This document shows, one piece after another, positions 1 through 64,000 of a stretch of DNA of 64,000 nt. The stretch covers positions 85,142,981-85,206,980 of the forward strand of contig NC_068988.1 in NCBI RefSeq assembly GCF_001194135.2. The letters run 5' to 3'. Each line of letters opens with the position of its first letter. The first letter of the stretch is position 1. The notes below the pieces were generated by a model that worked only from the letters and a program-made list of their open reading frames with translations, searched no databases and was not told where the DNA came from. Made by a program: the position numbers and the translations under genes. The DNA is from Octopus bimaculoides (lineage: Eukaryota).

Positions 1-290
1 AGGATTTTCGAGTGAGATCGTTGCCAGTGCCCCTGGACTGGCTTGTGTGGGTGGCACATAAAAGACACCATTTCGAGCGTGGCCGTTTTCGTGCGGGTGA
101 CACGTAAAAGCACCCACTACACTCTCTGAGTGGTTGGCGTTAGGAAGGGCATCCAACTGTAGAAACTCTGCCAAATTAGATTGGAGCCTGGTGTTGCCAT
201 CCGGTTTCACCAGTCCTCAGTCAAATCGTCCAACCCATGCTAGCATGGAAAGCGGACGTTAAACGACGATGATGATGATGATGATGATGA
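1..290 (+). mobile_element. SINE family A, 3' part, (GAT)n-tailed
   Basis: Contains tggttggcgttaggaagggcatcc...catgctagcatggaaagcggacgttaaacga(tga)n, which recurs many times in the window. Confidence 0.85.
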
Positions 291-298
291 TATATATA

Positions 299-871
299 AA
301 TGGTATTGTTATACAAGCTTAAAGCTTATAGTGATCACCGTGCAATGACTAAGGGAAATAGTCTAATAACGGGGCATATAAGCCCTCGACAGAAAAAAGA
401 AGACTTTCCTATCCATGTGAGATATTTATTAGACTATTTTCCTTAATCATTGCATGGGGATCACCATAAGCTTTAAGCTTATATAAAAATACCATTATTA
501 TTATTTATAGGATTGTAAAACGTGGCGCTGTATAAAAAACCATGTGCACTGAAAGCATATAGAAAGTTTGTTTACATAGAAATAAATATGAATTAATATA
601 GTTCTTAAATTTGACAGAAACAGGGAGGCTAATTTGCTGGGTAAAGGTAACACACTTAGTTGCATTAACAAAGCGATGTGGGTTCGTGTTCTATGTGGAT
701 AGGAAAGCCTTCCTTTTTCTGTCAAGGGCTTATATGCCCCTTTATTAGACTATTTTCCTTAGTCATTGCACGGTGGTCGTCATAAGTTCTAAGCTAATAT
801 AGAAATACCATTATTATTATTGACAGGACTGTAAAACATGGTGCCGTATAAAAAAACCATTTGCACCGAAA

Positions 872-877
<6 letters not shown>
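299..877. repeat. Compound inverted and direct repeat (foldback)
   Basis: 299-415 is inverted at 696-812 and partly at 425-496; 425-546 repeats directly at about 744-877. Confidence 0.85.
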
Positions 878-909
<32 letters not shown>

Positions 910-1007
910 CCATACATACATACCTACATATATATATAGACAGGCAGACTGACAGGTACATACATGCATGCATACTTACATACACACACACACACATACC
1001 TATATAT

Positions 1008-1147
1008 GGGCATCCAGCTGTAGAAACTCTGCCAAATCAGATTGGAGCCTGGTGTTGCCATCCGGTTTCACCAGTCCTCAGTCAAATCGTCCAACCCATG
1101 CTAGCATGGAAAGCGGACGTTAAACGATGATGATGATGATGATGATG

Positions 1148-1150
<3 letters not shown>
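1008..1150 (+). mobile_element. SINE family A, 3' fragment
   Basis: Near-identical to 147-290, ends in (GAT)n. Confidence 0.85.
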
Positions 1151-1188
<38 letters not shown>

Positions 1189-1566
1189 TCAGACGGGTAG
1201 AATTTCTACACTTCAATTCAAACACCAAACTTGTGTCTGTTATGTAAATTTCTTGCTAGAGAACAACTGGGATTTTGACAGAGTGAATGATGACATCAAT
1301 AAAGATTTAGTCAATGAAGCTTTTTGAGTAATGATATCCCTACAGATCTGTTTAATCAGATTTGTTATGAAACTATAAGAGAAAAGAGAAAATCTGAAGA
1401 GAAGAATATAGTCACAGGCAGAGACACTGACAGACAGACATGATGAAGAACAGAGATCGGATTTAGTTAAGATTTGGTAATGCAAACAACCAAATTATTA
1501 TTAATTTTAAAATCCTACTGTACTAGGGGACACTTGCTTTCATTCATTTATTCTCTCTCTCTCTCT

Positions 1567-1598
<32 letters not shown>

Positions 1599-1928
1599 AG
1601 CAGTGTGTCATCTACACATAGCTATAGAAGTTATTCATCCAAGTCATTGCATGAATGGAACTTTCTGGTGTTATTCTGTTGTTTTCCATTGGCTTGTCCA
1701 TGTTAGATATTGTCATTGTCATCATCAGTGTCATTTTAACATCTGCTTTTCTATACAGATAAGAGAGAGTTATATTGAGGCAGATTTTCTATGTTCAAAT
1801 GCTCTTCCTGTTTTCAAACCTCACCTCTTTACAAGCAAGAAAATATTTCCTCTTGTCCAGATATGTTTCACTGAAGAATGTAAACAAATATCACTGTTTG
1901 AATGATGAAGATATTTTGCAATTAGCAT

Positions 1929-1982
<54 letters not shown>

Positions 1983-2257
1983 GTATGACAGACTTCTTCA
2001 GTTTCTGTCAACTAAATTCATTCACAACATTTTGATCAGTCCAGAGCTATAGTATATGACACTCAACCAAGATGCTGTGCAGTGTGACTGAAAGTGAAAC
2101 CACATGGTTGTGAAGCAATCTTCTTAGCAACACAGTTATCCTTGCACTTATTGTATACATATAGATTTGTGTGTGTTTATTGTATAATAGTATTTGATAG
2201 CCAGTACCAGTGGATGAGCTTTATAAAGCAAACTCCAAGGTTAAAAACTTAAGTGGA

Positions 2258-2289
<32 letters not shown>

Positions 2290-2292
2290 ATA

Positions 2293-2710
2293 TACGAGGT
2301 TTGATAAAAAAGTATGGGGACTGGTGTTATAAAAAGAAAACTACATCACATATCAATTCAGCATTTAATCTCTTTCAAGGTAGTCCCCATCTGAAACTAC
2401 ACACTTTATCCAGCATCGTTTACCATTGATGGAAGCATTCCTGGAACTCAATTGCATTGTCACGTTCTCTTGGATTTCCTCAACATTTTGAAATCTTGTT
2501 GAGAGTCTTCTACTGTAAAAACTGAGCCTTGGTTTCAGGGTCATAGCCATAGACCCACAACTCCTCACCTGTTATGACCAGTTTCAAAATGTTTTCATCT
2601 TCTTCGACATAATTAAGGAGATCCTGCACAGATGAAATCTGATCTTTTTTCTTTTTTTGAGATGACCACATTCTACACTCTTTATTTCCAAGCACTGCCA
2701 TTAATAACAG
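2293..2710 (-). mobile_element. Mariner transposase relic (3' portion)
   Basis: ORF pieces LVITGEELWVYGYDPETKAQ and KRCWIKCVVSDGDYLE; TA-cgagg terminus. Confidence 0.85.
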
Positions 2711-2799
2711 AAGTGAAGAAGAATATCAGTGTGCAAGCATGATTGAGTCCAAGGTCAATACATATCGAATGGCTTCACTTTTAGTTCAGTTACTGTTTT

Positions 2800-3230
2800 T
2801 TTAATCTTTTACTTGTTTCAGCCATTTGACTGCAGCCATGCTGGAGTACGATTTTGAAGGGTTTTTAATTGACTGAATCGGCCCCAGTACTTATTTCTCC
2901 TTTTTAAGCCTGGTACTTTTTCAATCAGTCTCTTTTTACCAAACTTTTAAGTTACGAGGCTGTAAACACACCAGCACCAGTTGTCAAGTGGTGATGTGGG
3001 TGAGACGAACACAGACACAAAGACACAAGCACAAAGATACACACACACACACACACACACAAACAATCTCCTTTCGGTTTCCATCTACCAAATCCACTCA
3101 CAAGGCTTTGGCGGCCCTGAGGTTTTAGTAGAAGACACTTGTCCAAGGTACCATGCAGTGGGACTGAACCCGGAACCATGTGATTGGGAAGCAAACTTCT
3201 CACTGCACAGCTATGCTTGTGCCTATAGCA
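2800..3230 (-). mobile_element. tRNA-derived SINE family B, near full length
   Basis: tRNA-like A/B boxes (gctgtgcagt...ggttcagtccc), ccttggacaagtgtcttctact core, (TG)n spacer, tail ending gaaacaagtaaaag. Confidence 0.8.
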
Positions 3231-4312
3231 ACAGTCCCGACACATTTTGATCAGACTTCGTCAATCTGTATGGCTGCATACTTTTCAACGTTCATGTCAC
3301 CTTCAAATGTTTTGTATGCCATATTTTTAAGTGCCCTCTTTAAAATTTCATTTAATTTCAACAAAGCTTACTGAGATAATTTGTGCTTTGTATCACACAG
3401 TGCCATTAGAATCTTCAATGAAACATGCATGGATGTCTATCAATTGATTATGAAGTTGTTCTACAACTTAAACACATAAACTCACCCACATATATGTTTG
3501 TGTGTTACTTTTAAGTCTCTATCTACTGTATCCACTGCTCTACTCCCCTTTCTTATTCACTGTACCATCTCCCCACCCATGTAACATGGTATAGCACTGT
3601 ATCTGTCCATACCCCATATCTCCTACTATTACCTTTATTTACTGCAAGCCAGCACTCTCTCTCTTCACCATGTCACCCTTTATTGACATCCACCAGCTTT
3701 ACCTATTGATCATATTTATTGCTATCTTTCAATCTTTCTCTCACTACTCCACTTCTCTTACTCATAGTGAACATGCACCACTCTTCCTCTCACTCCCCTA
3801 TTATACTCACTTTCTCCTCTCATCAAACTGCTTATGTTACTTTTCTACTTACTCTCCATACTAGCAGCCAGCAAGTAGCTGCCTATCATTGTCTCTCTTC
3901 CTTGTCACTCTCCTACACTCCTATCACTCAGTCTTCCACCATACTCATACGCTTTCTTCTTTCCCCTACTTCTCTCTCCATCATCACTTACTCTTCCTTT
4001 TATCTTCTTGGTCATGTTTGCCTTGATTGAATAAAGCTTATGTAACATAGAGAAAACTCTTTAGTCTTGATGAGAACATGGCAACCCTTCTAGTGCTAGT
4101 TACAATAAAATACACCCAGTACACTCTCTCTGTAAAGTATTTGATGAACAGAGACAAAACAGAGTAGTGATAATGGTTTAGTTTTTTCAAGGGCATAACA
4201 ACTTTCCTAGAGCTTGTGCCAAAATAAAATGTATCCTATACACTTCATAAAGTGACTGGTAATAAAAAGGCAACTAGCTATAGTGACCATCCCAAACTGA
4301 AGATATAAATAT

Positions 4313-4752
4313 ACATTCATCTGCTGGGGTCTCACCATCTATGGAGTGTACTATACCAACATGCTGAGATAGTTATAAAAGGCCATTAAGACCAAATGCC
4401 TAGGCAAACAAACAAAAGGAGTCTTGTTTTATCAGGATAATGCTATAGCACACAAATCCTTGGTTTCAATGGCTGCTGTGCGTAACTGTGGTTTTCACCT
4501 CGTTGATCACCTTCCCTTTTCTCCTGAATTGGCCCCGTCTGACTATCATCTGTTCCCCCACATGAAAAAAAAACACTCGACTGTGATCCAATATCGCAAT
4601 GATTATATCATATCTACTGTTGATAACTTGTTTTGACCAACAGAATGTAAGCTTCTTTGCCAATGGGATCGCAGCACTGCAACATTGATGGAAGATAAAC
4701 CTCATTGGTCATTTGGTCACATTCCATGTCTTGGTCAGCCTGTGGACTTTTC
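4313..4752 (+). mobile_element. Mariner transposase relic (3' portion)
   Basis: FYQDNAIAH...DHLPFSPELAPSDYHLFPHMKK, a variant of the mariner YSPDLAPxD motif. Confidence 0.88.
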
Positions 4753-6075
4753 AGCCAATCCTTGTGTGTGTGTGTGTACATATACATATACACATACATG
4801 CATGCATGCATACATACATATGCATACATGCATGCAAACATACATACAAATATATATGTATATATATACACACAATAGGTTTCTTTCACTTTGTGTCTAT
4901 CAGATTCATTCAAAGGTCTTTAGTAAGCCCAGGTCTATTGTAGAAGACACTTGCCCAAGGTGCCATGTACTGGGACTGAGCCCAAGACCATATGGTTTGG
5001 AAGCAAGCTTCTCAACTACACACCTACGCATAAGATACATGTATATTACACGTGTACATGCACAGAAGACTCCACCTACCCATTCATATGCATATATGCA
5101 TCTCTGAATTTACAGCAACAGCTTTTGCTTAATAACGTCTGGTCAATTAAATGTTGATATAAGTCAATTTAACTATTATACTTTAAGATACACAGTAAAC
5201 TGGCAAACAAGATTTAACTTGCAGAAAATCATTGGATTATTGACAGTTTTACCAAAAACATTTCTGAGCAACTCTTAGTGTAGCCTAATAATAGATGTAA
5301 CAGCTTGGATATCTTGCTTTAAACTGGCCAATCAGGAACTTATGTTCGATGCATGACAGACAAGTTGATGAAAAGGAACTAGACCCATTATGTTGAGGAA
5401 TATTGCAGGTTTTTTACCAGACATTGATTTGCAATACGAATTACAAATCATCTGTTTGTCAGCCTCAGCTAATTGAAATAAGTGATATGTAGTATGATGA
5501 CCCCCCTCCTCACCCTGCTGTTTTAACGGCCAGTAGAAGTTTTGTTGGTCAGCCAATGCAGTGGACATAACCTGTACATGTGTACTACTTTATTGCATAT
5601 ATATGTGTGTATGTGTGTGTGTGTGTGTATACATACATTTAAACCTGTGTTGTCGTCGCGGTTGTCATTGCTGCTGTTGCTGTCGCCACTGTTGTTGTCA
5701 CAACACCCGATGCTGTCATTGTTGTCATCATCTTTGTCATTGTTGTTGTCATTTAACATCTACCTATCAACTGTTCTATCCTTGTATTGGTCAGGCCAGA
5801 CAATTTATTGAGGTGGAAATTTCCTGTCATCAACCCTCACCTGTTTCAAGCAAAGTAATATTTTCCCATGGCCAAACATGCCTTCACGAAAGGATGAAAA
5901 TGAAGGAAACATTTGTTTGCCAGCCAGAGAGATTGGATGCATTTTTCAAAGCTCAAACAATAAAGAGGTTGAATTGTTCCTTGCAAGATCTTTGATCTTT
6001 TGCTATTTTGAATCAGAGTTTGTCTTGCCCATGACAAACTGAAGGAATAGTGATGAGAAAGAACCAGAATGAGGT

Positions 6076-6410
6076 GATAATGATGATGATGATCATCATT
6101 TAATGTCCATTCTCGATGCTGGCATAGGTTAGACGATTTGACTGGAGCTGATAAGCTGGAGTGCTGTACCAAGTTCCAGTCTGATTTGGCATGGTTTCTA
6201 TGGCTGGGTGCCCTTCCTAACACCAACCACTCCATGAGTGTAACAGGTGCAATGACCATGACTATGATTCATGGGTGCCATCTCCATGGCACCGACAACG
6301 GCTATGACTACAATGCCTGGGTGCCATTTACATGGCACTGGCAGCAACCACGACTATGATTCATGGGTGCCCTTTACATGGCACCGTCAACAGCCATGAC
6401 TACAAAGAAT
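6076..6410 (-). mobile_element. SINE family A, diverged copy with internal tandem units of about 50 bp
   Basis: (CAT)n-ttaatgtcc start, gcccttcctaacaccaacc core, repeated gggtgcc...atggcac units. Confidence 0.75.
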
Positions 6411-6758
6411 AAAAGAAAGAGAAAGGGAATGACTGACAGGAGTGAGAGGAGGATACAAAAGAGAAAGTAAAATGAGTTTCAGAGGGAGAGCGAGAGGAGA
6501 GCGGCAGAGTAATAGAAGAATACTAGAAGAGAATGAGGGAGAGAGTTATAGGAGAGAGTGAGAACAAAGGAGGGAATAATGGAAAAATGAGTGATTGTAG
6601 CAGTTAAGTTTCTGGTCATCTCTAGAGAGTATATTTGCAATATATATATATATAGATAGATATAGGGCAGGGAATTGCCAATTAGTAATAAAATTAATAA
6701 TTAACAATTTTGCCAAGTAGTTCAGTATGAAAAAAACCTTTATCGGTAAAAAAAATTT

Positions 6759-6961
6759 ATAATCATAAATATACAGGGATTAGCATGAGTTGCTTCACCA
6801 ACATACTGAAAATTTAGAAATAGCAGTCAAAGAACTACTGATTCCAAACTACAAATTTTTTCTTTAAAATTTGTAGTTTGGAATCAGGAGTTCTTTGACT
6901 GCTATTTCTAAATTTTCAGTATGTTGGTAAAGCAACTCATGCTAATCCCTGTATATTTATG

Positions 6962-6966
<5 letters not shown>
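6759..6966. repeat. Near-perfect 101-bp inverted repeat with 6-nt loop
   Basis: 6759-6859 versus 6866-6966, two mismatches. Confidence 0.95.
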
Positions 6967-7000
<34 letters not shown>

Positions 7001-7508
7001 TTGCAATATATATATATGAATTAATGTTGACTTACCTTGCATTCAATATTTCGGGGTTATGACCCCATCTCCAGGAAATTAACGAATGTTGCAGATGTGC
7101 AGCATGTGTGTGAGTGTGTGTCACATTAATTCATATATAGCTCTACATTAATTCATGTTTGTTTTCTTATGATTTGCCTTGCATTTATTTCAAATTGTTC
7201 TGGCCTTACCCACGATCCTTTATACAATGTATTCTATACAATACTTCACAGTAACTATTCCATTATATATATCTATATATATATAAAGGATAATGAGGAA
7301 AGGAAAAATAAAAGTGTTGACATTACTTTATTCCAAGTTGGTACATATATCCAATAAAAACTCTACAAGTTGTTTCAAAACAAAACAAAAATATAATCTT
7401 TTTGAAATCACAAATTAGGCTTTCCCTCAAGAATTCATTATTGGAATAAATGGGTTCTACCAACAAAAATATAAAGACCTTTACAATAGCCCAGAAAGGA
7501 GCAAACAC

Positions 7509-7710
7509 TTAAATTATGATAGAAAGAAGTTAACCGAACGCCAGACTAATCAAAAACAGAAAAATATATAATACACTTCAGCGTTAATTCAAATGACAAT
7601 TCACAATTTATAAATACGTATTAACAACATTTGCAATCACCGTCAAAAGACGTTGATTGCAAATGTCTGTTTTTGATCAGTCTGGCATTCGGTTAACTTC
7701 TATCATAATT

Positions 7711-7713
<3 letters not shown>
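7509..7713. repeat. MITE-like inverted repeat with about 50-bp arms and an inner hairpin
   Basis: ttaaattatgatag...caaaaacaga versus tctgtttttg...ctatcataatttaa; inner hairpin 7627-7666. Confidence 0.8.
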
Positions 7714-7741
<28 letters not shown>

Positions 7742-8602
7742 CAAGTGCAGAGTGCACTGAATAACCAGCTGGAAGAGGTGATCTCCTGTGGGTTAAAATA
7801 GCAGTATCATCTGTTCTTAGAGAACACTCATGTTTAGGTGGTGATAAACATTACTTCTCAGTATAAATACTGCTTTCATCACTTATAGAGATTATCTTAA
7901 TGAGCTAGTTTGCTTGTCATGAGATATTGTTTTCTTTTTGTTTTATGCAGCCTGAACACCATATATGTACACGCGCATGTGTGTGTGCATGTTTATGAGT
8001 GGGGTGGATGTTTGAGTGAATCAGTTTGTAGTTTCCTTGTCTTCAAATGTGTATGCTTCTGGTTCTAAACAATAACTTTGTCGATGTGCTGTTTGCTTAT
8101 AGCCCACTTTGGGTGCATGTTCAGGCTGTATATTGTTTGACAGATTGGGATATTATTACATTGCTTGGAAACAAGTACAGGTTGGCAAAAGGAAGGACAT
8201 CTGACCATAGAAAAATCTGCCCTAAAAGCTTATACATTTAACCCTTTAGTGTTCACATTATTCTGCCATAATTAATGCTTTTTTTATCCACATTGTTTTG
8301 AACTAATCAAGCATTATCTTGTAGCTATGAGATTTTGATGAGGTAGCTGTTAATTTTTTAAATGTTATTGTAGGGTTGGTGTGAAAGACTAGATCTGGCC
8401 AGTTTGAACATAGAATAGGCAGAATACTTTTGGCCGGATATGGCCGGTTTAAACAATGATGAAGTATGAATATGTGCGTGTGTGAGTGTGTATGAAAAAA
8501 TAACATGTAAAACAAGTTGTTTAGTCACATATCGTTTATTAAAAACTAATTCAAAATTTATAGAATGAAGACTGGGGAATGCACATATGTGGACACATAG
8601 GT

Positions 8603-8859
8603 ATCATCATCATCATCATCGTTTAACGTCCGCTTTCCATGCTAGCATGGGTTGGACGATTTGACTGAGGACTGGTGAACCAGATGGCTACACCAGGCTC
8701 CAATCTGATTTGACAGAGTTTCTACAGCTGGATGCCCTTCCTAACACTAACCACTCCGAGAGTGTAGTGGGTGCTTTTACATGCCACCGGCACGAAGGCC
8801 AGCAGGCGCTACTGGCAAATAGTGTATTTTACGTGCCACCTGCACAGGAGCCAGTCCAG
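8603..8859 (-). mobile_element. SINE family A copy running into a gap
   Basis: Reverse complement of the 1-290 element. Confidence 0.85.
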
Positions 8860-9956
8860 NNNNNNNNNNNNNNNNNNNNNNNNNNNNNNNNNNNNNNNNN
8901 NNNNNNNNNNNNNNNNNNNNNNNNNNNNNNNNNNNNNNNNNNNNNNNNNNNNNNNNNNNNNNNNNNNNNNNNNNNNNNNNNNNNNNNNNNNNNNNNNNNN
9001 NNNNNNNNNNNNNNNNNNNNNNNNNNNNNNNNNNNNNNNNNNNNNNNNNNNNNNNNNNNNNNNNNNNNNNNNNNNNNNNNNNNNNNNNNNNNNNNNNNNN
9101 NNNNNNNNNNNNNNNNNNNNNNNNNNNNNNNNNNNNNNNNNNNNNNNNNNNNNNNNNNNNNNNNNNNNNNNNNNNNNNNNNNNNNNNNNNNNNNNNNNNN
9201 NNNNNNNNNNNNNNNNNNNNNNNNNNNNNNNNNNNNNNNNNNNNNNNNNNNNNNNNNNNNNNNNNNNNNNNNNNNNNNNNNNNNNNNNNNNNNNNNNNNN
9301 NNNNNNNNNNNNNNNNNNNNNNNNNNNNNNNNNNNNNNNNNNNNNNNNNNNNNNNNNNNNNNNNNNNNNNNNNNNNNNNNNNNNNNNNNNNNNNNNNNNN
9401 NNNNNNNNNNNNNNNNNNNNNNTTACCTTGAGAGGACCTCCAATATGGACTTGTGGTGTATGAGTGTACATTTAATTATATTGTTGACAGACATAAATGC
9501 ACTCTTTCTTATATTGTTGCTGAAACTGCCAGATCATGTGACTTTTCCTCTGTTTTGAGCTCATCAGTGACAGATATCCAGTTGCATCATAACAGATGAA
9601 TCTCCAATCAACAATATATAGAATATCAATGTCTATTCAGGCACTGATGTCACAACAGTCAGTGGGCTTATTAAAAAATATTTAATAGTGATAGAAGCAG
9701 TGTGAATACCAGAAGATAATCTTTATCTTCGAGTTAAAGATATATAGAATATCAGTGTTTAACACAGCATCATGTTAAGTAGGAGGTAAAGATATCTGCC
9801 TGCCTACATACATACATACATATATATATCATTATTATGTTTTAGTTTGTTAACACAGCTAGTCCTTGTTAGTGTCTAAAATACATCACTGTACCACATG
9901 TCACTTCTCCCAGCCCAGTATTTAAGATAAAGGGTCCAGAATCAATGATAATAAAT

Positions 9957-9962
9957 TTTATT
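9957..9962 (-). promoter_or_regulatory. Candidate polyadenylation signal AATAAA directly after the IFT74 stop codon
   Basis: Minus strand reads ATG TGA AATAAA ATTTAT. Use not demonstrable from sequence; the hexamer is common in AT-rich DNA. Confidence 0.35.
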
Positions 9963-10078
9963 TCACATGCCAGTGTTTGACAGCAACTGTTGTAGTTGAC
10001 TGTTGTATTTATCCACAAGGAAGAACACCTGCGTCTTGATGGGTTCATAGTCACACTCTGCTGTCTTGCTGCCAATAT
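9963..10078 (-). CDS. IFT74: IFT74 terminal coding exon (116 nt to stop): YIGSKTAECDYEPIKTQVFFLVDKYNSQLQQLLSNTGM*
   Basis: Acceptor ttctcccag|AT, TGA at 9965-9963. Matches human [26 protein letters not shown]... Confidence 0.95.
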
Positions 10079-11647
10079 CTGGGAGAATTTTTAAGGAAAT
10101 ATGAGGATAGAGGTATTAGTGGTGGTACTGATGGTAGTGGTAATGATAATAGTGGTAATGGTAGTTGTAGCAGTGATGGCAGTGATGGTGATTATGGTAA
10201 TGGTGATGATGGTGGTGGTGGTGGGAAAAGATGATATTGAGACAGAAGGGCGGACATCAAAAGGAATTCCACCGGCAAACTTTGGTCAAACTGACACTAC
10301 AATAGAAGGTACTTACCTGAGGTATCATTCAGTGGAAATGAACTAATACCTACACTGATCTAGCAGCTAAGCACTGATTTGACCAATGGTCTTGAATCAG
10401 ACCAATATTGAACTATGTTGGATAATTGAGCTGTTAGAGAGTTAAATTTTCACAGCTAGACACACTTCCCACATCCTGTTGTTAACCCATCAAGTGCAAA
10501 TTAGGAAGCTCAAGGGCATAACACAATGGTTACAACTAAGTTTGATCTAATAACCATCTGATCAGTAACACAGCTTTCAGAAACCATGTTTCATATAACA
10601 ATTTTGTGCAGACATGAGTTGCTTTCTTCATAATATATAATACATGCTTCTCTCTCTCATCCTGGCTTCCCTTAGCCCAAACACATAAGCAACCAATTTT
10701 ATAAACAGATTTAAACTTTAAAATCAATACAGCCAGTTCAGGCAACAATAATAATCAATAATATTGAGTAATAGTATAAATAGATGTATTTAAATTGATT
10801 TTTTTATTAACAGATCAACTGACTTGATAGATAAGGTATTGAATTTTTTTTAAGAAAATGATTTGTGTACAGGACCCTTTTTCAGAGCCTTTTTCACATA
10901 TCAGTGGGAGAAAGGGAGGAAGTTGCACTTAGACTGGAAACTTAGCCTTAGTGCATGCAACAAAGTGCCATCCACTACAGGTACACAAGGGCCAGATGGT
11001 GGAGGTAAATGGAGATGAATTAAGCCTACCACCTAAGTTCAAAGATTTGTGAGGAGTTCAAACATGGGAATCCCAAACACCCTTCATCTATTAAACAAAG
11101 GGTCCTGCATTTCTTTCTGGCAAAATAATTTGTTTCCACTTTTATAAACTTAATCTGACTGTAGTTAGAAGACCTGTAAGATAATTATCATTATCAACAC
11201 CTATCATATTTGAATTTACATGTATTGTATTCCTGGGAAGAGTATGTGACCCACTGATCTTCAAATAACTACAATCAAACACTGCAGGTTAAACATTTCA
11301 TGTAAGGATAGGGAGAATATATTGACACACACACCCATAATGATCCCTAGTTTGTTCAGTGAACAACCAACCAGGATTCACCAGTGATCCCAACTTTATT
11401 CAATGAGTAGTTAGATCCCATCAGTAATCTCTATTTTCTTCAGTGAACAATCAGTAATCACCAGTGATCCCTACACTGTTTAATGAGCAACAAATGACGC
11501 CTACTTGTTTTTTTTTACAGTGAACTGCAGTGACCTCTGTTTTCAATAACTCAGCTGTTCCATAATTTTACATGAACTAAGTCTCTGAACAAATATGTTA
11601 TTGTTGTAGTTAAAATATGTTGTTTACTGTGTTGTCATAAAGGATAC
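10079..11647 (-). other. IFT74: U12-type (minor spliceosome) GT-AG intron, 1569 nt, last intron of IFT74
   Basis: 5' splice site GTATCCTTT (plus-strand aaaggatac 11639-11647) equals the U12 consensus RTATCCTTT. Branch site TTTCCTTAA (plus 10091-10099) lies about 12 nt from the 3' AG. The other 11 donors in the window are U2-type. Confidence 0.9.
11336..11560. repeat. Degenerate minisatellite, about 40-bp unit, inside the U12 intron
   Basis: Recurring cagtgatccc...ttcagtgaacaa / ttcaatgag units. Confidence 0.6.
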
Positions 11648-11708
11648 ATTCTTTCAAGGTGTGGTTGTTCTGTTCAAGCTGTTGCCATTTCTTTTCAAGA
11701 TTTCCAAG
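11648..11708 (-). CDS. IFT74: IFT74 penultimate exon (61 nt): LGNLEKKWQQLEQNNHTLKE
   Basis: Acceptor tttctttcag|CTT, donor AAT|GTATCCTTT. Matches human [20 protein letters not shown]. Confidence 0.96.
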
Positions 11709-24630: not shown

Positions 24631-27283
24631 TATGGCCAAGCTGGGGCACCACCTAGAAGAATCTTTAGTCAAATGAATCAACTGCAGTACTTGTCTTTTT
24701 TAAACATGGCACTTATTCTATGGGTATCTCTTGCTAAACCACTAAGTTACAGGGACATAAACGCACCAATACCAGTTGTTAAGTGGTGGTGGGGCAAACA
24801 CAGAGACTGAACACTATCCTTACAATTTGTCATTCACTGCCCTCATTTCTTTCTTGTCAGGTGTAGCTTGTCAAAATCACAATTTGAGTGTTTCTTTGTG
24901 TTCTTGTCTAAAAATTACAGTTTCTCTATTTGCCAATGTATTACTCCTACTCCATAATCTCACCTTTAGTCTTCAAAATCAACCTCAGTCTTTTGTAATA
25001 CTCCTGAGAGAATATCTTCTTCATTCGGCTATTCTTCAGTTCATCTACTTCCAATAAAGCCGAATACTTTTACTCTTTTATTTGTTTCAGTCATTTGACT
25101 GCAGCCATGCTGGAGCACTGCCTTTAGTCGAGCAAATCCACCCCAGGACTTATTCTTTGCAAGCCTAGTACTTATTCTATTGGTCTCTTTTGCTGAACTG
25201 CTAAGTTACAGTGGGGGATGTAAACAAACCAGCATCAGTTACTTTTTCGCCTAGTCTCTTCATTAACTCTCCCATGGGTAAGTCCTCACTATCCAGTCAT
25301 TGGATTTAGTTATTACCCCACCAATATGAAGATGTTGTTAAGTCTCAGATCAATAGTGATCAAACAAACCTATGACCAAAGGAACTGCAATTGTCTGTTC
25401 AAGGTTACATACAAATACATTAATTCATATGTCATTCCTTGTTTAAGTCGGTGTGGATAAGGTCAAAATTTAACTGCTATTTCTAACATGTCAACCCACT
25501 GCTAAAAGCTGCCTTGTTAGTTTAAGACAGTTACCATGCAAGATGTGCTAACCATTTCCACTAACCAAGTGAATGATTAGAGTAAGTCTCTAGGTATCTC
25601 TCTAACGAAATGTAGGTCATATGCAAATATAAGTTTCCCAAAATACCTAGTCTCAATACTTAAACAAGGTAACTTCACAGTCTAGGAGTAGTCCAGCAGG
25701 TACACTGTTCCCAGCCACCTAAATATTAATAACCTTGTCATGCTGTCATGTAATACTGATATCAGTCCGACCCCCTATACTTTCATATTTAGTCATGCAA
25801 AGTCACCATTGAGTTACCAGTCAAATTACTGATAGCTTTGTCTGATACTTTGTCAGATGTTTGTTTAGCTTGTCTGTCAGACATTTCTCTTATTGATTGT
25901 CATATGTTCATCATACATTTCTCTGCCTGGTGTGTATGCATGATGGCATGTGTGTGTGTGTGTGTGTGTGCATGAGTGTGTGTGAAATTGTAGGTGTGCA
26001 TGTGTGAAGGCTGGTATGTGTGTGTGTGTTGGGGGGGGGGAATGTGCACATGTGAACAATCTACTTCACAACCAGACATATTCATGTCAACCACCAAATG
26101 AACGTATTTATTTCATAAAGCACAAATAATGACCTCTAATTTGCAGATGGTCATTCTAGACTGTGATAATGTGTTTGAGTTGAATCTGCAACTCGTACTT
26201 GTACACCATTACTAACCGTAATACGTTCTTCTCATATGGTCATTCTAGACCAATGATCAAAACTGAAAGGTAGAGCCTGCAACCTTTTTTTTTTTTTTTT
26301 TTTTACAGCTACTGAGACTGGGCAGAGGATGGTTGGGACTGCCATTATATATATGATTTTTAGCTCTGGTTTTCTCTTCCAAATTTGTGTCATTCAGGAT
26401 ATGAATTAGCAAAAATTAAAAAATCTCAGAATCTGAAGAAACTTTGAGGCAACTTGTGTTGGGCAAAATCATTTTCACCTTAAATTTGCAAAGTCAAAGT
26501 TAAGATAAGTGCAGACTTCCCAACCATATGGCCTAGGGTTCAGTCCCACTGTGTGGCACTTTGAGCAAGTGCCTTAAACTATAGCTCCACACTGACCAAA
26601 ACCTTGTGAATAGATTTGATAGACAGAAACTGAAAGAAAGCTATTGTATGTACAAGGTGGTATCAAAAAGTTCCCGGACTAGTTATGTTTAATAAGAAAT
26701 AACTCATTTACCTAAATTTTAACATCATCTCCTTTAAAATAGTCACCTTGTACAGCAATACACCAGTCGCAGTGTTCTGTTATTCGTAAGCAAGCCAAGG
26801 TCCTTCTGCANNNNNNNNNNNNNNNNNNNNNNNNNNNNNNNNNNNNNNNNNNNNNNNNNNNNNNNNNNNNNNNNNNNNNNNNAATGATCAAAACTGAAAG
26901 GTAGAGCCTGCAACCTTTTTTTTTTTTTTTTTTTTACAGCTACTGAGACTGGGCAGAGGATGGTTGGGACTGCCATTATATATATGATTTTTAGCTCTGG
27001 TTTTCTCTTCCAAATTTGTGTCATTCAGGATATGAATTAGCAAAAATTAAAAAATCTCAGAATCTGAAGAAACTTTGAGGCAACTTGTGTTGGGCAAAAT
27101 CATTTTCACCTTAAATTTGCAAAGTCAAAGTTAAGATAAGTGCAGACTTCCCAACCATATGGCCTAGGGTTCAGTCCCACTGTGTGGCACTTTGAGCAAG
27201 TGCCTTAAACTATAGCTCCACACTGACCAAAACCTTGTGAATAGATTTGATAGACAGAAACTGAAAGAAAGCTATTGTATGTA

Positions 27284-28181
27284 CAAGGTGGTATCAAAAA
27301 GTTCCCGGACTAGTTATGTTTAATAAGAAATAACTCATTTACCTAAATTTTAACATCATCTCCTTTAAAATAGTCACCTTGTACAGCAATACACCAGTCG
27401 CAGTGTTCTGTTATTCGTAAGCAAGCCAAGGTCCTTCTGCAATTTGCTCTGGATCTCGAGAATGGTGTTCTTGAGAACAGCTCTGGATCTCGAGAACAGT
27501 GACCGTGGAATTGCATTTTTATCTTGGGGAAGAAATGGAAGTCCACAGGTGCTAAATCTGGCAAATAGGGTGGGTGCAGAGGCGATACCATGTTGCTTTT
27601 GGTACGAAACTCATGAGTTGGTGACAGGGTACATTGTCTTTGTAAAGAATCCAATTCTTCACGCTCCACAGATCCTGTTGCTTTTGCTGAATGTCCTCCC
27701 TCAAACACTTCAAAACTTTGCAGTAGAACATTCAACTGACAGTTTGGCACTGGGGCACAAACTCTTGATGTATAATACCGCATTTCTGGAGGTGACACTC
27801 ATGGCAGGTCTTCCAGATCATTTATCTTCCAGGGATGTTCAGCTTTTGAAGTGCCTGTGCCATTTGAACCATTGTATACGACCCATTGCCTCATTGCCAT
27901 AAGCTTGTTGAAGCATGCTCAATGTCTCTGTAGCAGACTTCCTAAGTTTAACATAAAATTTCACATTGGCTTTTTGTTCCTGTCCATGACAAAATCGCAG
28001 ACTACAGCATACATGCAATCACAAAGACACAAATTTCACAACTTGCAAAGTAAATACAGTGATGTCACTCAGTACACTGTCTCATGAAGGTCACTGCTAG
28101 CTCTCAATGCACACACACCTTTGTGCTGCCATCTGTTGGCATGCTACAGAACTAGTCCAGGAACTTTTTGATACCACTTTG
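27284..28181 (-). mobile_element. Internally deleted mariner with 31-bp TIRs and TA target duplication, nested in the tail of a family B SINE
   Basis: CAAGGTGGTATCAAAAAGTTCCCGGACTAGT versus ACTAGTCCAGGAACTTTTTGATACCACTTTG; motif LHPPYLPDLAPVDFHFFPKIK. Confidence 0.92.
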
Positions 28182-28198
28182 TATGTATGTATATGTGA

Positions 28199-28231
<33 letters not shown>

Positions 28232-29107
28232 TTATTGTTTTACTATCCACATTTATATACTTGTATGGGTTGGATGAAGAGGCATGCATACATAAACACA
28301 CACACATGCACATATATACTATTGGTTTCTTCCAGTTTCTATCTACCAAATCCACTTATGAAGCTTTTGTTGGCCTGGGACTATAGTAAAAGCCACTTGT
28401 TGAAGGTGCCATGCAGTAAGACTGAACTCAAAAAGACTGAACTACATGGTTGGGAAGCACGCATTTTAACTATGCAGCCTTAATTTTAGATAAATGCTTA
28501 TAGACAAACATTTTATGACAACATTTACCAGGAAACTTATGTCATCCCTGCAAAAATTTGCTGTTGATAAACCTTGTTATAGTTTTGTTATCACTATTCT
28601 TGATAGTTACGATGTGAGGATTGAAATTGTGCCTTCATGACACATTCACACCAATGCAAAGTAAGCTATGTTTCAACAAGGCCATTCTAGACTGTTATAA
28701 TTAGTACCAAATTGACAATTCCACACCACTCTCACACAGGCCAATCCCACTGTTACAATTAACATCCTACATACATTTGTTAATTAAAGCACCATGTCAT
28801 TACTAATTTTGCATATAAACACGCTACATTCTTTTTCAGTCAAACTACATAACAGAGTGTATATCATCAAACTATATCAGTTTCGTGGAAACTGATATAG
28901 TTTAATGATGGTAGGAAATATACAGATAAACACATAGACACAATATCACACAACTGCATACTCTCACGTACACACATATGTGCATACACTCTCACGTACA
29001 CACATATGTGCATACACTCTCACATTATTGATATACAGACAATGATGATGAAACAAAACTAACACATACAGTCACACAGAGACTTACATAAAAATTCACT
29101 GAAATAT

Positions 29108-29335
29108 TAACCCTTTAGTGATCACATTATTCTGCCATAATTAATGCTTTTTTATCCACATTGGTTTGAACTAATCAAGCATTATCTCGTAGCTATGAGA
29201 TTTTGATGAGGTAGCTGTTAATTTTTAAAACCATATTGTAGGGTTGGTGTGAGAGACCAGATCTCGCCAGTTTGAACATAGAATAGGCAGAATACTTTTG
29301 GCCGGATATAGCCGGTTTAAATGCTAAAGGGTTAA
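29108..29335 (+). mobile_element. piggyBac-type MITE
   Basis: TTAA-CCCTTTAG...CTAAAGGG-TTAA. Near-identical truncated copy at about 8237-8455, diverged copy at 23285-23510; related family at about 38365-38586 and 49988-50378. Confidence 0.8.
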
Positions 29336-30001
29336 TATATATGAGTATATCATATATTTGTGTGTATTTGTTAGCATTGTCATCTTCATTTGATGTTGAT
29401 TTTTCCATGCTTGCACAAGTCAAACAGAATTTCTTAAGACATATTTTCTACGATCAGATGCCCTTCCTGTCACAAGCCCTCATCTGTTTCTGAACAAGGT
29501 AATACTACGATCATGGCCAGACATCTTTTCTCATGGAAGTCTTCAAATGAACATCACTTAAATCATAATGACACTCATTTACAACCATCACATGATATCA
29601 AGATAAGGGTACACACACACACACACACACGTACAATGGGCTTCTTTCGGTTTCCACCTACCAAGTCCACTCACAAGGCTTTGGTTGGCTTTGGGCAATA
29701 GTAGAAAACATTTGTCCCAGGTGTTGTGCAGTGGGACTGAACCCAAGACTAGAGGGATGGAAGGAAAGCTTCTTAGGTACACAACTATACCTGTGCCTAT
29801 TTATGTATGCGTGTGTGTATGCCTGTGATATGAGTATTAGGTTGTATGGTACAACTAGAGCTTTTGTTTCCATATTGTACATCTAAGGATAGTGAGATTG
29901 TCCAAATGACCATTCCCTATCTCAAGTTGTACCCATGAGATGTGTTAATTCATCACTGCACTGTAAACTAATATGGCAATGATGAATTACACCATCTAGT
30001 G

Positions 30002-30170
30002 CAGGGCTTCTCAACTTGGGGTATTCTAACAATTCTTTGATACAGTTCCTTATAATATTTAATTATAAAAGTATAATGGGATTTTTAAACATCAAATGGC
30101 TATGAGGATCCATCTGAGTAAAAATTGGAATCAAAAGGGTCCATAGGCAAAAAATGGCTGAGAACCAGTG
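30002..30170. mobile_element. hAT-type MITE with 8-bp target-site duplication
   Basis: ATCTAGTG on both flanks (29994-30001, 30171-30178); termini CAGGGCTTCTCAAC and GCTGAGAACCAGTG. Confidence 0.8.
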
Positions 30171-30674
30171 ATCTAGTGTTATCTATTTACAACAACATGA
30201 ACTGGAAGGGAAGTTGTCTTAGCCACTGATAGATGTAATGACTGTGACATAGAAACAGTCATCTTCTGAGTTACTTACTTGGTAGACTTGACTACTTCCA
30301 ATCTCNNNNNNNNNNNNNNNNNNNNNNNNNNNNNNNNNNNNNNNNNNNNNNNNNNNNNNNNNNNNNNNNNNNNNNNNNNNNNNNNNNNNNNNNNNNNNNN
30401 NNNNNAGTCATCTTCTGAGTTACTTACTTGGTAGACTTGACTACTTCCAATCTCACATGGTGATGTAACATGTAAAAGAAAGAGACATTGAAGTGAAGTG
30501 CATGTCTAGATGACTAACATCATTTCTTTCTTTAGCTTTATTTCCTGAGTTCGTATAGGTGCAAGCATGACCATGCGGTTAAGAAGTTTGCTACTCAACC
30601 ATGTTGTTTCAGGTTCAGTCCACAGTATAACACTGTGCCTTCTACTATAGACCTAACCAGAGTTTTATAATTCC

Positions 30675-30706
<32 letters not shown>

Positions 30707-30883
30707 CATTAAAATACAGAGATGCCTATAATAGGACATCTAACCCGCTAGAAAGAGCAGCAAAAAACTCTATACCACAAAAATAGGGATAATTTCGAAA
30801 GAGAATGAAAAATAAAAACTTTTACCAGCCTATACTCTGTACCATGGTTTCAAGTTATTTAGCAAGATAATAATAAATCTTAC

Positions 30884-31019
30884 TTGGGCAACTTTCTTCA
30901 GCAGAGTACCACGAACAAGCGAGTAAACACGAGTCATAGGGAAATACGACCCGCGTTTACACACTTAATTTTTCAAATTATACCGCGCATGTGCGCTTTA
31001 ACTTATCGGCAGTAAATAT
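30884..31019 (-). promoter_or_regulatory. CpG-rich promoter-like patch with NRF1-like motif and downstream 5' splice donor (putative internal first exon)
   Basis: About 10 CpG in about 120 bp against a CpG-depleted background, GCGCATGTGCGC motif, minus-strand CCAA|GTAAGATT at 30884/30883. Abuts an N gap. Confidence 0.35.
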
Positions 31020-31749
31020 NNNNNNNNNNNNNNNNNNNNNNNNNNNNNNNNNNNNNNNNNNNNNNNNNNNNNNNNNNNNNNNNNNNNNNNNNNNNNNNNN
31101 NNNNNNNNNNNNNNNNNNNNNNNNNNNNNNNNNNNNNNNNNNNNNNNNNNNNNNNNNNNNNNNNNNNNNNNNNNNNNNNNNNNNNNNNNNNNNNNNNNNN
31201 NNNNNNNNNNNNNNNNNNNNNNNNNNNNNNNNNNNNNNNNNNNNNNNNNNNNNNNNNNNNNNNNNNNNNNNNNNNNNNNNNNNNNNNNNNNNNNNNNNNN
31301 NNNNNNNNNNNNNNNNNNNNNNNNNNNNNNNNNNNNNNNNNNNNNNNNNNNNNNNNNNNNNNNNNNNNNNNNNNNNNNNNNNNNNNNNNNNNNNNNNNNN
31401 NNNNNNNNNNNNNNNNNNNNNNNNNNNNNNNNNNNNNNNNNNNNNNNNNNNNNNNNNNNNNNNNNNNNNNNNNNNNNNNNNNNNNNNNNNNNNNNNNNNN
31501 NNNNNNNNNNNNNNNNNNNNNNNNNNNNNNNNNNNNNNNNNNNNNNNNNNNNNNNNNNNNNNNNNNNNNNNNNNNNNNNNNNNNNNNNNNNNNNNNNNNN
31601 NNNNNNNNNNNNNNNNNNNNNNNNNNNNNNNNNNNNNNNNNNNNNNNNNNNNNNNNNNNNNNNNNNNNNNNNNNNNNNNNNNNNNNNNNNNNNNNNNNNN
31701 NNNNNNNNNNNNNNNNNNNNNNNNNNNNNNNNNNNNNNNNNNNNNNNNN

Positions 31750-31781
<32 letters not shown>

Positions 31782-32807
31782 TACAAATCAACTGAGTGAT
31801 CTTAATTTAGTGGGCTCGTGGGGTGCCAGCACCATGTAGTAGTGCTGTGTAAAAGTGCCTAGTACACTCTGTAAAGTGGTTGGTATTAGGAAGGGCATCC
31901 ACCAATAGAAAACATGCCAAAACAGACACGGAGTCAGGGCAGCTCTCCAGTTGGCTAGCTCCTGTCAAACCATCCAACCGATGTTAGCATGGAAAGCAGA
32001 AGTTAAATGATGATGATATATAATATATATAAACACACACATATATATATATATATGTTTGTATACATGTGTGTTTGTGTCTCCTTGTCTTGGCATTACA
32101 GGATAGTTATGAATGAATGCTACTACCATTCAGAGATCCTCATTTCTCGTCTTTTGTGAAAGCATGTTCACTTATGGGGAAATATTACTTGCTTGGAAAT
32201 AGGTGAAAGTTGGCAACAGGAAGGGCATCTGGCCATAGGAAATTTACTTCTATGAATTTCTTCTGACCCATGCAAGCATGGAAAAGTGGATGTCAAAACG
32301 ATGACAACGATGATGATGATGAGGTTATCTTGATTAGGTTGACTCTGGTATTGATCAATATGGTGTTTAATAAAATAAATACCAGCCATATACTGAGGTC
32401 GATACCACTGATTGTATTTTCCTCTCCATTTGATCCCAGCTGCCAAAATTGGGAATCAACATTATCACTTAAGATATATTCTGCCATGGTCAAATCTGCA
32501 TCATTACTCTCAGTAAAAACAAAATCATGTACTGGGGTCAATCAACTCTCAACCAATAATTATATGTTGGGCTAAAGTTATAAATTAATTAGAAATTAAT
32601 TTTATCCATCAATCTAAATCCTGCTGGAATTGATTTCACCCAACGTCCTTTCAAGTTCATGAAATACATCCCAATCATATACTAGAGTAGATTCTATCTT
32701 CATCTGTCAAAATCACCACTTTGTGCAAAAGTTACAAACCAATATGGCCTTCCTAAAGGTAAATCAGAACCTAACCTATAAGCTGAGTGTGTAAAGACAT
32801 TCATTAC

Positions 32808-32933
32808 CTGTGTATAAGTTTCATTATCAGCCAATTCAGCTGTCTGCTGATTAAATACTGCCTTGAGTTCTTCTACCAGTTGTCGGAGTTGGTTGGTCCT
32901 CATCTTTAGCACAGCTTTGTCTTGGAGTAATTT
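32808..32933 (-). CDS. IFT74: IFT74 coding exon (126 nt): KLLQDKAVLKMRTNQLRQLVEELKAVFNQQTAELADNETYTQ
   Basis: Acceptor ttccttgtag|AAA, donor CAG|GTAATG. Matches human KLHQER...QLQENETHSQ (42 aa). Confidence 0.94.
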
Positions 32934-35018
32934 CTACAAGGAATCAAGTAAATAAAATACATAAATTAGAAACATCATCATCATTTAACGTCCACGTTGG
33001 CATGGGTTGGACGGGTTGACAAGGGACTGCGAAGCAGAAGGCTGCATCAAGCTTCGCTGTCTGTTTTGGCAGGGGTTTTAAGGTTGGATGCTCTTCTGAA
33101 CACCAGTAACCTTACAGAGTGGATTGAGTGCTTTTACGTGGCACCAAAACTAGTGAGGCCTGTTTTGGCATGGTTTTTACATCTGGATGCCCTTCCAAAC
33201 ACCAACCACTTTACAGTGTGGACTAGATGCACCAGCACTGGAAGGCTCACCAAGTAACTTGCAAGACAAAGGCCCTTTGAGAGGAGGAGCAGAAGAGGAG
33301 GTGGCCTTGTGCCAGATGATGAGAGGTTAGAGTGTGACAGAGGGATAGAAACATGTTTAAATTTATGAATACACATCTCAGAGTGGTGTTTGTCTAGCAA
33401 GCACCTTGATCTGAGGTAGTATATTGAAACTGAAGCAATTCAAATATAATTTACACTCTAAATATAGCAAACAGAAAGAGGAGGGTAAAATGATTTAAAA
33501 AAATTAAATAAAGAAAGAAAGAAAAGGGAAAAAGAGAGAAAAAGTTTCACTGATGACAATAATATATATAATGTTGTAAACAAACAAAAACAGAAAAATG
33601 GAAAATGAAAATGACTAATGATGAATGACTGATGATTGATGCCATATGATGAAAGTCAATTTAAATTAACTTGCTTCTTGTATTATGCTAAGGAAAGTAA
33701 CTCAAATAGGATTAGAAACAGTTGATAGATATAATAGTGGTAGTGCAAGGGTGCTGGCAGTCACTTTAGTGTGGATAATAGTGAAAGATATATATATAGA
33801 GAAAATTTTGGCACTACATTAAATTTAAAGTGAATTTAATAGCTATGTGTAAATGGCAAGAATGGCTCTCCCCTGATATAACTGCTATGAACACACATGC
33901 ATGCACGCACACACACACCTGTATATACTTACATGTACATGCATAAACAATATAAACATGCATGACACTTTGAGGATATGTCCTGACCCCTCATCATCAT
34001 CCTATCACTTCTTACACCATTCAACCCACCTAAATATAATTTAGGGGAGCACTGCATCTCCTCCTACACAACTCTTCTCCCTTACCACCACTCTTATCAC
34101 TGGTTTTTTTCTCACTAATCCCCAGGTGCTACTTTCCCCTCTTTCTTTCCTGTTGCCCTCTTCCATCTTATCTTTCCTTTATACTTCACGCATCACTCAA
34201 CTCACCCATGTTTATAATAAGGAATAGCACTGCATCCTCACCTCGACTCTCCCCTCTGTCCTATCACTCTCTAACTCTTGCTCACTAAATTCCTTGACAC
34301 TACTTTTTACTTTTACCTCCTATTAGCCTCTCCTCTACTACTGACTCTTAGTCTCTCCCCTACCACCCTTTCTCAACAATAAACCCAGAAGTTCACAAAG
34401 AACTCTCTTGGACCCTGATTAATGGTGTAACTCAAGCTGTTGTGGCAATTAGACTGACCTACTCCACCAGTGGGTCCACCTACTCAACCAAACTTCATTA
34501 GCACATTGTCTCCATCTCTCTTTCACGTTAATTCCTGACATAACTCCCCGACATCTCCCATGTCTTCACTACTCCCACCAGAACACTGTTTTCCTGTTAT
34601 TCTCTGCATTACCATCTCTCACAATAAGAAACACCTTCCATCCATCATGAGGTGCTCTGTTTCACTTTTCAAGTTGTAAGGCAACCCCGCACCAACAATG
34701 CTGGTGCCAAGAAAGGCATCGAGTAAACTTTGTAAGTGATTGGTAACTGATTTTGAGCAGTGACAGCACAGGGATTGAGAGGGCTCTTTAAGCTTCTTGA
34801 TGGCATGGTAATCTCTATAGAGCGGGTGGCATGAAATACTGCACCTGGTGCACACTGTAAAGTGGTTGCTGTTAGGAAGGGCATCTAGCTGAAAAAATCA
34901 TGCAAAAAAAAAATGAGACAATGGAGGAAGACATGATCTTCTGACACACTGAATTCTGTCAAACTATCTTCCTCATACCAACATGGAAAATGGATGTCAA
35001 GTGATGATGATGCATAAT

Positions 35019-35090
<72 letters not shown>

Positions 35091-35782
35091 TTTCAGTATG
35101 CAAATTAATAGCACAAGTTCTCTGGAACTACAGGATGGATTTGTTGTGTATATAAAGAGACCTACTGCTTATTTCTCTGGGTTGGTTAAGTGATATAGAT
35201 ATCTCTAATAAGAATCCAATAAAATTTGAAAATTGATCAAGATTATTCACCATTTTTCTCAATCTACACAGAAGTAATTAAATCTACCATGTCTGTATAT
35301 TTACTGTGTAGGTTTACACACACACACAGACACATATATATCATCATCATCATTTAACATCCATTGTCCATGTTGGCAGGGGATGGACGGTTTGACCAGA
35401 GCTGACAAACTGAGGAGCTGCACCAGATTCCAGTGTGATTTGGCATGGTTTCTATGGCTGGATGCTCTTTCTAATGCCAACCACTTACAGAGCATGCTAG
35501 GTGCTTTTACATGGCACTGCACAGGTGCTTTTATGTGGTGCTGCACAGGTATTATTACGTGGTGCTACACAGGCGTTTTTATGTGATGCCACACGGGTGC
35601 TTTTACTGCACCTTAACGTTCAACTATGTCTTCTACATTTTTCCTTTTGGGCATCAACTATCTATCCTCTTTTGTACTGAAGATACTCCTATATGTAACA
35701 TTATCCTTCACTTCCTCTTTCAACACAGGTGATATGCACATGCAACTTAAACATCTCATGACAGATCTGCATTGCCTTTATG

Positions 35783-37113
35783 TGTAGAACAAAGTGTAGC
35801 GTACTCTCTAGTGAAATTCCTCACTCCTTTATTATATATATATGCATTCGAATGTAGCAGATAACAGCTAGCCTTTGGCTGCTATTTGGACCCCATTGTG
35901 TCCACTACTCTGATTGGTTGGAATTGGTGCAATTTGTCTCTTACTTTGTCGCACCAATTCGCAGCATATAACCAATCGGAGTTCCTAAATAAGATCACGT
36001 GAGTCAGCTTGTTCTCAACCCAGTTTGAGCCTATAACTCCTTATAAAAACTCAGCTACTCCTCGTCTCGAGGTCTTTGGCCCCAGACCATTTAAGGTCTA
36101 GCCACTGACCACACAAGACACAGCCAGTTTCGGTGACAACGCCAGATGACAACACCTGTCCAACAACATTATGGCAATCTCTGTCTTCGTCACCACCCTC
36201 ATCTTCTTAACGTCGTCGATATCATCTCTCTATGAACACAGCACAATAAGCAACTTGGGTGGATGTAAAGAATGCGGACTGCACCCCCTTTCGTTATTTT
36301 GTTTTTTTTACAGAATCCCCCATTTTCGAGTATGGAGATTCTGATTCTGCAAAAGAAATGGCATTTTAAAATTTTAATTCCTCCCTCCCTCCACCCAAGT
36401 TCTTTAATTTTCACTTTTTACAGAAATTTTGTTTTAGAATCGTAATCTCCATATTTCACACACAAAAAAAAATTTCTGGTAAAAGTGAAAATTGAAGAAT
36501 TTGTGGGGAGGGGAGGTATTAAAATTTTGGAATTCCATATCTTTTGCAGAATCAGAATCTCCATACTCGAAAATGGGGGATTCTGTAAAAAAAAACAAAA
36601 AAACGAAAGGGGTCCATATTCTTTACGTCTGCTGCAACTTGCACAGATTCTAACAACTGCACTGTTTGTGAATTACTTCACCATGGATCAACAGCGAATA
36701 TACAACCTGTGAGAACTCCTGTACCAAATGACCCAGGCAGCAGCATTACAGCCACAAATTCATGTATGACACGTACAGCAACCGGCTCCACATCATGGCT
36801 GCAACTTCTTGATACAGTATTTCAATTATTGTGTATAATTGACTACAGACTGGCATTTCTCATTCTTGTGTCTATGAACATTCGTCTAACTTCTCATTAT
36901 AAACTCTGTCGCTGTCTTCTTACTGCTATTCTTATATGTACTTAACGCATACGCATACATCTATGCCTATACACACATACACTTTGTTCTCATGACGGCC
37001 TGTCTATTATTCTGTATATATGATGCACACACAGTCACACATGTTAACATATCAATAAATTTCCTCTTAAAAATTCTACTCAGTTGCGTCTCACTCTTTT
37101 TCCCACTGGCACA
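35783..37113 (+). mobile_element. Probable solo LTR containing the MITE above
   Basis: TGT...ACA termini, near-TSD TTATG/TTATA, CCAAT boxes, CACGTGAGTCA, TATAAAAA at about 36042, AATAAA at about 37034. Confidence 0.45.
36258..36633. mobile_element. Foldback MITE with about 170-bp TIRs and 8-bp TSD (Merlin-like)
   Basis: TSD GCAACTTG at 36250-36257 and 36634-36641. The ORF track shows mirror-image ORFs on both strands. Termini are consistent with CpG-decayed GGCGGACGTAAAGAAT. Confidence 0.8.
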
Positions 37114-38120
37114 TTATATGTATTATTCAATTTCTTTTTGTTGTATCAACCGTGTGATGTGCTAAAGACTAATTCTCGTCACCTCACATTTCACGGCCCC
37201 TTACAAAAGACTCAGAAATATCTTTCACCAGAGATATCCCAACCTTGTCTCAACCACTCCAAGGAACACTGACAACACATATCAAGGAAACAGACTCCCC
37301 CAACACAACAACAAAAAACATCAGACCTCCCTCACAACAGTGAAACCATGTATTGAACACTATCAAAACTGACTCATAAGATTAAGTTTCATCTTCGCTT
37401 CTGTTTGATGTTCACCTTCCATGCTGGTATGGGTTGGATAGGGCCAGAAAATACTTCAGCCCTCATCAATTGATGACCAGCTAACAAATATCAATGAAAG
37501 ACCCACATTAGAGTACTTTTGACTAGGACAATACTTTTGATACACACATAAACAGTGTAGGCCCATGATATAGAACTGTTCACATATCTGGAATAGTGCA
37601 GCTGTTGCACACACAAACAACCTACACCCACATTACAGTACTGCTGTTACACACACATACAACAAACCTAGACCTGTATTACAGTACTACTCAAATATCT
37701 GAGGCAGTGCAGCTCCTCTGCAAATATCCAACATCATATCCAAAAGAAAGCTGTTCAGCTGACCGGCAAAAGCTTACTGACCAATACACTACGTTTCTGA
37801 ACTATTTACAAAATGTAACCTAATTAACCAATGGCACCTAACACATCCACTTTTCCTCCACTCTTAGCGGTACAAATAAACATATAAAAACAGACAAATA
37901 CACTGCAGAAAGTATGTGTACAGAAACACACAGATACATACGGTAACATACACAGACACAGACAAACACATATGCACACATCAGACACAGACAAGTACAA
38001 ACACATATGCACTAATGCATACAGTAACACATAAACACATGCACAAACACACACAAATGCATGTGCGCTCATACACATACACACACACAACTGCAGGAAG
38101 TTCAATAAAAGAAGACTCAC

Positions 38121-38284
38121 TTGTTTTCTACATTCAGATTTGTCTTTCAAACCCCTCATATCTCGATATGTCATAAGTTCATCAGCCATTTTAGCAATTT
38201 TCTCTTTCAAAATAGAAATTTCTCGATGAGTTTTACTCTCAAGTAGTTCTACTTTCTGAAGATCTTCTTGAAGTTTCTGATTTT
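38121..38284 (-). CDS. IFT74: IFT74 coding exon (164 nt): ENQKLQEDLQKVELLESKTHREISILKEKIAKMADELMTYRDMRGLKDKSECRKQ
   Basis: Acceptor atatttccag|AA, donor CAA|GTGAGT. Matches human RLQLDLQKMELLESKMTEE... Confidence 0.96.
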
Positions 38285-39789
38285 CTGGAAATATTCCAAG
38301 ATTAAAATTAGAATTTCAAGGGAAAAAGTTTACCTGTTATGGCTTTTTACACAAGTTATTTAAAACACTTTTGATAACAACCTGCTTGCGACTGCTCCTG
38401 GTCTATGATATAAACGTCCTGTTTTAAAGTGATCTAAATTCAAACTTTCCATCAAAATTTCATGTTACTTTATTCTACACATCAGCTTTATAATAAGAAA
38501 ATTATTTTACTAAATTCATCATTATCTTCAAAATTAATCAAAACAAGGACAGAGTATCTCAACAGAAATATGGTAAGGAAAGAATCAACAAGTTATGCAC
38601 AAATAAACTACCCTTCTCAAACACGATAAACACATAAGAGATTTTGGCTCCTTCTCACTAAAGGACTTTAAGACAATCAACTAATTATATAGAATACAAG
38701 CAAATAAGTTTTGGTTTTCAACTTTGAATCAAGATCTTGCAACAGTATTAACCAAGTTATATTTCCACAGGGAATATTCAAGAACTCACAGCAGTGTAAG
38801 CCATGCTATATTCCCTGTGGAATATATGGTAAAGTTGACTGAATCATTCTCTAGAATATTATTGGTACTGACGACAACTGATCCCTGGAGTGATTTGATC
38901 CCAGATAGTGAACAAATGAACAAACATATATGCATACATGCATATGTACATACAACACACACACACACACACACACTTACCTATATATATTACATACATA
39001 TATACATGAGATTCATACACACATAAATATACATACATGCATACATATATACACACATTCATACTCTAACCTGATTCTAAATTCACATTTATACCAATAA
39101 TTATTGGGACGTTTGGTTATGTTAGTAAATGTATAAGTGATAATCTGGCAAAAGCTAAGATTCTCAGTCACATGAAATAGACTGGTTAACATGCAATTTA
39201 CAGATACTGTCTATAAGTGGAACAATAAAGATTTGCAAGTTTTTTCTGAAGTTTAATAGGTAACACTTATAGTTGTTGTAATCCAGTGATAGAGCCTTAT
39301 TTCTTTGTTATGAACCAGCTTCTTCCTCATAGAAAGAATTTTGACAAAAAAAAAAAAAAANNNNNNNNNNAAAAAAAAAAAAAAAAAGGTACACAAACAC
39401 GCACACTTACTACACACAAATGGAAAAAGCTCCCACATAAGAAGAAGTATTTGAGAGATGAAGGTGGAAGTGGGTGGCTGTATTTCAGGTGTTGAAAGGC
39501 TGAAGTGTGATAGAGAGACAAGCACAAGTCTCTTGCTATAGAGGAGATACATGGCTGAAGGAGATAAGAGGAAAGTGGCAAAGGGTCTAGAGCAAACTCT
39601 TAAGGAATATACATATCAATTAGTAATATTTAAATGTCAAAAACTAATGTACTATATTGGTTTCAAATTTTACACAAGGCCAGCAATTTCATAGAAGAGT
39701 GTGAGTTGATTATATCAACCCCAGTACCCAACTGGTACTTATTTTATCAACCCTGAAAGTATGAAATTGAACTTTAGCCAGCCCACTTA

Positions 39790-40330
39790 TGTGTACCTTT
39801 CCTTCATTGGACACAAAACTCCACTTGTGAAGACCTGTTGAGGCAAGTGAAATCGGAATCGAAATCGAACTAAATTCGACGACTGGCACCCATGCCAACA
39901 TCGCCTCCTTCATTGGACACGAAACTCGGCTTGTGAAGACCTGTTGGGGCAAGCGAAAGCGAAATCGTGATGGCACCTGTGCTCAGCGTCGCCTTCCTGG
40001 CACTTGTGCTGGTGGCATGTGTAAAGACATTCGAGCAAGATCGTGCCAGTGCCGCTGGATTGGCTCCTGTGCAGGTGGCACGTAAAATACACCATTTTGA
40101 GCATGGCCGTTGCCAGTACCACCTGACTGGCCTTCGTGCCGGTGGCACGTAAAAGCACTCACTACACTCTCGGAGTGGTTGGCGTTAGGAAGGGCATGCA
40201 GCTGTAGAAACTCTGCCAAATCAGATTGGAGCCTGGTGTAACCATCCGGTTCACCAGTCCTCAGTCAAATCGTCCAACCCATTCTAACATAGAAAGCAGA
40301 GGTTAAACGATGATGATGATGATGATGATG
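39790..40330 (+). mobile_element. SINE family A, long copy
   Basis: Duplicated 5' units (cctttccttcattggacac...cttgtgaagacctgttg), same 3' core and (GAT)n tail. Confidence 0.85.
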
Positions 40331-40669
40331 AACATATAGCAGGACAAAATGCTGCTAAGCATTTTGTCTGGTTTGCTAATGGTTTTGTTAGCTCACCACC
40401 TTATGTATTATATTGGCTAGTATAATTAAGCATCAAATTTATTGGCTAACATACTACAGACTCATCAGATACACTGAATGGTCAATAACACAATATAATA
40501 CATGTACTAAGTTTGAGTTAGCACAGTTCTATCACTTACTAATTAATTGTGATTGATGATTCTCTTATTATTTATATATAATGAAATTATTGTATACAGT
40601 GCTCAGGTGCACTACAACTTGTCAAAAGTGCATATAAAGCATATGCAGTATTGGACAAATGTCTGGAAA

Positions 40670-41035
40670 GTGAATAGTGTATGAGTCAGATACATGCTTG
40701 CGTGTGTATGGAGGGGAGAAAATCAGGTGTAGCGTTGGCGAATCTCAGAAAGTATGGAAGTTTTGAAGGATGCAGTGCTCCGACAACTAACAATTGATGC
40801 TGGCAGTTTGTTCCATACTTCAGCAACTCTCAGCGTGAAGAAATGTTTCCGAAAGTTATGGGAGCTGTGCTGTTTTCTGACTTTGTAAACATGTCCACAG
40901 GTGTTAGACACGTGGAATTTGAAAAGGTGCTCAGAGTTATTGTTAGCAAGATGGTTAATAATTTTATGGGCGTCTGCCAAGTCAGCTGCCAGACGTCGGA
41001 GTTTCAATGTATCCATGCCCTAATGATTCAAAAAC
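40670..41035 (-). mobile_element. CR1-clade LINE 3' end
   Basis: TLKLRRLAADL...RKHFFTLRVAEVWNKLPASIV. Confidence 0.85.
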
Positions 41036-41710
41036 AGCCAGTTACCAATGTTTATGGATGAGGAAGAAAATATGTTCATTAATTTAGTATAGCCTCTCTC
41101 ACTGTATCTACTAGCAGGTAGTGATGTTAAAGGAAGGGCAACTAATCCTTCATGGAAGGCCTGCAAATATCCACAAGCAAGCCTTTATTCTCCATGCCAT
41201 CAATGTTCTCCAAGACAAATGACCAATAAAACTTGGTATTAGTGAAGCCAGAACACATATAACAAAGCATCCCATCCAATATCAAACAATTCTAGCAATC
41301 TACAATAACGGACTGGTATTTTATTGATTGATGTATGTATGTATGTATGCATGAATGCATGCATGTATGTATGTATATATACATGTTCACATATATATAT
41401 ATCTGTAGTTTTCACTTTTATGTTTTTGAAATCAGTGTATGAGTTCAACGGATTTCTTATAAGCTGACAAGGTGTGTTGAGTTTAACCCTAGGTGTGGTA
41501 AGAGCCACTGATGAGAATTAAGATGCTCTGCATCAAAATTCAAAGTCACTGGTGATTTGGCTATGTCCGCTAGGGAGCTTGTCTCCCTTGTCAGTCATTA
41601 TGGTAGTGCTTCTGTGGCTATTGAGTTGTGTTGACTCTTATTTCTAGTAATACTGGTACTACGTAGTACCCTCTGTCACTTTAGTGACGTCTATAAATTT
41701 GCCTTTAGGT

Positions 41711-42042
41711 TCATCATCATCATCATCATCGTTTAACGTCCGCTTTCCATGCTAGCATGGGTTGGACGATTTGACTGAGGACTGGTGAAACCGGATGGCA
41801 ACACCAGGCTCCAGTCTGATTTGGCAGAGTTTCTACAGCTGGATGCCCTTCCTAACGCCAACCACTCAGAGAGTGTAGTGGGTGCTTTTACGTGTCACCC
41901 GCACGAAAACGGCCACGCTCGAAATGGTGTCTTTTATGTGCCACCCGCACAAGCCAGTCCAGGGGCACTGGCAACGATCTCGCTCGAAAATCCTACAGGA
42001 GCCAGTCAGGCGGTACTGGCAACGGCCACGCTCAAAATGGTG
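41711..42042 (-). mobile_element. SINE family A copy running into a gap
   Basis: Reverse complement of the family A core. Confidence 0.85.
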
Positions 42043-43610
42043 NNNNNNNNNNNNNNNNNNNNNNNNNNNNNNNNNNNNNNNNNNNNNNNNNNNNNNNNNN
42101 NNNNNNNNNNNNNNNNNNNNNNNNNNNNNNNNNNNNNNNNNNNNNNNNNNNNNNNNNNNNNNNNNNNNNNNNNNNNNNNNNNNNNNNNNNNNNNNNNNNN
42201 NNNNNNNNNNNNNNNNNNNNNNNNNNNNNNNNNNNNNNNNNNNNNNNNNNNNNNNNNNNNNNNNNNNNNNNNNNNNNNNNNNNNNNNNNNNNNNNNNNNN
42301 NNNNNNNNNNNNNNNNNNNNNNNNNNNNNNNNNNNNNNNNNNNNNNNNNNNNNNNNNNNNNNNNNNNNNNNNNNNNNNNNNNNNNNNNNNNNNNNNNNNN
42401 NNNNNNNNNNNNNNNNNNNNNNNNNNNNNNNNNNNNNNNNNNNNNNNNNNNNNNNNNNNNNNNNNNNNNNNNNNNNNNNNNNNNNNNNNNNNNNNNNNNN
42501 NNNNNNNNNNNNNNNNNNNNNNNNNNNNNNNNNNNNNNNNNNNNNNNNNNNNNNNNNNNNNNNNNNNNNNNNNNNNNNNNNNNNNNNNNNNNNNNNNNNN
42601 NNNNNNNNNNNNNNNNNNNNNNNNNNNNNNNNNNNNNNNNNNNNNNNNNNNNNNNNNNNNNNNNNNNNNNNNNNNNNNNCCCTTTGTCGCCAGCAGGGGT
42701 AAGAGCTCTCTAAACTTTGCCCAGGCTATTCTTATTCTAGCAGCTACACTTTCAGCGCACCCACCCCCACTACTAACTTGGTCGCCCAGATAGCGGAAGC
42801 TATCGACTACCTCTAGTTTTTCACCCTGGAATGAGATAGAAGTTGTTTCCTGTTTGTTTGCAGTCTTTATTGCACCTGAACATCTGCCACAAACAAAAAC
42901 TAACTTGCTAGTTAACCTGCCTTTGATGTTGCTGCACCTCTTATGTGTCCATAGCTTGCACCGGGTACATCTTATAGAGTTACTACCTACTCCTTTTCTA
43001 CATACTGAGCAGGGCCATCTGTTAAATAAATATCCATATATGTACGTGAAAACTACAAATAATATGTTTTCACATACATATGTAGATATTTATGCATCAA
43101 CATCATCGTTTAACATTCGTTTTCCATGCTGGCATGAGTTGGATGGTTTGACAGCAACTAGCAAGCTGCAGGTCTGCTTTGAGCTCTAATGTCATCTTTG
43201 GCATGATTTCTACAATTTGATGCTCTTTCTAATGCCAACCACTTTACAGAGTCTACTGGGTGCTTTTTTTTTAGGTAAAGCAACCAGTACTAATGTGATT
43301 GCCATGTAACCGGGAAGGAAATGGAAAAGCTCCCACCTAAGAAGTATTTGAGAGATGAAGGTGAAAGTGGGAGGCTGTATTCCAGGTATTGAAAGTCTAA
43401 AGTATGATAGAGGGACAAGCACAAGTCTCTTGCTATAGAGGAGATACATGGCTGATGGAGATAAGAGGAAAGTAGCAAAGGGGCTAAAACAAACTTTCAA
43501 GGAATAAGTATAAGGTGAATATAAGAGAGAACATGGACAGTGGGTGTTGCCATCCGGTTTCACCAGTCCTCAGTCAAATCGTCCAACCCATGCTAGCATG
43601 NNNNNNNNNN

Positions 43611-45237
43611 AAATAACGGTCATGGATGCTCAATGAACAAAACAAATGAATTTAATATAGATTCATCCTATTTTAAAAGTAACGAAGAAAACCTTAAATA
43701 GAAAAATGGGCTCAAAATACATATTGTAAATAATTAATTATATTCGAATTAACACATTAAAATCAAATCAAATAAAATAAAATATATGCTGCATTCAAAA
43801 TAAAATAAAATTACAATAGTATATACGCATACTATAATGTATTCACCCTTGTTGTTTACAACTTCTTCCCAATGTTCAACAAGATTTTCAATACCTCGTT
43901 GGTAGAAATCACCCGATTTTGACTTGAAAAATTGATCAAACCAAGCTCTCAATTCTGCATTAGTATTGAACGAAACTCCACACATAGCATTTTAAAGAGA
44001 TTGAAAAAGGTGGAAATCTGATGGTGCCAAATCAGGAGAGTACGGTGGGTGTGGCAGCACTCCCCAGCCATGCGTTTGAATGGCTTCCATGGTCATATTG
44101 GTGATATGAGGGCGGGCGTTGTGCAGCAGAAGAACTCCATGCTGACGATTAGGCCTTTTCTCTTGAATAGCTGTGTTGAGTTGTTCCATCTGTTGAACAT
44201 AGAGTTCCGTGTTGACCGTTTGGTTCCGTTCAAGCAATTCGTAATGGATAATCCCTTCTCAGTCCCACCATATGCACAACATCGTTTTACGCAGATGATC
44301 TTGTTTCATGTACAGTATCGCTTGTTTACCGGGGCTAAACCATTCCTTACGCTGCTTCATATTGATATACAGGCACCGTTTTTCATTGCCAGTAACGATT
44401 CGGTAAAAAAATTGTTGCTTGTGTCCATGAGTTGAGCGGTGACGAGCAAGCAAACCAGTGGAGATGTGGCTCGGTGATTTTTGTTGGTGTCACTTAAAGC
44501 ATGCAGAACCCATGCTCCATACTTCTGAACCTTTCCCAACGAGTAAAGATGCTTCTCTGTAGCAGTGTGGGAGCATTCCATTTTCTCTGCCAGTTCCCTT
44601 GTCGTATGACGAGAATTTTTGTGCAAAAGTTGGTTTAATCGCTCTTCATTGAACTCAACTGGACAGCCAGAATGAGGTGCGTCTTTAAGGTCAAAATTTC
44701 CATTTTTGAACTTGGCATACCAATCACGAGCGGTTCTTCCAGCTATGGCACCCTCTCCATACACAGCACAAATGTCACGAGCAGCTTTTGNNNNNNNNNN
44801 NNNNNNNNNNNNNNNNNNNNNNNNNNNNNNNNNNNNNNNNNNNNNNNNNNNNNNNNNNNNNNNNNNNNNNNNNNNNNNNNNNNNNNNNNNNNNNNNNNNN
44901 NNNNNNNNNNNNNNNNNNNNNNNNNNNNNNNNNNNNNNNNNNNNNNNNNNNNNNNNNNNNNNNNNNNNNNNNNNNNNNNNNNNNNNNNNNNNNNNNNNNN
45001 NNNNNNNNNNNNNNNNNNNAAAAAGAAGGTGTCGAAAATGCTAATTTTTCTTAACTTGACATTGCATTTTAATGATCTGAAAATAAACAAAAATTAACTA
45101 AAATTAACTAGAAAAAAATAAAATAGATTCCAAAATGATTCAAAAATAGAATTCTCGACAAAAATAAAATTCCAAAATTTAAAAACGCAATAAATTCCAA
45201 AATTTAATAAAACGGCGGGAACTTAGTTGCCAACCCA

Positions 45238-45238
<1 letters not shown>
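43611..45238 (-). mobile_element. Near full-length frameshifted mariner, mellifera-like TIR
   Basis: TIR TA-TTGGGTTGGCAACTAAG at 45238. ORF pieces WYAKFKNGNFDLKDAPHSG, RIVTGNEKRCLY, HPPYSPDLAPSDFHLFQSL, ENLVEHWEEVVNNKGEYII. The other end is lost in a gap. Confidence 0.93.
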
Positions 45239-45272
<34 letters not shown>

Positions 45273-45536
45273 AACACATCTGTAAAGTCTTTAAAAAAGG
45301 AGGGTGTATCAAAAAGCTTAATGGTAGATATACAAAATAGCAAAGATAATAGCAGGAATGCTTTTACTCATAGGTCTGCTTGGACTGGACTGGCCTAGGG
45401 CTAAACAACAACATCATGGTCTTTATCATTTCCACATTTATTTAGTGCATGTTTCCATGTGGACACAGGTCGAATAAGTCTACAGAACAACATTACAGTA
45501 AGAATTTGAGAAATAGATAAAATAAACTTCCATTAC

Positions 45537-45660
45537 CAGCCGATATATTTGTCACAGTACTCTCAGAATTTTTCAACTCCCCCTCCTTGTAGTTCAGGTT
45601 TTCTTTCATGTTTTCTAATTGATCCCCGGAAGGTAAATTGAAGGAAGATCGGTTGATATT
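45537..45660 (-). CDS. IFT74: IFT74 coding exon (124 nt): NINRSSFNLPSGDQLENMKENLNYKEGELKNSESTVTNISA
   Basis: Acceptor gggttccag|AAT, donor CTG|GTAATG. Matches human [42 protein letters not shown]. Confidence 0.94.
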
Positions 45661-45848
45661 CTGGAACCCAAATGAAAAATAAAAGAACAATTAAAATCAA
45701 GACCAAAATTATATTTCAGCATGCCTAGTAATAGCCAACATCATCAGCATCATCATCAGCTGCAGCATTCTTTTAATGATCATTTTTCCAGCATTCATGT
45801 GTCAGACAGAATTTGTAGAGGCAGATTTTTTTTTGACTAGATGCCGTT

Positions 45849-46210
45849 CATCATCATCATCATCATCATCGTTTAACGTCCACTTTCCATGCTAGCATGG
45901 GTTGGACGATTTGACTGAGGACTAGCAAGCCAGAAGGCTGCACCAGGCTCCAATCTGATCTGGCAGAGTTTCTACAGCTGGATGCCCTTCCTAACGCCAA
46001 CCACTCTGAGAGTGTAGTGGGTGCTTTTTACGTGCCACCAGCACAAAGGCCAGTCAGGCGGTACTGGCAACAGCCACGCTCGAAATGGGGCATTTTACGT
46101 GCCACCTGCACAGGAGCCAGTCCAGTGGCACTGGCAATGATCTCACTCGAATATCTTTACACGTGCCAGGAAGGCGACGCTGGGCACAGGTGCCATCATG
46201 ATTTCGCTTC
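45849..46210 (-). mobile_element. SINE family A copy
   Basis: Same core and tail. Further diverged copies at about 31830-32017, 32975-33400, 34690-35010, 35340-35610, 43100-43290, 51770-51925 and 55700-56150. Confidence 0.8.
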
Positions 46211-46783
46211 TTGTAACTAATTCTCATCTCGCCTGTTTCCAAGTAAAGAAATATTTCCGCATGACCAGACATGATTTCATGAATGACTGGATACAAATGA
46301 TACCACTTGTATGGCAATAACACCTGCTTACAACTATTATGTAATGTCTAGACAAGGAGACTAACATATCCACACACACACACACATACATACATACATA
46401 CATACAACTATGAGATCAGAAGGAATGGTATAAAAGACCTAATGAATTTTAATACTAGCTCTTATTTTACTGACCCCGGAAGTATAAAAAGTAAGTTGAC
46501 TTTTGTGGGATTTGAACAAGTAACATAAATGGAACTAACTTCATAAACCAAAGAATTTTGTTTAGGGCCCTATTGAACGTTTATCAGTTTTTAAATGATA
46601 TTATGATTTCTAAAGTAAATATAATAATAATTTTTGAATATATACTGCCAAGATAGTATGGTGCTTCAAGTAGTAGTAGTAGTAACAAGTTCTATGTTTT
46701 GATGTAAAAAGAACGTAAGCTTTTAATGTAAATACAATAAAATTTATGGCAAATTACAAACAAGAATATTTCTATAAACTTAC

Positions 46784-46840
46784 CTGGCTGATCTTTTCCA
46801 ATAAATTAACAATGTTCACCTGGGCTCTGTTAATTGCTGA
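46784..46840 (-). CDS. IFT74: IFT74 coding exon (57 nt): SAINRAQVNIVNLLEKISQ
   Basis: Acceptor acgttctag|TCA, donor CAG|GTAAGT. Matches human ...IEANIVALLEHCSR. Confidence 0.92.
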
Positions 46841-46847
46841 CTAGAAC

Positions 46848-46885
<38 letters not shown>

Positions 46886-47070
46886 AACACCAGGACTTAC
46901 AAATATATATAACATACAGAAAATTGCACTACTGGGCACTGCACACATCCTACGCAAAACACTTTCAATACAGTAACCATAAGAGCATCACAGCAAACCA
47001 CAGCACATACCCAAGGCACACAGAGCTGTGCTCGGTAGTGAAGTGAAAGCACGTTATAAAAATAAAACTA

Positions 47071-47105
<35 letters not shown>

Positions 47106-47449
47106 TGATGATGATGATGATGATGATTTCTTTTATTTGCCACCAAGGTGAAGGTTGAGGGGGACAATACAGAGACAAACATAAAGTGTGGGGGTTTACA
47201 TATAAGGGAAAAGAAAAAGTATACATTAAAAGAAGGGAAGTGTACATAGTATATGGCACTAGAAGAAGAAAAGAAAAAAGTGATAGTGATGGGGTCCTCC
47301 TGATACAGGAGGGCCTCCAGTGATAATCGAGGAACCCCACCATCCAAGATCACCCTGAATACTAAGGACAAGTGCCCTCTCCAAATCCCTTTCTTCCGAC
47401 TCACAGGTCTACACTGAAAGTGGTACCATCCACTCTTGCCATTTTCAAA

Positions 47450-48330
47450 ACTTACACTTACCTTTTGATAAATTCACTCAAGGACAACACCTCCCTCTCC
47501 ATCCTCACTTTCCTTTTCAAGTGAAACTTGAAAAAGTCAATCAGAGCTTTATTAAACAGGAATGTTTCTGTCCTCATTCCTTTCAGCCTTGTCGACCAGA
47601 CAACCTCTTTCGCCACAGCCACCAGGCAAAGAAAAACTGCCTGGCCTGCCCGATTAAAGGAGGGCGGCAGGGCAATCAGCATTATGAACTTGGCTGAGAG
47701 AGAGATCCATCCCACAAACGACAGCAACTGTTCAACATAACTCCATATATCAGCAATACCTGGACACTGAACGAATGCATGCAGAATGGTTTTGTTGTTC
47801 TGCTAGCGCCTTGGAAAGCTTGTCTGACAGCACATCCATGCCTGTAGAGTTTATCTTGAACCGGTAGCGCCCCCTTCCCCACTCTAGTAGCACTGCCAGG
47901 CCAAAGACATATGGAAATTACCCATAATAGTCCCCGACCAGAAATTCCTCTTGAAAAGACTTGCCAGTTTGTCTTTTTTGATGCCTAGGGTATTCTCGAG
48001 GACATCACACTTCCCTGCTACTAATCCTCTGTATATAGCTAAAGTGGAACATCCCGATTTATAGAGGACAATGAGCAACTCAGCCTATCCTTTACCCAGG
48101 ATGGCAGCTGCGGAAAGGCATAGCTCACAAATGGAACCCACACACATTCACCTTCTAGAAATTGTTGCAGGTGGCACAACCTGAGTGCATGTCTGTGCAA
48201 CAAAAGCCATGGCATGCCTAAGCTACCACACAGAAGGAGTTGGCAACAGACTGACAGGGTGACCATTGGAACATGTCCCTTCCAAAATTTATGCTACTAC
48301 ATGAGGAGAGCAAGGACTGTGCTCATGCAC
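47450..48330 (-). mobile_element. L1/Tx1-like LINE 3' fragment
   Basis: Decayed ORF pieces such as ALIDFFKFHLKRKVRMEREVLS. Clade assignment is by resemblance only. Confidence 0.55.
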
Positions 48331-48479
48331 CATTTTCTCTTTATAGCTGACCTGAAATAGCATGGTGGGAATGGTCCCAAGCTTGTAAATCTTTTCAGTA
48401 TTGTTCAAGTTTTCTTCCTGTTTCTTAATAATTGAGTTTGGAAGAAGTTTGCAGGCTTTCTGAGATCAGGAAGCTCAAT

Positions 48480-49560
48480 GCCATTGATGCTCTATTTTGA
48501 CTGTTACAGGTCAACAACTATAAGAAAGACATGAGTAGAGAGAAGGTTCCAGAGGACTGATGTTTTGAGGACAAAGGATTAGATATAATGGTTAGTGTGG
48601 GGCTGAGGGAGTTGGAGGCAGCAAGAGTGATGAAAGCAAGAAAGAGCAGGGCCTTAGGAGTGCATGAGTGGTGAAGGTACAACATCAGCAAATTCTGAGG
48701 AACAGTGGCCATTATAGTAGCAATAGAAAAGACAGAAAGGCGAGACACCACACCTGTGGACCAGAGGCTAGAGTACATCTGTTAGTGATTGAATACCAAT
48801 TAATTAAGTGGTCCTTCCCTGGATGCGGCCCAGAATATTTGTGTGCATAGTAGCAGCAATGTCCTAGATGTGGGAGCAGTATTTCATAATAAACATTACT
48901 TGAGCCTTGTAAAGTGTCAGCAGTTGTTAGGAGTTGAAATATTTGCTGGCTCTAGAGAGAAGAGCCAATCTTTGGGATGTGATCCTAGCTATGTTAAGGA
49001 TGTGCTTTTGCTAGGAAAGATCCCTGGTAATAAGGCTCAGCATTTGGTGTGATTACAAGGTCTCTAATTGAGTGCAGTTCATGTTTAGAGGAGGCAAGAT
49101 GTGATCATGTTTCTTGACGGGAAATAGTGCTTGAGTTTTTTTGCTGTTAAATGAAATAAAGTTGGTATGGATCCACTGAAAGACTTTCTCAAGGTCTCTG
49201 GGGATAAAATCAAAGTAGGTTTGTTGTATGGTGTCTAGGTTGTGTGTGGATGATGCATAGTTGTAAGTTAAGGAAGAATGAAGGGTCATGTAGTCTGCAT
49301 AAAAGTGGTGCAGGATATGGTGATAAGTAGATCAACGATTTATAGAAAGAAGAGAGGAGGGGACAAATTCAAACCGTGGGGAACTCTATCAACATCATAT
49401 GCTGTGATGATGAAGTCAGATAGGCAGCTACTGAACCAAGAGATGAACGATAGGTGGGACCTGTAGGTAGAAAGTTTCGAAAGATGATTTGCATGCCAGA
49501 CGCAATCAGGAAACTTTGTTAAGTTAATCTGGTAGGTGTTGGTTAAAAACAACAGTTTGT
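48480..49560 (-). mobile_element. Decayed LINE RT fragment (L2/CR1/Jockey-like)
   Basis: Fragmented ORF ...SFNSKKTQALFPVKK...PPLNMN and upstream RT-like pieces. Confidence 0.55.
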
Positions 49561-49662
49561 TATTTCCTATTACAAAGAAGGCATTGCAGTGAGAGGCTCC
49601 AACAATTTAACTGGATTTTCAACATTAAAAAAAGTAAACAACAACAAAAAAAAAACTCATAC

Positions 49663-49703
49663 CTGTTCATGTTGTTTATTCTGTTCAAAATTTTGTATAA
49701 ATT
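49663..49703 (-). CDS. IFT74: IFT74 41-nt micro-exon: EFIQNFEQNKQHEQ
   Basis: Acceptor atttttacag|AA, donor CAG|GTATGA. Matches human TFIETFEETKNQEL. Phase 1 to phase 0. Confidence 0.9.
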
Positions 49704-51714
49704 CTGTAAAAATATACAAATGAAGGTTTGTGATAAAGGAATTAAGAATTATTAAAACATCTCTGTATTGTCACTCTCTCACTCACTCTTTTGGTGCCCC
49801 TCAGTTATAGGGGCCACTTTAGGTCCTTAGATGTAGAAGTTATGAGGTGATCATCACTAGTGCTGGTGCCATGAAAAAAGCACTCAGTAAACCCTGTAAA
49901 GTAATTGGTCTTTATGGAGAAAACATGCCAATGCAGACATCAGTATATGATGTAGTCCTTTGACTTGGTTAAGGTTTAGGTCATACATTAACTCTTTTGG
50001 AACCATATTTGTAATGAAACACATAACTGACAGTTTTCAATTAATTTTGAAAATAATCAAGAATTCAGAAAAATTTGGAGTGAAACTGGCGGGAATGTCT
50101 TTGCTATCGATTTCTGATGCAGGCACTAAGCCTCAATTTTGTGGGGTGATCTGTATAATTGATTAAGTTAACCCTACTACTTGACAGGCACTTTAAAATA
50201 AAGTACCCAGAAAGATGAAAAGCACAGGTGATCTCAGCAGGTTTTGAACACTTTTCCTATATAAAAAATTATGTGGAATGTATTAATTACAATATGGTCA
50301 TTTTAAAATAAAATTCTTTTTTTTTTGTATCATAAAACCAAAGGTGGTTTCAGGTGGGTTGGAATGAGAAAGGTTAAAAAAATAGCATATTTTCAATTCT
50401 TAGTAGATCACATACATATTCAATTCTCACACTTACTTTGTTGGCTGTACTTTTTGTCTTTTTTTGTGAATAACATAAGGAAATCTTTCTGATTATTCAT
50501 TGTGGAGTCAGCTTGACATTATCAAACAAGCAAAACATGAGCTAATATAAGAATGGCTATTTTGTCAAGTGACTTACTAGAAATATAAAAAAAAAACATC
50601 ACTCAAATCACATCTTACTGTTGTAAAAAAGAGAAAAAACACATTAGATAATGTAGTCTTAGAATTACTCTATTTGAATAAGAGATGAGGTGGTCACGGT
50701 TAAAGAGTTTTTGTTCATAGGTCTGCTGTTCAGGGCTGACCTGAGCTAAGCAACAACAAAAACAATAACAAGAAACAACAAAACTTATGCAAAACCACAC
50801 AATATATAGTCGTAACAAGGCTCCTATGGAGTTTTGAGTCACTACAGTCAAGTTTCCCAGCTCAGCAGACACAGTGGCTTTAACAAAATTATGTCATCTG
50901 TTGATTTAATGCCTGTTTTTCCCTGTTATCTTGGGCTGAATGGGGACATATTTGACACAGATTCTATGGTCAGATGTTCTTCCAGTTGCCAGTCCTTAAC
51001 TCTTTCTTAAATAAGGGATTTTTTTTCATATATTATGTATTAGCAACAGAAGCAGTATTAATACCGAGAGGTAATATCTATTCCCACTTAAATGTGGATG
51101 TTCTCAGTGCTGGAGTTGGTGGAGGTTTATCTCCCCACTGCTGATATAAACAAACAAGTGTGGATTCTGCAACAAAAGCCTATATGAGAGTTTCTCTCAT
51201 GGTATCTACAGCAGTAAAGTTTGTTCTAACAGAATGTCTACATTTAAGTGGGAATAAATATTTGAATATTTTTCTTTTCTTTCTAAAAGTCTTCGGAAGT
51301 CCAGATTGACCAACAAACAGTGCAAACATCATACCACCATTTCACTCAGGGGAAAAAAACCCATGGAATATTCATACACAACACACACATACACACAAAT
51401 GAATGTCTGTTTTTCTGTGTGTCTGTATGCACATATATGTGCACACATACACATGCGCACAGACCCCCACTCTCTCTCTCTTTCTCACACAACTTGTACA
51501 ACTAGGCTGAACAAGCCAATGGCTTGAAGTCCTAGTTAACTTTATCTTCACAATAAATTTGACTACACTACACCATCAATTCCTAGGGATATGTGAAGAA
51601 GGAATTTTATTCCGAAATATCACATCAGACTATGGATAATTAAATTACAACAGTTATTATAGTCCATTTTTTTTGTATTATAGTGCATTGTTGTGTCATT
51701 CAAAACATTTTATT

Positions 51715-51765
<51 letters not shown>

Positions 51766-52304
51766 GTCCACTATGCTGAGTGGTTGGTGCTAGGAAGGGC
51801 ATCCAGCTGTAAAAATCCTGCCAAAACAGTTACAGAAGTCTGGTGCAGGCTTTTGCCTGGCTGGCTCCTTTCAAACTGTCCCAACCATGTCAGCATGGAA
51901 GGTGGACATTAAATGATGATGATGATATTAGGTTAGTTCAGATATATTTATCACATATTTTAACTTCAAAAGGCAATTTTCACTGTAGTTTACTGTGGAG
52001 AGAAATTCTTGCTTATGGTAGAAGATGTAAAATCATCTTATCTGCTCAGTGTTGTCCTCTATCAGACACCTGGATGCATTTCTGGCTCTTTATCCTTCCT
52101 CAGTAAGAGATACCAAAGAGAGATAAACCTGAGCAGATTAGAAAGCCATAGCTTTGATAATTTCAGCTGCCTTCAATGAATGCAAATTACAATATTTAGA
52201 TCATGAAAGTGAGGAAAAGAAAAAAAAAAATCATAGCTTTTGAAAGGAGATATTATAGAAATATCTTTTATATTCCATTTTCTTAGTAATGAGGAGTATC
52301 TTAC

Positions 52305-52358
52305 CATCAATAACAGCTTCTTTTTTCTTGAGCTTTTGATATTTCAGGAAGCCTTCGC
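52305..52358 (-). CDS. IFT74: IFT74 coding exon (54 nt): SEGFLKYQKLKKKEAVID
   Basis: Acceptor ttgtttcag|GC, donor ATG|GTAAGA. Matches human GEMNQKYKELKKREEHMD. Confidence 0.93.
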
Positions 52359-52565
52359 CTGAAACAAAGAAACATGCATATATAAATATACACATGTATA
52401 TAAAAGGAGTTACTCTATACATACATAATACACACACATATACACTGTCCATTAAGAAAAAGAATAACAAAAGGAACTTAAAATATTTCTTTTTCATATT
52501 TGGTTTGTAAGATTCTTGATGTGAAATCATGTGTTGAAACAGATTTTGTTCTATCTTTGGAGATT

Positions 52566-52942
52566 CATTATGTCGATAATGAACACATGCGCTGGCTCTA
52601 TTTCACTTTTATTATTATTAGTCAACTAATTAACCATTTAACAAACTGACTAATTGATTGTTTGATTAATCATTCAATCAATCAATCAGTCAACAGGCTA
52701 GATGTGTCAGAGTTCTTTCATCACCATTTATCACCAAAAACATGCTCTTGCTACTTCAGGTCTGTCGGTCCCCTATGCAAATAGCGATGAAAAGACTCTG
52801 ATGAATCTAGCTTATTGATTGATTGATTGATGACTGAATGATTAATCAAGTAATCAATTAGTTAATTAGTGAAACGGTTAACTAATAATAAAAAAATAAA
52901 AATAAAACAGAACCAGTGCAAGTGTTTTTTATTGGCACAATG
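52566..52942. repeat. Diverged MITE-like inverted repeat with about 170-bp arms
   Basis: cattatgtcgataat...gctagatgtgtcagag versus ctctgatgaatctagc...attggcacaatg. Confidence 0.75.
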
Positions 52943-53070
52943 ACCCTCCTCCCAAGCTACAATAAAAGAATTAGCAACAAAAGATAAAAACCAAAAAAGA
53001 AAAAAAGTAACAACATTTAATAAAAACTCAAGTAAAATATTTAGCTGTATAATCTTAGGTATAGACTTAC

Positions 53071-53150
53071 TCTGGCTTTCTTGAATGTCAGCTTCCAGTT
53101 GCTGCAGGTCGTCTTGTTGTCGTTCATAGTCATTGTGTAGAGAATTCAGT
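53071..53150 (-). CDS. IFT74: IFT74 coding exon (80 nt): (Q)LNSLHNDYERQQDDLQQLEADIQESQ
   Basis: Acceptor ctattatcag|A, donor AGA|GTAAGT. 26 full codons, as in human LTDTKEK...DLEEHQ. Phases fit both neighbours. Confidence 0.92.
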
Positions 53151-55659
53151 CTGATAATAGAATGACAAAAAGTTAGTTACAAAGTATTAAAATATAAGAC
53201 CTCCTTTCTATATCNNNNNNNNNNNNNNNNNNNNNNNNNNNNNNNNNNNNNNNNNNNNNNNNNNNNNNNNNNNNNNNNNNNNNNNNNNNNNNNNNNNNNN
53301 NNNNNNNNNNNNNNCTTGACACCAGTGATGTCACAACTCATTTCTACAGCTGAGTGAACTGGAGTAATGGGAAATTAAGTGCCTTGCTCAAGAACACAAT
53401 GCATGGCCCAGCCTGGGAATTGAACACGTTACCTCATGATTGTGAGCCTAATGCTCTAACTGCTGAGCCATGATCATCAGAAAATTCTCTGTAAGGCCAC
53501 ATCTACTGAAAATCTTTCTTTACATTCTTATATCTAGCAACCTTTTATAATGATCATGCATATGTAACAAACCAAAAATTGTATAACAAAGAATAGTCTA
53601 TAAAATACCTCTGCCCTGATTAGTTGATAACCCATAAGAAAACTTAAGTGAAAACTTAATACTACACTACAGAATTGATCATGAATCTGGGATACTGCTG
53701 CTGCATTTTCTTCTACATGCCTTTTCTATATCTAGGACAAAGACCTCTGTTTCTTTGAACTATAAGCTGTCATCTACCTCTGCTATGATACGAGTATATC
53801 ATATGGGCCTCATCACCTCTGTTGTGTATCAGTTCCTTTAATCTTAAACACTTTCTCAATTCTTTTCCTCAGAATTCATATCTACTGTAAGCTCTTCTCT
53901 CTTCATATTAATGTTTAGCTTTGGCTCAGCCTTGATTGAACAGATATTTGAACAAAAGTATTCCAGTCATGTTCTCACACTCATTTTGTACATCTGGATC
54001 TACATTGTTTAAAATGGAATTCTTTATTTAAAATACTAGAGTGTGATTTCAGAGAGTTTGGGCCATAAATCCCAGCAGGTTGAGCAATTGTGTAAAGGCT
54101 TCCCCACTCATGGTTTACCTGCAGGGATCATTATACAAAAGTCAATCACACAAGTTTGGTTATATAAACACTATACGATAAGCCTGGTCATACAACCAAA
54201 CTACCATAAGTCTGGTCTGTGAACTGTTCATGTCAGATCTACGCCTTAGCTCATTGTATAATATTTGGCTGCACTCAAACTGTTACATTAATGTGTTGGG
54301 TATGTGTGAGATGTATCACGTGTTCCAGAATGGTCAGAGACAAATGTTTGATGACAGTGAAAAAAGAGTGATAAAGATCTCTAAACTAAAGACACTTACT
54401 GAATGAAGTGATAGAATTCCGAACGTTAGTTGATTAGCAGGAATGATTACACCTTTTTAAAAAATACTTCTTGTGAATAATCTACTTGAAAAATTTACTT
54501 TTAATAAATAAATAACTCATTTTCCCAGGAAGTCACTTTACATATATTCAACTGCACAATGAAAAGTTAGTAGTTCTGAGAAATCACCCACATGGTAAAC
54601 AAAAGTCAAATGCTGACCTTCATATAAGTATTCTAAGTAAACTGTGATAATGGACAATTAAATTTTACTAGACACCACTTAACATAACTTCAGTATATTT
54701 CTTGTTAATTCTAAATCTGAGTTAAAACTTTCTAACTTTACAACTGTATACTACTACAGCACTAAACTGAAAGTAAGACCATGGAATTAGTACAGCACTG
54801 GAGTTGTTGTTATCCTCTAGACCATATTTATAATGTGTTGGGTATGTGTGAGATGTATCACGTTCCAGAATGACCAGAAACAAATGTTGAGAATTAAGTG
54901 CCTCTTGACTATGGATGTGATAAAGTTCCAGTGAGAATCATGACTAATTGCATGGCAGACATTCTGTTTATAAATAAGTGAAATAACAATAGGTGTAGGC
55001 ATGGCTGTATGGTTTGGAAGTTTGCTTTGCAACCACATGAATTTGAGTTCAATCCCACTGAGAAGCAATTATGACAAATATCTTCCACTATAGCCCTGAG
55101 CTGACCAATGTCTTGCAAGGGAATTTGGTAGATGGAAACTGTGTGCTGTGAATATATACATACATGCATGTGTATGTTTGTATGTATGTTATACACACAC
55201 ACACACACACTTGTATGTATGCATTTATCTTTCATCGTTTATCTTTTACTTGTTTCAGTCATTCGACTGAAGCCATGCTGGGGCACTGCCATGAAGAATT
55301 TTTTCAGTCAAATGAATCAACCCCAGCACTTATTTTTTTTTTAAGCCTGGTAGTTATTTTATTGATCTCTTTTGCTGAACTGGTAAGTTACGGGGATGTA
55401 AATACACCAACACTAGTTGCCAAGTGGTCAAGGGGGACAAAGATACACTCATAGACAAACACACACACACACACACACATGACAGTCTTCTTTCAGTTTC
55501 TGTCAACCAAATCCACTCACAAAGCTTTGGCTGGCCTGAAGCCATAGTAGAAGACACTTTGCCCAAGGTGCCACACATTGGGACTGAACCTGGAACCATG
55601 TGTTTGGGAAGAAAGCTTCTTATCACACAGCCACGCCTGTGCCTATACATGTATGTGTA

Positions 55660-55711
<52 letters not shown>

Positions 55712-56148
55712 AGTGACTGAACCTTTGGCAATATACCATGTTTGAGAAGACCCATCAAGCCAAGTGAAATAGTGAAATTGTAGTTGTGGCTTATGCCAGT
55801 GTCGCATACCTGGCACCCATGCTGGTGTCATGTAAAATGCACCCTTCAAACGTTGGGCCTCACAGAGGGAGTGAGAAGTGACTGAGACCTTTGGTAATAT
55901 ACTGTGTTTGAGAAAACCTGTCAAACCAAGTGAGATCATAGTCACAGCTGATGCCAGTGTTTTGTAAGTGGCACCTGTGCCTGTGGCATGTAAAAAGCAC
56001 CCACTTACACTCTTGGAGTGGTTGGCATTAGGAACGGTATCCAGCTGTAAAAACGATGCCACATCAGGAAACCTGGTATAGCTCCCCAGTTTTCAATCAC
56101 TGTCCAACCCATGCCAACATGGAAAACGGACATTAAATGATGATAATG

Positions 56149-56191
<43 letters not shown>

Positions 56192-58910
56192 TGNNNNNNN
56201 NNNAATCTATCTGTTTATACAGAGACACACTCAAACACATATATGTATATGTGTATTTGTGTGAGTGAGTGCATTTTTGTGTTCTCTGCCACTTGATAAC
56301 CTATGTTGGTTTGTTTGCATTTCTGAAACTTAGTGGCTCAGCAAAAAGCTACCAGCAGAAAAAGTACCAGACTTAAAATAAGTACATGGATTGACTTATT
56401 CACTAAACCTTTCACAGTGGTACTCCAGCAAGGCCGCAGTCCAATGCTTGAAAGAAATTATAGAATAAAAGAAGAAAAAAAAATGTAAATTGAGTAGAGG
56501 AAATCTGAATTTTTTTTTCTGGTTATTTTAAGTAGATTAAATATTTTGGTGTATATTTATGTTTCCATAGACACAAATAAAAAGCCTGCGTGGAAATTCA
56601 AATTTAAAATATTCTCATGTCGCTGTAGCTTAACCCCAAATTTCAGTTCTCTAACATGCGTGCTGCATTTTAAGTTTGAGTCATTCCTATATCTAACACA
56701 GTTTGACAAGGTGCAGCAGCATATTACTCATCAGGCTGTCATGTGAAGGGAGGTAACTGAGTAAAGGTGATACCCATCTCTGGGATTGATTGACTGGTGT
56801 ACAGTCATCTGAGTTGTTGTCTAGTCACAGGTTAATAAGGTAAATGGAAATAAAAGTGCATGCATAAATGGTCTGAAAAAGTATTCTTCACTTATGAGTT
56901 GGCACTCAGATATTTTAAACCTAAATAAGGAAATTCATTTGAGCTTATATTGGTTTCAAATTTTGGCAAAAGCCAACAATTTTGGGGAAGGTGCTAAGTT
57001 CATTAACTAAACCTCAGTGTTCAGCTGGTACTTTATCAACCCTGAAAAGATGAAAGGCAAAGTCAACATGGGTGGCAATTGAAACCAGAACGTAAAAATG
57101 GGCGAAATGCAGCTAAGCTGACAAGACTCTTTGAGTTGAGAGAGCACCCGGTGTTTGTAAATATGTAGTTGGACTGGTGTGCTGGTTGAGCTGTTAATGT
57201 ACCCACCCAAGTGTGTGCATCTATTCACCTAAAGAATCTCCAGTTGGAGAATTTTTGGAATGTCTTACAAATCCAATCTAATAGATTGGATTTGGAGATT
57301 CCGTTCAGTTTCTTCTGCTATTTCTTTGTGAAATCAAGTATTTCTATGTTTTTGTGCAAATTTGTTGATTACATAACCTAATGATGAAAGGTACAATTGA
57401 GAATTTATAAACTGGGCACAAGCGCTGTAAATTCTGCATTAGTTCACCATAAATGTTCTCTTTTACTTGGACTTTTGATTCTACATTCACATCCATTGGG
57501 CAGTTGACTCCTGCAATAGTGAGTGACTTTCATTCCCTGTCCCACAGAACAATGTCAGGTCTGTTATGTTTACATCAACGTGCTATTTTTATTGGAATGT
57601 TCTACCAGTGCTCCTTGTTTTTAAAGGTGTAAATACCTGCTGGTTTTGTCTGTCTGTCTGTCAATACACACCTACATACAGAGACATATGTATGTATGTA
57701 TGTATGCATGCATAGATGTATATATGCATGGATGCCAGTGTATAATTGTTTAATGCACATTTGTTTCCATGCTAACAGGGTTTACATGCATATATTAATA
57801 AGGCACTGTCATACAGCCAGATGCCCTTAGTGGCACTAAACCTTATATGTTTTTCGAGTTAAAGGTCATCATTGCTGTCATCATCATCAGCAGCATTTAA
57901 TGTCCACTTTTCGATGCTCTCATGGGTCATGTAGAATTTGCTGAGGCAGATTTCCTATGGCTGGATGCCCTTCCTGTCACCAACCCTCACCTATTTCCAA
58001 GGCGATATTTCTCATGGCCAGGCATGTTCACACCCACATACACAGACATATTTATGGTACAAAAATTTTAAAAAAAACACAAAAATGACGAGAAAAAAAC
58101 AAACAGGGTGTATCAAGTTGATGCTCAGGAAAATTGGAAGTTAATGTATGTGTGGAGGGGCTGGGGGTGGGGGTGCATGAACGACGAGTTTCCACACTGT
58201 TTCTCTCTATCATCTATCAAATCGACTCAGAAGGTTTTGGTCAGCCTGAGGCTATAACAGAAGTCACTTACCCAAGGCACTGCATGGTGGAACTGAACCC
58301 AAGGCCACAGACACATATGGGTAGATAATGGAATACCTTGTTGCATTTTATTACATCCCTTTATGTTATGAGTTCAAACCCTGATCATACCCACTTTACC
58401 TTTCATCCTCCTAGGGCAGGCCTGACCAACTCGAATTACATAGTGGGCCATTTTAATCACAGAAACTTTTTTGAGGGCTGCTTGTATACTTTATGCATGA
58501 ATAGTCAAATAATCAAATTACAGAATCAAGACTTTTTCATACTTTTCATTTGTTTAAAATTATAAAACTGTAGGCTATTGCTTTATGAACACTTATAAAT
58601 TTTAAATTTATTTTGAAATAAATGCTTTACACAAACAATTTCATTTTGAAATTAAAAACAATACTTCAAGAAAGTATCAAGCAGGACGCAAGATAAAAGC
58701 GAGTCTCAGGTTGGCCAGCCCTTTTCTAGAGGAAGAATGGGATATTGATAAAATAAGTATTGGGGGGTCAATGCACTTAACAATACCCATGAAAGTAGTG
58801 TCCCAGTATGATAGCAGTTACATGGAGTAAAGGTATAATAGAATATATATATATATATATATTTCACTAAAACTCTGCAAAGTACTTAAGTGTTGATATT
58901 CCAAACTTAC

Positions 58911-59061
58911 TGGCGTTCAAAAGTGGCAATTTCTTGGTTGTCTGACTTCAGTTGTTTCAGAAGCCGGTTCCGTTCTGTCTCGGGACTCTCTTTAGAATTC
59001 AGTTCCTCTGTCAGACTCTCTTTCTGCATCTCTAGCTCATCTTTCCGTTTGTACAATTGCA
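58911..59061 (-). CDS. IFT74: IFT74 coding exon (151 nt): VQLYKRKDELEMQKESLTEELNSKESPETERNRLLKQLKSDNQEIATFER(Q)
   Basis: Acceptor tatatttcag|TG, donor CCA|GTAAGT. Strong match to human [22 protein letters not shown]. Confidence 0.96.
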
Positions 59062-59587
59062 CTGAAATATAGAGGTCAATTTTGCCTTTAATTCTTTCAG
59101 GAAATAACAATAATGAAAATAATAGTAATTATACCCTCTGGTCTAGAAATACTTGGGTGATGTCAGGCAAAGTATGACCATGTTTCAAGGTTAGAAGGAG
59201 CTCTTTCGTGATGGTTGTTAGTCTTTATAGTGACAGTGTCTCTATAAAAATGCTAGTGGTGGTGCAACCTTAAATTTATTCATGTGTCATTTTTACAATA
59301 ATGCAAAACTCCAATCTAACTGATATAAATATGGCCTGAATAGAATTGGAATTCATTTCTTCCTTTAATTAAATTTGTCCCCTACCATCAAATTTGGTGG
59401 TTTTGTGCATGTGTGCATGCATGTGTGTGTGTGTGTGTGCATGCGTGTGCATACTACAATTTCCAATGCATCCTTTATTAAGAAGGTGCAATGTGATCTG
59501 AGGATGTAGTGTGAATCACTTTAGTACCCACTGCTACTACGAAACTTGAAGACTATATCTAACCAAAAGAAAAATTCCAATACATAC

Positions 59588-59621
59588 CAGCTTTTTGTCT
59601 TGCTGGAGACTTCATTAATTC
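59588..59621 (-). CDS. IFT74: IFT74 34-nt micro-exon: ELMKSPARQKA + G
   Basis: Acceptor ttttccaatag|GAA, donor CTG|GTATGT. Supplies the 11 codons plus 1 nt needed to join the flanking exons in frame; human equivalent EIAHSQVKQEA. Confidence 0.88.
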
Positions 59622-60146
59622 CTATTGGAAAATTGAGAAAAAAATAATTGATATTTTGAAGATCAGATTAACAATAAATATAATCAAGAAAACAGAAACT
59701 TAACCTGCCCCCCCCCCCCCAAAAAAAAAATTACAGTTAGCTTCTCTTGCAATCATAAATATCCAGAAGGCCAGTATTCAATATCAGTCATTGTAGCATT
59801 AATCAAACAAATGAGAAATTTGTTCCTGAATACAATGTCATACTTAATTAACAGTTTAATTCTCACCACAATGCTATGCTATTCGTTCAATCTTATAATT
59901 GCTGTTGCTACTACCTACAGTGTTAAGTTGTTCCTATTGCACTGTACATTCATAAATAAATAGATGTGACCATTTGAAAGTTAAATGTCTTAGCTACAGA
60001 CATAACATAGTCAGAGTCACAATATTATCTACTGACCTCTAAGCTTTTCCTCCAGTATTCAACCCACATAGCCATAATAGCTATAATGTCTTCTAAATCC
60101 AAACATAAACATGCACACTCAGGAAAAAATAAAGATTGTGACTAAC

Positions 60147-60269
60147 CTCCTGTAAAATTTGGACCTTTGAATTTTGTTCATCAATGGCTTGTTGGTTTTT
60201 TTCCATAGCTTCAACAAAGTTCTCATTAATATCTTTCATTTTGGAATATTTCTTCTTCAATTCTGGTTC
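60147..60269 (-). CDS. IFT74: IFT74 coding exon (123 nt): EPELKKKYSKMKDINENFVEAMEKNQQAIDEQNSKVQILQE
   Basis: Acceptor ccctacag|GAA, donor GAG|GTTAGT. 41 codons, same length as the corresponding human segment SFENQVKYLEMK...KESLEA. Phase 0 to phase 0. Confidence 0.93.
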
Positions 60270-60479
60270 CTGTAGGGTTGAGACATCATATATAATAATA
60301 ATCGTAAAGAACGGACAGTGGACGAGGAAGAAAGGTGAGAGATTTGCAAAGAAGAGGAGAAAACAAATGCACTACAACTCTTCAGAAAAAGTAACCAAAA
60401 CTGAATGAACAGTACATAGAATATGCACAGGAAGGGAAAAGTGATTAAGTCTTCAAAAGAAACAAAAGCAGGGTGAAGG

Positions 60480-61660
60480 AAGGATGGAAGTTTTTAAGGG
60501 AGGTAGTATCCTGACAGCTAACAATGATGTGGGTAGTTTATTCCATGTTTCAGCAATTTTGAGTGTGAAAAAATGTTACTTCAACTCACGGTTGCTGCGT
60601 TTTTTGATTTTGTTAGCATGTCCACGAGTGTTAGATATATGGCATTCAAAAAGGTTTTTTGAGTTTGTTGTTGGAAAGGTGGTGGATAATCTTGTGGGTG
60701 TCTACCAAGTCAGTTGCCAGGCAGAACTTTAATGCAGCCATGCTCAGGGAAGCAAGGCATTCAGGGTATGGTAGATGCCTGATTGTGGGTATTTGTCTGG
60801 TTGCACGTTTCTGAACAGTTTCCAGGAGACTGATATGCTGAGCAAGACAAGGATTCCAGACTGATGATGCAAACTCAAAGTGTGGGCGTACCATAACCAT
60901 AAATACAGCTTTAAATAGATAGCTGGAGAGTGGCTGATAAAGATCTAAACTAAGTGATGCTAAGACACCCTCAGCCTTCTTGACAATCTTAGAGATGTGG
61001 TTTGTCCAATGCAGATTGCTGCTGGATCCCCAAGTCATGTTCACTAACAGAATTCTTAAGATTGCTGTTGTTGAGGAAGTATGTAAAAGNNNNNNNNNNT
61101 GGTAGCACACTTGTCCACAGCCAGCTTGAGTTGTCAGTTGGTAATCCATTGCTGCATTGTGTCCAGGTCTGATTGCAGGAAAGATCTATAGCATATAGGA
61201 TCTGTTCTTTTTATCTTAAGGTACAGCTTCATGTCATCTGCATATTTCAACACTGTAACATACTTTCAGTTGGCATCTATGTCATCAATATATGCAACAA
61301 ACAACAGGGGTCCAAGAATAGATCCTGTGGTACACCAGATGTCATCTCATAGGTTGAAGAATGATGTCCTAGAACTATGATTACCTCTTTTCAACTGAAA
61401 ATAAAGGACTTCAACCAGTTATAGAGACCATCTTTCACACTCATTGCAGAGAGTTTTGCCCTGAGTTGTTTGAGTGGCACAGAATTGAAGGCTTCAGCAA
61501 AGTCAAGATAGATTATATCCAGCCAGGAGCTTCCACCAGTGATTCAGGTGATGTCCTCAAGAAACTTAATGAGTTGGCTACAGCAGCTGGAGTTAGGGAT
61601 CTATGTTTAGCAACTGGTTTAAGTTAGAATGTAGATATTTTCTCTGATGGTTTGTCTTAG
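60480..61660 (-). mobile_element. CR1-clade LINE RT relic in the 1440-nt IFT74 intron
   Basis: MVRPHFEFASSVWNPCLAQHISLLETVQKRATRQIP...; upstream GVPQ-SILGPLLF and YIDD-like pieces. Confidence 0.85.
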
Positions 61661-61709
61661 GAGTTCTTTTGAAGTGAAATACCAAGAAGAACTAAAAGTT
61701 GATTCCTAC

Positions 61710-61788
61710 CATATCATTAATCAAACTTTCTGCAAGTTCTTTTTCATCAGAAAGTTCCTTCTCGAGTTTAGAAATTTGCTTTTCTTTC
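61710..61788 (-). CDS. IFT74: IFT74 coding exon, first in window (79 nt): xKEKQISKLEKELSDEKELAESLINDM
   Basis: Acceptor ttttatgtag|G, donor ATG|GTAGGA. Aligns to recalled human IFT74 [27 protein letters not shown]. Ends in phase 0. Confidence 0.93.
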
Positions 61789-62113
61789 CTACATAAAAAA
61801 CAAAGAAATGAGAATTTAGTTAAGTTTTTACAGACTGTATATTGTATAGGGTTAGTGATATATATATTTTTATTTTTTATATATAGGATGATGAAAGCCC
61901 AAGATGTGAGGAGGATGAAGAGGAGCAATCTTAGAAGTTGGGAAATGTAGTCAATTACATTGACCCCAGTGCTTGACTGGTACTTATCTTATCATTGAAA
62001 GGATTAAAGGCTAAGCTGACCATGGCAGAATTTGGACTCAAAATATAAAGAGCTGGAACAAATGCTGATAAGTATTTTATCCAACATGCTCATGTTCCTG
62101 CCAGCTCACCACC

Positions 62114-62167
<54 letters not shown>

Positions 62168-62329
62168 TTAATAATAATGAGGAATATATTCACAGAAGGA
62201 ATACATTCACAGAAGGAATACATTCACAGACACGACAGAGCTGGGACCTGCATACACTGGAAGCTATGCCAACACTATGGAATAACAACAGAAAAAACAT
62301 GGTATAGGCACACACCAGAAAAGGTCATA

Positions 62330-62810
62330 GAAAACAAGAAAGCAACTATACTCTAGGATATGCCAATACACACAGATAGAGAAATTAAGGCCAATAGGCC
62401 AGATATAGTTGTCAGAGATCATGGAGAAAAAAAATGCTTTCTAATTGATTATCAATACCAACAGATGACAACGTTTCTCTAAAAGAAATGGAGAAACTTT
62501 CAAAATACAAAGACCTGGAAATAGAGGTAACTCGAATGTGGAATCTAAAAACAGAAACAATTCCTATCATAGTAGGCACATTATGTATGATAAAAAAATA
62601 TTCAGACAAATACATAACAAAAACACCAGGACTTACAAGTATATATAACACACAGAAAATTGCACTACAGGGCACTGCACACATCCTATGCAAAACACTT
62701 TCAATACAGTAACCATAAGAGTATCACAGCAAACCACAGCACATACCCAAGGCACACAGAGCTGCGCTCGGTAGTAAAGTGAAAGCACTCTATAAAAATA
62801 AAACTACTGA
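62330..62810 (+). mobile_element. R4/Dong-like LINE 3' end with restriction-like endonuclease motif
   Basis: RPDIVVRDH...CFLID...KLSKYKDLEIEVTRMWNLKTETIPIIVG. The 3' tail is duplicated at 46890-47070 and a related piece lies at 63120-63500. Confidence 0.8.
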
Positions 62811-63059
62811 ACAATAATAATAATAATCCTTTCTACTATAGGCCTAAGGCCTGAAAGTTTTGGGAAGGGGACCAATCGATTATATCGACCCCAGTACGTA
62901 ACTAGGATTTAATTTATCGACCCTGAAAAGATGAAAGGCAAAGTCAACCCCAGCAGCATTTGAACTCAGAATGTGAAGACAGACAAAATACTGCTAAGCA
63001 TTTTGCCCAGCATGCTAATGATTCTGCCAGTTCACCACCTAATAATAATAATAATAATA

Positions 63060-63091
<32 letters not shown>

Positions 63092-63609
63092 GTAAGACAT
63101 GGTATGACCACAAATCATAGGGGGTGTGGAGACTTGCAACAACCTGTGGGATTTCTCAATTCAAATGGACCAGATGCACAACAAACTGAATTTAGTTGTG
63201 GTAGACAAAGTAAACCAAATGTTTTCTGTAATTGATGTTGCATTTAAATTTGACACACAAGGAAAGAAGGCAAAAAAGTAATCAAACTACAATCCTCTTA
63301 AATATAAAATAAACTGACTGTGGAAGATGAAAAAAATGAAGATAGAGCCAATTATTGTTGGAGGTCTTGGGTAGAGCATCAAAAGATATTGAGAGGAACA
63401 TAAAGAAAATGGGAATAGAGTGCCCAGTAGAGCTACAGTAAAAATTTAACATCTTTGACACAGCCAGAATTATCAGGAAAGTACTAGGTAGTTGAAAAGA
63501 ACAAAAAGCATGGTACCATAGGCTACAAGAAGAAAACCCGCTACTCATACAGGATTGCAACAAAACCAGTTCCAACAAAACCAGAGTTAAAAGAATAAAT
63601 AATAATGAA

Positions 63610-64000
63610 TCTCAAATTTTGGCACAAGGCCAGCAACTTTCGGAGAGTCAATTACAATGACTCCAGTGCTTTTAACTCCAGTGCTCGACCGGTATTTATT
63701 TTATCAAGCCTGAAAGGATGGAAGGTAAAGATGACCTTGGTGGAATTTGAACTCAGAAAATAAAAGTGGACAAAATGCCACTTAACATTTTGCCTGGTGT
63801 GCTAACGATTCTGCCAGCTCACCAACTTAGGATAAATAATAATACTAGTTTCAAATTTCAGCACAAAGCCAGCAATTTTCGGAGAGTCAATTACAACGAC
63901 TCCAGTGCTTTTAACTAGTACTTATTTTATCGACCCTGAAAGGATGAAAAGCAAAGTTGACCTCAGCAGAATTTGAACCCACAAAGTAAAAACGGACAAA
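63610..64000 (-). mobile_element. Two tandem SINE family C copies
   Basis: Units at 63610-63830 and 63845-64000 share caaatttt.gcacaa.gccagcaa...gaaaggatg...gaatttgaac. Confidence 0.75.

What the first reader, a model, noticed from the sequence alone, without database searches (positions are those of the whole stretch)
10079..11647. Terminal intron of IFT74 is a U12-type minor-spliceosome intron
Seen in sequence: the donor is GTATCCTTT and a TTTCCTTAA branch site sits about 12 nt upstream of the AG with almost no polypyrimidine tract, while the other 11 donors are ordinary U2 sites. Established: RTATCCTTT plus a 3'-proximal TCCTTAAC-like branch point define U12 introns, which are rare and can be rate-limiting. 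Inference: expression of this ciliary IFT-B subunit in a probable cephalopod depends on the minor spliceosome. I recall vertebrate IFT74 being listed among minor-intron genes at possibly the same position, which would make this an ancient bilaterian intron; that recollection is unverified.
Basis: partly seen in the sequence, partly recalled or inferred. Interest (0 to 1): 0.7.

Follow-up and report, generated by a model that had tools for sequence, protein, structure and literature searches.

The report
Ancient U12 minor intron in IFT74
The last intron of the octopus cilia gene IFT74 is a genuine minor-spliceosome (U12-type) intron, found at the same codon in all 12 animals examined from sponge to panda; this is correct but expected, since human IFT74 is already listed as a minor-intron gene.

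Summary
Confirmed. The window holds exons for residues 193-594 of Octopus bimaculoides IFT74 on the minus strand: 13 exons and 12 introns. The last intron (11647..10079, 1569 nt, phase 1, splitting ...NNHTLKE|YIGSK...) starts with GTATCCTTT. It has TTTCCTTAA with the branch A 12 nt from the 3' splice site. It lacks both G-1 and G+5, which U2 donors rely on. It is the only in-frame canonical join, and the only RTATCCTT in 64 kb on either strand.

I mapped 216 IFT74 introns in 11 genes. All ten perfect RTATCCTT donors fall at this one homologous site (Fisher p = 2e-16). The sponge has 7/8 there, and the giant panda has the same intron. A log-odds score trained only on non-octopod orthologues gives +16.2 bits, against -10 to -23 bits for the other 11 window introns.

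Human IFT74 is a published minor-intron gene, and Octopus sinensis has been used as a minor-intron species. So this is an orthologous copy of a known intron. Two caveats: the "almost no polypyrimidine tract" remark does not hold, and the branch site alone is weakly discriminating. There is no RNA evidence from this species. Dependence of expression on the minor spliceosome is inferred.

The parts
11648..11708 (-). Penultimate coding exon of IFT74 (61 nt; LGNLEKKWQQLEQNNHTLKE plus the first base of the Tyr codon)
   Evidence: tblastn against O. sinensis IFT74. Boundaries fixed by exact in-frame joining.
11639..11647 (-). U12-type 5' splice site GTATCCTTT (exon context aagaat|)
   Evidence: Read directly. 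Only RTATCCTT in the window on either strand. 8/8 to RTATCCTT but 5/9 to the U2 donor consensus, with T at -1 and C at +5. Donor log-odds +16.2 bits.
10079..11647 (-). Terminal coding intron of IFT74: 1569 nt, phase 1, GT-AG U12-type
   Evidence: Unique in-frame join. Homologous intron of the same type in 12/12 animals. No assembly gap inside it.
10090..10098 (-). Branch-point sequence TTTCCTTAA (TCCTTAA = 10097-10091; candidate branch adenosines 10092/10091)
   Evidence: 7/8 to TCCTTRAY with the branch A 12 nt from the 3' splice site. BPS log-odds 5.8 bits, the best in the window but only marginally.
10079..10080 (-). 3' splice site AG
9963..10078 (-). Coding part of the terminal exon (last 38 residues plus TGA stop at 9965-9963); AATAAA follows at 9962-9957
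   Evidence: Translation, tblastn, sequence context. Use of the AATAAA is not tested.
10120..10260 (-). CAY-rich (ACC/ATC/ACT) microsatellite-like tract inside the intron just upstream of the branch site; also present in O. sinensis and Argonauta. Role unknown.
   Evidence: Sequence and three-octopod alignment.

Best explanation
This is the orthologous octopus copy of the ancient U12-type (minor-spliceosome) intron that interrupts the last coiled-coil segment of IFT74 in animals.

Mechanism (from established knowledge of U12 splicing, inferred here):
- The U11/U12 di-snRNP recognises the rigid 5' splice site GTATCCTTT (via U11) and the branch site TCCTTAA 12 nt from the AG (via U12) together.
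- U4atac/U6atac.U5 then joins, and U6atac replaces U11 on the ATCCTT.
- The branch adenosine attacks the donor, and the 61-nt penultimate exon is ligated to the terminal exon. This creates the Tyr codon T|AT.

The donor lacks G-1 and G+5 and cannot pair well with U1, so the major spliceosome is not expected to remove this intron efficiently. Production of full-length IFT74 mRNA in octopus therefore requires the minor spliceosome.

If the intron is retained, the frame reads ...KECILYDNTVNNIF* and the conserved last 38 residues are lost.

Shown: the sequence signals, the unique frame-preserving junction, and conservation of position, phase and type in 12 animals. Inferred: the actual use of U11/U12/U6atac, and any rate-limiting or regulatory effect.
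For: - Junction: it is the only in-frame canonical join, and it gives NNHTLKEYIGSKTAE, identical to O. sinensis and Argonauta proteins and colinear with all other animals.
- Donor: 8/8 to RTATCCTT plus T at +9. T at -1 and C at +5, whereas only 4 of 205 background introns lack both G-1 and G+5.
- Branch site: TCCTTAA with the branch A 12 nt from the 3' splice site.
- Ortholog-trained score: a model built without any octopod sequence gives +16.2 bits for this donor, against -10.2 to -23.4 bits for the other 11 window introns.
- Conservation: the same site, phase 1, carries GTATCCTT and a TCCTTAAC-like motif 10-18 nt from the AG in O. sinensis, Argonauta, Mya, Lingula, Branchiostoma, Asterias, Porites, Larimichthys, Calypte, Amphimedon (GTATCCAT) and giant panda. 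10 of 11 perfect donors lie at this site against 0 of 205 elsewhere, p = 2e-16.
- Selection on the signal: in Argonauta, similarity to Octopus holds through GTATCCTTTA and then collapses.
- Literature: human IFT74 is a listed minor-intron gene, and its expression falls in ZCRB1-deficient cells (PMC7507305; PMC13216214). Octopus sinensis is a reference species in a pan-eukaryotic minor-intron survey, which notes that molluscs are relatively rich in minor introns (PMC10639083).
Against: - There is no transcript evidence from O. bimaculoides. The junction rests on protein homology and on gene models from other species.
- The branch-site score alone is not distinctive: 5.8 bits, against 5.6 and 5.1 bits for two U2 introns of the same gene.
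- In O. sinensis the branch site has drifted to TCCTTTAAA (0.7 bits).
- The 3' end is as pyrimidine-rich as ordinary introns, so a U2-type 3' end is not excluded by sequence.
- No minor snRNA gene lies in the window, and the rest of the genome could not be searched.
- I did not see the coordinates of the human minor intron directly. The mammalian position comes from the panda.
Confidence: 0.95

Rival explanations
1. It is an ordinary U2-type intron whose ends resemble U12 signals by chance.
For: The 3' end has normal pyrimidine content (0.70). The branch-site score is barely above that of two U2 introns. One RTATCCTT in 128 kb of sequence is not improbable in itself.
Against: The donor has neither G-1 nor G+5 and matches only 5/9 of the U2 consensus. 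The non-coding bases +3 to +8 are identical in 11 of 12 animals spanning Metazoa, and no other of the 205 introns has them. The joint chance probability is about 4e-6.
Confidence: 0.02
2. The real O. bimaculoides transcript does not use this junction. For example, it could end earlier, as in the deposited fragment model P0004, which reads through the donor at 32807. Or it could use another terminal exon.
For: P0004 ends with a read-through peptide (…ADNETYTQVMNVFTHS…) and lacks the last two exons. No RNA data were available.
Against: The last two exons are intact and in frame, 89-100% identical to O. sinensis, and conserved in every animal examined. P0004 also contains other non-homologous insertions, and the locus has 12 assembly gaps, so it looks like an annotation artefact.
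Confidence: 0.02
3. The sequence is a relic. Octopods have lost or reduced minor splicing, and the intron is now removed by the major spliceosome or is constitutively retained.
For: Branch-site drift in O. sinensis (TCCTTTAAA). No snRNA in the window, although a single 64-kb window says little.
Against: The perfect donor is kept in three octopods, including the divergent Argonauta, while the flanking intron sequence has diverged. A published survey treats O. sinensis as a minor-intron species and molluscs as relatively enriched (PMC10639083).
Confidence: 0.01

Closest known systems
Human IFT74 minor (U12-type) intron, as listed in MIDB-based minor-intron-gene sets (PMC7507305; PMC13216214)
   Same: Same gene. 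In the mammal (panda), bird and fish I examined, the U12-type intron is the last coding intron. It splits ...MKE|F/YI... in phase 1, with GTATCCTT and a (T/C)CCTTAAC-like branch site 12-13 nt from the AG.
   Different: The octopus branch site is TCCTTAAA, not TCCTTAAC. The intron length differs (1569 nt, against 144-1732 nt in vertebrates). I did not read the human intron's coordinates directly.
GT-AG subclass of U12-type introns in general (consensus /RTATCCTT ... TCCTTAAC, 10-15 nt from the 3' splice site)
   Same: Perfect 5' splice site, near-perfect branch site, 12-nt spacing, GT-AG termini.
   Different: No depletion of pyrimidines at the 3' end. Position +8 of the branch motif is A.
Minor introns of other IFT-B genes (IFT80, IFT88), named with IFT74 as minor-intron ciliary genes
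   Same: Same complex and the same class of intron in human, per PMC7507305 and PMC13216214.
   Different: They are different genes and positions, and were not examined in octopus here.

Membership tests
U12-type (minor-spliceosome) intron, GT-AG subclass | 5' splice site /RTATCCTT at the first intron base | tested here: met
   GTATCCTTT at 11647-11639, 8/8. Log-odds +16.2 bits, against -10 bits or lower for the other window introns.
U12-type (minor-spliceosome) intron, GT-AG subclass | Branch-point sequence resembling TCCTTAAC (TCCTTRAY) | tested here: met
   TTTCCTTAAA, 7/8. Weak discriminator on its own.
U12-type (minor-spliceosome) intron, GT-AG subclass | Short, constrained distance from branch A to 3' splice site (about 10-15 nt) | tested here: met
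   12 nt. Orthologues range from 10 to 18 nt.
U12-type (minor-spliceosome) intron, GT-AG subclass | Terminal dinucleotides GT-AG or AT-AC | tested here: met
   GT...AG.
U12-type (minor-spliceosome) intron, GT-AG subclass | No distinct polypyrimidine tract (typical, not strictly defining) | tested here: not met
   70% pyrimidine in the last 20 nt, against 0.69 for the background. TTCTCCC lies between the branch site and the AG. The orthologous U12 introns also average 0.69, so this feature does not discriminate in this gene.
U12-type (minor-spliceosome) intron, GT-AG subclass | Poor fit to the U1/U2-type donor (supporting feature) | tested here: met
   5/9 to MAG|GTRAGT, with T at -1 and C at +5. 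Only 4 of 205 background introns lack both G's.
U12-type (minor-spliceosome) intron, GT-AG subclass | Removal requires U11, U12, U4atac and U6atac snRNPs | not testable with these tools
   Needs a splicing assay or knock-down.
U12-type (minor-spliceosome) intron, GT-AG subclass | The host genome encodes the minor spliceosome | not tested
   No snRNA in this 64-kb window, and the rest of the genome is not available here. The literature treats O. sinensis as a minor-intron species (PMC10639083).
Orthologue of the animal IFT74 terminal minor intron | Same alignment column and phase as the U12-type intron of other animals' IFT74 | tested here: met
   Alignment column 587, phase 1, in 11 of 11 mapped genes. 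The panda has the same peptide context and phase.
Orthologue of the animal IFT74 terminal minor intron | The junction is used in mRNA of this species | not testable with these tools
   No O. bimaculoides transcript data. Support comes only from colinearity with orthologous proteins.

The most novel reading that the evidence does not exclude
The IFT74 terminal intron has stayed U12-type, without loss or conversion to U2-type, in all 12 animals sampled from sponge to mammal. This could reflect selection on intron type itself: an ancient regulatory coupling in which minor-spliceosome activity gates production of full-length IFT74, and with IFT80 and IFT88 gates IFT-B assembly and ciliogenesis. 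The alternative is neutral persistence. Against the stronger reading: several U2 intron positions in the same gene are retained just as widely (9-11 of 11 genes), and the largest survey argues that neutral processes explain much of minor-intron evolution (PMC10639083).
Probability: 0.15. Interest if true: 0.55.

Novelty: new member of a known kind. Interest (0 to 1): 0.25.

Why it matters
It settles the annotation of the 3' end of O. bimaculoides IFT74. The deposited protein fragments lack the last two exons, and with them the minor intron.

That gives a clean, deeply conserved test case for asking whether ciliary IFT-B expression is coupled to minor-spliceosome activity outside vertebrates.

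It does not reveal a new kind of element. Conserved minor introns in intron-rich, slowly evolving genomes such as molluscs are expected.

Tried and rejected
- A protein search with only the 58-residue C-terminal peptide found nothing. A concatenation of the exon peptides was needed.
- An Rfam scan of the window for minor snRNAs, or any other RNA family, found nothing. This is uninformative for a 64-kb window.
- I looked for the human intron's coordinates in supplements. None are held for PMC7507305, and IFT74 does not appear in the held supplements of PMC13216214. I used a panda locus for the mammalian position.
- The camel isoform look-up was not on record.
- Branch site alone as a classifier: rejected. 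Two U2 introns in the window score almost as high.
- "No polypyrimidine tract" as supporting evidence: rejected.
- Octopus-to-Octopus intron alignment as evidence of constraint: rejected. The two species are about 95% identical throughout, so only the Argonauta comparison is informative.
- intronIC itself could not be run. I substituted consensus-match counts and an ortholog-trained log-odds score.

Full report
**What is at the coordinates.** On the minus strand, an open exon reads ...LGNLEKKWQQLEQNNHTLKE and is followed at 11647 by GTATCCTTTATGAC. At the other end...CTCATATTTCCTTAAAAATTCTCCCAG ends at 10079, and the reading frame resumes at 10078. Joining 11648 to 10078 creates a Tyr codon (T|AT). 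It gives ...NNHTLKEYIGSKTAECDYEPIKTQVFFLVDKYNSQLQQLLSNTGM*.

**The gene.**
- A search with concatenated exon peptides hit intraflagellar transport protein 74 of Octopus sinensis (E = 8e-173), Argonauta hians and many other animals.
- tblastn of the O. sinensis protein places residues 193-594 on 13 exons between 61787 and 9966.
- The window's spliced protein is 100% identical to the O. bimaculoides RefSeq fragment XP_014785324.1 over the 129 shared residues. It is 95.8% identical to O. sinensis. The window is therefore O. bimaculoides IFT74.
- The two deposited O. bimaculoides fragments (P0007, P0004) do not contain the last two exons. P0004 reads through the donor at 32807 into the 21-kb intron.

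**Junctions.** For each of the 12 introns I enumerated GT-AG, GC-AG and AT-AC joins and kept the in-frame join that best matches the orthologue. An exact protein-to-DNA mapper confirmed all 12 without ambiguity. For the last intron there is a single in-frame solution: 11647..10079, 1569 nt, phase 1. No assembly gap lies inside it.

**Is it U12-type?**
- Donor: it matches RTATCCTT 8/8, with T at +9. It matches the U2 consensus MAG|GTRAGT only 5/9, with T at -1 and C at +5.
- Branch site: TCCTTAAA matches TCCTTRAY 7/8, with the branch adenosine 12 nt from the 3' splice site.
- Other introns: the remaining 11 donors in the window are GTAAGT-like, with 6-9/9 to the U2 consensus and 2-5/8 to the U12 consensus.
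- Occurrence: RTATCCTT occurs only once in the window on both strands, where shuffles expect about 5.
- Chance: by base composition, the probability that a required donor carries ATCCTT and that TCCTTAA sits at U12 spacing is about 3e-7 per intron.

**Comparative test.** I fetched IFT74 genes of O. sinensis, Argonauta, the clam Mya, the brachiopod Lingula, amphioxus, the starfish Asterias, the coral Porites, the fish Larimichthys, the hummingbird Calypte and the sponge Amphimedon. I mapped all 216 introns, counting the window's.
- All ten introns with a perfect RTATCCTT donor lie at one alignment column (residue 557 of O. sinensis, phase 1), one per gene. The sponge has GTATCCAT there.
- All eleven also have a TCCTTAAC-like motif 10-18 nt from the AG.
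- The contrast is 10/11 at this site against 0/205 elsewhere, Fisher p = 2e-16.
- None of the 11 has G-1 or G+5, whereas only 4 of the 205 other introns lack both.
- The giant panda gene has the same intron: NFVMKE/FIATKS, phase 1, aat|GTATCCTTTA...CCCTTAACTCATTTAATTAG.
- In every gene it is the last coding intron, 35-40 residues before the stop.

**Score independent of the window.** I trained a "minor" donor model on the 9 non-octopod orthologous introns and a "major" model on their 154 other introns.
- The window's last intron scores +16.2 bits. The other eleven score -10.2 to -23.4 bits.
- The branch-site model gives 5.8 bits at 12 nt. That is the highest in the window, but two U2 introns reach 5.6 and 5.1 bits, so the donor carries the classification.

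**Constraint.** The two Octopus species are too similar to be informative. Argonauta keeps GTATCCTTTA exactly and diverges immediately afterwards. It also has TTTTCCTTAT 13 nt from its AG. O. sinensis has an A-to-T change in the branch site (TCCTTTAAA), which lowers its score to 0.7 bits.

**Literature.**
- Human IFT74 is listed with IFT80 and IFT88 among minor-intron-containing genes linked to Jeune syndrome (PMC7507305).
- It is named as a minor-intron IFT-B gene that is down-regulated in ZCRB1-heterozygous cells (PMC13216214).
- A survey of more than 3000 genomes uses Octopus sinensis in its pairwise minor-intron conservation matrix. It notes relative enrichment of minor introns in molluscs (PMC10639083).
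- I did not find the human intron's coordinates in held supplements. The mammalian position therefore rests on the panda.

**Mechanism.** From established knowledge of U12 splicing, and inferred here: the U11/U12 di-snRNP binds the donor and branch site cooperatively, and U6atac then replaces U11 at the donor. Because the donor pairs poorly with U1, full-length IFT74 mRNA should require the minor spliceosome. Retention would read ...KECILYDNTVNNIF* and remove the conserved last 38 residues. Any rate-limiting or regulatory role in octopus is inference.

- The 3' end is not pyrimidine-poor: 0.70, against a background of 0.69.
- The intron is older than bilaterian, since it is shared with a coral and a sponge.

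**Verdict.** The observation and the interpretation are correct. This is an orthologous instance of a known, deeply conserved minor intron. It is useful for annotation and as a comparative test case, but it is not surprising.

Noticed in passing
window 9963-61787 (-); proteins P0004, P0007: The deposited O. bimaculoides IFT74 models are two fragments. P0007 (XP_014785324.1) stops at residue 288. P0004 contains a non-homologous insertion, reads through the donor at 32807 (…ADNETYTQVMNVFTHS…) and lacks the last two exons. So the U12 intron is missing from those models.
   Followed up: partly
L008 (Porites lutea), intron at residue ~21 of the alignment, phase 1: This is a second U12-like intron: gtt|GTATCCTCG (7/8; only 3/9 to the U2 donor) with TTTACTTGAC 21 nt from the AG. 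It is the only non-target intron passing the joint U12 criterion. The same position holds ordinary U2-type introns in Octopus, Argonauta, Mya, amphioxus and the sponge, so it may be a case of intron type conversion.
   Followed up: partly
L001:95490-95528 (O. sinensis) vs window 10079-10100: Branch-site drift within Octopus: TCCTTAAAAA in O. bimaculoides, TCCTTTAAAA in O. sinensis. The ortholog-trained branch-site score drops from 5.8 to 0.7 bits.
   Followed up: partly
window 10120-10260 (-): A CAY-rich (ACC/ATC/ACT) microsatellite-like tract lies just upstream of the branch site. It is also present at the corresponding place in O. sinensis and Argonauta. It could be a plain microsatellite or a splicing-related element.
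   Followed up: no
window 45040-43995 (-), 20770-20069 (-), 61543-61394 (-): There are decayed transposable-element ORFs. A Mos1/mariner-like transposase (HTH_48 E = 2e-10; Transposase_1 E = 6e-11) lies in the 7.3-kb intron. A weaker HTH_32-like, mariner-like remnant lies in the 21-kb intron. A weak reverse-transcriptase fragment (RVT_1 E = 8e-4) lies in the intron between the first two IFT74 exons in the window (61709-60270).
   Followed up: partly
window 8860-9422, 31020-31749, 42043-42679, 44791-45019 and eight shorter runs: The window has twelve runs of N (10-730 nt), so it is a draft scaffold. None falls in an IFT74 exon or in the candidate intron.
   Followed up: yes
L009:3428-4990, L010:8612-15118, L011:22225-26137 (all minus strand): In fish, hummingbird and panda, an LRR-containing gene with the LRR19-TM domain (PF15176) is nested antisense inside an IFT74 intron. 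I did not look for a counterpart in the octopus window.
   Followed up: no
window, both strands: RTATCCTT is under-represented: 1 observed against 5.3 expected from dinucleotide-preserving shuffles. This may be chance, or avoidance of cryptic minor-type donors.
   Followed up: no
window 9957-9962 (-): An AATAAA hexamer begins one base after the TGA stop codon. If it is used, the 3' UTR would be very short.
   Followed up: no
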